Shown in pieces: positions 1 through 64,000 of a DNA stretch of 64,000 nucleotides. The stretch is from the NCBI GenBank assembly GCA_963815215.1, contig CAWFFU010000003.1, positions 544,001 to 608,000 of the forward strand, read 5' to 3'. The DNA comes from an uncultured Trueperaceae bacterium. GTDB taxonomy: Bacteria; Deinococcota; Deinococci; Deinococcales; Trueperaceae. Position 1 is the stretch's first letter, and the number at the start of each line of letters is the position of its first letter. The translations under genes were made by a program, and so were the position numbers. The notes under the pieces are model-generated. The model was not told the DNA's origin and ran no database searches. It saw only the letters and a program-made list of their open reading frames with translations.

Positions 1-2
1 AA

Positions 3-1412
3 GGGGACGTCTTGCCAGGTGGCACCGTCACCGGGAACTATGGCGGTGGCACGTACACCATCACGTTCACGCCCAAGGCATCGGACGTCGTCCTCACCTC
101 CGTGGGCACCATCCATGGAGCCAAAGCCACGGTGCAGGTGGTCTTCCATCCTCAGAACGCAGGGCTCTTCAGCAATGCCCTTTTCGCGGGAGGTGGCGTG
201 TCGAGCAAGTTCATCAACGGCGGCGCGTCGGTGTGGGGGTCGGTCTATGTCGAGGGGCCAACACCTACTGGTTCATCCACGCCCCCCACAGTTATCAGCA
301 CGAACGGCAATTTCGGCATGCACAACTACTACGACACCAGTGACCTCCTCAACCTGATGGGCAACCGATTCACGACCAGCCAGCTTCAGGCCATGCTCGG
401 CGCCACCGCGACCGACCAGCAGGACCTCTGCGCTCGACTGCGCATCAACTACGGGCAGATCAGCGCAGGTGGGAGCACGGTGATCGGCGATAGCAGTGCC
501 CCCACCGGCTACAAGTCATCTCTCAGCGGTCTCAACATCTCTCGCGGCAGTCAGGACATCAGTGTGAGCGGCTCGACGAGCATCTTCGCTGACAACTACC
601 CTAATGGCAACGTCGGCTACGACCTCAGCAAGCCCATCGAGCTACCTACCCTGGACGGAACGAAGTGCAAGTCGGACCCGACCCTCACGTGGCGTGAGTG
701 CATGACCTCCGACCCGCAGGGTGCGGTGTTCCCCCAAGATGCGAGCAATAATTCGCAGTGTGACCTCGGAGCGATCAGCTCCGGGACGACGTTGACGTTC
801 GGGACGACGCCGATCGACTGTACATGGACGCCTGCTGGAGGAACGCCTCACGGATTCAAGTACCAAGAGGATGCGAATGGTAACTGGGATCTGAGCGTGT
901 ACGGCATCGTCAATTTCGAGGGCTACGATCTTCACTTCGCGAGGAACGTGGCCACCCGCTTCAGCAAGAAGGCGACCATCATGGCCAGCAAGGACGGCAG
1001 CGGTGACGGAGGCAACATCACCATTGACGGTGACGTCCTGCCGTCGACTTCGCAGGTGTGTGACTCCAACAACACGAACTGTCACACACCGAGCTTCCCG
1101 AAGGACGAGGTCCTCGGCATGATTGCCGAGAATGACCTCACGTTCACAGGTGCGAACCAGAACCAGCTCTCGACCGGGACCCAGACCTCCGTCGGCCTGT
1201 ACTACGCAGGCAACGTGGCTTCCATCGAGAAGGGCGGCGTCGTGATGGGAACCGTGATCGGGAACGCCATCAGCACCAGCAGCGGGAATGCTGGGCAGAC
1301 CTCCAAGATCTTCCAGGTTCCGGGACTCGAGTACAACCTCTCCCCAGGTTTCACCGAAATCCCCAACGATCTGGTTGCCACCTTCCACATCCTCTCCTAC
1401 GAACGACGCTAG
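3..1412 (+). CDS. comZ: ComZ-like type IV competence-pilus tip protein (5'-truncated by window edge)
   Basis: Frame is open from the window start. Segments 'GAKATVQ', 'ALFAGGG..KFINGGA', 'NGNFG', 'QDLCARLRINYGQISAGGST' and the C-terminal 'ILSYERR' match Thermus ComZ as I recall it. Confidence 0.8.
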   Translation, partial: GDVLPGGTVTGNYGGGTYTITFTPKASDVVLTSVGTIHGAKATVQVVFHPQNAGLFSNALFAGGGVSSKFINGGASVWGSVYVEGPTPTGSSTPPTVISTNGNFGMHNYYDTSDLLNLMGNRFTTSQLQAMLGATATDQQDLCARLRINYGQISAGGSTVIGDSSAPTGYKSSLSGLNISRGSQDISVSGSTSIFADNYPNGNVGYDLSKPIELPTLDGTKCKSDPTLTWRECMTSDPQGAVFPQDASNNSQCDLGAISSGTTLTFGTTPIDCTWTPAGGTPHGFKYQEDANGNWDLSVYGIVNFEGYDLHFARNVATRFSKKATIMASKDGSGDGGNITIDGDVLPSTSQVCDSNNTNCHTPSFPKDEVLGMIAENDLTFTGANQNQLSTGTQTSVGLYYAGNVASIEKGGVVMGTVIGNAISTSSGNAGQTSKIFQVPGLEYNLSPGFTEIPNDLVATFHILSYERR

Positions 1413-1568
1413 CCGGGACGCTCCGCCGACGCGACACGCTCTTGGCAGGGCCCCGTGAGGTCGCTCGCTCCGGATCGCAGCCTCGTCAAGGGACGGGGCG
1501 CTGGGCCACAGTGATCATCGGCGCCGAGGTCCAGACTCGCCGAATCCTAGGGGCCGAACACGAATCCG

Positions 1569-1979
1569 TCAATGCCGCGAACGAATCACGACCGGGCTTC
1601 CAGATGAAGGTGTCGCAATGGAGATCAATGCTGAGGCCTGAGCGCGTCCGGCAATTGCCTTCGCTCTCAGCCTCACGGTGCCCGTGGTATCCCGATTCAC
1701 CGCCACGACTGCCGTGATCCCGATGCCCGGCCAAGGTCCATCCGTTGCCGGCAAGCGGTTCCCTCCACCGCTCATCGCTCGACACGCGTCATAGGCTCCG
1801 AGTTGAAGCCCGCCCTCGGCCTCCCCCTCGGCCAGCGCCGCCTCCTGCGCGTGGCGTGCCGCGAGAGCGTCCAGCGTAACGGTGAACGTCAGCGCGAGCG
1901 CGACAGCGCCGATCAGCAATGCCACGAACAGCACCAGGATCAGTGCGGCACCGGCATCACGGCGCCCGAGCCCGTTCAC
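1569..1979 (-). CDS. PilX/GspK-like minor pilin
   Basis: Prepilin leader 'RRDAG|AALILVLFVALL' lacks Glu5 (typical of PilX); followed by 'AEGEAEGGL'; start overlaps the upstream gene's stop. Confidence 0.7.
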   Translation of the reverse strand: MNGLGRRDAGAALILVLFVALLIGAVALALTFTVTLDALAARHAQEAALAEGEAEGGLQLGAYDACRAMSGGGNRLPATDGPWPGIGITAVVAVNRDTTGTVRLRAKAIAGRAQASALISIATPSSGSPVVIRSRH

Positions 1980-2641
1980 GGTCCCTCCTCAACCACCGTG
2001 GTCCGCGGGCGACTCGGTAGCGGCACGGCCAGGCGCCGCGCAGGCGCCTCAGCCGCCCCGAGCGCGAGCAGCAGCAGCCAGGGCCGCAGCTCCCCCGCCG
2101 CCAGCTCGCTCCGACCGTGCAAGCCGGACCCGTCGACCCATCCCATGACTTGGATCCGGTCGATGCCCTGTACCCACGGTTGACGGCTCCCGCTCGCGGT
2201 GGTGCGGTAGAGCTGGGCCAGGCCGCGGCCGTCGATGGCGGCGTCGAACCGTAGATCGCGGGTCACGGGCCCGCCCTGGACCCGATCGTCCAGGTACCGC
2301 AGCCCCAGGGTATCGCCGCGCGGTCCCGAGCCGAGCGTCACCTCGAGGCCGGGCCGGACGGCGTCCGGGCCGTTGGCGAGCGGTGACGGATAGGGCACGT
2401 AGCCGGCGCGGCGCAACTCGCCGGTCAACAGGTCGGCGGCCAGGTCCAGAGCGCGCGCACGATCGGACGCTCTCGCTGTCGACGCCTCCGAGGCACGCGA
2501 GCCCGCCAGCAGGCGTACCGCGGCGAGACCGACGAGCGCCGTGAGGCTCACGGCCAGCAGCACCTCCAGCACGCTGAACCCGGTGCGCGCGCGGCGGTGA
2601 CGGGTGCCGCGCTGGCCCCCGATCGCACGCCTCCGGCTCAC
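1976..2641 (-). CDS. PilW-like minor pilin
   Basis: 'RTG|FSVLEVLLAVSL' cleavage/methylation motif and 'ELRRAGY'; GTG at 2641 overlaps the upstream TGA (GTGA). Confidence 0.75.
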   Translation of the reverse strand: MSRRRAIGGQRGTRHRRARTGFSVLEVLLAVSLTALVGLAAVRLLAGSRASEASTARASDRARALDLAADLLTGELRRAGYVPYPSPLANGPDAVRPGLEVTLGSGPRGDTLGLRYLDDRVQGGPVTRDLRFDAAIDGRGLAQLYRTTASGSRQPWVQGIDRIQVMGWVDGSGLHGRSELAAGELRPWLLLLALGAAEAPARRLAVPLPSRPRTTVVEEGP

Positions 2642-3033
2642 GGCGTGACCTCCACTGGCGCCCGCTGCAGAGGCCACCACACGGCCGTCGCGCCGCTCCA
2701 CGGAGGTCCCCCGGGCGGCGTGAGGGTCACGCGGATGCGCTCCATCTCGCAGGGTGCGGAGGCCTCGAGGCAGCTGCGCTCCACGGTGCACGACCAGCCC
2801 GGAGGTGCGGGCCGCGACCGACAGCCGTGGGAACGCACGGCGCGCTGTACGCGCAGCTCGTCGCTCATCCAGGCGGCGAGTTGCCGGCGGATCCGGGTGG
2901 AGTGCTCCACGTGCGCCAGGTGGCCTTCCAGCCGTACCCACGCCAGCAGTGCCAGCGCAACGATGGCCAGGGCCACCACCACCTCGAGCAGCATGAGGCC
3001 GCCGACCCTCCGGCGCCAGCGCCCCGCCCTCAC
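2638..3033 (-). CDS. PilV-like minor pilin
   Basis: 'GG|LMLLEVVVALAIVAL' prepilin motif; GTG at 3033 overlaps the upstream TGA. Confidence 0.7.
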   Translation of the reverse strand: MRAGRWRRRVGGLMLLEVVVALAIVALALLAWVRLEGHLAHVEHSTRIRRQLAAWMSDELRVQRAVRSHGCRSRPAPPGWSCTVERSCLEASAPCEMERIRVTLTPPGGPPWSGATAVWWPLQRAPVEVTP

Positions 3034-3539
3034 CGCCTCACCTCCACCCGTACGCGACCGAGGCTCGACACTACGACGCTCGCCCGCCGGGCCCCGTCGA
3101 CCAGGACCATCCGACCGCTGATCACGCCCCCGCCGGCGCAGGAGCGCGCCCCGCCGCCGGGCAACCACACGATGCCGTCGCGCAACGCCTGCGCCACGCG
3201 CGCACGGCCGTAGCGAGCCAGCTCGAAGCGCTTCAACTCGGGCCCGGTGCAGGCCGTGGCGGCGTCCGGCGCGGAGCGGGCCGACAGCGCGGGCGACGCG
3301 CCCGGCACCACCGCGCCCGGCACCACCGCGACCGCCTCACCGGTCCACAACGCCTCCAGCCGCGCCCAGAGCAGGAACGTCCGCGCACCCTGCGCCCCCC
3401 GCACCGCGCCCCCGGGCCGCAGCAACACCGTCGCGCCCCCGGCCAGCAGGCCGGCGAGCGCGAGCGCGACGACGACCTCGAGGAGCGTGAACCCCGTCCG
3501 CCCTGAGCGGGTGTGGGGGAGTCCGGGAGCACCGCGCAT
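3030..3539 (-). CDS. FimT/GspH-like minor pilin
   Basis: 'RTG|FTLLEVVVALAL' prepilin motif; C-terminal 'VVVSSLGRVRV' of GspH/FimT type; TAGCGT lies 6 nt before the ATG. Confidence 0.75.
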   Translation of the reverse strand: MRGAPGLPHTRSGRTGFTLLEVVVALALAGLLAGGATVLLRPGGAVRGAQGARTFLLWARLEALWTGEAVAVVPGAVVPGASPALSARSAPDAATACTGPELKRFELARYGRARVAQALRDGIVWLPGGGARSCAGGGVISGRMVLVDGARRASVVVSSLGRVRVEVRR

Positions 3540-3615
3540 GCCGCCACGCTAGCGCCGATGTCGATCCGAGACCCACCCCCTCGGGATACGTGCCGGACTC
3601 CCTTGGGCTGCCGTC

Positions 3616-4197
3616 CTACACCAGGCCGAGCTCGCTCGCCCGCCGGGCCGCGCTCACCCGGTCGCGCACGTCCAGCTTCCGGAACACGCCCAGCAGGTAG
3701 TCCTTCACCGTCTCCGGACTCAGTCCCAGCTCCTTGGCGATCGCCTTGTTGGAGAGCCCCTGCGCCATCAGCCGGAGAACCTGCTCCTCCCGCGGCGTCA
3801 GCTCCGGCAGGTCGACCCTCGGCATCCAGTCGCGCTCTGGGTCGGCCACGATCGCGCGCAACAGGCGAGCGAGCTCGCGTGGCTCGGTCTCCTTGGAGAG
3901 GAAGGCGGTCGCGCCGGCCTGCTGCGCGGCGCGCACCATGGCGGGCTCCTCGAAGGTCGTGAGCATCACCACGATCGGGGCGTGTTCACCACCGACCGCC
4001 TGGCGGCAGGCCTCGATCCCGTCCATGCCGGGCATCTTGACGTCCATGAGCACCACGTCGACGCCCCCCTGGGCACAACGCTCCACCGCCTGGCGGCCGT
4101 TCTCCACCTCACCCGCCACCTCGAAGCCCTCCGCACCCAGCGCCAGCGACAGGCCCATACGGAACAGCGGATGATCGTCGGCGATCAGTACGCGCAC
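3616..4197 (-). CDS. NarL/LuxR-family response regulator
   Basis: Receiver 'LIADDH..DVKMPGMDG' and HTH 'LTPREEQVLRLMAQGLSNKAIA'; GGGAGG RBS precedes GTG at 4197. Confidence 0.92.
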   Translation of the reverse strand: MRVLIADDHPLFRMGLSLALGAEGFEVAGEVENGRQAVERCAQGGVDVVLMDVKMPGMDGIEACRQAVGGEHAPIVVMLTTFEEPAMVRAAQQAGATAFLSKETEPRELARLLRAIVADPERDWMPRVDLPELTPREEQVLRLMAQGLSNKAIAKELGLSPETVKDYLLGVFRKLDVRDRVSAARRASELGLV

Positions 4198-4216
4198 ACG
4201 AACCCTCCCATCGGCC

Positions 4217-5272
4217 TCACGACGTGCCACCACCGAGGTACGCCAGCAGCACCGTGCCCCGCTCGCTCGAGGACTCGCTCACCAGCTTGCCGCCGTGCGC
4301 CTCGAGGACGCGCCGGGCGATGAACAACCCCAGGCCACCAGTGCCGGCGGCGTAGCGGTGACCCGCGATCTCCAGCGGCTGACCGTTGAAGGGCTGTGCC
4401 AGCCGCTCCAACGGCTCGGGCAGGCCGGGCCCATCGTCGCTGATCCGCAGCATCCCGGGGAACACCTCGACCTCGATGCGCGAACGAGCGTAGCGGACCG
4501 CATTGCTCAGCAGGTTGTACAGTGCGCGCTCGAGCTCCTTGGGATCGACTCGCGCGTGCGCCTCCCCCTGCACCGAGATCGCTACCCCGCGCTCGCGCGA
4601 CAGCGGACGCAGACGGTCCAGCACATCGCCCACGAGAACGCGCAGGTCGATCGACTGGCGTTTGAGCGGCACGTCCTCGAGCTCGAGCCGGTGGGCGTCG
4701 ACCATCTTCTGCACCAGCTCGATCAGCGCCTGGTTCTCGGTCGAGAGCCGGCTCACCACCTCGATGCGCTGGTCACGAGTGAGCTCCTCGTTGTCGCGCA
4801 CAACGTTCAAGAGGTGGTTCGCGGCGATCAGCGGCGTCTTGAGGTCGTGCATCAGGGCGGCGGTGAACGCACTGCGACGCCCCTGCTCCTGGTGCATCTC
4901 CTGCAGCATGGCGTTGAACGCGCGCTTCACCGCCATGACCTCGCGGGGCTCGCGCCCCGTCGTCGCCAGCCGTGCGCCTGGAACGGCCCTCGGCAACGCC
5001 TCGATATCCTCAGCCACGTCGCTGAGCGGCGCCAGTAGCTGGCCCGAGAGGGCGTAGCCCACGAACACCGAGACCCCCACCACCGCCACCAGCCAGGCGC
5101 CGATGAACAGCCACACGCCCGGCGTCAGCGATGCCGTCCGGTTGTAGGCGGGGAGCAACACCGTCCCCACCAGCACGACGTTGGGCAGGCCCGAGAGCAA
5201 CGCGATCACCCAGCCGAGCTGGCGACGCAGGCTGCGGCCCACGCTCGGCCGCTGCCCGCCCGCGCTGCTCAT
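4217..5272 (-). CDS. Membrane sensor histidine kinase
   Basis: Two TM segments, H-box 'HDLKTPL', 'NLLSNAVRY', 'DDGPG', 'GLGLFIA'; ATG overlaps the lepA stop. Confidence 0.92.
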
Positions 5273-7056
5273 TCCTCCGAGCCGAGCACCGCCAGGAACG
5301 CCTCCTGCGGAACCTCGACCGTTCCGAGCTGCTTCATGCGCGCCTTCCCCTTCTTCTGCTTCTCCAGCAACTTCTTCTTCCGGGTGATGTCTCCGCCATA
5401 GCACTTGGCGGTGACGTCCTTCCGGAAGGCCCGGACGGTGGCGCGGGCCAGGATCTTGCCGCCGATCGCCGCCTGGATCGGCACCGCGAACATCTGCCGC
5501 GGGATGACCTCCGCCATGCGGTCCACGATGCGCCGCCCGACCTCGTAGGCCTTGTCGCGGTGCGCGATGATCGACAGCGCATCCACGCGCTCCTCGTTGA
5601 CGAGCACATCGATCTTCACCAGTGCGCCGTCACGGTGGCCGATGAAGTCGTAGTCCATGCTGGCGTAGCCGCGCGTCAGGCTCTTGAGGCGGTCGTGGAA
5701 GTCGTAGAGGATCTCGCCGAAGGGCACCTCGTAGCGCAGTTCCACGCGCTTGCCGTGGTAGAGCATGTTCTTCATCTCGCCGCGCTTCTCTTGTAGCAAC
5801 CCCATGGCGTTGCCGACGTACTCCTCCGGCACATAGACGTTGAGACGCACGAACGGCTCCCGGATCCTCTCGACGCGGTCGGGATCGGGCAGGGCCGCCG
5901 GGTTCTGGATGAGCGTGGTGGCTCCGTCCGTGGTGGTCACTTCGTACACCACCGCCGGCGCGGTGGCGATCAGCCCCAGGTCGTACTCCCGTTCGAGCCG
6001 CGCCTGCACGATGTCGGCGTGGAGCAGCCCCAGGAAGCCACAGCGGAACCCGAACCCCAGCGCGTCGCTGGTCTCGGGCTCGAAGGTGAAGGCCGCGTCA
6101 TTGAGGCTCAGCTTCTCGAGCGCCTCGCGCAACCGCCCGTAGTCGTCGGCATCGGTCGGGTACAGCCCGGAGAAGACCACCGGCTGCGCCGGCTTGAAGC
6201 CCGGTTCGGGATGATCGGTGGGCTCGTCGGCACGGGTGATGGTGTCCCCGATCTGGGTGTCGGCGATGTCCTTGATGCTGGCGGTGAGCCACCCCACCTC
6301 GCCCGGTCCGAGCACCTCCGACAGCGCCAGTCCGGGCTCGAAGAAGCCGACCTTGTCGACCTCGAACTCCTTGCCCGTGCTGTAGATGCGGATGCGGTCC
6401 CCGGCCGCGAGGCGCCCGTCCAACACGCGCAGGAACGGGATGACTCCCTGGTAGCTATCGTAGACGGCGTCGAAGATGAGCGCGCGCAGAGGCGCTTCGG
6501 GATCGATGCGCGGCGGCGGCAGGTGATCGACGATGGCCTCCAGCACGGCTTCCACATTCTCGCCGGTCTTCGCCGAGACCTTGACGGCGTGGTCGGCGGG
6601 GATGCCGACCACCTCCTCCAACTCGGCGATAGCGCCGTCGGCGTCGGCGTTGGGCAGGTCGATCTTGTTGATGATCGGCAGCACCTCGAGCCCATTGTCG
6701 ACCGCCAGGTAGGCGTTCTGGATGGTCTGCGCCTCGACCCCCTGACTGGCATCGACCACCAGCAGGACCCCCTCGCACGCGCGCAGTGCGCGCGACACTT
6801 CGTAGCCGAAGTCGACGTGGCCCGGCGTGTCGATGAGGTTGAACATGTAGGTCTTGCCGTTGTTCGCCTTGTAGAACACGCGCACCGGGCTCGCCTTGAT
6901 GGTGATGCCGCGCTCCCGCTCGAGGTCCAGCGTGTCGAGCATCTGGTCGCGACGGTTGCGCTCGGCGACGCTCTGCGTGAGCTCGAGGATGCGGTCCGCC
7001 AGCGTCGACTTGCCGTGGTCGACATGGGCGATGATCGAGAAGTTGCGGATCTCCAC
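5269..7056 (-). CDS. lepA: Elongation factor 4
   Basis: '[20 protein letters not shown]' and '[26 protein letters not shown]'. Confidence 0.98.
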
Positions 7057-7166
7057 GTCCGCATCATACCGGAGGCAGGTGGCGAAAAACCTGCACCAGC
7101 GCGGGCTTCCCTCCCGTCTCGGGCCTATCCGGCCGTAGCCGGTCCCGCGGACCGCGCGGCCGGCTG

Positions 7167-8840
7167 TCAGCCCCGTCGAGACCGGAAGAACGCCTTCAGG
7201 AGGTCCGCCGACTCGGCCGCCAGGACCCCGGCCCGTACCTCCGGCCTGCGCTTGAGGTCGCCGGCCAGAAGGTCCACCGCGCCTCCCAGCGCACCCTCAC
7301 GCACGTTGTCGGCGCCGTACACCACGCGCGCCACGTGCGTCTGAAGGATGGCCCCGAGGCACATCGCGCAGGGCTCCAGCGTGACGTAGAGGGTGGCACC
7401 ACTCAGGCGCCAGTCACCCTGCTCGGCCGCGGCGGCGCGAAGCGCGAGCATCTCCGCGTGGGCCGTGGGATCGCGCTCGATCTCGGTGCGGTTGGCGCCC
7501 TCCCCTACCACCTTCCCCTGCATCGTCACCACCGCCCCGACCGGCATCTCACCCGCCCCCCCGGCTTCGGCGGCGAGCGCCAGCGCCCGCAGCATCGGCG
7601 TCTCATCGTCGTCGACGCGTCCCTCGCCCGACAGCACGCCTTCGGCCGCAGCCACCCCCTCGACCCACAACACGTCCCGTCCGCTGACGAGCAGCCGCAG
7701 ACCGTCGCGGCTCTCCCGGGGCACCTTCCGGTCGATCAACAGGTCCGACAGCAGCCGGCTCCCCCCCGTCAGGCGGATACGGTCCCCGTGCCGGCGGCTG
7801 CGGATCTCCAGCGCCGGGTAGGTGCTCAGCACGCCCGGATCCACGCCCTCCGGGAGCTCGCCTGGCTCCCGCACAGGCTGCGCCGGCACGGCCGTCGAGC
7901 GCCGTGCGACCTCAACCCGGCCGTACGCCACGCGCACGACCCTCCCCGAACCGACGTCGCTGCGCCAGGGTCCGCCCTCGTTCAGCGCGGAGCGGATCGC
8001 TTCGATCCGCTCCGACGCCACGGGCACTCCGGCGCCGGACAGCAGGCGCGCAAGGGCGGAACGCTGCAACGCCGGCGCCGCTCGAGACAGCGCCGCCTGA
8101 CGCAGCGGACCGTCGCCGAAGCGTCGCCGCGCGATGCCCTCGAGGGCGTCCCTGGCATCGGCCTGGAGCGCCGCCGTACGGGCGAGCCGCCGCGACGCGC
8201 CCGGCATGCGCGCTTCGAGCGTAGGCAGGACCCGAGCCCGGATCCAGGCCCGCGAACGCGCCAGGTCGTGGTTGCTCTCGTCGTGACGGAACGCGACCCC
8301 GCGATCGGCCAGGAAGGTCCGTAGACGCTCCCGCTCGATCCCGAGAAGCGGCCGCAGCAGCGCGCCGCGACGGTCTGGCATGCCGGTTGCGAAGGCCGCG
8401 CCCCGCAGCAGCTGCAGCAGCACCGTCTCGGCCTGGTCATCGAGGGTATGGGCGACCACGATCCCGTCGGCGGCGCCGGCGGCCGCCCTGTGGAGGAACT
8501 CGTAGCGTAGGCGCCGCGCTCCGTCCTCCACGTTCCAGCCCCGCTCGCGCGACACCGTCGCGACGTCCGCCCCTCCGACACGCAGGGGAACCTCCAGGCG
8601 CTCGCACAGGGCCTCCACGAACGCTCGATCGCCCGCCGAGGCCTCGCGTAGGTGGTGGTCGAAGTGGACGGCCATCACGTCGATCCCTGCGTCGAGCAGC
8701 AGCAGGAGCGCAGCCACGCTGTCGGGGCCGCCGGACAGCCCGAGCGCCACCGTACGGGTCCCGGGTGCGAGCTCACGCAGCCGCTCCGCCACTTCCGCGA
8801 CGAGCGCTTCCCCGGCCTGCACCGTGCCGCCGTGCTTCAC
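7167..8840 (-). CDS. tilS: tRNA(Ile)-lysidine synthetase fused to a C-terminal TadA-like deaminase
   Basis: PP-loop 'GLSGGPDS', 'ARRLRYEF', '[10 protein letters not shown]'; C-terminal '[18 protein letters not shown]'. Start placed at GTG 8840, 7 nt after CATAAT; ATG 8849 is an alternative. Confidence 0.92.
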
Positions 8841-8941
8841 GCCCCGCATTATGCCCTGCGTGCAGCGGCCGGCGCGCACGCCGTTCCCACGGCCGACCAC
8901 GGGACCGCCCTGAGCCGCAGAGCGCGCACGTATACTGCCGC

Positions 8942-10108
8942 ATGACCGTCACCATCATCGTTCTCGACTCCGTCGGGGTGGGCGCGCTCGCGGACGCCCG
9001 GGACTTCGGCGACGACGGCGCGCACACGCTCGATCACACCCTCCGCGTCGCCCCCGTCGCGCTACCGAACCTGGCGCGCCTGGGGCTGGGCAACATCCCC
9101 GGCGTGACGGCGCTGCAGGCCGCCCCCCGGCCCCTGGCAAGCTACGGTCGGCTCGCGGAGCGGTCGCTCGGCAAGGACACCACCACCGGTCACTGGGAGT
9201 TCATGGGGATCGTGCTCGACCACCCGTTCCGCACCTTCGAGCACTTCCCGGACGCGGTGATGGACGCCTTCGATGCGGTCACCGGCCGAGGTCACCTCGG
9301 CAACCGGCCGGCGTCAGGCACCGCCATCATCGAGGAGCTCGGCCCGCGACACCTTGTGAGTGGTGAGCCCATCGTCTACACCAGCGCCGACAGCGTCTTC
9401 CAGATCGCGACCCACGTCGATGTGGTCCCACTGGCCACGCTGTACGCCTGGTGCGAGGCGGCGCGCGCCATCCTGACCGGCGACAACGCCGTGGCACGCG
9501 TCATCGCCCGGCCCTTCGCAGGTTCGCCCGGCGCCTTGACCAGACTCGGCGAGGCGCGCCGCGACTACTCGCTCGTGCCCCCCGAGCGCACCGTCCTCGA
9601 CGCCCTCGTGGAGCACGGCCGCGACGTCGTCGGCATCGGCAAGATTCCCGACATCTACAGTCACCGCGGCTTCACCGAAGAGGTGCACACCCGCTCCAAT
9701 CTCGACGGCGTCGACCGCACCCTCGCTGCCATGCGAGCGCGCCCCGACGGGCTGGTGTTCACGAACCTGGTCGAGTTCGACTCGCTCTACGGGCACCGGC
9801 GCAACCCGCAAGGGTACGCCGCGGCCCTGGGCGACGTCGACGAGCGCCTGCCCGAACTGCTGGCGGCAGTCGCGCCGGGTGACGTGCTGCTCTTCGTCAG
9901 CGACCACGGCAACGATCCGACCTGGCCGGGCACCGATCACACCCGGGAGCACGGACTGCTACTTGCCTACGCCCCGGGCCGCGACGGCGGCGACCTCGGC
10001 ACGCGCGCCAGCTTCGCCGACGTCGGCGCCACCGTGGCGGAGTTGCTGGCCGTACCCTGGGACGGCCGCGGCTCGAGCTTCGCCGCAGCCCTGCGCGGGA
10101 GCGACTGA
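8942..10108 (+). CDS. deoB: Phosphopentomutase
   Basis: 'IVLDSVGVG', '[10 protein letters not shown]', '[11 protein letters not shown]', 'DHGNDPT..TDHTRE'. Confidence 0.97.
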
Positions 10109-10135
10109 GCGACGCTCGCGCGGGACCCCGACACC

Positions 10136-10167
10136 ACGAAGGCCGCCCCGGTGGGGCGGCCGTTCGT
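10136..10167. terminator. Stem-loop between convergent deoB and rplQ
   Basis: acgaaggccgcccc-ggt-ggggcggccgttcgt inverted repeat. Confidence 0.6.
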
Positions 10168-10199
10168 ACGTCCGCGTTCGCGTTGGTGTGTGCTTCGAG

Positions 10200-10556
10200 C
10201 TACTCCTGCACCAACTCGATGTACGCCTCCTGGGCGTTGTCGCCGCGACGGTTGAGCAGCCGGTAGATGCGGGTGTAGCCGCCCTTCCTCTCGGCGTAGC
10301 GCGGGGCGATCTCGTCCATGAGCTTGCGCTGCACGGCGCGATCGTGGATGTCGCGCGCGATGAGGCGGCGCGCGTGCAGATCGCCGCCGCGGGCGGTGGT
10401 GATCAACTTCTCCACGAAAGGCTGCAGGCTCTTGGCCTTGGTGAGGGTGGTCTTGATGCGGCCGTGCCGGAGCAGGGCCGTCGCCTGGGAACGGGCGAGG
10501 GCACTGCGATGGCTGCTGGAGCGACCCAGCTTGTAACCGCGCTGCAGATGACGCAT
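10200..10556 (-). CDS. rplQ: 50S ribosomal protein L17
   Basis: '[17 protein letters not shown]', 'GGYTRI'. Confidence 0.98.
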
Positions 10557-10559
10557 GGC

Positions 10560-11501
10560 TTACTCCTTCAGCTTCAGTCCGCGCGCCGCCAGGCGCTCCT
10601 TGATCTCTTCGAGCGACTTCTCGCCCACGCCGCCGACCTTCTTGAGGTCGCGCTCGGACAGCGCCAGCAGCGCGTTGACCGAGTCGATGCCCTCCTCCTG
10701 CAGGGAGTGCAGGACGCGGCTGGACAGCTCCAGGCTCTCGAGGCTCATGACGACCTGCTCGGGCGCCGCCACGACCTCCTCCACCGCCTTGGTGGGGATG
10801 GTCATGACCGGAACCTTCTCCTCGCCACCGTCGGCACCTTCGCCGCTGAAGACGTTGAGCTGGTTGCGCATGATGTCGACGGCCTGGTCGAGCGCATCAC
10901 GGGGATCGGCGCTGCCGTCGGTCCAGACGCGGATGACGAGCCGGTCGAGGTCCGTCTTCTGGCCGACGCGTGTGTCCTCGACGCGGTACGCCACGCGGCG
11001 TACCGGGGTGAACACGGCATCGACGGGGATCGAGTTGATGCGGTCCTTGGTGCCGTGGATGTCGGCGGGCACGTAGCCGACACCGCGCTCGACGCGTACC
11101 TCCATCACCAGCCGGCCACCCTTGGTGAGGGTCGCGATATGGAGCTCGCCGTTCATGAGCTCGGCGTTGGCGGGCACGTCGAACTGTGCGGCCGTGACCT
11201 CGCCCGCGCTCTCCGCGCGCAGCGTCAGCGTCACCGGGTCGTCGTCGTAGAGCTTCACGACGAGGTCCTTGAGGTTGAGGATGATCTGCATGACATCCTC
11301 TTTGACCCCTTCGATCGTCGAGAACTCGTGGAGCACGTCCTCGATGTAGACGCTGGTCACCGCGGTACCGGGGATCGACGACAGCAGGATCCGCCGCAGC
11401 GGGTTCCCGAGCGTCACGCCATAGCCACGCGGCAGTGGCTCCACCACGAACTCGCCGTATCGATCGGTCGTTTTCGACTTGAACTCTGGAATGATCTGCA
11501 C
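10560..11501 (-). CDS. rpoA: RNA polymerase alpha subunit
   Basis: 'EPLPRGYGVTLGNPLRRILLSSIPG', 'LHEFSTIEGVKED'; GGAGGAG RBS precedes GTG 11501. Confidence 0.98.
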   Translation of the reverse strand: MQIIPEFKSKTTDRYGEFVVEPLPRGYGVTLGNPLRRILLSSIPGTAVTSVYIEDVLHEFSTIEGVKEDVMQIILNLKDLVVKLYDDDPVTLTLRAESAGEVTAAQFDVPANAELMNGELHIATLTKGGRLVMEVRVERGVGYVPADIHGTKDRINSIPVDAVFTPVRRVAYRVEDTRVGQKTDLDRLVIRVWTDGSADPRDALDQAVDIMRNQLNVFSGEGADGGEEKVPVMTIPTKAVEEVVAAPEQVVMSLESLELSSRVLHSLQEEGIDSVNALLALSERDLKKVGGVGEKSLEEIKERLAARGLKLKE

Positions 11502-11536
11502 CGTGCTCTCCTCCGGCCGTGGCCGCTCTTGCGACC

Positions 11537-12154
11537 TCAGCGCGAGTAGTACTCGATGACCTGAAGCTCGTTCACCGGCACCGTCAAGTCCTCGCGGGCG
11601 GGGCGATGCAGGAACCGGCCCTTGAGCGTTTCCTCGTCGAACTCGAGCCACGGGTTGAGCTTGCCGCGCCGCCGTTCCTCAACGTTGCCCTTGATATGGG
11701 CGTTCTTCTTGGCGTTGGGAGCAACCTCGATCTCGTCACCCGGCGACAACCGGTAGGACGGGACGTCGATACGCCGGCCGTTGACGTGGATGTGCCCATG
11801 GGCGACGAACTGGCGCGCCTGACGCCGGGTCGCGGCGATCCCGAGGCGATACACGACGTTGTCGAGCCGCGATTCGAGCAGCTGCAGGAACACCTCGCCG
11901 GTGGCCCCCACCTTCTTCGACGCCTCGTCGAACAGGTTCGCGAACTGCTTCTCGCTCATGTTGTAGTAGAAGCGCAGCTTCTGCTTCTCACGCAGACGCA
12001 CGCCGTAGTCGCTGATCTTCCGGCGACGCCGCTGGCCGTGCTGCCCCGGAGGGTAGGGGTGGCGCTCCATATAGCGTTGCACCTTGGGGGACTCCACCAG
12101 GTTGACGCCCTCGCGACGGCAGATTTTTACGATCGGTCCTCTGTATCGGCCCAT
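11537..12154 (-). CDS. rpsD: 30S ribosomal protein S4
   Basis: 'PPGQHG', '[13 protein letters not shown]', 'ARQFVAHGH'. Confidence 0.98.
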
Positions 12155-12178
12155 GACTCTCCTAGCTCTCGTCTACGC

Positions 12179-12571
12179 TCACATGCGCTTCCGCTTGCGC
12201 GGACGGCAGCCGTTGTGGGGGGAGGGGGTGTCGTCGATGATGGTGCGGACGTTCACCCCGGTGGCTTGGATGGAGCGGATCGCCTGCTCGCGACCGGAGC
12301 CGGTGCCCCGGATGATGATGTCGAGCTGCGAAACGCCCATGTTCTGCGCCTTGCGGGTGGCGTCCGCAGCGGCGAGCTGTGCGGCGTACGGGGTGCCCTT
12401 CTTGGAGCCCTTGTAGCCGATCGATCCCGACGAGGACCACGTGACGGTGTTGCCGTCCATGTCGGTGATGGTGACGATGGTGTTGTTGTAGCTGGCGTGG
12501 ATGAACGCTTTGCCCTCGGTCAGGCTGCGCTTGACACGACGCTTGGTCCTGGTCTTGGTCGCTTTGGCCAC
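12179..12571 (-). CDS. rpsK: 30S ribosomal protein S11
   Basis: '[12 protein letters not shown]', 'TPYAAQLAA', 'PHNGCRP'. Confidence 0.98.
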
Positions 12572-12581
12572 GTTCTTCCCC

Positions 12582-12962
12582 TTACTTCCTCGGCGCCCGC
12601 TTCTTGCCGGCCACCGTGCGCCTCGGACCCTTGCGGGTGCGGGCGTTGGTCTTGGTCGACTGGCCTCGGACCGGCAGGCCGCGGCGGTGCCGCAGTCCCC
12701 GGTAGCAACCGATATCCATCAACCGCTTGATGTTGAGCTGCACCTCACGGCGCAGGTCGCCCTCGACCTTGTAGGTGCGATCCACGACCTCGCGCAGCCG
12801 CCCTACCTCGGCCTCGGTGAGATCCTTGACGCGGGTGTCGGGATCGACGCCCACGTTCTGGAGGATCTCCCGCGAACGGCTGGCGCCGATGCCGTAGATG
12901 TACGGCAGCGCCGCCTCGATGCGCTTCTCACGTGGCAAGTCGATGCCAGCGATACGTGCCAT
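12582..12962 (-). CDS. rpsM: 30S ribosomal protein S13
   Basis: '[10 protein letters not shown]', '[18 protein letters not shown]'. Confidence 0.98.
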
Positions 12963-12965
12963 ACC

Positions 12966-13082
12966 TCACCCCTGCCTTTGCTTGTGCTTCGGGTTCGAAG
13001 AGCAGATCACGTAGACCTTGCCGTGCCGGCGGATCACCTTGCACTTGTCACACATGGGTTTCACGGACGCCCGGACTTTCAT
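12966..13082 (-). CDS. rpmJ: 50S ribosomal protein L36 (Zn-ribbon type)
   Basis: Translated by hand (too short for the ORF track): [38 protein letters not shown]. Confidence 0.97.
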
Positions 13083-13094
13083 GCTCGACTCCTG

Positions 13095-13385
13095 TTATTT
13101 CCGATAGACGATGCGACCCTTTTCGGGGTCGTACGTGCTGATCTCCACCACGACACGGTCGCCTGGGAGGATGCGGATGTAATGACGGCGCATCTTGCCC
13201 CCAACGTGGGCAAGGATCTCGGGTCCGGCATCCAGCTGGACGAGGAACGTCGTGTTCGGACGAGCCTCGAGCACCACCCCCTCGGTGCGGATGCTGTCCT
13301 GCGTCGTTTCCTCTTCGCGCGGAGTACGCGGCTTGCCTCTACCCCCGCGCCTGCCTGGCCGGCCTCCTGATCGCCTACGCGCCAT
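13095..13385 (-). CDS. infA: Translation initiation factor IF-1 with N-terminal Arg/Gly-rich extension
   Basis: '[39 protein letters not shown]'; GGAGGAGG lies 5 nt before ATG 13385. Confidence 0.95.
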
Positions 13386-14148
13386 GCACACCTCCTCCGG
13401 TGCCTGTCGTTGCCGTCAACACGCGCGGTCCATCTTCGGTGATGGCCACCGTGTGTTCGAAGTGTGCCGCCAGGCTCCCGTCTGCGGTGGAAGCCGTCCA
13501 GCCGTCGTCCGCGATGAGCACCGTGGTCCGCTTCAGCGAAACCATCGGCTCGATCGCGAGAACCAAGCCCGGACGGAGCACGGGGCCCGTGCCGGCACGT
13601 CCATAGTTGGGGACCTCGGGTCCTTCGTGGAACTCCCGACCGATGCCGTGGCCCACGAACTCCCTGATCACCCAGTAGCCCTCGGCCTCGACGACGCCCT
13701 GAATGGCCGCGGAAACGTCGCCCAGCCGGTTGCCTGCCAGCGCCGCCTCGATCCCTGCGGTCAACGACCGCTCGGTGGTCTCGAGGAGGCGCCGCGCCTC
13801 GTCGGGGATCGCGCCGACGGCGAACGTGCTGGCCATGTCCGCGGCGTACCCCCGGTAGAAGGTCCCGATGTCGATCGACACAATGTCACCCTCCGCCACA
13901 CGAACGCCGTCCGGAATTCCGTGGACGACCACTTCGTTGACGGAGGTGCACAGCGTCGCCGGGAAGCCACGATAGCCCTTGAAGGCGGGCTTCCCACCAC
14001 GCGCGAGGATAGCATCTTCGGCGATGGCGTTCAACTCGAGGGTCGACACGCCCGGCCGGACGGCCGCAGCCACCGCTTCCAGCGCCTCGCGGTTGATGAC
14101 CCCGGCTTCCGCCATGATGTCGATCTCACCGCTGCGCTTGAGGATCAC
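13375..14148 (-). CDS. map: Type I methionine aminopeptidase
   Basis: '[13 protein letters not shown]', 'GHGIG..HEGP', 'AIEPM', 'AHFEHT'. Confidence 0.97.
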
Positions 14149-14726
14149 GGCAGCACCTCGTCGATCCGTTCGGAGACTTCGTCCACCGTACCCATGCCAT
14201 CGACACGGTGCAGCTTGCCCCGCTCCGCGTAGTACTCCAGCAGCGGCTGCGTCTGGCTCCGGTACACGTTCATGCGATTGCGGATGGTCGCTTCGTTATC
14301 ATCCGAACGGCCCTCTTCGGCGGCGCGGCTGGCGAGGCGGCGAACCAGCTCGTCCTCGTCGACCTGCAGCGCGACCGCCGCCGTGAGCGAGGTCCCGTCG
14401 CTGGCGAGCAACGTGTCGAGCGCGGCTGCTTGTCCCGGCGTTCGGGGGAAGCCGTCGAGGAGCACGCGTACGGGCCGCATGGGATCGATCTCGGAGGCCA
14501 CCATGGCGATGATCAGATCGTCGGGGACGAGCTCGCCGGCGTCCATGATGCCCTTCGCCTCGAGGCCGAGCTCCGTGCCGCGCGCGACCTGTGAGCGCAG
14601 CATGTCCCCGGTGGCGAGCTTGCGAAGGTCTCGCGCCTCGGCCAACCTCGCCGCCTGCGTGCCCTTCCCCGCACCGGGGGGGCCCATCAGCAGGACGACC
14701 TCGGCTCTGGACGCTTCGGCGGACAC
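14145..14726 (-). CDS. adk: Adenylate kinase (short, LID-less form)
   Basis: 'GPPGAGKGTQA', 'LLDGFPRT', 'RSDDN'. Confidence 0.97.
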   Translation of the reverse strand: MSAEASRAEVVLLMGPPGAGKGTQAARLAEARDLRKLATGDMLRSQVARGTELGLEAKGIMDAGELVPDDLIIAMVASEIDPMRPVRVLLDGFPRTPGQAAALDTLLASDGTSLTAAVALQVDEDELVRRLASRAAEEGRSDDNEATIRNRMNVYRSQTQPLLEYYAERGKLHRVDGMGTVDEVSERIDEVLP

Positions 14727-16046
14727 CTAGAAGCGCCTCCCGCGGCCACGGATCCGGCCCTTGCTCACGAAGCCCTCGTAGTGTCGCATCATCAGCTGCG
14801 ACTCGAGCTGCCGGAGCGTGTCGAGCGCGACGCCGACCATGATCAGCAACCCGGTGCCGGAGAACACGAACGACAGCTGGCCCGTGCCCGTGAGCCATGC
14901 GAAGACCTGGGGCAAGGCGTTGACCGCACCCAGGAAGAGCGCACCCCACAGCGTGATCCGGTTGGTGATCCGGGTGAGGTGATCCGTGGTCGGTTGGCCC
15001 GGCCGCACTCCCGGCACGAAGCCGCCGTACTCGCGCAGGTTGTCGCTGATGCGCCTCGGATCGAAGGTGATCTGCGTATAGAAGTAGGTGAACCCGACGA
15101 TCAGCAAGGTGCTCAGGGTGAGGCCCTGCCAGTGCGACGGGTTGAACCAGGAGCCGATGCCCTGCAGCCAGACGGTGTTGGGGAACGCCCCGATGACGGT
15201 CTGAGGAAGGATCAGGATGGCCACGGCGAAGATGATGGGGATCACGCCCGCGGCGTTCAGCCGGAGCGGGATGTAGGTGGTCTGACCGCCCATCACCTTC
15301 CGGCCCACCACCTTACGCGCGTACTGCACCGGGATGCGTCTCTCCGCCTGCTGCACCAGCACCATGCCCGCGATGGCCACGATGAGGAGCGCCAGGTAGA
15401 AGATGAGCCCGAACACGTTCGCCTGCCCCTTGCCGATGAGCGCGAACTCCTGCGCCAGGGCGTTGGGGAACGCCGCCACGATGCCGGCGTAGATGATGAG
15501 CGAGATCCCGTTGCCGACGCCGTACTCGGTGATCTTCTCGCCCAGCCACATCACCACCGAGATACCGGCAACCTGCGTCACCAGAACCACGAACCAGAAG
15601 AAGGGCCCGTTGACCCAACCGATCCGCAGCGCACCGCTCGGTCCGAGCAGCGCGATGGCCAGGAACAGAGCCTGCACAGCGCCCAGCGCGGTGGCGCCGT
15701 AGCGCGTGTACTGCGTGATCTTGCGACGGCCTTCCTCACCCTCCTTGCTCAGCTTCTCGAGCGGCGGGTAGGTCGACTGGAGCAACTGGATGATGATGCT
15801 CGCCGTGATGTAGGGGATGACCCCGAGCGCGGCGATAGAGAACACCTTGAAGTTGCCGCCCGAGATGAAGTTGAGCAGGCCGAAGATCGACCCCTGGCCG
15901 AACCCGCCGGCCTTGAGCCTGGCGATGTCGATCCCCGGCGTGGGGATGAACACGAGCAGCCGGTACACCGTGAGCAGCCCGATGGTAACGAGCAGCTTGG
16001 CGCGCAGGTCCGCAATGACCATCGCATTGCGAAAGGCCTGGAGCAT
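14727..16046 (-). CDS. secY: Preprotein translocase SecY
   Basis: 'SIAALGVIPYITASII', 'GVGNGISLII', 'PGVRPG', 'GTGLLIMVGVALD'. Confidence 0.98.
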   Translation of the reverse strand: MLQAFRNAMVIADLRAKLLVTIGLLTVYRLLVFIPTPGIDIARLKAGGFGQGSIFGLLNFISGGNFKVFSIAALGVIPYITASIIIQLLQSTYPPLEKLSKEGEEGRRKITQYTRYGATALGAVQALFLAIALLGPSGALRIGWVNGPFFWFVVLVTQVAGISVVMWLGEKITEYGVGNGISLIIYAGIVAAFPNALAQEFALIGKGQANVFGLIFYLALLIVAIAGMVLVQQAERRIPVQYARKVVGRKVMGGQTTYIPLRLNAAGVIPIIFAVAILILPQTVIGAFPNTVWLQGIGSWFNPSHWQGLTLSTLLIVGFTYFYTQITFDPRRISDNLREYGGFVPGVRPGQPTTDHLTRITNRITLWGALFLGAVNALPQVFAWLTGTGQLSFVFSGTGLLIMVGVALDTLRQLESQLMMRHYEGFVSKGRIRGRGRRF

Positions 16047-16048
16047 CC

Positions 16049-16519
16049 CTAGCTCTCCTCGACCGCGTCCGCGGCAGCTTCATGCGCCGTGACGCTGCCA
16101 CCGGCGGCGGTGACCGCCTGGGCGGCGGACCGCGATACCGCTTCGACCTCCACGGTCAGCTTCTTCACTTCGAGCTCGCCGTCCCCGAGGAGCTTGACGG
16201 GGCGGTCGGCCTTGCGCACCAACCCACGCGCCTTGAGGCTCTCGGCGTCGACCTTGTCCCCTTCGGCGAAGCCGTTGAGATCGGACAGGTTGACGATCTG
16301 GAAGAGCTCACGCTCGCGCGTGAAGCCGCGCTTGGGCAGCCGCATGATGAGACGAGAACGACCGCCTTCCCAGCCGGCGCCGCCGCTGAACCCGCTACGG
16401 CTCTTCTGGCCCTTCTGTCCGCGACCCGCGGTCTTGCCGCGGCCGCTCCCCAGGCCCCGCCCAACGCGACGGCGTTGTTTCTTGGAGCCCCGCGCGGGCT
16501 TGAGTTCGTTGAGCTTCAC
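16049..16519 (-). CDS. rplO: 50S ribosomal protein L15
   Basis: 'RVGRGLGSGRGKTAGRGQKGQKSR', 'RLPKRGF'. Confidence 0.98.
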   Translation of the reverse strand: MKLNELKPARGSKKQRRRVGRGLGSGRGKTAGRGQKGQKSRSGFSGGAGWEGGRSRLIMRLPKRGFTRERELFQIVNLSDLNGFAEGDKVDAESLKARGLVRKADRPVKLLGDGELEVKKLTVEVEAVSRSAAQAVTAAGGSVTAHEAAADAVEES

Positions 16520-16695
16520 TTGTGCTCCCGCCCTTCGATGTCGAGCAAGTAGGCGATCTTGTCGACCATGCCGCGCACGCTCGCGTTGTCAACGACGTCG
16601 CGGCTGTCACCGACCTTGCGCAGGCCGAGAGCACGCACCGTCGCGCGCTGATCCTTGGGCACGCCGATGAGGCTGCGTCTCAGCCGGAGTTTCAT
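16516..16695 (-). CDS. rpmD: 50S ribosomal protein L30
   Basis: Translated by hand: [59 protein letters not shown]; expected position between rpsE and rplO. Confidence 0.96.
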
Positions 16696-17165
16696 TCCGC
16701 GGCCTCCCGCTCGGCCTTCGCTTCGCTGTAGGTCTTGAGTTGCTTGAGCCCCTCGATCACCGCGTAGGCGACGTTGGTCTGGTTGCGCGAGCCGAGTTCC
16801 TTGGTGAGCAGATTGCTGTACCCGGCCAGCTCCACGATGGCGCGCGGTACGCTCCCCGCGATGACGCCCGTGCCCGCACCGGCCGGCTTCAGCATGACGC
16901 GGCTGGTGCCATGCTCGCCGAGCACTTCGTGCGGGATGGTGCCGGGCTCTTCGATGGGCACGTCCACCAGGTTCCGCCTGGCGACGTACTGGCCCTTCTG
17001 CACCGCCAGAGGCACTTCCTTGGCCTTGCCCAGGCCTACGCCCACACGACCCTTGCGGTCCCCCACGACCACCATGGCCCCGAAGCGGAAGCGGCGGCCG
17101 CCCTTGTACGTCTTCGCCGTCCGGCGGATGAAGATGACCTTGTCTTCGAAATCGGCGTCTGCCAT
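16692..17165 (-). CDS. rpsE: 30S ribosomal protein S5
   Basis: '[16 protein letters not shown]', 'GTGVIAG'. Confidence 0.98.
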
Positions 17166-17208
17166 CAGGACACGTGGCCTTTCTGGGTACGAAGCTTCAG
17201 AGCGGCCA

Positions 17209-17556
17209 TCAGAACTCGAGGCCCCCCTCGCGCGCGCCGTCGGCGAGCGCTTTGACGCGACCGTGGTACTTGTACGGCCCACGGTCGAATACGACCTGCG
17301 TGACGCCGGCAGCCTGCGCGCGCTTGGCGAGCTCCTGTCCGACGGCCTTGGCCTGGTCGGTCTTGTCTCCCTTGGACGCGAGGTCCTTGCTGTTGGCCGC
17401 GGCCACCGTGACGCCACGGCGATCGTCGATCACCTGTGCGTAGATGAAGCGCGCGCTCCGGAACACCGTGAGGCGGAGCCTCCCGGTGTCGACCGGGCGC
17501 CGGATGCTCCGGCGGGTCCGGAAGGTGCGGCGCTGTGTACGTGTCAGTCCATTCAT
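17209..17556 (-). CDS. rplR: 50S ribosomal protein L18
   Basis: '[15 protein letters not shown]', '[23 protein letters not shown]'. Confidence 0.98.
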
Positions 17557-17583
17557 GATGCGCTACCTCGATGCAGCCGCCGG

Positions 17584-18123
17584 TTAGCGGGCTGCCGCCT
17601 TACCGGCCTTGAGCCGAACCTGCTCGCCTGCGTACCGAACGCCCTTGCCGTGGTAGTGATCGGGCGGACGAACGGCGCGGATGTTGGCGGCCACCTGGCC
17701 CACCAGCTGCTTGTCGATGCCACTCACCGTGATCCTGGTCGGTTCCGGCGCCTGGATGGTGACACCTTCCGGCGGCGTGATGACCACGGGGTGGGAGTAA
17801 CCCACCGTGAGCTCGAGGTCGCTGCCCTTCATCTGGCAGCGGAAGCCGACGCCCTGGATCTCCAGGTTCTTCTGGAAGCCGCCCACCACCCCGGCGACGG
17901 CGTTGGCCACCAGGCTCCGCGCCAGCCCATGCTGGGCGCGGTCGTTGCGGTGGTCCGAGGGCCGCTCCATGGTGACGACACCCTGGTCGATGCTGACCGA
18001 GATGCGCGGGCTGATGTCGACGGAGAGCGTGCCCTTGGGGCCCTTGACGTTCACCGTGCTGTCGGCCACCTGCAGCTCCACGCCCTTCGGGAGCGTGATG
18101 GGGGCGCGACCTATGCGGGACAT
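17584..18123 (-). CDS. rplF: 50S ribosomal protein L6
   Basis: 'MSRIGRAPI', '[12 protein letters not shown]', 'YHGKGVRY'. Confidence 0.98.
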
Positions 18124-18124
18124 C

Positions 18125-18520
18125 TCACCACACCTCGCAGACGATCTCGCCGCCGACGTTCTTGCGGCGAGCCTCCGAGTCGATCATGAGGCCCTGCGAC
18201 GTCGACACCACCGACATCCCGAGGCCGCCGCGGACGACCGGCACGTGCTTCCCCTTGGCGTAGGCGCGCCGGCCCGGCGACGACACGCGGGTGATCTGGT
18301 GGATCACCGGCGTGCGCTTGGGACCATACTTGAGCGCGATCCGCAGCACCGGATGGCCGCCGACCTCGACCTCCTCGATCGACTTCAGGTAACCTTCCCG
18401 GGCCAGCACGTGCGCCAGGGACTTCTTGAACTTGCTCGCCGGCACGTCCACGCTGGCCATATGCACGGCCTGGGCGTTGCGGATGCGGGTGAGCATGTCA
18501 GCAATGGGATCAGTTTGCAT
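18125..18520 (-). CDS. rpsH: 30S ribosomal protein S8
   Basis: '[13 protein letters not shown]', 'STSQG'. Confidence 0.98.
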
Positions 18521-18610
18521 CGTTTATGGGTCCTCCTGGGGGCCGGTTTCAACGCAAGGCGCGTTGACCTCTGCCCCGCTAGTAGCGCTTCTCGCTTGTC
18601 GCGCCGCGAC

Positions 18611-18796
18611 TCACCAGCTGGCCTTGACGACACCGGGTAGATATCCCTTGTGCGCCATCTCCCGAACGCAGATGCGGCACAGCCCGAAGTCACGCAGGTA
18701 TGCGCGCGAGCGCCCGCAGCGGCTGCAGCGGTTGACGTGCCGCGCCTGGAACTTGGGCGTGCGATTGGACTTGGCGATCTGGGCTTTCGTTGCCAC
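18611..18796 (-). CDS. rpsN: 30S ribosomal protein S14 type Z (Zn-binding)
   Basis: 61 aa with 'RCSRCGR..GLCRIC'. Confidence 0.97.
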
Positions 18797-18805
18797 GTGT
18801 CCTCC

Positions 18806-19354
18806 CTACTTCCTGAACGGCATGCCGAGGAACTCGAGCAGGCTGCGCGCCTCTTCGTCGCTCTCGGCTGTCGTCACGATGGTGATGTCCATGCCGCGCG
18901 TGGCATCGACCTGGTCGTAGTTGATCTCGGGAAACACCAGCTGCTCGCGGATCCCGAGGCTGTAGTTGCCCCGCCCGTCGAAGCTGTTGGCGCTGACGCC
19001 GCGGAAATCGCGCACCCGCGGCAGAGCGACGTTGATGAGCTTGTCCAGGAACGCCCACATGCGCGTTCCACGCAGCGTCACCTTGAGGCCGATCGCCATG
19101 CCGGCGCGCACCTTGAAGTTCGAGACCGACTTCTTGGCCTTGGTGATGACCGGGCGCTGCAGAGCGATCTGCGCGAGCTCCTTGGAGGCGCGCTCGAGAA
19201 CCTTCGAGTCCTCCCGGGCCTCGCCTACCCCCATGTTGATGACGATCTTCTCCACGCGCGGCACCGCCATGGGGTTGCCGTAGCCGTGGCGCTCGACGAG
19301 CTGGCTCTTGACCTGCTCGTATCGAACTTTGATGGGTAGCGTTACCTTCTCCAT
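18806..19354 (-). CDS. rplE: 50S ribosomal protein L5
   Basis: '[11 protein letters not shown]', '[10 protein letters not shown]', '[10 protein letters not shown]'. Confidence 0.98.
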
Positions 19355-19361
19355 GCTCTTC

Positions 19362-19691
19362 CTACTCGTCCAATCGGGCGCCGGACTTGCGAGCGACGCG
19401 GTGCTTGTGGCCGCTCTCGTCGACGTCGTAGCCCACGCGCGTGAGCTCGCCGGACTGCGGGTCGAGGAGCTGCACGTTGCTGAGATGGATGGGCGCTTCC
19501 TGCTCCAGGAAGCCGCCGCGCGGGTTGTCCTGCGTCGGCCGCTGCGCCTTCTTGATGACGTTGACGTTCTTGACGAGCACACGGTTGGTGTCGCGGAACA
19601 CCGTGAGGACTTCGCCTTCGGCCCCCTTGTGCTTGCCCGCGATCACCCGGACCTGATCGCCGCGGCGGATGCGGATCTTGGGCCTCGACAT
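19362..19691 (-). CDS. rplX: 50S ribosomal protein L24
   Basis: KOW motif '[13 protein letters not shown]', 'EAPIHLSNV'. Confidence 0.98.
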
Positions 19692-19692
19692 G

Positions 19693-20061
19693 TCAGAGCA
19701 CCTCCGGTGCGAGCGAGACGATGCGCATGAAGCGCTTCTCGCGCAGCTCCCGGGCTACCGGCCCGAACACGCGGGTTCCACGGGGCTCGTTCTGGTTGTT
19801 GATGATGACCGCCGCGTTGCTGTCGAACCGGATGGAGGAGCCGTCCTTGCGGTTGATCTCCTTCTTGGTCCGAACGATCACGGCCTTCACCACGTCGCCT
19901 TTCTTGATCTGCGCGTGGGGGATGGCGTCCTTGACGGCCGCCACGACCACGTCGCCGACCGAGCCGACGAACTGCTGCCCGGTACCGAGCACGCGGATGC
20001 ACTGGATCCGACGGGCACCGGAGTTGTCGGCCACATCGAGGAAGGTCTCCTGCTGGATCAT
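19693..20061 (-). CDS. rplN: 50S ribosomal protein L14
   Basis: 'VADNSGA', '[13 protein letters not shown]', 'SLAPEVL'. Confidence 0.98.
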
Positions 20062-20084
20062 GACGGAATGCTCCTGACCTGCCC

Positions 20085-20330
20085 TTAGCCCCGGGCCTTC
20101 TCGAGCAGGCGCGTCACGACGAAGCGCTTGCGTTTGCTGATCGGGCGGCTGGAGGTGATCTCCACCAGGTCGCCCAGCTTGTACTCGTTGCGCTCATCGT
20201 GAGCCAGGTACCGCTTGGACAGCGTGACGACCTTGCCGTAGAGCGGGTGCTTGAGGCGCCGCTCCACGTTCACCGTCACCGTCTTGTCGGCTCCGTCGCT
20301 CACGACGCGCCCCTGCATAGCTCTCTTCAT
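20085..20330 (-). CDS. rpsQ: 30S ribosomal protein S17
   Basis: 'GRVVSD..KTVTV', 'HPLYGK', 'RPISK'. Confidence 0.98.
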
Positions 20331-20527
20331 CGCGTCGTCTCCTCCGGCTTCTCGCCGGCGATGGTCAGAAGCCGGGCGATCTCCCGCTTCGCCGTGCGGA
20401 TGCGCCTCGGGTTCGAGGCGTGGCCGACGGCGGCCTGGATCCGCAGGTCGAGAAGCTCCTGGCGGAGCTTGTCCACCTCGAGGTGGATCTCGTCCGGCGT
20501 CAGGTTGCGGACCTCATTGGGCTTCAT
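20327..20527 (-). CDS. rpmC: 50S ribosomal protein L29
   Basis: '[21 protein letters not shown]'; gene order. Confidence 0.97.
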
Positions 20528-20939
20528 CGTAGATCTCCCGCTCGACCATCTTTACCTTGATAGGGAGCTTGTGGCTGGCGAGGCGGAACGCCTCCTTGGC
20601 CTGCTCCTCCGTAACGTTGGCGACCTCGAAGAGCACGCGTCCCGGCTTCACTACCGAGACCCAGTACTCCACCGCGCCCTTGCCCTTCCCCATGCGGACT
20701 TCCTGTGGCTTCTTCGTCACGGGCTTGTCCGGGAAGATGCGGATGTAGATCTTGCCGCCGCGCTTGAAGTAGCGGCTCATGGTGACGCGGCAGGCCTCGA
20801 TCTGGTTGGACTTGATCCAGGCCGGCTCCATCGCCACCAGAGCGAAGTCGCCGAAGGCGACGTAGTCTCCGCCCTTGGTGTCGCCCTTCATGCGGCCGCG
20901 CATCTGCTTGCGGTACTTGACGCGCTTGGGAAGCAGCAT
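20514..20939 (-). CDS. rplP: 50S ribosomal protein L16
   Basis: '[16 protein letters not shown]', 'RMGKGKG'. Confidence 0.98.
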
Positions 20940-20942
20940 GGG

Positions 20943-21707
20943 CTAGGACCTTTCCTTCTTGACCCGCGCGCGACCTTCACGATTGGGACCGTCACGCCGA
21001 CGCGCCTGTGGACGACGCCGGCGGCGCTTGTCCTCATCCTGACGGGGACGCGGGAGCACGGCGGCGCGGCGGGTCTTGTGGCCGACGATCTCGCCGTGGA
21101 ACACCCACGCCTTGACGCCGATGATGCCGTAGCTCGTGCGTGCCTCGGCCGTACCGTAATCGATGTCGGCGCGGAGCGTCTGCAACGGAACGCGACCATC
21201 CGAGTACCACTCGGGACGGGCCTGCTCGGAACCGCCCAGGCGGCCGGAGCAGCGGATCTTCACACCCTGCGCGCCGGACTCCATGGTGCGCTGGACCGCC
21301 TGCTTCATGGCCCGCCGGAACGCGAAGCGGCGCTCGAGCTGCTCGGCGATGCGCTTGGCCACCAAGGCGCCGTTGGTGTTCGGGTTCGCGACCTCTTGGA
21401 CGTTCACGGCGATGGTGCCCGGGATGGACCGATCGAGACGCGCGCGAAGGGCCTTGATCGACTCCCCGCCACGACCGATCACCACACCCGGCTTGGCAGT
21501 GTGGATGGTGATGTTGATGTTGTGCGCGGCCCGCTCGATGTCGATGCGCGAGATGCCGGCATGGCCTACGTCCTGGAAGATCGCGCGGCGGATCTCCTCG
21601 TCCTCGGTCAGGAGGCGCGGATAGTTCTTGGTATCGGCGTACCAGTGGGCGGACGGTTCCTTGTTCACGCCCAGCCGGAACCCGATCGGATTGATCTTAT
21701 TGCCCAC
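20943..21707 (-). CDS. rpsC: 30S ribosomal protein S3
   Basis: 'MGNKINPIGFRLG', 'GRVPLQTLRADIDY'. Confidence 0.98.
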   Translation of the reverse strand: MGNKINPIGFRLGVNKEPSAHWYADTKNYPRLLTEDEEIRRAIFQDVGHAGISRIDIERAAHNINITIHTAKPGVVIGRGGESIKALRARLDRSIPGTIAVNVQEVANPNTNGALVAKRIAEQLERRFAFRRAMKQAVQRTMESGAQGVKIRCSGRLGGSEQARPEWYSDGRVPLQTLRADIDYGTAEARTSYGIIGVKAWVFHGEIVGHKTRRAAVLPRPRQDEDKRRRRRPQARRRDGPNREGRARVKKERS

Positions 21708-22038
21708 TGCGTTCCTCCAGCGTGATCGTGATGTTGCAGCTGCGCTTCAACATCAGGTCTGCACGACCCCGCGCACGCGGCAAGTAGCGTTTGAACGTGG
21801 GGCCGTCTCCGACCTGGATCTCCTTGACGAAGAGGCTGTCTTCGAACATGTCGTGGTTGTTCACGGCGTTCGCCCGAGCACTCTGCAGCAACTTGAGGAT
21901 CGGCTTCGCGGAACGCTTGTTGGTGTAGCGCAGGATGTCCTCGGCACGCCCCACGTTCTGGCCGCGGATGAGGTCGGCGACGAGGCGCGTCTTCTGAGGC
22001 GTGACGCGAAGCATGCGCAAGGAAGCCTTGGCCTGCAT
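21697..22038 (-). CDS. rplV: 50S ribosomal protein L22
   Basis: 'KTRLVADLIRG', 'PRARGRA'. Confidence 0.98.
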   Translation of the reverse strand: MQAKASLRMLRVTPQKTRLVADLIRGQNVGRAEDILRYTNKRSAKPILKLLQSARANAVNNHDMFEDSLFVKEIQVGDGPTFKRYLPRARGRADLMLKRSCNITITLEERSGQ

Positions 22039-22040
22039 CG

Positions 22041-22310
22041 TCAGTCCTTCCTGTTCCCGCTATGCCCGCGGAACGTGCGGGTGGGAGAGAACTCCCCCAG
22101 CTTGTGCCCGACCATGTTCTCCTGGACGAACACCGGGACGTGCTGGCGACCGTTGTAGACGCCGATGGTGTGTCCGACCATCTCGGGAACGATGGTGCTG
22201 CGCCGGCTCCAGGTCTTGATGACGCGGCGTTCGCCCGTGGCGTTGGCGGCGTCGATCTTCTTGAGCAGGTGGCCGTCGACGAACGGGCCTTTCTTGAGGC
22301 TGCGAGCCAT
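22041..22310 (-). CDS. rpsS: 30S ribosomal protein S19
   Basis: '[10 protein letters not shown]', '[13 protein letters not shown]'. Confidence 0.98.
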
Positions 22311-22313
22311 GGT

Positions 22314-23147
22314 CTACTTCCCCTTCCGGCGGCGCACGATGAACCGGCTCGACACCTTGCGCTTGTTGCGCGTCTTCAGGCCCTTGGCCTGCTGGCCCCA
22401 GGGGCTGACCGGCGGCCGGCCGCCCGTAGAGCGACCCTCGCCACCGCCGTGGGGGTGGTCGACCGGGTTCATGGCGCGTCCACGTTGGTGCGGCTTGCGA
22501 CCGAGCCAACGCTTGCGGCCCGCCTTACCCAGAACGATGTTCTTGTGCTCGCTGTTGCCCACTGCGCCTACGGTCGCGTAGCACTCGCCGTGGATGCGGC
22601 GCAGCTCACCCGATGGCAACCGGATGGTGACGTAGTTGCCGTCCCGGCCCTGGATCTGCACGCTGGTTCCGGCCGCGCGCGCCAGCTGGGCGCCCTTGCC
22701 AGGGACCATCTCCACGTTGTGCACGACCGCGCCGACCGGGATGAAGCGGAGCGGCAAGGCGTTCCCGACCACCGGCTCGGCCTCCGGTCCGCACACGATA
22801 CGCGTGCCGACCACCAGGCGCTCTGGCGCCAGGATGTAGCGCTTCTCACCGTCGAGGTAGTGCAGCAACGCGATGCGCGCGCTGCGGTTCGGGTCGTACT
22901 CGACGGTCGCGACCTTGGCGGGCACGCCTTCCTTGTCGCGCCGACGGAAGTCGATCCGACGATAGCGCCGCTTGTGGCCGCCGCCGCGGAACCGCGAGGT
23001 GATCCGGCCGTGGGCGTTGCGACCGCCCCGCTTCGACATCCCCTCGAGAAGCGACTTCTCCGGCCTGCTCACGGTGACGTCGGCGAAATCCGAGGTCGTC
23101 ATCGCCCGGCGGGAGGGCGTGTACGGTCTGTATTTCTTGGTAGGCAT
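22314..23147 (-). CDS. rplB: 50S ribosomal protein L2
   Basis: '[13 protein letters not shown]', '[13 protein letters not shown]'. Confidence 0.98.
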
Positions 23148-23163
23148 GGGTTCCCTCCCTTCC

Positions 23164-23451
23164 TTAGGTCAGGCCTTCGAGCTGCTGGATGCGCTGCCCG
23201 GCCTGCAGGGTGACGATGGCCTTCTTGCGGAGCGAGGACCGTCCCGGGTAACGCCCCTGCGTCTTGATCTTGCCGCGGACCTTGGCCATGTTGATCTTGA
23301 CGACCTCGACCTTGAACACGGTCTCGATGGCGTCCTTGACCTGGACCCGGTTCGCGTCCGGATGGACGTAGAAGGCGTACTTGCCGGCTTCGATGCCCTG
23401 GATCGCCTTCTCGCTCAGCACGGGGGCGAGGATCACGTCGTGCGGGTTCAC
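23164..23451 (-). CDS. rplW: 50S ribosomal protein L23
   Basis: 'APVLSEKA', 'KKAIVTL'; GTG overlaps the rplD stop. Confidence 0.97.
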
Positions 23452-24044
23452 GATGCCGCCTCCGCAGTGTCGAAGATCTTCGCGTCGGCGATCACGTGAT
23501 CGCAACGAAGGATGTCGTAGGCGTTCAGGCCGCGCACGGGAAGCACGTCGACCCAGGGCAGGTTGCGCGCCGCCCTGCGGGCCATCTCATCGTCGGTGAC
23601 GAGGAGCACCCGTTCGCTACCGTCGAAGCCGTGACTCTGGGCCCAGCTCACGAACTCCTTGGTCTTGCCGCCGATGTCGAACGACTCGACCAGGGTGAGC
23701 TTACCAGCCTGCGCCCTTGCGGCCACCGCCATGGCAAGGCCGAGCCGGCGCACCCGCTTGGGCAGGGTGTAGCCGTAGTTGCGCGGCTGCGGCCCGAACG
23801 CTGTGCCCCCACCAACGAAGATCGGCGCCTTGCGGTCACCGTGCCGCGCGCGGCCGGTGCCCTTCTGAGGGTAGATCTTCGCGGTGGAGCCCGTCATCAT
23901 ACCGCGCGTCTTGGTCGCCGCCGTGCCGCGCCGGCGCTTGGCCAGCTGCCAGGCGACGACCTCGTGCAGCACCGACTCCTTGGGCTCGGGAAGGTCGAGT
24001 GTGAGTTTGCGTCCGCTTCCGAGGACGTCGAGCGTGACCGCCAT
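23448..24044 (-). CDS. rplD: 50S ribosomal protein L4
   Basis: 'GTAATKTRG', 'QKGTGRARHG', 'FGPQPR'. Confidence 0.98.
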   Translation of the reverse strand: MAVTLDVLGSGRKLTLDLPEPKESVLHEVVAWQLAKRRRGTAATKTRGMMTGSTAKIYPQKGTGRARHGDRKAPIFVGGGTAFGPQPRNYGYTLPKRVRRLGLAMAVAARAQAGKLTLVESFDIGGKTKEFVSWAQSHGFDGSERVLLVTDDEMARRAARNLPWVDVLPVRGLNAYDILRCDHVIADAKIFDTAEAAS

Positions 24045-24670
24045 CAGCGCGCCCCCCTGTTCGATTGCCTGACCACCAGCATCGAGCCGTTCGCGCCGGG
24101 GAGGGCGCCCTTGATGAGGATCAGGTTGTCGTCCTTGCGGACGTCCACGACCTGGAGGCCGATCGTCGTCACGGCGCTCGCGCCGTGACGCCCCGCCATG
24201 CGCTTGCCCTTGTAGACGCGGCCCGGCGACTTGCGGTTCCCGATGGAACCGCCGTGGCGATGTTTCTTCTTGGTGCCGTGGGTGGCCGGCATGCCGGCGA
24301 ACCCCCAGCGCTTGACCACGCCGGCGGTACCGCGACCCTTGCTCGTGCCGGTGACGTCGACCGTCTCGCCCGGCTCGAAGATCTCGACCGTGACGCTGTC
24401 GTCGTCGGGGGCGTAGTCCCTGAACTCCACCAGGTGACGCTGCGGCGCGACCCCCGCCTTGCGGAAGTGCCCGAGCTGGGGTTTGTTCACGAGTTTCTCT
24501 CGCTTCTCCACCCAGCCGAGCTGCACGGCGGAATAGCCGTCACGCTCCGGCGTCTTGCGCTGCACCACGGGGCAAGGCCCGGCGAGGACGACGGTCACCG
24601 GCACGAGCCGGTCCCCGTTCCACACCTGGGTCATACCCACCTTGGTGCCGAGAATGCCTTTCACGTTCAT
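24044..24670 (-). CDS. rplC: 50S ribosomal protein L3
   Basis: 'GTKVGMTQ', 'DGYSAVQLG', '[11 protein letters not shown]'. Confidence 0.98.
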
Positions 24671-24987
24671 CGTCCTCCGACGGTCTTGATCTCGATGTCC
24701 ACCCCGGTCGGCAGATCGAGGTGCATGAGGGAATCGATGGTGCTCTTCGTCGGCGACTTGATGTCGATCAGCCGGTTGTGCGTGCGGATCTCGAAGTGCT
24801 CTCGGCTGTCCTTGTTGACGAACGGCGACCGGAGCACGCAGAACCGCCGGATACGCGTCGGAAGGGGAACCGGGCCGGCGACCTTGGCACCCGTGCGCCG
24901 GACGGTCTCCACGATCTTGGTCGCAGAGCTGTCCAGGCTACGGTGATCGAACGCCTTGAGCTTGATACGAATCTTGGGGGCTGCCAT
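24667..24987 (-). CDS. rpsJ: 30S ribosomal protein S10
   Basis: '[11 protein letters not shown]', 'GPVPLPT', '[10 protein letters not shown]'. Confidence 0.98.
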
Positions 24988-24989
24988 GG

Positions 24990-26207
24990 TTACTTCGTCA
25001 CGGCCGTCACGACACCCGCACCGACCGTCCGACCCCCCTCACGAATCGCAAACCGCAACCCCTCCTCCATCGCAATCGGCTTGATCAACTCCACCCCAAG
25101 CTCCACATTATCCCCAGGCATCACCATCTCCACACCCTCCGGCAACGACACCACCCCCGTCACATCCGTCGTCCGAAAGTAAAACTGCGGGCGATACCCA
25201 GAAAAAAACGCGCTATGCCGCCCCCCCTCCTCCTTCTTCAACACATACACCGACCCACGAAACACCGTATGCGGCGTAATCGACCCAGGCTTCGCCAACA
25301 CCTGACCCCGCTCGATCTCCTCACGCCCCACACCCCGCAACAAAACCCCCACATTATCCCCAGCCATCCCCGAACCCAACGTCTTCCGATGCATCTCCAC
25401 ACCCGTCACAACCGTCTTCCGCGTATCCCCCAACCCAACAATCTCAACCTCATCCCCCGTCTTCACCTCACCACGCTCAATACGACCCGTCGCCACCGTC
25501 CCACGACCCGTAATCGTAAACACATCCTCCACCGGCAACAAAAACGGCTTCTCCACATCCCTCACCGGCGTCGGAATATACCCATCCACCGCATCCAACA
25601 ACTCCCAAATCCGATCCACCCACTCATTCTCACCACGCTGCATCGACGGATTCCCATGCAACGCCTCCAACGCCCTCAACGCAGACCCCGCCACCACCGG
25701 AATCTCATCCCCCGGAAACTCATACAACGACAACAGCTCCCGAACCTCCATCTCCACAAGCTCCAACAACTCCGCATCATCCACCATGTCCACCTTGTTC
25801 AAAAACACCACAATATTCGGCACACCCACCTGACGCGCCAACACAATATGCTCACGCGTCTGCGGCATCGGCCCATCCGCAGCCGACACCACCAACACCG
25901 CACCATCCATCTGCGCAGCCCCCGTAATCATATTCTTCACATAATCCGCATGCCCCGGACAATCCACATGCGAATAATGCCGCGCCACCGTCTGATACTC
26001 CACATGCGCCGTATTAATCGTAATCCCACGCGCCTTCTCCTCCGGCGCCTTATCAATCTGATCGTAATCCTGAATCTCCACCGACGGATCCGCCGCCGCA
26101 GCCGCAAACGTAATCGCAGCCGTCAACGTCGTCTTCCCATGATCCACATGCCCAATCGTCCCAACATTCACATGCGGCTTCGTACGCTCAAACACACCCT
26201 TAGCCAT
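24990..26207 (-). CDS. tuf: Elongation factor Tu
   Basis: '[17 protein letters not shown]', '[21 protein letters not shown]', 'NKVD', '[10 protein letters not shown]'; AAGGAG RBS precedes ATG 26207. Confidence 0.99.
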
Positions 26208-26247
26208 GATCGTTCTCCTTGGATTCCGATACGAGGTCGGACGGTTC

Positions 26248-28320
<2,073 letters not shown>

Positions 28321-28350
28321 ACTCCACCTGTCGGGTCGGAAGCGCGCCGG

Positions 28351-28821
28351 CTACCAGCGGTAGTGGGCGTAGGCGCGATTCGCCTCCGCCATCCGCTCGA
28401 CGTCGTCTTTCTTCTTGACGGCTCCGCCACGTCCTGCCGAGGCGTCCAGCAGCTCGCCCGCGACACGCTCGACAGCGGTCCGCTCGGGGCGAGAGTTGGA
28501 CGCAGCGACCAGCCAGCGCAGGCTGAGCGACTGGGACCGGCGCGGATTGACCTCCACGGGGACCTGGTATGTGGCGCCACCGACACGGCGGCTCTTGACC
28601 TCGATGCGCGGCTTGACGTTGTCGAGCGCCTGGCGGAACACCTTGAGGGGTTCCTGGCCGCTGCGCTCCTGGATCAGTCGGCACGAGCCGTAGAAGATGC
28701 GGCTGGCGAGGTTCTTCTTGCCGTCACGCATCAGCTTGTTCACGAAGGCCGTGACCGTGGTGTCGCTGTACACCAGATCGGGCTCGAGCTTGCGGACCTG
28801 TGCTCTTCTCCTGCGTCCCAT
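28351..28821 (-). CDS. rpsG: 30S ribosomal protein S7
   Basis: 'EVKSRRVGGATYQVP', 'MAEANRAYAHYRW'. Confidence 0.98.
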   Translation of the reverse strand: MGRRRRAQVRKLEPDLVYSDTTVTAFVNKLMRDGKKNLASRIFYGSCRLIQERSGQEPLKVFRQALDNVKPRIEVKSRRVGGATYQVPVEVNPRRSQSLSLRWLVAASNSRPERTAVERVAGELLDASAGRGGAVKKKDDVERMAEANRAYAHYRW

Positions 28822-28829
28822 CCTCTACC

Positions 28830-29219
28830 TCAACCCTTCGGCTTCTTCGTGCCGTACTTGCTGCGCCCCTGGTTGCGCTGCACGTAGCGACCCACGCCGA
28901 CGCCCTGAGCGTCGAGCGCACCTCTGACGATGTGGTAGCGGACCCCCGGCAGGTCCTTCACGCGGCCCCCGCGGATCAACACGACCGAGTGCTCCTGGAG
29001 GTTGTGCTTCTCGCCCGGGATGTAGGCGGTCACCTCGTAGCCGCTGGACAACCGTACGCGGGCGATCTTCCGCAGCGCCGAGTTCGGCTTCTTCGGGGTC
29101 TGCGTCTTCACAGCCGTGCACACGCCGCGCCGCTGCGGCGACCCCTTGAGCGCCGGGGTCTTGTTCTTCTTGGGCAACTTCTTGCGGCCCTTCCGGAGGA
29201 GCTGGTTGACGGTCGGCAG
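28830..29219 (-). CDS. rpsL: 30S ribosomal protein S12 (probable CTG start)
   Basis: 'PTVNQL', '[10 protein letters not shown]', '[10 protein letters not shown]'. AAGGGAG lies 8 nt before CTG 29219; the in-frame GTG at 29228 overlaps the RBS. Confidence 0.97.
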
Positions 29220-29375
29220 AGCAATCACTCCCTTAAGCGTGGCGCTCGCTTTCGGCGAGCGGACTCGACCTGCGATCTGAGAAGACGTGGTCGTCTGAAT
29301 TTCCGGTGCCGTGCAGCACACGACAAACCTTCCCCCGGACCCATCGCTGCGGGCCAGGGGGAGTCAAACCTCGTG

Positions 29376-29405
29376 AGTATACTCCGCCCGGGGGCGAGAT
29401 TTCAA
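29376..29405 (-). promoter_or_regulatory. Sigma70-type promoter of the str/ribosomal cluster
   Basis: Minus strand reads TTGAAA-N18-TATACT, about 150 nt upstream of rpsL. Confidence 0.7.
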
Positions 29406-29935
29406 GCAGGTGAGGTGGCTCAGCTGGTTCGCGGGCTCCGCTTGCCGGGCACATCCGGGCTCCCGTCCCCTTGCAGGGGCGAGTTCCGATCCCAGGCGGA
29501 GCGGGCCAACGCGCGCCACCGCGTGATCGACCTCGATAGGCCTGCCGGCGTGGATCCCGGCGCCTCGCCTTCGTAGCGAGGGTTCGCCGGCCGCCGGTTC
29601 AGCGCGGGTGCGGGTCGAACGCCAGCCGCGCGTTCCTTCCCGCTGGTTGAAGAACTTATCAACCTTGGATTAGGGTTGGATGAACTTCATGGCATTGGGT
29701 GCGTCTGGGGCTGCGCTACCTCAGGTGACGATGCCGCACCTGAAGGGGGGGAAGGGTCCAGCGATCTCACGACGACTTCTACGCGCGGACCTGAGTACGG
29801 GTCATGGCTCCTGACCCCGTCGACGACGGGTGTCATCGGGACGGCTCCACCATCTGCGTCCGACCTTGATCGGGGCAGGCTGCCTGCGCAGCGCCTGCCC
29901 GACGACCGACCGGATCAGCCATCGGAGGGATCCAG

Positions 29936-31357
29936 ATGAACGCACGACGCTTCACCCTTGGCCTGCTGCCACTGGCGGCCATTCTGTTGCTGGCTGCCTG
30001 CTCGCAACCACAGAGCGGTAGCACCATCACGTTCTCGATGCAACACGACAGCGATGCGTACGCCGTTCTCCAGAACGCGGACGGCAGCGTGATCACCACC
30101 CAGACGCTCGCTCCCGGGACCACGACGGTGTCCTTCGCGGACGTCCCCGACGGTGCGCTGGTCACCGCAGCTCTGTCCGAGACCCACAGCGGTGCGCCTG
30201 CCAAGTACGCCTTCACCGCGCCGGCCTCCTTGGTCAACGGTCATACGATCTACGTCATCTATCCGTACTCCGGCCGCGGGCAGACCAGCGGGCAGGTTGC
30301 GGTTTCCGGCGCATGCCCTCCGGGGTCGACGCCGTCGTCTACCAGGATCTATTCCGTGGTCTCGAAGCGGCTCGGTTCCGGCGGCGTGACTTCTTCCTCC
30401 GTGTTTTGCGACGCGTCCAACAACTTCTCGTTGACCGCGGACTACTACGACAGCGGCTCCAGCGGCAAGGCGCAGCTCACGTTCCTGGCCGAGGACGGCT
30501 CCACCATGAGCGCGTACCTGCACGTCCAGACCATCTCGCCCACGCAGACCACGCTGACGGTCGCCCCTACCGACTGGCAGACAACGCCCACGTCGGACAG
30601 CTCGTCCGTGACCTTCTCCCCGGCGCTCGCCACGAACGGGGCCGCCGAGACCAACTGGCAGAAGTTCGCCCTGGTGGACGGCCTGAGGGAGCCGTTGGCG
30701 CTGAGCCACAGCACGTCAACGTCGACGGTGGGTGCGACCTCGCTGTCCCTGAACGCCGAGCTCGCCCCAGTGACGGGTGCGACAGCCTTCCTCTCGAGCT
30801 TCATGTTCCATCGCACGAACTGCCCGAGCTCCTCCAGCTGCATCCAGAGCAGGGTCTACCAGGACGCGTCGACGAACACCTTGCCTGCGAACCAGAGCCT
30901 GACGATCGGGACCGATACCTGGCCCTCGCTCCAGAACTTCAGCTGGAAGGCCAGCGCCACCACCTCTCCCGTGGTCACGTACGCCAGCTCAGCAGGCTTC
31001 GCGAACGCCAAGCTCGTCTATGCCGACGTGCTCACTACCGACAGCACGACCGGCGCGACGGCCGAATGGGAGCTCGTGAGTGAGAGCAGCGCAGACATGA
31101 GCGGCACGGTCACCTTCCCGCAACTTCCCGCGAACCTCCAGTCGCTCATCCCGGTCCCGGCGGCCTCGGGCAACGAGGCGCATCTGGCCATCACGGACGT
31201 CTCCCCAGACGCATGGTGGTTCAATGCCCTCTGGCCGAACACCTACAACGAGGTCGACGCAGACACTACCGCGGCTACCACGGCCGGTCTGACCGCAGGC
31301 CCGCGTACGCCGGGCGCCCACGGACCGATCGGCGGGAGCGGCCTCTGGCTGCGTTGA
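29936..31357 (+). CDS. Ser/Thr-rich putative lipoprotein of unknown function
   Basis: GGAGG RBS; signal 'MNARRFTLGLLPLAAILLLAA|C' with a lipobox; 473-aa ORF with coding-like codon usage. Confidence 0.8.
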   Translation: MNARRFTLGLLPLAAILLLAACSQPQSGSTITFSMQHDSDAYAVLQNADGSVITTQTLAPGTTTVSFADVPDGALVTAALSETHSGAPAKYAFTAPASLVNGHTIYVIYPYSGRGQTSGQVAVSGACPPGSTPSSTRIYSVVSKRLGSGGVTSSSVFCDASNNFSLTADYYDSGSSGKAQLTFLAEDGSTMSAYLHVQTISPTQTTLTVAPTDWQTTPTSDSSSVTFSPALATNGAAETNWQKFALVDGLREPLALSHSTSTSTVGATSLSLNAELAPVTGATAFLSSFMFHRTNCPSSSSCIQSRVYQDASTNTLPANQSLTIGTDTWPSLQNFSWKASATTSPVVTYASSAGFANAKLVYADVLTTDSTTGATAEWELVSESSADMSGTVTFPQLPANLQSLIPVPAASGNEAHLAITDVSPDAWWFNALWPNTYNEVDADTTAATTAGLTAGPRTPGAHGPIGGSGLWLR

Positions 31358-31826
31358 GCTAGCTCCACCAGGGGTCGGGGTGACTCGGACCGCCTTCGCG
31401 ACATCCGGACAGGTGGGGCAGCGCCGGTGCGCGAACCCTGACAGCCCCATCCCGAGGTTGCATCCCGGCCGATGACAACCTGGCCGATCCAGCGAGGCCG
31501 GTCCCAGGCGGACCGGCCTCGCCATCGCACGGCATCGGGTGAACGGCCCACCACCTTGCCCGCATCGCGGTTGGCGCTGCGGACGACGGACCGAACCCGA
31601 GGCACGAGCCCGCGAGGTCGGGCCCTGCGAACCGACACCTTTGGCTCGGGGCCGGCCGCGGTCACCTACGGGTCGCGGGCATGGTGTACTAGGGACCGCC
31701 GGACGGCGGATCGACGACGGGTGGGGCAGGGGCGTGGTGTACCCCACCCGCAGGCTCTCCCCGCCATCCCGCCCGGCGGGGCCGGTTTGGCGGCCCCGGA
31801 TCGCGATTCCGAAAGGTGGTACCCGT

Positions 31827-33305
31827 ATGATGCGCAAACTCCGTTGGCTCTTCGTCGCTCTGATCATGCTGGGAGCATTCGCCCAGGCGCAACGCGTCGG
31901 CTTCCTGACCTTCAATGACGTGTACGAGCTGCAGGGCGTCGACCACGGCACGCGCGGCGGCGCCGCCGCTGTGGCCACGGTCGTCCACCAGGTCAAGGCG
32001 TTCGATCCCAATACGTTGGTGCTGTTCGCCGGCGACCTGCTCTCCCCTTCGGTGATGTCGAACGCCTTCCAGGGCAAGCAGATGGTCGAGGCGCTCAACC
32101 GCCTTGGCGTCGACTACGCCACCCTCGGCAACCACGAGTTCGACTTCGGTGTGAACGTGTTGAAGCAACGCATCCAGGAGTCCAACTTCACCTGGCTGAG
32201 CGCCAACATCCTCGACAGCTCGACAGGCAAGCCGATCGCGGGCACGCAACCCGATGCCGTGGTCGAGGTGAACGGCGTCAAGATCGGCCTGTTCGGCATC
32301 GCCTACGACTTCTCCTCGATCCTCGCCAACGCGTCGGCGGTGACCTTCAAGGACCCCATCGCCACCGCCCAGGCGGAGGTGAAGAAGCTCCAGGGCGAGG
32401 GCGCGAAGTACATCGTGGCGCTCACGCACGAGGCCAGGGCCCAGGATTGCGAGCTCTCGTCCAAGGTGTCGGGCATCGACCTCATCGTCGGCGGGCATGA
32501 CCATGCCGCCATGATGGACACCCAGTGCGGTCACGCCCCGTTCGTCAAGGCGACCAGCGACTGGCGCAACGTGTGGGACGTCAACGTCGACTTCTCCGGA
32601 ACGAGCCCCGTGACCAGCTACCGGAACATCCCGGTCAGCGATCTGACGCCCAAAGACCCGGGCATGCAGGCGTTCGTGCAGAACTACGCCAGCCAGCTCG
32701 ACGCCAGCTTCGCCCAGGTGCTCGGCAAGTCCGTGGTCGCCCTGGACGCGGTCGAGAAGGATGTCCGCGCCAAGGAGACCAACCTCGGGGACTTCATCGC
32801 CGACGCCACCCGCAGCGCCACCCGCGCCGACGTCGCCATCATGAACGGGGGCGGCATCCGTACCGACCGCATGTACCCCGCGGGGCCGGTCACCAAGAAG
32901 GACGTCTACGGCATCTTGCCGTTCGGCAACAAAGTGGTCGCGGTGAAGGCCAAGGGCAGCGCCCTGGCCGCCGCGCTCGAGAACGGCGTGTCGCAGATGC
33001 AGGACCTGGCCGGGCGTTTCCCCCAGGTTTCGGGTGTGACGTTCACGGTCCGCCCCAACCAGCCCGTCGGCCAACGCGTCAGCGACATCATGGTGGGCGG
33101 CAAGCCGCTCGACCCCAACGCCACCTACGTCGTGGCCATCAACGACTACATGTTCGGCGGCGGTGACGGCTACACGATGTTCAAAGGTCTGCCGACGACC
33201 GTGTCGCCGGCCGAGGGGCCACTGCTGGCGGAGGTCGTGGCCAACGCGGTCGCGGCCGACGGCACCATCGCTCCCAAGACCGACGGGCGCATCACCATCC
33301 AGTAG
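31827..33305 (+). CDS. Secreted bifunctional metallophosphatase/5'-nucleotidase
   Basis: Signal peptide; 'NDVY', 'AGD', 'GNHEFD', 'GGHDH'; C-terminal domain 'ETNLGDFIADA', 'NGGGIR', 'PFGN', 'GGDGY'. Confidence 0.93.
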   Translation: MMRKLRWLFVALIMLGAFAQAQRVGFLTFNDVYELQGVDHGTRGGAAAVATVVHQVKAFDPNTLVLFAGDLLSPSVMSNAFQGKQMVEALNRLGVDYATLGNHEFDFGVNVLKQRIQESNFTWLSANILDSSTGKPIAGTQPDAVVEVNGVKIGLFGIAYDFSSILANASAVTFKDPIATAQAEVKKLQGEGAKYIVALTHEARAQDCELSSKVSGIDLIVGGHDHAAMMDTQCGHAPFVKATSDWRNVWDVNVDFSGTSPVTSYRNIPVSDLTPKDPGMQAFVQNYASQLDASFAQVLGKSVVALDAVEKDVRAKETNLGDFIADATRSATRADVAIMNGGGIRTDRMYPAGPVTKKDVYGILPFGNKVVAVKAKGSALAAALENGVSQMQDLAGRFPQVSGVTFTVRPNQPVGQRVSDIMVGGKPLDPNATYVVAINDYMFGGGDGYTMFKGLPTTVSPAEGPLLAEVVANAVAADGTIAPKTDGRITIQ

Positions 33306-33326
33306 CGCCTACCCGGCCCGCGATCG

Positions 33327-33361
33327 GGAACGCCCCCGGCATGCGCTGCCGGGGGCGTTCC
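33327..33361. terminator. 15-bp stem-loop between convergent nucleotidase and amylosucrase genes
   Basis: ggaacgcccccggca-tgcgc-tgccgggggcgttcc. Confidence 0.65.
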
Positions 33362-33384
33362 TCATGGCCTCGTCGGAGCGCCGC

Positions 33385-35340
33385 TCAGATGAGCCAGTAG
33401 CGTCCGTAAGGCGGGACGGACAGTGCGCCGCGAGAGACGTCGACGAAGGACTGTCCGAGCTGATCGAAGGGCTGGTGGAGGCTCCGATCGGCCAACACGG
33501 CGGCATCGAGCCACTGCGACGACTCGCTGAAGTTGTAGATCTCGATCAGCTCCCCCAGCGGGTGGGGGCGCGACAACACCAGCAGGTGGGCGTGGTCGAC
33601 ATCGAGCACCTCGGTAGCGTAGGCGGAGTTGAGCTGCGGCGTGTGGCTGCGGGCGCGCACGATCCGGCGCAACCCGTGGAAGATACGGCCCTCGGTACTG
33701 GCCTCGTCGTGACGCCGCTCCGCCTTCTCCCAGTCCATGAAGGGGCGATGCATCCAGCGGTTGTCGGCGGCGTGCTCGGCGTGGCTGGTGTAGCGGTAGT
33801 CGTTGGTCATGCCGATCTCGTCCCCCATGTAGATCAGCGGGATGCCCCCGAAGCCGCAGATGAGGGCGTGACCGAGCAGGATGCGTTCGATACTGAGCGC
33901 CACCAGGCGCTCGTCGGCGACCTCGACGGCGAGCTCCAGGCCGCCCAGGCTCGCCAGACTCCCGGAGATCCTGCGATCGCCCGTCTTGCGGTTGTGCTGG
34001 AACACCGCGCCGCGCGCGTGCGAGCCCGGGAACTGACCGGAGTAGTAATCCGACAGGAAGCTGCGGTGGCCCGCCCCCGACAGTCCCACCGCGGCCGCGT
34101 CCTCCTCCGTGACCGCCCAGCCGATGTCGTCGTGGCAACGGATGTACGTCCCCCACGCGATCGAGGCCGGCGTGCGCGGGAACTCCCGCAAGGTGTGCAC
34201 CATCAACCGCGTGTCGCGCGTCGCCAGCGACGACCAGAACTGCACCATGAGCGAGTTGTGGTAGGCGATGTTGCTCACCTTGCCGTGGTGCCGGCCGGTG
34301 CCGAAGTAGTGGATCAGGTCGTCGGGCGACACGATGGCCTCGGCCTTGTGGGCGACGGCGGGCGTGGCGATGCGTGAGCAGGCCCGCAACGCCTGCAGCA
34401 CGTCGTGCACCTCCGGCTGGTTCTGACAGTCGGTGCCCAGGCGCTTCCACAGGAAGGCGACCGCGTCCAGGCGGAACACCTCGACGCCCTTGTTGGCCAG
34501 GTAGAACATGATGTCGACGATCTCCAGGAAGACCTCCGGGTTGGTCCAGTTGAGGTCCCACTGGTAGTCGTTGAACGTCGTCCAGATCCACTTGCCGATG
34601 TCCGGGTCGAACGTGAAGTTGCCCGGCGCGAAGTCCGGGAACACCTCTGGCAGGGTCTTCTCGTACTCGTCGGGAACAGCCCGGTCGTCGAACATGAAGA
34701 AGTAGTCCTGGTAGCGCTCGTCCCCCTGCGCCGCCTGGCGTGCCCAGGCGTGGTCGTCGGCGCAGTGGTTGAGCACCAGGTCCACGCAGGCGCTGATCCT
34801 GCGCTCACGCAGCTGCCCGCACAGGTACTCGAGGTCGTCGATGGTCCCCAAGCGCGGGTCGACGTCACGGTAATCGCGGATGGCGTAGCCACCGTCGTTC
34901 TCGCCGTCGCGCGGACGCAACGTGTACATCAGGTGGACGTAGTTGACGCCGAGCTCCTCGAGGTAGTCGAGGTGGTCGAGCACTCCGCGCAGGTCCCCGG
35001 CGAAGCGTTCGACGTAGAACACATACCCGAGCATCGACTCGTGCTGGAACCAGTCGGGCGTGAGATCGCGCTCGATGTCGAGCACCTTGAGCGGCTCCGG
35101 CCGCTCCCGATAGTGGCGGGCCATGGCCGCGCCCAATCGCTGCAGGAAGGCCTCGAAATCGGGGCGCCGGCCGTAGACGGGCGATAGCCCGTCGTGGAGG
35201 TTCTGGAAGAAGCGCTCACAGCGGAGCCGGAAGAGCTGGCGGTCGCGCTCAGGGAGGGTTTCGAGTTCGGGGGCGGCAGCCGCCAGGGTGAGCTCCAAGC
35301 GGCGTCGGACCTCCGGGGCGAGGAGGGCGGCGTTGTGCAC
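33385..35340 (-). CDS. Amylosucrase / sucrose hydrolase (GH13_4-like)
   Basis: 'DGGYAI', 'DLVLNH', 'FRLDAVAF' (nucleophile), 'KAEAIV' (acid/base), 'RCHDDIGW', 'RISGSLASL', 'DNRWMHRP'. Confidence 0.9.
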   Translation of the reverse strand: MHNAALLAPEVRRRLELTLAAAAPELETLPERDRQLFRLRCERFFQNLHDGLSPVYGRRPDFEAFLQRLGAAMARHYRERPEPLKVLDIERDLTPDWFQHESMLGYVFYVERFAGDLRGVLDHLDYLEELGVNYVHLMYTLRPRDGENDGGYAIRDYRDVDPRLGTIDDLEYLCGQLRERRISACVDLVLNHCADDHAWARQAAQGDERYQDYFFMFDDRAVPDEYEKTLPEVFPDFAPGNFTFDPDIGKWIWTTFNDYQWDLNWTNPEVFLEIVDIMFYLANKGVEVFRLDAVAFLWKRLGTDCQNQPEVHDVLQALRACSRIATPAVAHKAEAIVSPDDLIHYFGTGRHHGKVSNIAYHNSLMVQFWSSLATRDTRLMVHTLREFPRTPASIAWGTYIRCHDDIGWAVTEEDAAAVGLSGAGHRSFLSDYYSGQFPGSHARGAVFQHNRKTGDRRISGSLASLGGLELAVEVADERLVALSIERILLGHALICGFGGIPLIYMGDEIGMTNDYRYTSHAEHAADNRWMHRPFMDWEKAERRHDEASTEGRIFHGLRRIVRARSHTPQLNSAYATEVLDVDHAHLLVLSRPHPLGELIEIYNFSESSQWLDAAVLADRSLHQPFDQLGQSFVDVSRGALSVPPYGRYWLI

Positions 35341-35427
35341 GCCCCCGTTATACCAGCGTCCCCGACAGCCACGGCGCCCGTGCGAACGTCCGCGGGCGGA
35401 CGGCGGGGCCGCCCGGCCGGGACCTCA

Positions 35428-36588
35428 TCAGGATCGGCTCGCCGCTGTCCGCGCCGCCAGCTCGCGAGCCCGAAGCACACGCGCCCGCGCCTGCTCCAGG
35501 CTGTCGGCGGTAGCGGTGAGGTGGCCCATCTTGCGGCCGGCACGCGCGCCGTCCTTGCCGTAGAGGTGGAGGGCCACGCCCGGCACGGACAGTGCGGCCG
35601 TCCAGTCCGGCTCGCGACCCGACCACACCTCACCCAGCAGGTTGGCCATCGCCGCGGCTCGGCGCACGGCGACGGAGCCCAGCGGCAGACCGGTCACGGC
35701 ACGGAGTTGCTGCTCGAACTGACTCGTCTCCGCGCCCTCGATGGTCAGGTGGCCGGAGTTGTGGGGCCGGGGGGCGATCTCGTTGACCGACAGGCGACCG
35801 CCCGGCTCCAGGAAGAACTCGACGCAGGCGACGCCGACGAGGTCGAGCCCCTCCAGAACGGCGACGGTGATCTCGCGTGCGAGCGCGGCGACCGCGTCGG
35901 GAACCGGGGCGGGCGCACTGCTCAGGTCGAGGATGTGCCGCTCGTGCAGGTTGAGCGCCGGCGCGTAGGCGGCCACGGCGCCGTCGAGCCCGCGCGCGGC
36001 CACCACCGAGAGCTCCGCCTCGAGCTCGACGAAACGCTCGACCACCACCGCCTGGTGTGCGGCCAGGGCCCGCGCCGACGCGCGCCCGCCGCCCGCCTCC
36101 ACCCGCACCTGCCCCTTGCCGTCGTATCCGAATCCCGCGGTCTTCACCACGCACGGCGTCCCCACCGCTGCGATGGCGGCGTCCACATCGCCGCCGGCGG
36201 CAACCTCGACGAACGGCACGTGCGGCACCCCGAGCTCCGCCAGGAAGCGCTTCTCGCGCGCGCGATCCTGGCTGATGTGGAGCGCGACGACACCGGGACG
36301 AACCGGCGCGCGCGACGCTGCGGCCTCGAGCGAGGCGCTCGGGATGTTCTCGAACTCGAGCGTGACGACGTCCACCTCGGACGCGAAACGCGCCACGGCA
36401 TCGACATCATCGTAGTGCGCGACCACCTCGCGCTCGGCGAGCTGTCCGGTGGGCGAGCCGGCCGTGGGCGACAACACATGCACGCGGTAGCCCATCCGGC
36501 GCGCGGCCATCGTGAACATCCTCCCGAGCTGCCCGCTGCCGAGCATGCCGATCGTGGCTCCCGGCAACAGCGGTGTAGGCCGCGTCAC
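35428..36588 (-). CDS. purK: N5-carboxyaminoimidazole ribonucleotide synthase
   Basis: 'GSGQLGRM', 'GYDGKGQ', '[12 protein letters not shown]', 'RKMGH'. Confidence 0.97.
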
Positions 36589-37118
36589 TCGGGGAGGTAG
36601 TGGTCGGTCGGGAGGCGACTCGCCTCGGCCTGGGCCATCTGCGCGTCTCGGTACGCGTCGAGCCGGCGCGCCAGCTCCGGTCGCGCGAGCGCCAGGATGG
36701 ACACCGCCATCAACGCTGCGTTGGCCGCCCCGGACGCTCCGATGGCCAGCGTGCCCACCGGCACGCCGCGCGGCATCTGTACGATCGACAACAACGAGTC
36801 GAGGCCGTTGAGCGCGCGGCTCTCCACCGGCACGCCCAGCACCGGCAGCCGGGTCTGCGCCGCCACCATGCCGGGGAGGTGGGCGGCGCCACCGGCGCCG
36901 GCGATGATCACCTCGAAGCCGCGGTCGGCTGCGTCACGCGCGAAGGTGCGCATGCGCTCAGGGGTGCGGTGCGCCGACACCACCAGGCAGGCGTGGGGCA
37001 CCTCGAGCTCGTCGAGCAGGGCGTCGGCGTGCCGCATGGTGTCCCAATCGCTGACGCTGCCCATGATGACCGCGACCAGCGCTGTGTCGGCCCGCCGGGC
37101 CTCGTGGCGATCGCTCAT
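36585..37118 (-). CDS. purE: N5-CAIR mutase
   Basis: 'IMGSVSD', 'VSAHRTP', '[12 protein letters not shown]', '[11 protein letters not shown]'. Confidence 0.98.
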
Positions 37119-38173
37119 GCTCCGTCCTCCCGTTCACGGCTCCCGCCGGCCGCGTCGACGGCGCTCGTGGCGCGCCGAAGCCGGTCGCGCACGGCGAGCC
37201 AGTCGTCCCCCTCGGGGACAGCTTCGATCAGGATGCGGCGCCAGCCGCCGGCATCGAGGTGGCGGAGAGCGGCGTACAATCCGCGGCCGAAGTCCTCCGG
37301 TTCGTCGGGCAGCTCCAGCCACGTCCCGCTCGGACCTCCCGGCCTGGGCCGGCGGGCCAGCACCCCGACGCCCCCTCCCAGCTCCGCCAGGCGCTCCTCC
37401 AGGGCGGCGCCCGGCACGAGCTCGGCGGGCGTGGAGGGGGCGTAGTGTCGCGGCAACCCGCCCGGAGCGCGGGGCGCCCCGCTCGTCGGCGACGGCCCCG
37501 CCCCCCCGGCCGGCCGCGCCTCGCGCTCGAGCAGGTGCTCGGCCAGCGCCACCCGCTCGCCCAAGGCCTCCTCCAACGCGCGGCGGTGCACCCCTCCAGG
37601 CCGCAGGATGCGAGGGGCGCCCCCACTGAGGTCAACGATGGTCGACTCCAGTCCCACCCGGCACGCACCCCCGTCCAGGACGAGCACGTCCAGGTCGGCG
37701 AACTCGTCGACGACGTGCCCCGCGGTGGTCGGGCTGATGCGCCCGAAGCGGTTCGCCGACGGTGCCGCCACCCCGCCGGCGAAGGCCTGCAACAGGCGCA
37801 ACGCGAGCGGATGGTCGGGCACCCGCAGTCCCACCGTGTCCTGACCCCCCGTCACCTCGTCGGGTACGTCGGCCGCCCGCGACAGCACCAGCGTCAGCGG
37901 GCCCGGCCAGAAGGTCTCGGCCAGGCGCCAGGCGGCATCGGGGACCTCGCGCGCCCACGTCGTGAGAGCAAGTGCGGAGGGTAGATGGACGATGACCGGG
38001 TGCTCGGGCGGCCTCCCCTTCGCGGCGTAGAGGCGGGCCAGCGCCCTAGGATCGCGGGCGGACGCTCCCAGGCCGTAGACCGTCTCGGTGGGGAACGCCA
38101 CCAGACCTCCACGACGCAGCGCCTCCGCTGCTTGCGTCACGTCCTGCTCCGAAGTGGAGAGCAACCGGCTCAT
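37115..38173 (-). CDS. sua5: L-threonylcarbamoyladenylate synthase (Sua5 long form)
   Basis: '[10 protein letters not shown]', 'KGRP', 'APSAN', 'GLEST'; SUA5 domain 'APG..HYAP', 'DRLRRA'. Confidence 0.95.
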
Positions 38174-38204
38174 GCCGGCCAAAGCATACCCGAGGGCGAG
38201 CCGC

Positions 38205-39470
38205 TCATCCGATCAGGACCACCCTCAGGTCGTTGACGTTGGTGCGGGTCGGACCGGTGACGAACAGGGCGCCGAGGTCCCGCAACACCGTGTAGCTGTC
38301 GTTGCGCCGCAGGGCGTCGCGCGCGTCCCGCCGCTGCAGGCGCCCCCGCTGCTCCGGCCCCAACAGGGCGCCGGCGTTGTCCTCGCTGCCGTCGATGCCG
38401 TCGCTGTCGGCGGCGAGCCACCACACCGGGGCGGCGTCGGGGAGCTCCAGGGCCAGCGCCAGCGCGAACTCGCCGTTGCGTCCACCCCGGCCCTCGCCGA
38501 CCACCGTGACCGTCGTCTCGCCACCCGAGAGCAGCGCGCACGGCCGCTCGAACGGCTGTCCGTGCGCCAGGACCTGGCGTACCAACGCGGCGTGCACGCC
38601 CGCCACCACGCGCGCCTCGCCCGTCACTGAGCCGGAGAGCACGTGCGCGTCCCAGCCGCGGCGCTGAAGCGCTCGAGCCGCGGCGTCCAGCGCGGTCTGA
38701 GCCGAGGCGATCACCACGTTCGCCACGCCCTCCAGACGCGGGTCGCCCGCGTCCGGGGTCTCCTCGCGCTCACCCCGCGCGCCGGCCTCCAGGAGCGATC
38801 GGGCGGCGGAATGGTCGATGTGGTAGCGCTCCAGCACTTCCAACGCGTCCGCGAAACGGCTCCCGTCCGCCGCCGTGGGCCCGCTGGCGATGACGGACGG
38901 GTCGTCGCCCACCACGTCGGACACGAGCAACGCCAGGACCGGCGCGGGTGCGGCGGCCAGCGCCAGGCGCCCCCCCTTGACGCGCGACAGATGCTTGCGA
39001 ACGGCGTTCATCTCTCCGATGTCCGCGCCCGAGCGCAGCAACGCCTGCGTGAGCCGCGCCAACTCGGGCAGGCTGAGGCCGTCGGGCGCACTCAGCAACG
39101 CCGAGCCGCCGCCCGAGATCAGACACAGCACACGGTCGTCCTCGCCGGCGCTCTCGACCAGCCGCAGGATACGCTCGGTCGCCACCACGCCTGCCTCGTC
39201 AGGCACAGGGTGCGCCGCTTCGACGACCTCGATCCGGCGCGTGGGCAGGGCATGGCCGTAGCGTGTGACGACGATCCCCTCGAGGGTAGCGTCGGGAGGG
39301 TAGTGGTCCTCGACCGCCCGCGCCATCGCCGCCGCCGCCTTGCCCGCGCCGACCACCAGCAGGCGCCCGCGCGGCGGCTCGGCGAGGTGGGCCACCACCG
39401 CAACCGCCGGGTCCGCCGCTCGGACGCCCGCCTCGAACGCGGCCCTCAGATCGTCGGCGGGCGATCTCAC
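38205..39470 (-). CDS. Glycerate 2-kinase (MOFRL family)
   Basis: 'GAGKAA', 'LISGGGSAL', 'IASGPT', 'GGETTV', 'TGPTRTNVND'. Confidence 0.93.
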   Translation of the reverse strand: MRSPADDLRAAFEAGVRAADPAVAVVAHLAEPPRGRLLVVGAGKAAAAMARAVEDHYPPDATLEGIVVTRYGHALPTRRIEVVEAAHPVPDEAGVVATERILRLVESAGEDDRVLCLISGGGSALLSAPDGLSLPELARLTQALLRSGADIGEMNAVRKHLSRVKGGRLALAAAPAPVLALLVSDVVGDDPSVIASGPTAADGSRFADALEVLERYHIDHSAARSLLEAGARGEREETPDAGDPRLEGVANVVIASAQTALDAAARALQRRGWDAHVLSGSVTGEARVVAGVHAALVRQVLAHGQPFERPCALLSGGETTVTVVGEGRGGRNGEFALALALELPDAAPVWWLAADSDGIDGSEDNAGALLGPEQRGRLQRRDARDALRRNDSYTVLRDLGALFVTGPTRTNVNDLRVVLIG

Positions 39471-39573
39471 GTCGTCACCGCACGCGCCGCCTTCGCGACC
39501 GAGCGCGTTGCTTCCTGGCCAGTTGCCGTCTCGTTCTCCCGAAGAAGCTCCATGGTGAGGCTAGAATACAGAC

Positions 39574-39858
39574 ATGTTCGGACTGTTCCGCCGCCAGGAT
39601 CCGCGTTTTCGGGACGACGGCAACTTCCTCCTGACCCAGGTGCGCACCGCCAGGCACGGCGAGGTCATCCATGTGCGGCTCTCCAAGACCAGCGAGATGA
39701 GCCTGCAGGGCAACGGCTACTTCGTGCGCAAGGTACTGGTGGGGCCCGACTCCCTCGACCAGGCGGTGCTCGAGGTCACCACCAATCGTGCCCACAAGGT
39801 GACCCTGGCCGTCGTCGACGGCGGCGACCTGGTGCCCGCTCGGCAGTGGGAGGCGTGA
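39574..39858 (+). CDS. Hypothetical protein (94 aa)
   Basis: TAGAAT lies 6 nt before the ATG; coding-like codon usage; fills the intergenic gap. Confidence 0.75.
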   Translation: MFGLFRRQDPRFRDDGNFLLTQVRTARHGEVIHVRLSKTSEMSLQGNGYFVRKVLVGPDSLDQAVLEVTTNRAHKVTLAVVDGGDLVPARQWEA

Positions 39859-39871
39859 GCGCAGCAGCCGG

Positions 39872-40255
39872 CTACTGAGCGCTGAGCAAGTCCGGGCGCA
39901 ACCGTCGTGCCTCGCGCAGGTAGATGTGCCGCATCTCGCCCTGGGCCTTACGGGTATTGAGTTGCAGCATGACGCGGACACAGCGCGGCAGGCGGTCGGG
40001 CACTGGGATCTCCTGGTTACACAGCAGCGGCACCAACGTCATGCCGAGCTCGCGCGCGGCTTCGGCCGGGAAGGTCGACCGCAGGTCCTGCGTCGTCGTG
40101 AAGAAGATCGCGGCGATGGCGTCGAAGTCTTCGATGCCGTTCTCCTCCAGCATCACCTGGAGGAGCTCGCGGGTGGCCTCGAGGATGCGCTCGGGATCGT
40201 CGGCGGTCACGGTGGTGGCACCCCGGATCCCTCTCACCCAGTACGGTCGCTCCAT
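39872..40255 (-). CDS. aroH: Chorismate mutase, AroH class
   Basis: 'VRGIRGATT', 'FPAEAAR', 'HIYLREARRLRPDL'. Confidence 0.95.
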   Translation of the reverse strand: MERPYWVRGIRGATTVTADDPERILEATRELLQVMLEENGIEDFDAIAAIFFTTTQDLRSTFPAEAARELGMTLVPLLCNQEIPVPDRLPRCVRVMLQLNTRKAQGEMRHIYLREARRLRPDLLSAQ

Positions 40256-40339
40256 GGGGCGAAGTCTACCAGACGGGCCGGTCGCGCCCCACGTCCGTAC
40301 AACGGGGGCGGCCATCCCCGAGGCTGCTAGGTTGACGCC

Positions 40340-41533
40340 ATGAGCGCCAACGCGCATGCCGCCGAGCCGCTGTGGTTCGAGTTGACCTCCGACCAACGTG
40401 CCTTGCTGGGCCCTCTGCGTGACTACCTCCGCTCCGAGGTGGCACCCGGAGCCATCGAGCGCGACCGCAGCGGGGCCTTCCCGCACGACATCGTTCGCAC
40501 CCTTGGAGGCATGGGGGTGTTCGGCCTCCAGGTACCCGAGCGCTACGGCGGGGCGGCGCTCGACACCGCGACCGCGGCCCTCATCATCGAGGAGATCGGC
40601 GCGGTCGACGGCTCGCTGTGCCTCACCGTCGCCTCGCACAACTCGTTATGCACGGGCCACCTGCTGCAGGCGGCCGACGACGCCCAGAAGGAGCGCCACC
40701 TGCCGGCTCTGGCGCGCGCCGAGCGTCTCGGCGCCTGGTGCCTGACGGAGCCCGCCTCGGGATCGGACGCCGCCGCTCTGAGAACGCGCGCCGTGCAAGA
40801 CGCGGACAGCTACCTCATCGACGGGTCCAAGGTGTTCATCACGCAGGGCACGGTGGCGGGCACCTACGTGGTGATCGCCCGCACCGACCCACCCCGCGAC
40901 GGCCACTCCAAGGCGGACGGCATCAGCGCCTTCGTCGTCGACGGAGACACGCCCGGACTGATCCGGGGCGTCCCCGAGGAGAAGCTCGGGTTGCACAGCT
41001 CCGACACCACGCCCCTGACCTTCGAAGGGATGCGCGTGCCGGCCGAGAACCTGCTCGGCGCACGCGGTCGTGGCTTCGAGGACGTGAAGGCGGTGCTCGA
41101 CGGCGGGCGCATCGGCATCGGCGCGATGGGGATCGGGCTGGGCCGCGCCGCCCTGGAGATCGCCGCCCGCTACGCCCTGGAGCGCGAGCAGTTCGGCCGG
41201 CCCATCGCCCGCAACCAGGCGATCGCCTTCAAGCTGGCCGAGATGGCGACCGAGCTGGAGGCGGCTCGGCTGTTGGTGATGAAGGCGGCCGCCTTGCGCG
41301 ATGCCGGGCGCGACCACACCCTGGCGGCGTCGATGGCCAAGCTCAAGGGCAGCGTGGCCGGGGTGGCCGCCTGCGACGCCGCCATCCAGATCCTGGGCGG
41401 CTACGGCTACGTGCGCGATTACCAGGTGGAACGGCTGTGGCGCGACGCCCGACTCACGCGCATCGGTGAGGGCACCGACGAGATCCAGCACCTGGTCATC
41501 GCGCGCCAGGTGCTGCAGGCCTTCGCGGCCTGA
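40340..41533 (+). CDS. Acyl-CoA dehydrogenase
   Basis: 'LTEPASGSDA', 'GSKVFIT', 'REQFGRPI', 'QILGGYGY', 'IGEGTDEIQ'. Confidence 0.95.
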   Translation: MSANAHAAEPLWFELTSDQRALLGPLRDYLRSEVAPGAIERDRSGAFPHDIVRTLGGMGVFGLQVPERYGGAALDTATAALIIEEIGAVDGSLCLTVASHNSLCTGHLLQAADDAQKERHLPALARAERLGAWCLTEPASGSDAAALRTRAVQDADSYLIDGSKVFITQGTVAGTYVVIARTDPPRDGHSKADGISAFVVDGDTPGLIRGVPEEKLGLHSSDTTPLTFEGMRVPAENLLGARGRGFEDVKAVLDGGRIGIGAMGIGLGRAALEIAARYALEREQFGRPIARNQAIAFKLAEMATELEAARLLVMKAAALRDAGRDHTLAASMAKLKGSVAGVAACDAAIQILGGYGYVRDYQVERLWRDARLTRIGEGTDEIQHLVIARQVLQAFAA

Positions 41534-41551
41534 GTCGACGCCCGCTCCGCC

Positions 41552-42580
41552 TCAGGCCGCCGCGCCGACCGCTCGCCGGCGGCCGTCGAGTACATCGTCA
41601 GGCAGCCACGCCAACGCTTCCAGCACCAGCTCGGGCCCGACCCCGGGCCGGAGCGCACCCTCGGTGAGGTGTCGGCGCCAGCGACGGCCCCCCGGCAGCC
41701 CGCGGAACAGCGACAGCAGGTGCCGGGTGAGCGCGTGGAGCGGCGCGCCCTCAGCGAGGCGCTCCTCGACGTAGGGCAGCATGCGCAGGACGATCTGGCG
41801 GCCCGTGGGGGCGCTGATGCCACCGGGTCGCGACGCATAGAACGACCTGTCCGCCTCGGCCAGCAGCAGCGGGTCGTCGTACACGGCCCGTCCCAGCATC
41901 ACCCCGTCCACCTGCTCCAAGTGGACGGCGGCCGCTTCCAGATCGGCAACGCCTCCGTTGAGCTCGACCAGCGCCCGCGGAACCGCGCGCTTGAGGCGGT
42001 AGACATCCTGGTACCGCAGCGGGGGGACTTCCCGGTTCTCCTTGGGACTCAGGCCCGACAGCCAGGCCTTGCGCGCGTGCACCGTGAAGGCATCGGCACC
42101 GGCGGGAAGCACGGTCCGGACGAACGCTTCGAGGTCCTCGTAGCGGTCCATCGCATCGACGCCGATGCGATGTTTGACCGTCACCGGCAGCTCGATCGCC
42201 GCGCGCATCGCCGCCACCGCCCGCGCCACCACGTCGGGCGTCGCCATCAAGCAGGCGCCGAAGTTCGCAGACGCCACCCGAGGGCTGGGACAGCCGACGT
42301 TGAGGTTCACCTCGTCGTAGCCCAGGTCCTGTGCGATGCGCGCCGCCTCGGCCAGCTCGGTGGCGTCGTCGCCGCCGAGCTGGAGCGCCAGCGGGCGCTC
42401 GTCGCGGTGGTAGCCCAGAAGGCGCGCCCGGTCGCCGTGGAGCACCGCCTTTGCCGTGACCATCTCGCTGTACAGCAGGGTGTGTCGGGTGATCCCGCGC
42501 AGCAGGTAGCGGAAGTGGCGGTCGGTCCTGTCCATCATGGGGGCGACCGACAGGGGTCGGGCGAACGTCCGGCGGCTCAA
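41552..42580 (-). CDS. dusA: tRNA-dihydrouridine(20/20a) synthase
   Basis: '[13 protein letters not shown]', 'NLNVGCPS', '[21 protein letters not shown]'; TTG overlaps the ispH stop. Confidence 0.95.
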
Positions 42581-43584
42581 CGCGGCCCCTCCCCTGGCGA
42601 ACGCCTGCGGGGAGCGCGGAACGCCACCGTCTCCCACTCCCCCTCCTCCACCACCGCGAGCTCGGGGTTGGCGCGTCGGAACACGTCCACGACCTCCTGC
42701 ACCAGGTCCTCCGGGGTGGACGCCGCCGACGTGACGCCGACCCGGCGCACGCCCTCGAGCCAGGCGGGGTCGATGTCATCCGCGACCTCGATGCGCCTCG
42801 ACCGGCCGCACAGGTCTTGCGCCAGCTCGTACAGCCGCATGCCGTTGGAGCTGGTGGCGCTGCTGACCACCAGGAACAGATCGACGCCCCCCGCGATGCG
42901 CCGCACCGCATCCTGTCGGTTCTTGGTGGCGTAGCACAGGTCGTCGGCAGGGGGCACGACGAGCTCCGGGAAACGTTGTTTGAGCCGCTCGATGGTGCGC
43001 TGCGTGTCGTCGACCGACAGGGTCGTCTGGGTGAGGACGACCACCTTGCGGGGGTCGGGAACTTCGACCGTCTCCGGGTCGGCCAGCTCGGGATCGGGCC
43101 GGCGCTCGCCCAGCACGCCCACGACGATGGTCTGCTCGGGCGCCTCGCCGCGCGTCCCGATGACCTCCTGGTGCTGCGCGGAGTCGCCGATGAGCAGGAT
43201 GTGGTAACCGCGACCGGCGTACTTCTTGGCTTCGCTGTGGACCTTGGTGACCAGCGGGCAGGTGGCGTCGACGGTGGTGAGGCCGGCCTCCTCCGCCTGG
43301 CGACGCACCTCCGGCGAGACGCCGTGGGCACTGAACACGACGGTATCGCTCCCCGCCGAGCCGCGCCCAGCCGCCATGGCAGCGAGATCCTCGACGAAGC
43401 CGACCCCCTCCTCGCGCTCCAGGCGCTCGACCACCGTTCGGTTGTGGACGATGGAGTGGTAGACGGTCACGGGCGGCTCGCCGCGCTCGGCGTTCTCACG
43501 AGCCGCATTCCTGACCGCCTCGATGGCCATCACGACACCGGCGCAGAAGCCGCGCGGCTTGGCGAGGTAGAGGGTCTCGACCAT
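42577..43584 (-). CDS. ispH: 4-hydroxy-3-methylbut-2-enyl diphosphate reductase
   Basis: 'PRGFCAGV', 'DATCPLV', 'TQTTLS', 'CYATKNRQ', 'ASTP'. Confidence 0.97.
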
Positions 43585-43677
43585 GACCCGGCGATTGTAC
43601 CGGGCGGCCGTCGCACGGACCGTAGGCCGGACGCGGTTGTCGCGTTTCCCACGGTAGAAATGCCCTCTGGCGCCCGC

Positions 43678-43707
43678 TTGACCCTCCGTCGGGGAGCGTG
43701 ATAGCAT
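43678..43707 (+). promoter_or_regulatory. Sigma70-type promoter of tRNA-Ile
   Basis: TTGACC-N18-TAGCAT, about 35 nt before the tRNA. Confidence 0.6.
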
Positions 43708-43742
43708 CGGCTTCGCTCGCCACACGGCGACGAGGATCCTGC

Positions 43743-43819
43743 GGGCGATTAGCTCAGTCGGTTAGAGCGCGTCGCTGATAACGACGAGGTCGGTGGTTCG
43801 AGTCCACCATCGCCCACCA
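43743..43819 (+). tRNA. tRNA-Ile (GAT)
   Basis: Acceptor GGGCGAT/ATCGCCC, D-arm AGCTCAG..AGAGC, anticodon arm CGTCG-CTGATAA-CGACG, T-arm GGTGG-TTCGAGT-CCACC, encoded CCA. Confidence 0.97.
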
Positions 43820-43822
43820 GCA

Positions 43823-43849
43823 CAGGCGCACCCCATCGGGGTGCGCCTG
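43823..43849 (+). terminator. Stem-loop after tRNA-Ile
   Basis: caggcgcacccc-atc-ggggtgcgcctg, a perfect 12-bp stem. Confidence 0.6.
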
Positions 43850-43919
43850 ACTCGTGGTGGGACGCCGAACGCCGCCGGGCCGGCGACCCGGTACGGAGCG
43901 TCTGCGCCGCGCCGGGGGC

Positions 43920-45305
43920 TCAAGGTTGACGGAACACCGAGCGCTCCGCGCCCAGGCGGAGCGGTAGCCGCAGCGTGGCGTTGCCGCGCTCGACCGTGAG
44001 CGTCACGGTCTCGCCGATGCTCTTCTTCCGCACCAGCGCCTGGAGATCGTAGAACGTGGGTGTCGGGGTGCCGTCGAGCGCGGTGATGACGTCGGCGCGC
44101 GGGATCGTGGCGACCTGTCCGTCCCGCCCCACGGTGCGGTCCTCGGTGTAGCCACGCAGGCCCGCCTCGGCCGCCGGGCCGCCCGGCTCCACCTGCCACA
44201 CGATCACGCCGGGGCGCGGGCCCAGGTAGGCCGCGCTCGAGCGCGGATCGTAGTCGAACCCGGGCCGCCAGGTGAACCCCACGACCGGCACATCACGCCG
44301 TTCCCCCGCCTCGAGCCTCGCCACCAGGTCGCTCCCCCCCACCGGTACCGCGTAGGAAGCGTAACCGTGCGGTAGCGGCACGCCCCGCAGGAAGGGCGGC
44401 ACGTACTGGCTCGAGGCCATGGCGCTCGGATCGAAGCTGATGTAGCTCACCACCCCGACCGCTCGACCCGCCGCGTCCACCACCGGACCGCCCGAATCTC
44501 CGGGAGCCAGGGAGGTGGTCAGCTCGATGGTGTTGTCGGCGAAGTCCGGCCGTCCGGCGTGGACGCCCAGACGCGTCACCTCGCCGGCGCGTGCCTGCAG
44601 GAACTGGTCGCGGCTGTTACCGATCGCGACGACCTGGGTCCCGGGCCGGGGCAGCTGCGGCGCCAGCGCGATCGTGGGAACGGCGCGCCGCACCTTCGCC
44701 TGCAGGACCGCGAGGTCGTGGTAGGCGTCGAAACCCACCATCGTCAAGGGCACATCGAGACGTTCGGGCGTCACCCCGACGTAGTGCACCGGGCAGGGGG
44801 CGCCTTGCTGGCTGGCGTCGACCACGTGATAGGCGGTGAGCACCAGACCGTCCTCGCGGATGAAGAATCCGGTCCCGATGCCGATCGGCTCGTTGCCGTA
44901 GCGCGGACCGCAGCGGGCCTCGATACGAAGGCTGGCCTCGCGCGCGCTCCGGAAGGCGCTCTCGAGTTGCCCGGTGGGCTGCACCACCGGCGGCAGGGTC
45001 TGCGCCACGCGCCGGACCTGAGGTGCGCGCCCCAGCGTTCCGCCGAACGCCGCGACCACCACCAGCACCGCCGCGAGGAGCAGGGTGAGGACGCGGACGG
45101 ACGGTCGACGGACCGGGCCTGCCGCGTCCGGGCCCACCGGCTCCGCACCGCCAGCGGGCGCGGCGGGCCCATCGAGGGCGGCCGGAGGAAGGCCGGCGGC
45201 ATCGCCGGAGGCGGCGCGCCCGCCCGGGCCTTCGCCGGGACCGATGCGCCCCGACGCGGGGGACCGCTCCGGCGGCGAACCCGCGACGTCGTCGTCTTGG
45301 TCCAT
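43920..45305 (-). CDS. Membrane-anchored trypsin-like (S1C/HtrA-like) serine protease with PDZ domain
   Basis: TM segment, 'GTGFF', 'TAYHV', 'DLAVL', 'PGDSGGP', C-terminal 'PGGPAAEAGL..DVITALDG'. Confidence 0.9.
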   Translation of the reverse strand: MDQDDDVAGSPPERSPASGRIGPGEGPGGRAASGDAAGLPPAALDGPAAPAGGAEPVGPDAAGPVRRPSVRVLTLLLAAVLVVVAAFGGTLGRAPQVRRVAQTLPPVVQPTGQLESAFRSAREASLRIEARCGPRYGNEPIGIGTGFFIREDGLVLTAYHVVDASQQGAPCPVHYVGVTPERLDVPLTMVGFDAYHDLAVLQAKVRRAVPTIALAPQLPRPGTQVVAIGNSRDQFLQARAGEVTRLGVHAGRPDFADNTIELTTSLAPGDSGGPVVDAAGRAVGVVSYISFDPSAMASSQYVPPFLRGVPLPHGYASYAVPVGGSDLVARLEAGERRDVPVVGFTWRPGFDYDPRSSAAYLGPRPGVIVWQVEPGGPAAEAGLRGYTEDRTVGRDGQVATIPRADVITALDGTPTPTFYDLQALVRKKSIGETVTLTVERGNATLRLPLRLGAERSVFRQP

Positions 45306-45475
45306 GACGCTATTATGCCCAGCCGGCCCGTCGCGGAGCGCCGAGCGTACGACAGAGCGCCGTGGGCGACGCCGTCGCGGACGCCTCGGTGGGGGTATCG
45401 GCCCCGTCGCCGGGGCGCGGCCCCATCGGCGACGCCGTCGCGGAGCACCGACGGCCGGGCGGTATCATGGCCCGC

Positions 45476-46501
45476 ATGGATCGAGCACCTCACGGCGTCG
45501 CGGCCGAACCGGCCGGCGAACCCGACTACCACAGCCGGCTCCTCGAGATCGGGGGCGTGCTGCGCGACTGGCGCGGGCCCATCGTCATCGTCAGCCACGT
45601 CGACCCCGACGGTGATGCCTTCGGCAGCAGCCTGGCCCTGAAGCGCGCCTTGGAGCGTCTGGGGAAGCGCGTCACGCTGCCCCTCGAGCCTCCGAGCTTC
45701 CTCACCTTCCTGGCTGAGGACGGAGAGCTCAGCCCGCCCCTCGCGGCGCTGCCGGAGCGCTGCCTGCTTCTCGTGCTCGACGTCGCCGACCGCTCGCGGG
45801 CCACCGGAGCGCCACTGGTCGGCGCGGACCGCCTGATCAACATCGATCACCACGGCACCAACGACCACTTCGGCGACCTCGCCCTGGTCGAGCCCGATAA
45901 GGCGGCGACGGCGCTGATGGTGAAGGACCTGCTCGACACCATGGGCTTCCCCTGGACGGTCGAGGTGGCCACGCCCTGCCTCACCGGCATGCTGACCGAC
46001 ACGGGTAACTTCCGTCACGGCAACACCGACCGCTCGGTGTTGGAAGCGGCGGGCGCGCTCATCGACGTCGGTGTGCCCTACGCCGAGCTGACCGACCGGC
46101 TGCAGTGGCGCCACCCCGACTACTTCAAGATGCTGGGCGAGGTGATGGGCACCGTCGCCTTCCACCTCGACGGGCGCCTGGTCACCGCTCGCCTGACCCG
46201 CGCGATGCGCGATCGCATCGGCGAGAGCGACGACGACTCCGACGATTTCGTGGGGTTGATCCGCTACGCGGAGGGAACGCTGGTGGCGGTCCTGCTCAAG
46301 GAGCGTGACGGAGGCGTCAAGCTCAGCGTGCGCAGCCGCGGTGGCGTGTCGGCGCAGGCCATCTGTCGCGAACTCGGCGGCGGCGGCCACCACGCCGCCG
46401 CGGGAGCGACCGTCCACGGGGACATGGACGAGGCGCTGCGGCAGCTGACCGATGCCACCCGGCACGAGCTCGAGCGCTGGGGGGCCGCGGCGAACGCCTG
46501 A
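45476..46501 (+). CDS. DHH/DHHA1 phosphoesterase (NrnA-like)
   Basis: 'HVDPDGDA', 'IDHH', 'DTGNF', 'GGGGHHAAAG'; TATCAT lies 7 nt before ATG 45476. Confidence 0.92.
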   Translation: MDRAPHGVAAEPAGEPDYHSRLLEIGGVLRDWRGPIVIVSHVDPDGDAFGSSLALKRALERLGKRVTLPLEPPSFLTFLAEDGELSPPLAALPERCLLLVLDVADRSRATGAPLVGADRLINIDHHGTNDHFGDLALVEPDKAATALMVKDLLDTMGFPWTVEVATPCLTGMLTDTGNFRHGNTDRSVLEAAGALIDVGVPYAELTDRLQWRHPDYFKMLGEVMGTVAFHLDGRLVTARLTRAMRDRIGESDDDSDDFVGLIRYAEGTLVAVLLKERDGGVKLSVRSRGGVSAQAICRELGGGGHHAAAGATVHGDMDEALRQLTDATRHELERWGAAANA

Positions 46502-46505
46502 ACAC

Positions 46506-46546
46506 GGCTGGGCTTCGCGGCTCGGCTTCGCGGCTCGGCTGGGCTC
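46506..46546. repeat. Short intergenic tandem repeat
   Basis: ggcttcgcggctc x2, flanked by ggctgggct units, between convergent genes. Confidence 0.5.
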
Positions 46547-47423
46547 AGCGGGCCGCCGCGTACCCGTCGGCGATGGAAGCCGCGTCCGCCGCCAGGTCTG
46601 GAAGCGCCTCGAGGACCACCCCGGCGTCGCGGCCCCGGGCGGCGAGCCACGGGAGCACGTGTTCGGTGGGCAAGTTGCCGACCAGCGCGTCGCCGGCGAA
46701 GGGACAGCCGCCGACGCCGGACAGGGCCCCCTCGAACCAACGGATCCCCGCCGCCACGCCCGCAGCGATCAACGGCTGCCAGCCATCGGAACGCGCATGG
46801 AGGTGCAGGCCGAGCTCGGGGACGCGCTCGACGACAGACAGCACGCTCGACACCGTTGCGCCGTCGGCGCGCCCCACGGTGTCGGCCAGCGCGATCCGAC
46901 GCACGCCGAGATCGCGCGCGCGCGCCACGGCCTCGGCCGTATCGGCAGGGCGCCACGGATCGCCGTAGGGATTGCCGAAGCCCATCGACAGGTAGAGCAC
47001 CAGCTCGAGGCCGTGCCCGGCGCTGGACTCGACCAGCTGCTCGACCAGCTCCCAGGACGACGCCAGCGACCGGCCCAGGTTGCGCCGCTGGAAAGTCTCG
47101 TTCACCGAGAGCGGGAACCCCACGCTGCTCACCCCCGTCGCCTCGGCGGCGCGCTCCAAACCGCGCTCGTTGCCGACGATGCACAGGAAGTCAACGCCGG
47201 CAGGGCGGTCGAGCCCGGCCAGCACCGCTTCGGTGTCGGCGAGCTGGGGCACCGCCCGAGGCGACACGAAGGAGCCGAGGTCGAGGTGCCGGAAGCCGGC
47301 CTGCAACAGCGCGCGCAGGTGCGCGCGCTTGCGCTCGGCGGGGATGTGACGTGCCAACCCCTGCCAGGCGTCCCTCGGGCACTCCACCCAGGTGAGCGTT
47401 CCGGGACCCCTTCCGTCGGGCAT
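46545..47423 (-). CDS. Hydroxymethylglutaryl-CoA lyase
   Basis: 'ECPRDAWQG', 'SFVSPRAVPQLAD', 'LADTVG', 'HLH', 'GGCPFA', 'GNLPTE'. Confidence 0.9.
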   Translation of the reverse strand: MPDGRGPGTLTWVECPRDAWQGLARHIPAERKRAHLRALLQAGFRHLDLGSFVSPRAVPQLADTEAVLAGLDRPAGVDFLCIVGNERGLERAAEATGVSSVGFPLSVNETFQRRNLGRSLASSWELVEQLVESSAGHGLELVLYLSMGFGNPYGDPWRPADTAEAVARARDLGVRRIALADTVGRADGATVSSVLSVVERVPELGLHLHARSDGWQPLIAAGVAAGIRWFEGALSGVGGCPFAGDALVGNLPTEHVLPWLAARGRDAGVVLEALPDLAADAASIADGYAAAR

Positions 47424-47559
47424 GTCCGGAGTCTAGCGCGAGCTCCCGCAGGCGCGCGCGCAACGCCGCGTGGGCGGCGCGTCTGCGGAGTGCGCGGCGA
47501 CCTTGGCGGCTGCCGGCCGGCGGGGGCCGCGCCCGGCCACCGGCCCTATACTGGACGCC

Positions 47560-49236
47560 GTGCTGCGGACCCTGGAGCTGCGCGATTTCGCGATCGTCGA
47601 CGCGCTCGCCCTCGAGCTCGAGCCGGGCTTCAACGCCCTGACGGGCGAGACCGGAGCGGGCAAGTCGATCCTGATCGACGCCCTGTCGCTGCTGACGGGG
47701 GGCCGAGCCGACAGCGCGCTCATCCGCGCCGAGCGGGACGCCGCGCTGGTGCTGGGTCTGTTCGAGGACGCTCCCTTCGAGAGCGCCTCGCGACGCCTCA
47801 GCCGCAACGGGCGGCACAGCGCCCGCATCGACGGCGAGGTCGTCACCGTCTCCGAGCTCGTGGAGCGAAGCGCGGAGCTGGTGGCCATCTTCGGCCAGCA
47901 CGGCGCGACCGAGCTCATGCGATCGGGGGCGCAACGCCGGCAGCTCGACCGCATGCTGGGCCCCGACGCCGCCGACGAGTTGCAGCGCTACCACCAGGCC
48001 TTCCGTCGCTACCGCGAAGTCACGGCCGGTCTGAGCGAGCTGCGCGAGGCCGCCCGTGATCGCGCGCGCCGGCTCGACATGCTCGCCTTCCAGATCGGCG
48101 AGATCGATGCGGCCGAACTGACCCCCGGCGAGGAGACGCGCCTCGAGGCCGAGGTCGAGCGGCTGCGGCACGCCGAGCGCATCGCGCTGTCCGCGTCGCA
48201 CGCCTTCTCCGCGCTCGCCGATGCCGAGCCGAACGCGGTCGAGCGGGCGGCCGAGGGTCTGCGCGAGCTGCGTACCGCGGCGCGCCACGATGCCCGTCTG
48301 GAGGCGCTGGTCGCCGACCTCGAACAGGCAGCCACCGCGCTGCAAGCCGTCGCCGACGAGGTGGGGAGCTTCCTGTCGGACTTCCAAGCCGATCCCGCGC
48401 GCCTCGACGCGGCTCAGGGGCGGCTGGCTGCCATCGAGGCCTTACGCCGCAAGTACGGCGCCAGCGTGGCCGACGTGCTCGACTTCCGGGATGGGGCCGC
48501 ACACGAGCGCGAGCGGCTCGAGCACGTGGAGGCCGACACGCGGGCGCTCGAGCAGGAGGCGGCACAACTGCGCGAGCGGCTCGCGGCGTCCGCGGGGACG
48601 CTCACGGCCGCCCGGCAGCGTGCGGCCGACGAGCTGTCGAGCGAGCTCCTTCCGCTGCTGGCCGAGCTCGGCATGGACCGGGCCCGTTTCGAAGTCGAGC
48701 TGGAGACGACCGAGGATCTCGGGCCGCACGGGCGCGATGGGGTGCGCTTCCGATTCGTGGCGCACCCCGGCGAGCCGCCCGCGCCGCTGTCCGAGGTAGC
48801 GTCGGGCGGCGAGCTGTCGCGCGTGATGCTCGCGCTCAACCTGGTCACCGGCAGCGAGCTGCCGGTGCTCGCCTTCGACGAGATCGACGCCGGCATCGGC
48901 GGGCGCACCGCGCGGGCCGTCGGCGCCCTGCTCAAGCGTCTGTCCCAACGGCACCAGGTGCTCGTCGTCACCCACCTCCCCCAGGTGGCCGCTTTCGCCG
49001 ACGCCCAGTACGCGGTCACCAAGGAGGAGCTGAGCGGCCGCACGGTCACGCGGGTCGCCCGCCTGGACCGCCCGTCACGGCTCGAGGAGCTGGCGCGGAT
49101 GCTCTCCGGTCGCGTGACGGAGGCGTCTGTGCACCACGCCGAGGAGCTCCTCGAGCAGGCCGACGCTGCACCGCGCGAACCCGGCGAGGTCCCCGCCGAG
49201 TCCGGCGGAACCCGTTCGGGACGCACGCGCAGCTGA
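47560..49236 (+). CDS. recN: DNA repair protein RecN
   Basis: 'LTGETGAGKSILIDAL', 'ASGGELSRVMLAL', 'FDEIDAGIGG', 'THLPQVAA'; TATACT lies 7 nt before the GTG. Confidence 0.97.
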   Translation: MLRTLELRDFAIVDALALELEPGFNALTGETGAGKSILIDALSLLTGGRADSALIRAERDAALVLGLFEDAPFESASRRLSRNGRHSARIDGEVVTVSELVERSAELVAIFGQHGATELMRSGAQRRQLDRMLGPDAADELQRYHQAFRRYREVTAGLSELREAARDRARRLDMLAFQIGEIDAAELTPGEETRLEAEVERLRHAERIALSASHAFSALADAEPNAVERAAEGLRELRTAARHDARLEALVADLEQAATALQAVADEVGSFLSDFQADPARLDAAQGRLAAIEALRRKYGASVADVLDFRDGAAHERERLEHVEADTRALEQEAAQLRERLAASAGTLTAARQRAADELSSELLPLLAELGMDRARFEVELETTEDLGPHGRDGVRFRFVAHPGEPPAPLSEVASGGELSRVMLALNLVTGSELPVLAFDEIDAGIGGRTARAVGALLKRLSQRHQVLVVTHLPQVAAFADAQYAVTKEELSGRTVTRVARLDRPSRLEELARMLSGRVTEASVHHAEELLEQADAAPREPGEVPAESGGTRSGRTRS

Positions 49237-49299
49237 TGTTCCCCGGCGCGCCCACAGCCGCCTGGAGAGTGCGCTAGACTGGCGCAAGGAGCTGGTCTG

Positions 49300-49530
49300 G
49301 TGGACGCAGAAGGTCGACGCGAACACTCTCCCTGCCCGGAATGCGGGAGCCGGGACACCATCACCTATCACTACGTGGAAGGGTTCAGCGAACTCGAGTG
49401 CCGGGCGTGCGGCTACCGCTCCGACGCCGAGGAGCTCAGCGCGCTGCAACGCTACACCGGTGACCTGCTCGAGTCCCCCGGCGCCGAGGCCGATCTGCCC
49501 CAGGTTCCGATGTCCCCGATCAAGGCATGA
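49300..49530 (+). CDS. Small putative zinc-ribbon protein
   Basis: AAGGAG RBS; two CxxC motifs ('CPEC', 'CRAC') in 76 aa. Confidence 0.7.
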   Translation: MDAEGRREHSPCPECGSRDTITYHYVEGFSELECRACGYRSDAEELSALQRYTGDLLESPGAEADLPQVPMSPIKA

Positions 49531-49691
49531 AGCACGATGAATGACGCGCGCCCGCACCCGCCGCAACGCCGGCCGTGCGTGCGGGCGGCGGGACGCTTGA
49601 TGGGCTCCAACACGACGACCAACCGGCAACCTCGGCCCGCACGGCCGCGGCGCGTCGCTCTGTGGCGCTTCGGCGCCCGAAGGGAGAGACT

Positions 49692-50072
49692 ATGGACGTC
49701 AAGGTGGTTCTCAGCTCGGACGAGATCATCAGGGGGCTGAAGCACTATCGGCGCATCGCCAAGCAGGACCTCCTGCGCTCGGCCGAGACCGACAACCCCG
49801 ACGCCTTCCGCCGCCACGCCGAAGCGCGCAGAACGGTCTATGCCCACCTGACCGAGATCGCCCAGACTCAGAGCCCGTCGGACGTCGTGTTGGAGGCCCT
49901 GCGCCGCTACCAGGAGCTCCCCTTCGTCACCGGCACCGATGACGGCACCTTCACCGAGATCAAGGGCGAGGAGAACGCCCTGGAGAACTTCTTCCTGATG
50001 ATCGGGCTCGAGCCCAAGGTGCGGCGCGAGGTCCGTAGCCAGCGCCCGCCCATGAGCTCTCCGGCGAACTGA
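49692..50072 (+). CDS. Hypothetical protein (126 aa)
   Basis: AGGGAG RBS precedes ATG 49692; strong coding-like codon bias. Confidence 0.8.
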   Translation: MDVKVVLSSDEIIRGLKHYRRIAKQDLLRSAETDNPDAFRRHAEARRTVYAHLTEIAQTQSPSDVVLEALRRYQELPFVTGTDDGTFTEIKGEENALENFFLMIGLEPKVRREVRSQRPPMSSPAN

Positions 50073-50137
50073 GCCGCGGCTCATCGGTCCCCGCCGAGGG
50101 TCCAGAGCACGTGCCACGCGCGTGTTATGACTAGTCC

Positions 50138-50752
50138 GTGACGCTGGACGAGTTGGAACGACAGGCGCTGGAACGGCCCGCGGCGCTGCACGAGCTCTCG
50201 AGCCGCCTGGTCTTCGGTGAAGGTCATCCCGATTCCCGCCTGATGTTGATCGGGGAGGCGCCGGGCGAGGAGGAGGACCAGTCTGGACGCCCGTTCGTGG
50301 GGCGCGCCGGGCAGTTGCTCGACCGCGTGCTCGCATCGGTGGGGCTGCACCGGGACGACCTCTACATCACCAACATGGTGAAGTATCGTCCCCCCGGGAA
50401 TCGCAATCCGCGGCCCGAGGAGATCGCCGCCAGCGAGCCGGTGCTACTTGCCCAGATCAGACTCATCCGGCCGCAGATCATCGGAACGCTGGGCAACGTT
50501 CCCAGCCAGTACTTCCTCGGCTCCAAGGACGGCATCACCCGCACGCACGGTCAGTGGTTCGACTGGCACGGAATCCGCATCTTCCCCTTGTTCCACCCCG
50601 CCTACCTGCTGCGCAACCCGAGCCGCGAACGCGGCGGACCCAAGTGGCTGACCTGGCAGGACATGCAGGAGCTGGTGCGGGTGTTGGACGGCCTTCCGCC
50701 GAAGGGGCCGGTCGCCCCGATCGATACCGCCCAACAGGAGGGGCTGTTCTGA
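50138..50752 (+). CDS. Uracil-DNA glycosylase, family 4-like (no cysteines)
   Basis: 'GEAPG..ED..GRPFVGRAG', 'YITNMVKYRPPGNR', 'HPAYLLR'. Confidence 0.92.
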   Translation: MTLDELERQALERPAALHELSSRLVFGEGHPDSRLMLIGEAPGEEEDQSGRPFVGRAGQLLDRVLASVGLHRDDLYITNMVKYRPPGNRNPRPEEIAASEPVLLAQIRLIRPQIIGTLGNVPSQYFLGSKDGITRTHGQWFDWHGIRIFPLFHPAYLLRNPSRERGGPKWLTWQDMQELVRVLDGLPPKGPVAPIDTAQQEGLF

Positions 50753-51105
50753 GTACCCCCGATCCGCGCTTCATGGGCCTGCTGCACGCGCTCCGCTCGT
50801 CGGCCGAGGTGGCGCTCGGGGATGACGACACCCCGCTGCGCGCGCACGCGGCGCGTGACGGCGTGCGCGGCCTGGCAGCAGCGGAACGCAGCCTGGGGCT
50901 ACTGGAGATGCTCCAGCTCAAGACCGCCGGCAACCTCGGCGAGACCGAACGCGATGCCCTGTGGACCGCGCTGCGCGCGCTGCGCGCCAGGGTCGACCGG
51001 GCCCGGCGTCGACTCGATCCCGAGGGCGACGACACGACCCGGAGCGGCACCCTGTTGCCCATGGCGCCGCTCGACGAGGGCGAGCCCGGTGGCGGCAGCC
51101 CGTGA
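50749..51105 (+). CDS. DUF1844-like hypothetical protein (start uncertain: CTG 50749 or ATG 50773)
   Basis: 'AEVALG..LLEMLQLKTAGNL..ERDAL' resembles DUF1844; overlaps both the udg stop and the dtd start. Confidence 0.65.
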   Translation: MSTPDPRFMGLLHALRSSAEVALGDDDTPLRAHAARDGVRGLAAAERSLGLLEMLQLKTAGNLGETERDALWTALRALRARVDRARRRLDPEGDDTTRSGTLLPMAPLDEGEPGGGSP

Positions 51106-51554
51106 GGGCGCTGGTGCAACGGGTGAGCCGGGCATCGGTCAGCGTCGACGGGGAGGTGGTGGGGGCCACCGACAACGGGCTGCTCGTCCTGCTGGGGGTA
51201 GGCCCTCTCGATGACGAGGCGGTGGCCGACAAGCTCGCCGACAAGGTCCGCAAGCTACGCGTGTTCGAAGACGACCGCGGCCTCATGAACCGTTCGGTGC
51301 AGGACGTGGGCGGAGGCTGCCTGGTCGTCAGCCAGTTCACCCTGTACGGCGACGTCAGGAGCGGCAACCGCCCGGGCTTCAGCAACGCGGCTCCCCCCGA
51401 GCGCGCCGACCGCCTCTACCGACGCTTCGTCGCCGCACTCGACGGAGCGGGCGTGCCGGTGGCCACGGGCCGCTTCGGCGAGCTGATGGAGGTGGATCTC
51501 CTCAATCGCGGGCCGGTGACCCTGTGGCTCGACAGCGAGGAACTCTTCGGCTAG
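51102..51554 (+). CDS. dtd: D-aminoacyl-tRNA deacylase
   Basis: 'RALVQRV', 'SQFTL', 'N.GPVT'. Confidence 0.96.
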   Translation: MRALVQRVSRASVSVDGEVVGATDNGLLVLLGVGPLDDEAVADKLADKVRKLRVFEDDRGLMNRSVQDVGGGCLVVSQFTLYGDVRSGNRPGFSNAAPPERADRLYRRFVAALDGAGVPVATGRFGELMEVDLLNRGPVTLWLDSEELFG

Positions 51555-51623
51555 GGCCGGAGTCGGCGGCCACCGGCGGACGCACCGGTGGCCGCCAGGG
51601 CCCCGACCCCCTGCTCGCGCACG

Positions 51624-51655
51624 CGCCGGGGGCGGCCGCTCGGCCGCCCCCGGCG
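51624..51655. terminator. GC-rich stem-loop between convergent dtd and spondin genes
   Basis: cgccgggggcggcc-gctc-ggccgcccccggcg, a 14-bp stem. Confidence 0.6.
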
Positions 51656-51669
51656 TCTCGACAACGGAT

Positions 51670-52482
51670 TCAGGGCGTGGACACACGCACCGTCGCCACC
51701 GGATCGTGCCAGCCGTACACGGCGGGGTCGAGGTCGCCGGACCCGGTGAGTCCCTTGTGGAGCGTCACCATCCCTTCGGCCATCGAGGTGTGACGCACAC
51801 CCACGCTGTTGCAGGGCGGTCCGGGGACGTCGCTGCAGGACTCGGTGTTCGCTTCGCTGCCGGCGTCCAGGACCCGCACCGTGCCGTCGTACAGGTCGAT
51901 GGGCTCGCTCATCGTGGCGCCCATGGCATCCGATGAACCCATGCTGTCCGATGATCCCATGCCGTCGGAGGAGGCCATGCTGTCCGACGAAGCCATCGCG
52001 TCGGAGCCGGCGGCCATGGCCGAGCCGCCGGCGTCCCCAGACATCGACAGGTCGTTGCCGTAGTAGAAGACCGCATCGTTGGTCGTTACCAGCATGCCGA
52101 ACGCCGAGAGCAACAGGTGCCGGTCGTCCACGTGCACCTGCAGCGTCACGCTCTGCCCGGGCGCCAGCGGGGCCTTGGCGACGGCGTAATCCAGGATCGA
52201 CGACTCGACCTTGGCGACGGTCTCGAAGTCGTGCGTCATGCCGTCCTCGGCCAGCGGGATCAGCTCCGGCAACACCGGCTTGCCCAGAGCGAAAGGCCGG
52301 TAGCTGGCATCGTGCGCCAACAGCACCGGCGCGCTGAACGTCTGGTGTGCACTGGTGTTGGTGATGGTGACCGAAACGGTGCGCCCAGCCATCGTCATCG
52401 AGTCCTGCGCCGACGCCACTCCCCACGCGGCGACGACCAGGCCGATCCACAGTCCGAACCATACTCTCCTCAAGGCTCTCAC
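51670..52482 (-). CDS. Secreted spondin_N-domain protein with Met-rich repeat insert
   Basis: Signal peptide; 'VTITN..QTFSAPVL', 'LAEDG', 'MLVTTNDA', 'DAGSEANTE'; TTG 52473 is an alternative start. Confidence 0.8.
   Translation of the reverse strand: MRALRRVWFGLWIGLVVAAWGVASAQDSMTMAGRTVSVTITNTSAHQTFSAPVLLAHDASYRPFALGKPVLPELIPLAEDGMTHDFETVAKVESSILDYAVAKAPLAPGQSVTLQVHVDDRHLLLSAFGMLVTTNDAVFYYGNDLSMSGDAGGSAMAAGSDAMASSDSMASSDGMGSSDSMGSSDAMGATMSEPIDLYDGTVRVLDAGSEANTESCSDVPGPPCNSVGVRHTSMAEGMVTLHKGLTGSGDLDPAVYGWHDPVATVRVSTP
51910..52044 (-). repeat. Degenerate 18-bp in-frame repeats encoding M(A/G)SSD(S/G/A)
   Basis: 'SMSGDAGGSAMAAGSDAMASSDSMASSDGMGSSDSMGSSDAMGATMSE'. Confidence 0.8.
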
Positions 52483-52499
52483 CCCTTTCGAGCTCGAGC

Positions 52500-54008
52500 C
52501 TAGGTTCCGGGTCTGGCGCCCCCATCACGATCGTTCACCGAACGGTCACGGGAGGGCGCCGGTGGCAGGTCGAAACGGAAGCGGCTGCCCTCCCCGAGCC
52601 GGCTGTCGACCGTCAGCGTTCCGCCGTGCAGCTCCGCGACCCGCGCCGCGATGGCCAGCCCGAGGCCGGTGCCGCCGTCGCCGCGCGAACCGCCGCCGAC
52701 CCGATAGAAGCGCTCGAACACGCGTTGCTGATGCTCCGATGCGATGCCCTCACCGGTGTCGCTCACCTCCACCACCACGCGGCCGCGCTCATCCGGACGC
52801 ATGCTCACCCTCACCGCGCCCCCGGCCGGTGTGTGCCGCAACGCGTTGTCGAGCAGGTTGAGCAACGTCCGTTCGATGAGGCCGAGGTCACCATGCACGA
52901 ACGGCAGGCTTCCCGGCGCCTCGACGCTCAACGTCACGCCCGCCGCCTCGGCGCGCGCGCGCTCCTTGATCACCGCGTCGGAGACGAGCTCCGCCAGCGG
53001 GAAGTCCTCGGCCTGCAGCGGCGACGAATCGCCGTCGAGCAGCGACAGCTCGAAGAGCTGGTCGATCAGCCGGCCCAACCGCTCCGATTGCGCCTGGGCG
53101 GTGGTCAGGAACTCGGCGCGCGCGTCGTCGTTCAGGCTGTCGCCCTTCAGCAGCAGCGTCTCGAGCGATCCCCGCAGCGCGGCCAGCGGTGTGCGAAGGT
53201 CGTGCGACACGTTGGTGACCAGCTCCCGGCGCACCCGGTCGGCGCGCCGCAGGGCGTCCACCTGCTGACCGATGCGCTCTGTGAGGGCCACGAAGTCGTT
53301 GCGCAGGGCGTCGATCTCGTCGCGAGGGCCTGCCACGGGCGTCAGCAGCGCTGCGCCCGCGTCCCCGCCGGCACTGCGAAAGGCGGTCATGGCGCGTTGC
53401 AGGCGCCGCAGCCTTCGCGTCAGCAGGAAGAACGACAGCGCGCCGCCGAGCAGCACCAGTGCCAGGATCGTGACGCTGCCGTAGAGAGCCACGCGCAGGG
53501 CGGTGCTGCCCTGGACCTCGCGCATGATGCCGGCCCGCAACTCGTCGGTGAGCACGACGTAGAGGTAGCCTCCGCCGCCGGCGAGCGGTGCGGCGGAGAA
53601 CACCGTCCGGTCACCCCGCCTGGGATCGGTGCCGAGTAGCGGGAAGTGCTGCCCGCCCCGCACGAACGCCTGCACCTGCGCTAATGCCACCACCTCCCGG
53701 CTCCGCTGATCGGCCGGGATACTCCCCGCCAGGACGCGCCCGGAAGGGTCGAGCACGTACACCTCGACGCCGGGGTTGGTCATCGCCAGGTTCTTCGCCA
53801 CCTCCGCCAGCTTCTGCCGGTCGACGTCGTGGCCGATCATCAGGTCGTGCTGCGACACCAGATTGGCCGCCACGCCCGCGTTCTGTCGCTGCGTCACCTC
53901 CTGGTAGTAGGCGCGGGCGCTACGGGTGGTGAGCACCAGCAGCGCCGCGCCGGCCGGTATCAGCGTCAGCGCCAGCACCAGCATCAGGCGGGCGTGGAGC
54001 GTTCTCAC
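52500..54008 (-). CDS. HAMP-domain sensor histidine kinase
   Basis: Two TMs around an extracytoplasmic domain; 'NVSHDLRTPL', 'NLLDNALRH', 'DTGEGI', 'GTGLGLAI'. Confidence 0.95.
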   Translation of the reverse strand: MRTLHARLMLVLALTLIPAGAALLVLTTRSARAYYQEVTQRQNAGVAANLVSQHDLMIGHDVDRQKLAEVAKNLAMTNPGVEVYVLDPSGRVLAGSIPADQRSREVVALAQVQAFVRGGQHFPLLGTDPRRGDRTVFSAAPLAGGGGYLYVVLTDELRAGIMREVQGSTALRVALYGSVTILALVLLGGALSFFLLTRRLRRLQRAMTAFRSAGGDAGAALLTPVAGPRDEIDALRNDFVALTERIGQQVDALRRADRVRRELVTNVSHDLRTPLAALRGSLETLLLKGDSLNDDARAEFLTTAQAQSERLGRLIDQLFELSLLDGDSSPLQAEDFPLAELVSDAVIKERARAEAAGVTLSVEAPGSLPFVHGDLGLIERTLLNLLDNALRHTPAGGAVRVSMRPDERGRVVVEVSDTGEGIASEHQQRVFERFYRVGGGSRGDGGTGLGLAIAARVAELHGGTLTVDSRLGEGSRFRFDLPPAPSRDRSVNDRDGGARPGT

Positions 54009-54015
54009 GCGGCCG

Positions 54016-54720
54016 TCACGCTTCAGGCCCGACGAACTTGTAGCCCACGCCCCACACGGTGTGGATATAGCGCGGCTGGGCGGGATCGGGCTCGATCTTG
54101 CCCCGCAGGCGGTTGATGTGCGAGTTGACGGTGTGCTCGAAGCCGTCGAACCCGTGCCCCCACACCAGGTCGAGCAGCTGTGCGCGACTGTAGACGCGGC
54201 CCGGGTTGCGGGCGAACTGCGCCAGCAGGTCGAACTCGCGCGCAGTGAGGTGGACGGTCTCCCCCGCCAGCCGCACTTCGCGCGCGCGGGCGTCGATCTC
54301 GAGCTCGCCCACGCGGACGTTCTCCGGCGCGCGCTCCGCCTTCAGAGCGTCGCGCTTGCGGCGCAGCAGCGCCTTGATGCGGGCCTGCAACTCGCGTACG
54401 CCGAACGGCTTGCCCAGGTAATCGTCGGCCCCGAGCTCCAGCCCCACCACCCTATCGAGCTCCGAAGAACGCGCGGTGAGCATCAGGATCAGGACCTCGG
54501 GGCGCTTCGAGCGCAGCGACCGGCACACCTCCAGCCCGTCGAGATCGGGCAGCATCAGGTCCAGCACCACCAGCGCGAAACGGCCCGACAGGGCCAGCTC
54601 GAGCCCCTCCTCGCCCGAAGGCGTCCACACCACCTCGTGACCCAGATCGGTGGCGTGGAGCTCGACGACACGCGCGATATCGCGGTCGTCCTCGACGAGC
54701 AGCAGTCGTTCGCCAGCCAT
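54016..54720 (-). CDS. OmpR/PhoB-family response regulator
   Basis: 'LLVEDD', 'LDLMLP', 'GADDYLGKPF', 'TVNSHINRLRGK', 'TVWGVGY'. Confidence 0.96.
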   Translation of the reverse strand: MAGERLLLVEDDRDIARVVELHATDLGHEVVWTPSGEEGLELALSGRFALVVLDLMLPDLDGLEVCRSLRSKRPEVLILMLTARSSELDRVVGLELGADDYLGKPFGVRELQARIKALLRRKRDALKAERAPENVRVGELEIDARAREVRLAGETVHLTAREFDLLAQFARNPGRVYSRAQLLDLVWGHGFDGFEHTVNSHINRLRGKIEPDPAQPRYIHTVWGVGYKFVGPEA

Positions 54721-54805
54721 GCTGCGTCCAGTGTGGCACGCGTCTGTCACGGTTGCATAACGGCCGTGACCGACCGCGGGCGGCGACCGAAGGTACACTC
54801 GCGGC

Positions 54806-55228
54806 ATGGACGGCCTGTTCAACCTTTTCGTGCTCGCCCCCCTGCTGCTGTGGGGAGCGATGCTGCTGTTCCCACGTCGGCGCTTCACCATCACTGCGGT
54901 GCAGTCGCCCTGGCCCTTCGTGGGTCTCGGCGCCCTGGCGCTGGCGCCCCTGGTCGGAGCCCTGCTCGCCAGCGGCGTCCCGAGCCTCACGCTCCACGAC
55001 GCCAAGGGCCTGCTGGGCACCGACTGGGGGGCGCTTCTGGCGGTCGCCGATCTCGCCACCTTGTCGCTCTTCGCCGGCGTGTGGATCTTCCGGGACGCCC
55101 GCTACTGGTCGCTCGCGGCAGCACCGTTCGTGGTGGCCACCTGGCTACTCGGTCCGGTGGGCCTCGCCGCCTACCTGCTGGTGCGCTGGCGCAAGAACCG
55201 CCAGGCGCCCACGCGCGTCGTCAACTGA
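54806..55228 (+). CDS. Small multi-pass membrane protein (ABA4/DUF4281-like)
   Basis: Four hydrophobic segments; 'LLWGAMLLFPR', 'LFAGVWIFRD', 'LGPVGLAAYL'; TACACT lies 6 nt before the ATG. Confidence 0.75.
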   Translation: MDGLFNLFVLAPLLLWGAMLLFPRRRFTITAVQSPWPFVGLGALALAPLVGALLASGVPSLTLHDAKGLLGTDWGALLAVADLATLSLFAGVWIFRDARYWSLAAAPFVVATWLLGPVGLAAYLLVRWRKNRQAPTRVVN

Positions 55229-55240
55229 GCGCAGCGGACC

Positions 55241-56401
55241 TCACAGCATGCCGGTGAGCGTCTGGTCGGCGGCCGCCGGCAGTGCGGTGGCGCCCTCGAA
55301 GGCGTTCACTTCCTCGATGAAGCGCTGGAACAGGTAGTTGGCGTCGTGCGGCCCGGGGCTCGCCTCGGGATGGTATTGGACGCTGAACACCGGATAGCGC
55401 TGGTGCGCCATCCCCTCCAGCGTGCCGTCGTTGAGGTTGATGTGGGTGGCGACGAACTGGCGCCCCGGGATGGAGTCGATGTCGACAGCGTAGTTGTGGT
55501 TCTGGCTGGTGATCTCGACCGCGCCGGTGACGACGTTCTTGACCGGCGTGTTGGCTCCGTGATGACCGTAACGCAATTTGAAGGTGCGCCCGCCCACGGC
55601 CAGCCCCAGGAGTTGATGCCCAAGGCAGATGCCGTAGGTCGGCAGCAGCCCGAGGAGCTGCCACACGGTGTCGTGCGCGTACTTCGGGCCGCCGGGGTCG
55701 CCGGGTCCGTTGGAAAGCACCAGCCCGTAGGGATCGAGCGCCATGATCTGGGCCGGGGTCGTCTGCGCCGGCACCACGATCACCTCGGCCCCCGCCTGCT
55801 CGAGCTTGTACACGATGGAGTGCTTGATGCCGAAGTCCATCACCACCACCCGGGGGTGATCGTTGAACGATGGCCGGGCGTAGGGCAGCGGCGTGGTGAC
55901 CTCGGGCGTCATGTCGCGCCCATCGATGTCGGGGTGCAGGCGTGCTATCGAGATCAGCTCGGCTTCGATCGCCTCGTCGACCGCGCCGTGGTGGATGACC
56001 CCCTTCACCACCCCTCCCGTGCGCAGCCGACGCGTCAGGGCACGGGTATCGATCCCCTCGATGCCCACGATGCGGTGCTGCTCCATGAAGCTCTGCAGGT
56101 CCTGATTGGCTCGGTGGTTGGAGGCGGTGCGACTGAACTCGCGCACGATGAACCCCTGCGCGTACGGGCGGTTCGACTCCATGTCGTAGACGCTGACGCC
56201 GTAGTTGCCGATGTGCGGATACGTCATGGTGACGATCTGCCCCTTGTAGCTCGGGTCGGTCAGGATCTCCTGATACCCCGTCATCGAGGTGTTGAAGACC
56301 ACCTCGCCGACCGAGCGACCGGGGAAGCCGAAGGCGTAGCCGTAGTAGACAGTTCCGTCTTCCAGGGCCAGGACGGCGGGGGGCTTGGTGAACAGCGGCA
56401 T
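55241..56401 (-). CDS. carA: Carbamoyl-phosphate synthase small chain
   Basis: '[14 protein letters not shown]', 'LSNGPGDP', 'GICLGHQ', '[12 protein letters not shown]'. Confidence 0.98.
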
Positions 56402-56519
56402 CGCTCCTCCGGGCGCAGGATAGCACCCGCGACCGCGACCCGCCCAACCCGCGGCCTACCCTCCCATACGGGCGTTCGCGAACGCGGCTGCTACGCTGTT
56501 CACAGAGAGTAGGGGGACC

Positions 56520-58757
56520 ATGCCCGAAGACGCAACCAGCAACCTCGGAGACGGCCTCGTCATCCAGATGTTCAGCGTTCACGGCTTGATCCGTGGCCAC
56601 GACCTGGAGCTGGGTCACGATTCCGACACGGGCGGCCAGACGAAGTACGTGGTGGAGCTCGCGCGTGCGCTGGGCCGCCACGAGGGCGTGAGACAGGTCG
56701 ACCTGTTCACCCGACTCATCGACGATCCGCGCGTGTCGGAAGACTACGGTCGCGAGGTCGAGGAGCTGAGCGAGAACGCCCGCCTGGTGCGGGTCAAGGC
56801 CGGCGGGTCCCGCTACCGCCGCAAGGAGCTGCTGTGGCCGTTGCTCGATGAGTTCGTCGAGGGCGTGCTGCGGTTCAACCGCCGGAACGGCATCCGACCG
56901 GACATCGTGCACGGGCACTACGCCGACGCGGGCTACGTAGCGTTGCAGCTCGCCAGCGTGCTGGGGGTGCCGCTGGTGTTCACCGGACACTCGCTGGGGC
57001 GCAACAAACTGCGCGCCCTCCAGGCCTCCGGCGTGGACGTCGAGGAGATCGACCGGCAGTACCAGATCCGGCACCGCATCGATGTCGAGGAGGAGGTGCT
57101 GGCCAAGGCGGATCTGGTCGTCGCCAGCACCCGCCACGAGGTGGACCACGGGTACGAGCTCTACGACGCCAGCAGCGAGGCGAACTACCGTGTGATCCCG
57201 CCGGGCATCGAGGTCGAGACCTTCTACCCCTTCTACTACGATCTCGACGAAGGTTTCGATCCCGGGGAGGACGTGGTGCGCGCCCGGGTCCGCATGCGGC
57301 AGGAGATCGCGCGCTTCCTCTACGACGCCAACAAGCCGCTCATCCTGGCCATCAGCCGGCCCGACCGGCGCAAGAACATCGACGGCCTGCTCACCGCCTA
57401 CGGGGAGGACAAGGAGCTACAGCAGATCGCCAACCTGGCGGTGTTCGCCGGCGTGCGCCGGGACATCGAGCAGATGGACGACAACGAGCAGGAGGTCCTC
57501 ACCCGGATGCTGCTGCTGATGGACCGCTACGACCTCTACGGACGCCTGGCGCTACCCAAGAAGCACGACCCCGACACCGACATCCCGGTGCTCTACCGCA
57601 TCGCCGCAGCGAGGCGGGGCGTGTTCATCAACCCCGCCCTGGTCGAGAACTTCGGCATCACGCTGATCGAGGCGAGCTCGTCGGGGCTGCCGGTGGTCTC
57701 CACCGACCACGGCGGTCCTCAGGACATCATCGCCAACTGCGGGAGCGGCATCCTGGTCGATGCACGCGACGCCGGAGCCATCCAGGATGCGTTGAAGCGC
57801 GTGCTCGTCGACCACGAGGAGTGGGACCGGTTCTCGGAGAATGGGATCGCGGGGGTGCGCGAGCACTACGCATGGGGGGCCCACGCCGACACCTATGTGC
57901 GAGAAGTGACGGCGCTGCACGACGGGCTCGACGAGCTCAGGCGCGCGTCCTGGCGGACCGGTGCGGGCGAGCACCTGCGCGCCGGTCGGCGCCTGCTGGT
58001 CAGCGACATCGACCATACCCTCATCGACGAGGACCGGGGTGACGACGTCGAGGGACTCGAGCATCTGCAGCGCGCGCTCGCGAGCACCGACATGGCGTTC
58101 GCGGTGGCGTCGGGCCGCAACCTCGAGCAGGTCCGCGAGGCGCTCGAGACCCACGCCATCCCGACCCCCGACGTCCTCATCTGCGCGGTCGGGAGCGAGA
58201 TCTACTATGGCGCCGAAGCGGTGCCCGACCGCGGCTACGCCCACTACCTGTCGCACGGCTGGAAGCCGGAGGCGGTCCGGCGGACGCTCGACGCGCTGCC
58301 GTTCGTGGAACGGCAGCCGGAGCACGCCCAACGCGCCTTCAAGGTGAGCTACTTCCTCTCAGCAGAGGGCGACGAGGGCGAGCGACGTGTCGAGCAGGTG
58401 CGCGACGCCCTGGTGGAGGCGGGCGTACAGGCGACCGTGATCCACTCCAGCGGCGCCTACCTCGACGTGCTGCCCTCGCGTGCGTCCAAGGGGAAGGCCA
58501 TCCGTTACCTGGCGCGCAAGTGGGGCGTGGCGAACCGCGACATCGCGGTGGCCGGCGACTCGGGCAACGACACCGAGATGCTGACCGGCCGCCATCTTGC
58601 CATCGTGGTCGGCAACCACGCGCCGGAGATGGCATCGCTCGAGGGTCGGCGCGGGATCTACTTCGCTGAGCGTGAGCTCGCGGCCGGCGTGCTGGAGGGC
58701 CTCGAGCACCACGGATTCGTCACGCCGGTCGCGCCGGGCGCGAGGCAGCACCCATGA
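56520..58757 (+). CDS. Sucrose-phosphate synthase (GT4) fused to a HAD-IIB phosphatase (SPP-like) domain
   Basis: 'SVHGLIRG..ELGHDSDTGGQTKYVVEL', 'HGHYADAG', 'TGHSLG', 'RPDRRKN'; C-terminal 'SDIDHTL', 'KVSY', 'GDSGND'. Confidence 0.9.
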   Translation: MPEDATSNLGDGLVIQMFSVHGLIRGHDLELGHDSDTGGQTKYVVELARALGRHEGVRQVDLFTRLIDDPRVSEDYGREVEELSENARLVRVKAGGSRYRRKELLWPLLDEFVEGVLRFNRRNGIRPDIVHGHYADAGYVALQLASVLGVPLVFTGHSLGRNKLRALQASGVDVEEIDRQYQIRHRIDVEEEVLAKADLVVASTRHEVDHGYELYDASSEANYRVIPPGIEVETFYPFYYDLDEGFDPGEDVVRARVRMRQEIARFLYDANKPLILAISRPDRRKNIDGLLTAYGEDKELQQIANLAVFAGVRRDIEQMDDNEQEVLTRMLLLMDRYDLYGRLALPKKHDPDTDIPVLYRIAAARRGVFINPALVENFGITLIEASSSGLPVVSTDHGGPQDIIANCGSGILVDARDAGAIQDALKRVLVDHEEWDRFSENGIAGVREHYAWGAHADTYVREVTALHDGLDELRRASWRTGAGEHLRAGRRLLVSDIDHTLIDEDRGDDVEGLEHLQRALASTDMAFAVASGRNLEQVREALETHAIPTPDVLICAVGSEIYYGAEAVPDRGYAHYLSHGWKPEAVRRTLDALPFVERQPEHAQRAFKVSYFLSAEGDEGERRVEQVRDALVEAGVQATVIHSSGAYLDVLPSRASKGKAIRYLARKWGVANRDIAVAGDSGNDTEMLTGRHLAIVVGNHAPEMASLEGRRGIYFAERELAAGVLEGLEHHGFVTPVAPGARQHP

Positions 58758-58780
58758 GCCACCGCGAGAGGGGCTGAGCC

Positions 58781-60286
58781 GTGTACGCCGGCTTCGGCTT
58801 CCGTATCAGCGAGATCGGTGACGTGGAGGTGGTCCGCTCCGACGGGCTGTACCACCTGTTCCACCTGGTGCTCCCCAACCACGACTACATCGCGCACGCG
58901 ATCTCACACGACGGGCTGTCCTGGGAACGGGTGGACAACGCCCTGTTCATCAGCGACCCCGGCGCCTGGGACGACGACATGTTGTGGACGATGAGCGTCT
59001 CCCCCGACCCGCATCGTGACGGCGGCTGGCGCATGTTCTACACCGGCCTCAGCATGGCCGATCGCGGCCGGGTGCAGCGTATCGGCCTGGCACGCTCCGA
59101 CGACCTCTTCACCTGGGAGAAGGATGCGACCGGAGCCTTCCCGCTGGAGCTCGGAGCCGCACCCTACGAACACAGCCTCGAGCAGGGACGGCACTGGGTC
59201 AGCTTCAGGGACCCCTACTACGCGCGCATCGACGGCACCGGCTACCTGCTGGCGGCTGCCCGGGTGGACCACGGCCCGGTCATCCGGCGCGGGGCGGTGG
59301 CGCTGTTCGAGGAGGCCGCGCCGGACCGCTTCGAACCGCGGCAACCGCTGTTCCATCCCAGCCGCTACGACGACATCGAGGTGCCCGTGCCGGTTCAACT
59401 CGACGGCCGCTGCTACCTGCTCGGCTCGATCCGGGAGGACGTCAAGGTCCACTACTGGTATGCCGACGCCTTCGAGGGGCCCTACCTCAACTTCTCGGAC
59501 AACGTGCTGCTCCCCCAGGGCAACTACGCCGCGCGCTTGTGCCGAGACGACGGCCGTTGGCTCGTGTGGAACTTCTTCTTCAAGGGGCACGTGGCCGACG
59601 GTCAGCATCTGCTCCCACCGCCCAAGGAGCTGCGCGCCGCGCCCAACGGAGAGCTCTATCTGGCGAGCTTCTCGGGCTTCGACGCGCGCGTGCGCGCCAC
59701 GCTGCCGGCGGCCGAGCTGATACCGCTGGAACCGCTGTTCGGCCGCGCATCGGCCACCAGCGAGGCGGCGTCCGGCGTGGCGCGCTTCGGCTGCGACAGC
59801 GGCTTCGAGACTTTCCTGGTGCCGGGCGTGCACCGCGACTTCCGGTTGCGCGGCGAGCTGCACATGGACGGCAGCGGCAAGATCGGCCTGGCGCTGCGTC
59901 TGAGCGACGACGGGGACGGCTACTATCTCAGTCTCGACCTGCACAAGGGGATCGCCCAGCTCCGTGCCTGGGCGGCGCATCCGGGGGGCGACGTCGAGGA
60001 GGCCTTCGACTACATCCCGCTGCAGTCGAACTACTACATCGCGCACGGCGACCCGCACCCGTTCGTCCTTCTCGCCTACGGCTCCTACCTGGAGTTCTCG
60101 CTCGACGGCGCGGTGCTCCTGACGCTGGCGGACGAGCGCTTCGGCGAGGGGCGGGTCGGCTTCTACACCGAGAGCGCCCGCCTGCGCCTGCACGACCTCA
60201 CGCTGGAGACCCTCGAGCGCCCGGATGACGAGGCCTACACCAGCCATCTGCCCGACGGCGGCGGGGCCCCCGGCGCCGACGGCTGA
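58781..60286 (+). CDS. GH32-like five-bladed beta-propeller glycoside hydrolase (putative beta-fructofuranosidase)
   Basis: 'IGDVEV..YHLFHL', 'HAISHDG..W', 'SFRDP', 'IEVP' and a C-terminal beta-sandwich-like region; lies directly after the SPS gene. Confidence 0.8.
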   Translation: MYAGFGFRISEIGDVEVVRSDGLYHLFHLVLPNHDYIAHAISHDGLSWERVDNALFISDPGAWDDDMLWTMSVSPDPHRDGGWRMFYTGLSMADRGRVQRIGLARSDDLFTWEKDATGAFPLELGAAPYEHSLEQGRHWVSFRDPYYARIDGTGYLLAAARVDHGPVIRRGAVALFEEAAPDRFEPRQPLFHPSRYDDIEVPVPVQLDGRCYLLGSIREDVKVHYWYADAFEGPYLNFSDNVLLPQGNYAARLCRDDGRWLVWNFFFKGHVADGQHLLPPPKELRAAPNGELYLASFSGFDARVRATLPAAELIPLEPLFGRASATSEAASGVARFGCDSGFETFLVPGVHRDFRLRGELHMDGSGKIGLALRLSDDGDGYYLSLDLHKGIAQLRAWAAHPGGDVEEAFDYIPLQSNYYIAHGDPHPFVLLAYGSYLEFSLDGAVLLTLADERFGEGRVGFYTESARLRLHDLTLETLERPDDEAYTSHLPDGGGAPGADG

Positions 60287-60304
60287 GGGCACAGCACCGA
60301 CACC

Positions 60305-61284
60305 TCAGAGCGCCCCGAACGACCGCCTTCGTGCCACCGTATGGGGCGGCACGACCGCTCCGGGCTCCACCGTGCAATCGTCCAGCACGGCGTAGGCGCC
60401 CACGCGGGCGCCATCGCCAACGCGGGTGGAGCCTCGCAGCAGCACGCCGGGCTCGAGCACCACATCCGGCGCCAGCACCACCGTCTCGTCGAGGACCGTC
60501 GACTCAGGCGCCTGCATCGTCACGCCCGCCTCCAGCCAACGCTCGCGCGTGCGGCGCCGAAGCAGGGCCTCGGCCCGCGCCAGTTCGGCGCGCGTGTTGA
60601 CCCCGATCAGCTCGCGCATGGCGTCGTGACCGCGGTGCGCATGCAGCCCGCGTCCGCTGCGGCGGTAGAGCTCGATCATGTCGGTCAGGTAGTACTCGCC
60701 GGCGGCGTTGTCCGCGCTCAGGCCGCCCGCCACCTCGAACGCCGCGTCGTCGAACACGATGGCGCCGGGGTACACCTCGTGGATCGCCCGCTCCTCCACG
60801 GTGGCGTCCCTCTCCTCCACCACCCTCAGCACGCTGCCGTCCGGCGCACGCACCACGCGCCCCAACCCGAAAGGGTCGCTGACCTCATAGGTGAGCATCA
60901 CGGCCCCCGCCTGCCTGCGCTGCTCCTCCACCAGCCCTCGAGCGTGGACGCCTGCACCATGGGCTGGTCGCCGTAGAGCACCAGCAGCGCGCCCCGCACA
61001 CCCGCCAATGCCTCCCGTGCGCATAACAGGGCGTGGCCGGTGCCGCGCTGCTCGGCCTGCTCCACGAAGCTGACGTCGGCGTCGGCGAAGCGCTCCCGTA
61101 CCGCCCTTGCACCGTGCCCGACCACGACCACCAGCCGCTCAGGGCGGAGCGCGGCGGCCGCGGCCAGCACGTGCCCGAGCAGCGGCTTCCCCGCCGCCTC
61201 GTGCAGCACCTTGGGCAGCGAGGAGCGCATGCGCGTGCCCTGCCCGGCGGCGAGCACCACCACACTCAGCACCGGTTCCGCCAC
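60305..61284 (-). pseudogene. glmU: GlmU-like uridylyltransferase with short LbH tail, frameshifted near 60935 (pseudogene or sequence error)
   Basis: '[18 protein letters not shown]', 'EQRGTGHA', 'LYGD' are in one frame; 'GRVVR', 'VEERDAT', 'NAAGEYYLTD', 'GVNTRAELA' are in another. Confidence 0.75.
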
Positions 61285-61286
61285 CT

Positions 61287-62192
61287 TCAACGCCCCGCGG
61301 TGGCGGCCGATCGGCCGCGGCGCTCCCGGTCGCGGATCCTGAGCAGCATCACGACCGCCACGGCCACGATGAGCACACTCACCAACTGGGTGAGGGTGAA
61401 GAAACCGATCCCCGTCTGTACGTTGTCGTAGACCTTCAAGTACAGCGGGTTGTCGCGGAACGGCTCCTCGAGCAGACTCCGCAGCACCGAGTACCACAGC
61501 GCGAACTGCCAGAACGCGAAGCCCGGCGCGCGGCTGCGCCGGAGCGCCCACAGCACGATGAACAGCAGGATGAACCCGACCAGGAAGCCGTAGAACTGGG
61601 CGAAGTGGATATGGCAGGGCTGACCGGCCGGCACCGCCCGGCAGGCCGGGGGCGCGTACTGCCACAGGTCCTTGCCGAACAGGAAGCGGCCGAAGGCTCC
61701 CAGGAACGGGGTGCCGGGCTTGGGCCAATCGATGCCGATGGCGAGGTTCGTCAAGCGGCCGCCGGTGTCGGTGCCGTTCATGATGTTGCCGATCCGACCG
61801 CCCATGATCCCCAGCGCACCGAGCGGCGTGAGCACGTCCATGTACGACCACATGTTGATGCGCTGCACGCGGGCGAAGACGGCCATCGCCACCAGCACTC
61901 CGAGGATGCCGCCGTGGATGCTGATGCCCCCCTGCCACACCTTGAACGCGTCGAGCGGGTGCCCCCCGGGACCGAAGAACGCAGCCGGGCTGGTCACGAC
62001 GTACACCAGGCGCGCCCCGATGATGCCGGCGAGGACCAGCCATACCGCGGAGTCGAGCAGCTTGTCGGGGTCGAGGCCGCGTCGCTCGGCCAGCCTCAGG
62101 GCCCACAGCGCTCCGATCAGCACGGCCAGCGCGATGAGGAAGCCGTACCAGCGGATCGCCAACGGCCCGATGTGAACGAGAATCGGATCCAT
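61287..62192 (-). CDS. lgt: Prolipoprotein diacylglyceryl transferase
   Basis: 'IRWYG', 'GARLVYV', 'GGISIHGG', 'GRIGN', 'LEEPFR'. Confidence 0.95.
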
Positions 62193-62284
62193 GCAGTCGT
62201 CCTCCCAGGAGCGCCGAACGCGCCCGCCTACGCTTCAGGACGCGAGCTTACCAGCCCGCGCCGGCGCCCCCCGCGGGGCACGCC

Positions 62285-62767
62285 TCACAGCACTCGCGGA
62301 ATCCCCACCACGGCCATCGCGATCACGATCAAGATCTTCGCGACCGTTCCCCCGAGCGCACCCACGAAGGCGCCGACACCGGCCCGCAGCGCTTCGTCGA
62401 ACGGGCGCCCGCCGATCAGCTCGAAGAGCACGGCTCCGACCAGGGCGCCCAGCAGGAAACCGAACGGTGGGAAGAAGATGAGCCCCACCAACGAGCCCAG
62501 CACCCCGCCCCACAGTCCGGCGCGGCGGGCGCCGTAGACACGGGCGCCCACCCAGTTGCCGGCCAGATCGATGAGCTGCGCCAGCACCGCAAGCCCGATG
62601 ATGAAGGCGAGCGGCGCCACACCGAAGTGCTCGAATCCCACCATCCACGCCGCGAGTACGGCTCCGGCCGCGGCGATCGGCACCCCCGGCAGGACCGGAG
62701 CTACCACACCCACCAGCCCGACCGCCAGCCCGATCACCAGAACCGCCATCGCCAGGATCGTCACCAC
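62285..62767 (-). CDS. DUF456-like membrane protein
   Basis: 'PVLPG', Gly-rich hydrophobic helices, 'GARVYGA', 'PPFGFLLG', 'FEL'. Confidence 0.75.
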   Translation of the reverse strand: MVTILAMAVLVIGLAVGLVGVVAPVLPGVPIAAAGAVLAAWMVGFEHFGVAPLAFIIGLAVLAQLIDLAGNWVGARVYGARRAGLWGGVLGSLVGLIFFPPFGFLLGALVGAVLFELIGGRPFDEALRAGVGAFVGALGGTVAKILIVIAMAVVGIPRVL

Positions 62768-62810
62768 GCCATGCTACACGGCGTTCGGCCAGTGGGGCGG
62801 CAGTTGCCGC

Positions 62811-63311
62811 TCAGTTGTGCCAGGTCCCGGGCGCGCTCCGTTGCTCACCGAGGATGGTGTCGATGGCGTGAGGCAATACGCCGATCACGGCCTCGAGGGA
62901 TTCTCGCGCGGCGCGGGGGCTGCCCGGCAGGTTGACCACCAGCGTCCGCCGGCGGATGCCCACCAGGCCGCGCGAGAGTGCCGCGTTCGGGTTCGAGGCG
63001 ACGCCGTGCGCCCGCATCAACTCGGCCAGGCCAGGCACCTCCCGCTCGATCACCTCGCGCGTGGCCTCCGGCGTGCGGTCGCGCAGGGCCAGGCCGGTCC
63101 CCCCGTTGGTCAGCACCAGGTCGACGGTGTCCTGATCGCACCACAATCGCAGCTTGGCGCGGATCATGGCTTGCTCGTCGGGAACCACCTGGTAATCGAC
63201 TTCGACGAATGGGCCCGCCTGCAGCAGGCGGCGGATCTCCTGGACCGAGGTGTCCTCGCGTTGGCCGGCGGCCCCACGGTCGCTCACGGTGAGTATGGCG
63301 GTGCGCACCAT
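62811..63311 (-). CDS. mog: MogA/MoaB molybdopterin adenylyltransferase
   Basis: 'ILTVSDR..REDTS', 'VVPDE', 'GGTG..RDRTPEAT', 'NLPGSP'. Confidence 0.93.
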   Translation of the reverse strand: MVRTAILTVSDRGAAGQREDTSVQEIRRLLQAGPFVEVDYQVVPDEQAMIRAKLRLWCDQDTVDLVLTNGGTGLALRDRTPEATREVIEREVPGLAELMRAHGVASNPNAALSRGLVGIRRRTLVVNLPGSPRAARESLEAVIGVLPHAIDTILGEQRSAPGTWHN

Positions 63312-63504
63312 GCGCGCATGCTAGCGCCTCCGCGCTCTCGCGACGTTGAAGGGTTCCACACCGGCCGGGCCGCGGCGCTCCGGGGTCGCCCGCTCGCGCA
63401 CGTCTTCGGCGACGGTCCACGGCCGCTTGGACACGGACAGGTCCGGGCGTTACCCTGGGACGGTTCGACACAGACGGTCGTGGTCCGACCGTGGGAGGTC
63501 CCCC

Positions 63505-64000
63505 TTGAAGATCCACGAGTATCAAGCCAAGCAGCTGATGAAAGCGCACGGGATCGCGGTGCCGATCGGACGTGTCGCGACCACGGTCGACGAGGCCGTA
63601 GCGGCGGTCCGGCCGGTGGTGGATGCCAGCGGCCACCCCGTCGTGGTCGTCAAGTCACAGATCCACGCCGGTGGCCGCGGCAAGGGGCGCTTCCAGGAGC
63701 ATCCCGATCTCGGCGGCGTCAACGTCGTCACCGACGGCCTGAAGGGCGGTGTCGAGGCTGCCGAGGCGAAGGTGCGCGCACTGGCCGAAGCTATGCTGGG
63801 CTCCACCCTGACGACCGTTCAGACCGGTCCCGACGGCAAGCAGGTCAACCGCCTCTACATCGAGCAGGGTATCGACATCGCGCGCGAGCTGTACGTGTCG
63901 GTGGTGCTCGATCGCGCCAGCGGCCGCAACATCGTCATGGCGTCGACCGAGGGCGGCGTGGAGATCGAGCAGGTCGCGGCCGAGACGCCCGAGAAGATCC
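63505..64000 (+). CDS. sucC: Succinyl-CoA synthetase beta subunit (runs off the window end)
   Basis: GGGAGG RBS and TTG start; translated by hand: '[43 protein letters not shown]'. Confidence 0.95.

Follow-up and report, generated by a model that had tools for sequence, protein, structure and literature searches.

The duplicated tuf gene of a Trueperaceae genome has almost no C and no A at the synonymous positions of its sense strand

The tuf gene in the 64,000-nucleotide stretch of Trueperaceae DNA analysed here (the window) is written almost entirely in codons that end in G or T, and this skew appears to be linked to the process by which duplicate genes are kept the same. An exact codon count gave G at 270, T at 124, C at 11 and A at none of the third positions (394/405 ending in G or T), in agreement with an earlier note on this DNA, which had counted about 11 codons ending in C and none in A. 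The features of the window discussed below are as follows.

24990..26207, minus strand: tuf (EF-Tu coding sequence, the copy adjoining fusA and rpsJ), with C and A purged from the synonymous positions of its sense strand (translation and codon counts)
24993..25037, minus strand: 3' end of tuf, the last 15 sense codons, in which the skew is relaxed (codon counts)
24988..26211, no strand assigned: tract identical to the second tuf copy (self-BLAST, 1224 nt, 100%; partner G000:C3:825731-826954)
26248..28320, minus strand: fusA, the upstream neighbour and an internal control, ordinary codon usage (C at.50 of third positions)
24667..24987, minus strand: rpsJ, starting 2 nt past the tuf stop and an internal control, ordinary codon usage (C at.47 of third positions)
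25215..26258, plus strand: antisense open frame of 347 aa, not a gene (V/A/D/E/G residue count)

The tuf gene is 1218 nt long and consists of 405 sense codons followed by TAA, the codons ending in C being numbers 48, 137, 140, 298, 332, 339, 343, 375, 395, 399 and 402. Its 4-fold sites (n = 217) carry G at.78, T at.20, C at.02 and A at 0, while T/(T+C) at 2-fold pyrimidine sites (n = 86) is.93 and threonine is encoded by ACG in 29 of 29 cases. Leucine is TTG in 24 of 27 codons (CTG 1, CTT 2), so that avoidance of C extends to the synonymous first position. The first-position keto skew is.23, compared with 0-.12 in unskewed orthologues; the bias thus acts at the nucleotide level and not on tRNA choice. 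The G+C content of the gene is.58, compared with.70 for the contig and genome. In the set of 2276 ORFs with a length of 150 aa or more, the combined fraction of C and A at third positions has a mean of.537 (sd.055), and the four lowest values belong to the two tuf and the two recA ORFs; the binomial probability of 11 or fewer in 405 at p =.537 is 2e-114. The maximum keto skew among 33,091 genome windows of 600 nt also falls at tuf.

The borders of the skew are sharp, as had been remarked before, with a plus-strand GC skew of -0.40 to -0.63 inside the gene and values within about +/-0.12 in its flanks (300-nt windows). It is present from codon 2 and relaxes across the last 15-20 codons (45-60 nt). 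Codons ending in C make up 0 of the first 15, 8 of the middle 375 and 3 of the last 15, all three lying within the last 12, where relaxation had been placed by the earlier note. Relaxation of the 3' end with the same polarity was identified in 20 skewed tuf genes from other phyla. The antisense open frame across tuf holds V 3, D 1 and no A, E or G over its 331 tuf-overlapping codons, which reproduces the four such residues counted previously. It is a by-product of the skew, stop codons being excluded when C or A occupies the first position of the antisense codons.

The genes on either side of tuf, fusA at a distance of 40 nt upstream and rpsJ just 2 nt beyond the 3' end, are ordinary, and the spacing suggests that all three lie on one transcript. 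Third positions of fusA are G.41, T.07, C.50 and A.02 (4-fold sites G.38, C.53; T/(T+C).11; TTR 1/46) and those of rpsJ are G.38, T.10, C.47 and A.05, with C at.48-.51 in three further nearby ribosomal-protein ORFs. Ribosomal-protein genes and fusA together have C at.48-.53 of 4-fold sites and T/(T+C) of.07-.11, against.02 and.93 in tuf. The C-rich usage of the neighbours had been described correctly, and the conclusion that neither the usual translational selection nor a replichore-wide skew accounts for tuf holds as well. Translational codon adaptation implies preferred codons common to ribosomal-protein and other highly expressed genes, and the tuf codon set is not shared by the ribosomal-protein genes or fusA. 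Replication-associated skew would span a replichore and affect neighbours alike; the background is about 0.03-0.05, far from the values within tuf, and only its sign agrees. Transcription-associated asymmetry would cover the non-template strand of the whole transcription unit, in which fusA and rpsJ are ordinary. An Rfam scan of the 64-kb window gave one tRNA (43743-43816) as its sole match.

A second tuf copy, for which the earlier note had proposed a search, is present in the genome (G000). The two copies are located at C3:568990-570207 and C3:825733-826950 with unrelated flanks, and the identical tract coincides with the skewed one, extending 4 nt ahead of the start codon and 2 nt past the stop. 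Identity is 100% over these 1224 nt within G000, compared with 94.5-95.2% at the nucleotide level to G007 and G004, and the copies are at least 99.8% identical in 7 of 10 relatives. Two contexts, near-identity limited to the coding sequence and greater similarity within a genome than between species are the marks of concerted evolution of the tufA/tufB type. Among silent differences, exchanges between G and T are the commonest class, both against G007 (20/39) and against G004 (16/24).

The tuf skew is real and inherited and not an artefact. That the gene is foreign DNA, a chimera or an assembly error is a reading to which we give next to no weight, and it is refuted to the extent that sequences allow. 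In its favour, the G000 assembly is noisy, with contig-end overlaps 99.3-99.9% identical and 1-nt indels missing from metagenome contigs. Against it, the same skew recurs in four other assemblies of the genus (94-98% protein identity) and is present in long-read chromosomes of other phyla, the changes are confined to silent sites, and the EF-Tu protein groups with those of its relatives (81-97% identity across the order). The four sequencing runs used are kept as contigs, so that depth does not equal copy number; in one of them three adjoining contigs had equal read depths of 25.5, 28.7 and 27.7. Metagenomes containing the genus were listed for 14 studies, and no RNA run was listed for the stretch searched.

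Duplication of recA with a skew confined to the duplicated tract is a new observation of this analysis. The recA skew in G000 is limited to the tract over which the two copies match exactly and stops at its border, 41 and 29 codons before the stops. Codons ending in C or A number 26 of 286 in the tract interior versus 45 of 70 in the 3' tails (Fisher p = 4e-21); in G003, whose tract begins at codon 16, the counts are 30/285 inside versus 41/79 outside (p = 4e-14). As tract and tails share an mRNA and a protein, a border of this kind is not expected from selection on the whole gene. In G024, G025, G021 and G011, all lineages with a skewed tuf, recA is single copy and shows no skew. One recA copy of G000 (C3:872 kb) is G/T-rich in its sense strand though it lies on the presumed lagging strand.

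Duplication and conversion are nevertheless insufficient, given the identical but unskewed tuf copies of G012, G020 and G027 and the identical recA cores of G012 (146/294 codons ending in C or A in the tract interior). Identical tuf copies without skew also occur in G028 and, less certainly, in G016. Other near-identical duplicates are barely skewed, among them a 718-nt Crp-family pair (99.9% identical) with a keto skew of 0.095. In G017 the tuf copies are identical throughout, yet saturation is confined to the 3' 180 codons; a windowed comparison of protein identity did not point to import of this 3' half from the skewed genus. The 16S and 23S genes occur once each in the assembly, so rRNA spacers offer no multi-copy comparison.

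Mirror-image patterns were also identified. An SQD1-like gene on the opposite strand, present in one copy and conserved across the genus, has C at 92% of 4-fold sites (C at 2-fold pyrimidine sites 1.00, A at 2-fold purine sites.58), and two strain-specific islands (on C11 and C12) also carry a mirror-image skew. As in tuf, the skew of the SQD1-like gene is bounded by the coding sequence. The mirror genes have an extreme excess of C over G on the sense strand and an amino-acid make-up shifted toward A/C-rich codons. In 6 of 7 strongly skewed segments, opposite-strand genes included, the strand rich in G/T coincides with the G-rich strand of the contig, which is presumed to be the leading one. 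As the SQD1-like gene is single copy, a conversion process would require exchange between genomes, and its identity of 96-99% between species suggests that such exchange may have occurred. The claim that the process acts on duplicated sequence only is contradicted by this gene and the two islands. The broader proposal of a strand-directional process on duplicates is upheld in part, by the second tuf copy and the tract-limited recA skew; it fails in that duplicates are not the sole targets and duplication is not enough.

The repair genes had also been suggested as a check. A NucS match (PF01939, 91 bits) lies at C4:54170-54487 inside a 306-aa ORF of G000, and NucS is present in this and nine other genomes of the genus, whereas MutS_I (PF01624) and MutL_C (PF08676) had no match in G000 (97% complete) or in the nine others, these being draft genomes. 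Within the family, all six genera with NucS only are skewed (tuf readable in five, g10 by recA only). The four genera without NucS are unskewed (MutS and MutL in three, MutL only in g5), as read from the whole of tuf in g4 and g8, a 212-codon tuf fragment in g5 and recA only in g2. Genus g11 has both repair systems and no skew. A milder bias had been mentioned for Thermus tuf in the earlier note; among the genomes compared here, MutS/MutL are present in g13 and g15, which have a milder, G-rich tuf; in g13, C occupies.05 of tuf 4-fold sites, and NucS was not found there by family or protein search. The correlation between NucS and skew at the family level is probably a single phylogenetic split.

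A pattern scan identified tuf genes written in G/T-ending codons in records that bear the labels of more than ten phyla, mostly MutS-positive, and 23 MutS-positive genomes without NucS, from many phyla, have a C-purged tuf. All four complete chromosomes checked that have a full-length skewed tuf hold two copies, and five of six skewed tuf pairs from other phyla differ by 0-2 mismatches (the sixth, G056, by 21). In the pattern-scan set, which was chosen by a pattern demanding T-ending codons and in which five of the seven NucS-only genomes belong to one family, the flavour of the skew followed the type of repair: median T/(T+C) at 2-fold sites was.82 in the 7 NucS-only versus.57 in the 23 MutS-positive genomes (p =.0004), and A at 4-fold sites was 0 versus.04 (p =.0001). 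The C-purged tuf of MutS-positive phyla means that NucS is not necessary and not the general cause. The NucS/EndoMS candidate of the earlier note therefore does not stand as a required cause, g13 being a further case without the enzyme.

The best reading of these data, which we hold tentatively and at somewhat less than even confidence, is a strand-asymmetric bias of gene conversion whose flavour is set by what mismatch repair overlooks. Heteroduplex would form mainly between one particular recipient strand and the complementary donor strand, the recipient strand being the template of lagging-strand synthesis and the sense strand of the skewed genes, and mismatch surveillance would abort some heteroduplexes and pass others. 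We infer which strand enters the heteroduplex, that filtering takes place and in which direction replication proceeds. The recombineering literature describes a blind spot of MutS for C-C, which in MutS lineages may produce the G-only flavour of other phyla. NucS, the sole mismatch-repair system found in G000, would remove G-T, G-G and T-T only; on the recipient strand, replacement of A or C by G or T would then pass and the reverse would be rejected, making G/T an absorbing state at silent sites. According to part of PMC11551767, the NucS enzymes of T. kodakarensis, C. glutamicum and M. smegmatis cut G-T, G-G and T-T only, a specificity that is putatively shared by the enzyme of the G000 clade. 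The same source describes rejection by more than 500-fold in M. smegmatis of oligonucleotide-made G-G, G-T and T-T on the lagging-strand template, the other mismatches escaping, and inhibition of homeologous recombination by NucS is described in part of PMC5290159.

Several observations count against biased conversion. A simple effect of the tract edge would be symmetric, and tuf is relaxed at its 3' end only, with a tract that runs through the stop codon. Unskewed identical duplicates, the dispensability of NucS, the single-copy SQD1-like gene, G017 and the recA copy at C3:872 kb were counted on the same side. A wider version of the proposal is in our view doubtful: mismatch-repair blind spots would turn conversion into a strand-specific drive on the silent sites of duplicates, toward G/T in NucS-only lineages (the Trueperaceae clade, Nitriliruptoraceae) and toward a G- or purine-loaded tuf in MutS lineages, where C-C and other pyrimidine-pyrimidine mismatches escape, so that repair chemistry and replication direction, not translation, would set codon usage in the most highly expressed gene of many bacteria.

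The main rival of biased conversion is selection on the transcript, which appears rather unlikely. The tuf (and recA) mRNA would be kept C-poor and G-rich against Rho loading when translation lags, or unstructured, and synthesis of the C-rich antisense RNA would end immediately. Along the sense strand of tuf, none of the 1141 windows of 78 nt has more C than G, compared with half of the windows in the median gene (2039 genes), and on this reading the region would be Rho-refractory in its native host. Part of PMC6144790 reports that in vitro Rho failed to terminate on 28 of 32 templates lacking C>G bubbles and that 60-80 nt of C-rich RNA are needed. The lack of relaxation at the 5' end and its presence at the 3' end, in Deinococcota and in the 20 genes of other phyla, fit Rho avoidance because a rut site over the last codons would act only beyond the gene. 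The trait also recurs across many phyla irrespective of repair type. All 31 relatives carry Rho, which speaks for this explanation, but its presence does not separate skewed from unskewed relatives and is uninformative as a discriminator. The purge also goes far beyond what C<G demands (C minus G of -13 to -33 per 78 nt, T for C at 93% of 2-fold sites), fusA and rpsJ, seemingly of the same operon, are ordinary, and the mirror genes load their sense strands with C. The border of the recA skew at that of the duplicated tract, with the G003 skew starting only where the tract does, and the consistent lack of skew in single-copy recA likewise count against Rho avoidance.

A purely mutational asymmetry is improbable. 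One strand would be single-stranded unusually often, owing to transcription, R-loops, D-loops or gaps in the lagging strand, with deamination of its C and A to T and G, as in the mitochondrial heavy strand. The agreement of sign with background replication skew in 6 of 7 segments, the shifts in first codon positions and in the amino acids of the mirror genes, and the analogy with vertebrate mtDNA, which has a GT-rich heavy strand and AC-rich third positions (part of PMC1794132), are consistent with it. The borders are as sharp as genes or tracts, however, leaving co-oriented neighbours 2 and 40 nt away and recA tails on the same transcript untouched. In addition, 4-fold sites have gone to G rather than T (as in the uniform ACG of threonine) where unskewed orthologues have C, which requires transversions and argues against deamination; the single-strand C deamination put forward by the earlier note does not predict such G. 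Codon dialects are very improbable. Here G/T-ending codons (C34 tRNAs, G34 wobble) and C/A-ending codons (G34 and U34 Watson-Crick) would mark two gene sets whose translation is adjusted, under stress for instance, through the supply or modification of tRNAs. Both tuf and the SQD1-like gene are skewed within their coding-sequence bounds and in complementary sets, and the C/A set resembles that preferred by tuf in unskewed relatives (C at.85 of 4-fold sites in G020; G at.58 of 2-fold purine sites in G027). Dialects leave the first-position and amino-acid shifts unexplained, though, and neither is used by the ribosomal-protein genes or fusA; recA tails and the last tuf codons escape, and the near-total saturation is stronger than the codon adaptation of neighbouring genes.

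EF-Tu is the most abundant protein of the cell, and tuf is a textbook example of a translationally optimised gene and a standard reference for codon-adaptation indices and phylogeny. In this genome, as in MAGs that bear the labels of more than ten phyla, a different, strand-specific rule governs its silent sites and takes precedence over the codon usage of the genome. If biased conversion through mismatch repair is correct, it would be a new, strand-specific and repair-dependent kind of biased gene conversion, would be testable with existing recombineering tools, would explain a widespread compositional anomaly and would caution against reading tuf codon usage as adaptation. If selection for Rho-proof transcripts is correct, termination pressure can shape an entire coding sequence. 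Whichever cause applies, the NucS-only Deinococcota clade offers a useful natural experiment, as do the duplicated recA and the mirror-image SQD1-like gene.

The tuf genes of the E. coli type use the preferred codons of their genome. Concerted evolution of tufA and tufB was reportedly treated by Abdulkarim and Hughes in 1996 and by Lathe and Bork in 2001. Its basis in gene conversion is described for Salmonella, E. coli and six or more phyla in parts of PMC5485169 and PMC6053082, and the G000 copies resemble these pairs in their different contexts, in identity over the coding sequence only and in being closer within a genome than between species. They differ in the strand-specific purge of C, none being described there; the main text of PMC6053082 contains neither 'skew' nor 'GC content' nor 'biased gene conversion', and no description of a G/T-written or C-depleted tuf was found there or in the other literature searched. 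GC-biased gene conversion, as set out in parts of PMC8153448 and PMC6867656, is likewise a non-adaptive drive fixing particular bases in recombining sequence. Unlike it, with G and C favoured equally on both strands, tuf loses C (.03 of third positions), gains T (.31) and is lower in G+C than its genome. The G000 clade resembles known NucS/EndoMS systems in having nucS with mutS/mutL not found, and the blind spots published in parts of PMC11551767 and PMC5290159 predict a G/T absorbing state on the strand receiving the donor strand. The skew exceeds the scope of these systems in occurring without NucS, and no link of NucS to codon usage or conversion bias was found in the literature searched. 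The Rho-refractory regions free of C>G bubbles (part of PMC6144790) share with tuf the lack of any 78-nt window in which C exceeds G, and the relaxed 3' end is about as long as a rut site; such regions are ordinary, mildly skewed and a quarter of the E. coli genome, whereas the saturation of tuf lies far past the threshold. Vertebrate mtDNA offers a GT-rich strand against an AC-rich one, third positions of one base class and an opposite sign for genes on the other strand (part of PMC1794132), but there the pattern covers a whole replicon, and here it marks individual, sharply bordered genes, each about 1 kb long, in an ordinary chromosome.

The window spans contig C3:544001-608000. Its tuf gene encodes a normal EF-Tu of 405 residues and is written almost entirely in G/T-ending codons:

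24990..26207, minus strand: tuf

By codon count, its third positions are G in 270 cases, T in 124, C in 11 and A in none, and its leucine codons are TTG (24), CTG (1) and CTT (2). Four-fold sites carry G, T and C at.78,.20 and.02, and T/(T+C) at 2-fold pyrimidine sites is.93. Neighbouring genes are ordinary: fusA has third-position G.41, T.07, C.50 and A.02, with T/(T+C).11 and TTR 1/46, while rpsJ and three ribosomal-protein ORFs have third-position C of.47-.51. On the plus strand, GC skew ranges from -0.40 to -0.63 within tuf and stays within about +/-0.12 in the flanks. In a set of 2276 ORFs with a minimum length of 150 aa (share of C- plus A-ending codons: mean.537, sd.055), the four lowest values are those of both tuf and both recA ORFs; the binomial probability of the tuf count is 2e-114. 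The ORF antisense to tuf has four V/A/D/E/G residues over 331 codons and arises as a by-product of the skew. All figures of the earlier note on tuf (codon counts, C-rich usage of the neighbours, antisense ORF residues) were reproduced, and the skew is confirmed as highly non-random. A literature search, which included the main text of PMC6053082, found no published description of a tuf written in this way.

A second tuf copy, called for by the reading in the earlier note, is present at contig C3:825733-826950 with 100% identity over 1224 nt. In the window the identical tract is 24988-26211, which extends 2 and 4 nt outside the CDS and so approximates the skewed CDS. Four further assemblies of the genus (G003, G004, G005 and G007, where readable) have tuf with third-position C of.01-.05 and A of 0, their proteins being 94-98% identical; in G015, from a different genus, C is.02 in a fragment of only 94 codons. 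Milder skew occurs in G014 (.17), G017 (.18), G024 (.21) and G025/G021 (.16-.19), and tuf is unskewed in G012, G016, G020, G028, G027, G019 and G030. The G017 tuf (L061, L062) is a mosaic, with mixed endings in codons 1-225 and almost only G/T in the last 180, its copies being identical across the whole CDS. The skew is neither an artefact, for which there is next to no chance, nor foreign DNA. The commonest silent difference is an exchange between G and T (20/39 between the window's genome, G000, and G007; 16/24 between G000 and G004). First-position keto skew is also raised (.23 in G000 tuf vs 0 to.12 in unskewed orthologues), so amino-acid choices drift likewise and the force acts on nucleotides, not on tRNA choice; codon dialects are a very improbable explanation.

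In 7/10 relatives for which both copies were fetched, skewed and unskewed alike, the two tuf share 99.8-100% identity across the CDS; the copies of G003 and G004 are noisy (98-99%) and the second match in G014 is a distant paralogue. Since identical pairs without skew exist, duplication is insufficient and a lineage-specific factor is needed.

The recA gene serves as an internal control, being duplicated outside the window:

contig C3:872310-873389, plus strand: recA copy 1
contig C8:78257-79333, minus strand: recA copy 2

The copies are 99.4% identical over 983 nt (third-position G.67-.69, T.14-.15, C.15-.16) and share an exactly identical core of 948 nt (codons 2-317), the N- and C-termini being different. 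C/A-ending codons number 26/286 in the core interior, 4/15 and 6/15 at its two edges and 25/41 and 20/29 in the two 3' tails (interior vs tails, p=4e-21). In G003, where the core covers codons 16-330, they number 30/285 in the interior, 8/15 and 6/15 in the preceding 15 codons and 18/33 and 9/16 in the tails (p=4e-14). With a skewed core and ordinary ends in the same mRNA and protein, the skew tracks the duplicated tract; for the first 15 codons, the difference between the two species is only a trend (14/30 vs 8/30, p=.18). G012 also carries recA twice, unskewed, its copies sharing an identical core of 972 nt (C/A-ending 146/294 inside, 32/59 outside), and single-copy recA is unskewed in G024, G025, G021 and G011, though tuf there is skewed to varying degree. 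Duplicates of recA with identical cores were also seen in G003, G012 and G015.

A strand-blind keto-skew scan of G000 (33,091 windows of 600 nt, sd.068) has tuf as its extreme, and a handful of segments are equally skewed: the second tuf, the two recA and three mirror segments, whose sense strand is C/A-rich:

contig C3:836467-837700, plus strand: SQD1-type NAD-dependent epimerase (locus L093:1968-3200)
contig C12:4943-8328, minus strand: NeuB-family synthase with GT28/GNAT gene
contig C11:194706-195884, plus strand: 392-aa protein with no Pfam match

The SQD1-like gene is single copy in G000. Its intact orthologues (G004, G003, G007, G006) have 4-fold C of.89-.95, 4-fold G of.02-.07 and T/(T+C) of 0-.01, and end in A at 51-67% of 2-fold purine sites vs about 9% in fusA; the gene of G001 is more mildly skewed. 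The mirror skew sets in about 14 codons past the start and runs up to the stop codon. Between species the gene is 96-99% identical and its flanks 62-89%, which suggests, from sequence comparison, recent interspecies exchange or very strong constraint. Two 1-nt indels (frameshifts) in the G000 gene are absent from metagenome contigs of three runs and are therefore probably assembly errors; the three contigs adjoining at this locus have equal depth in one salt-marsh run. At 99.3-100% identity, contig ends of G000 (C1/C9, C1/C5, C11/C12, C14/C6, C6/C9) overlap by 2.4-10.9 kb; the assembly therefore retains unmerged overlaps along with small errors. The islands on C11 and C12 were found in 0/9 other genomes of the genus; the C12 island has flanks of low G+C (.53-.59).

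The mirror genes show that the phenomenon is not limited to paralogues and that its sign follows the DNA strand, not gene direction. In 6/7 strongly skewed segments, counting the mirror genes, the G/T-rich strand coincides with the G-rich strand of the contig; recA at 872 kb of contig C3 is the exception. Other near-identical repeats are barely skewed (a Crp-family pair, 718 nt at 99.9%, keto skew.095; a subtilase pair at 96.7%, -.10), and the assembled rRNA genes comprise one 16S and one 23S. The proposal that a strand-directional process confined to duplicated sequence drives silent sites to G/T is partly supported: duplication and conversion are involved, since both tuf and recA occur twice and the skew keeps to the tract their copies share. 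The process is not confined to duplicates, however, and conversion is insufficient. After tuf and recA, the next most G/T-skewed gene is an ABC-transporter ATPase gene outside the window (contig C3:748362-749147, minus strand; third-position G.66, T.12, C.21), with a 73% identical paralogue on contig C2. A low-complexity stretch at a contig end (C14:80750-81650), one half C-rich and the other G-rich, would encode proline- or glycine-rich repeats and is probably unrelated to the skew.

Mismatch repair genes and skew in G000 and relatives (g-numbers, genera; NucS, non-canonical repair; MutS_I and MutL_C, profiles for the canonical system)
G000 and the 9 others in its genus: NucS 80-94 bits; MutS_I / MutL_C none found; strong skew in every genome with tuf or recA read (fewer than 10)
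g3, g6, g7, g9, g10 (same family): NucS present; MutS_I / MutL_C none found; skew present (tuf in g3, g6, g7, g9; recA only in g10)
g2, g4, g8: NucS not found; MutS_I and MutL_C present; no skew (tuf in g4, g8; recA only in g2)
g5 (67% complete genome): NucS not found; MutL only; no skew (212-codon tuf fragment)
g11 (different family): NucS present; MutS_I / MutL_C present; no skew
g12: NucS not found; MutS_I / MutL_C not found; no skew
g15: NucS present; MutS_I / MutL_C present; mild skew
g13: NucS_C hits sub-threshold only, none with the G000 NucS protein; MutS_I / MutL_C present; 4-fold C.05

The NucS match of G000 lies outside the window (contig C4:54170-54487). Within the family the correlation of NucS with skew is perfect, yet it probably goes back to a single evolutionary event, and g13 departs from it.

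A scan that took a single genome from each species and looked for G/T endings throughout EF-Tu codons 16-31 (the pattern matched 6/6 fetched tuf loci of extreme skew and 0/11 others) returned at least 115 stretches. The 80 listed are MAGs without exception, with titles naming Trueperaceae/Deinococcota, Gemmatimonadota, Aminicenantes and other Acidobacteria, Alpha-, Beta-, Gamma- and Deltaproteobacteria, Nitriliruptoraceae, Nitrospira, Armatimonadota, Thermomicrobium, Dehalococcoidia, Rhodothermus, Zixiibacteriota, Clostridia, Thermodesulfobacteriota, Desulfarculaceae and Poriferihabitaceae. No match to the tuf query was found in 35/80 listed loci, which were left out of the analysis and include the full-length L171; most are short, with the gene truncated where the pattern meets the contig end. 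The other 45 have whole-match third-position C of.01-.32 and G of.37-.70. Of five complete chromosomes, four with full-length skewed tuf each carry two copies on the same strand, 16-18 kb apart; the fifth (G066) has a single tuf match, far from its pattern hit. Of six tuf pairs compared from other phyla, five match across the CDS with 0-2 mismatches and stay identical for 0-22 nt outside it; the sixth (G056) has 21 mismatches.

Among 35 scan genomes searched for repair genes, seven had NucS without MutS (five Trueperaceae-like, two Nitriliruptoraceae), 23 MutS without NucS, two MutS with a weak NucS_C-like match and three neither. The C purge is thus recurrent across many phyla and does not require NucS, which, proposed among the candidate causes, is at most a modifier of its flavour. 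Flavour was compared between the seven and the 23, the five genomes with a weak match or neither system being left out, in a set picked by a pattern demanding four T-ending 2-fold codons and containing relatives that are not independent: median T/(T+C) at 2-fold sites was.82 (.66-.97) in NucS-only vs.57 (.17-.79) in MutS-positive genomes (p=.0004), 4-fold A 0 vs.04 (p=.0001), 4-fold T.16 vs.08 (p=.05) and 4-fold C.01 vs.05 (p=.009). Several MutS-positive tuf are 'G only', with 4-fold G of.88-.94 and at least half of 2-fold sites still C; some MutS-positive genomes (L173, L158, L119) are keto-like as well. In the recombineering literature, MutS repair is blind to C-C mismatches, and 'G only' is the outcome expected from such repair.

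The skew is polar along tuf. In G000, G007 and G004 the first 15 codons contain no C/A-ending codon and the last 15 contain 3, 5 and 3. Twenty skewed tuf of other phyla (<80% protein identity to G000) have C/A-ending shares of.07-.22 in the first 15 codons,.14 in the middle and.33,.55,.70 and.61 in the four 5-codon bins at the 3' end; the zeros of bins 4-6 come from selection by the scan pattern. In G045 (L229, L234) and G051 (L120, L122) the last 20 codons reach 16/20 and 17/20, above background, which could be a built-in C-rich patch. As the relaxed 3' part lies inside the identical tract, and an edge effect of conversion would be symmetric, the polarity is not a simple edge effect. Rho needs 60-80 nt of C-rich RNA and terminates downstream, according to PMC6144790, so that relaxation at the 3' end only is the pattern expected from keeping Rho off the transcript; 0/1141 tuf windows of 78 nt have more C than G, which also fits. 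Selection for a C-poor transcript is rather unlikely. The mirror genes, whose sign follows the DNA strand, weigh against RNA-level explanations. Pure mutation bias is improbable.

Strand-asymmetric biased conversion may explain the skew, and we favour it tentatively; its version with a repair filter is doubtful. In that version the donor strand is supposed to pair with the recipient's lagging-strand template, which would be the tuf sense strand, G-rich and presumed from background GC skew to be the leading-sequence strand. NucS of M. smegmatis rejects oligonucleotide G-G, G-T and T-T mismatches on the lagging-strand template more than 500-fold, and other mismatches escape (PMC11551767). A or C on the template would then be free to change to any base, G and T could change only into each other, and this rejection pattern would make G/T an absorbing set with free exchange between the two. 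In a polar variant, the 5' end of the donor strand, at the gene's 3' end, might be removed by nick translation; bases near the ends of annealed oligonucleotides are processed (PMC11551767).

G000 and its nine congeners, together with five more genera of the same family, make up a NucS-only clade inside Deinococcota. As described in a 2017 survey (PMC5290159), bacterial NucS occurs only in Actinobacteria and Deinococcus-Thermus, and the seven species analysed from the latter also have MutS-MutL.
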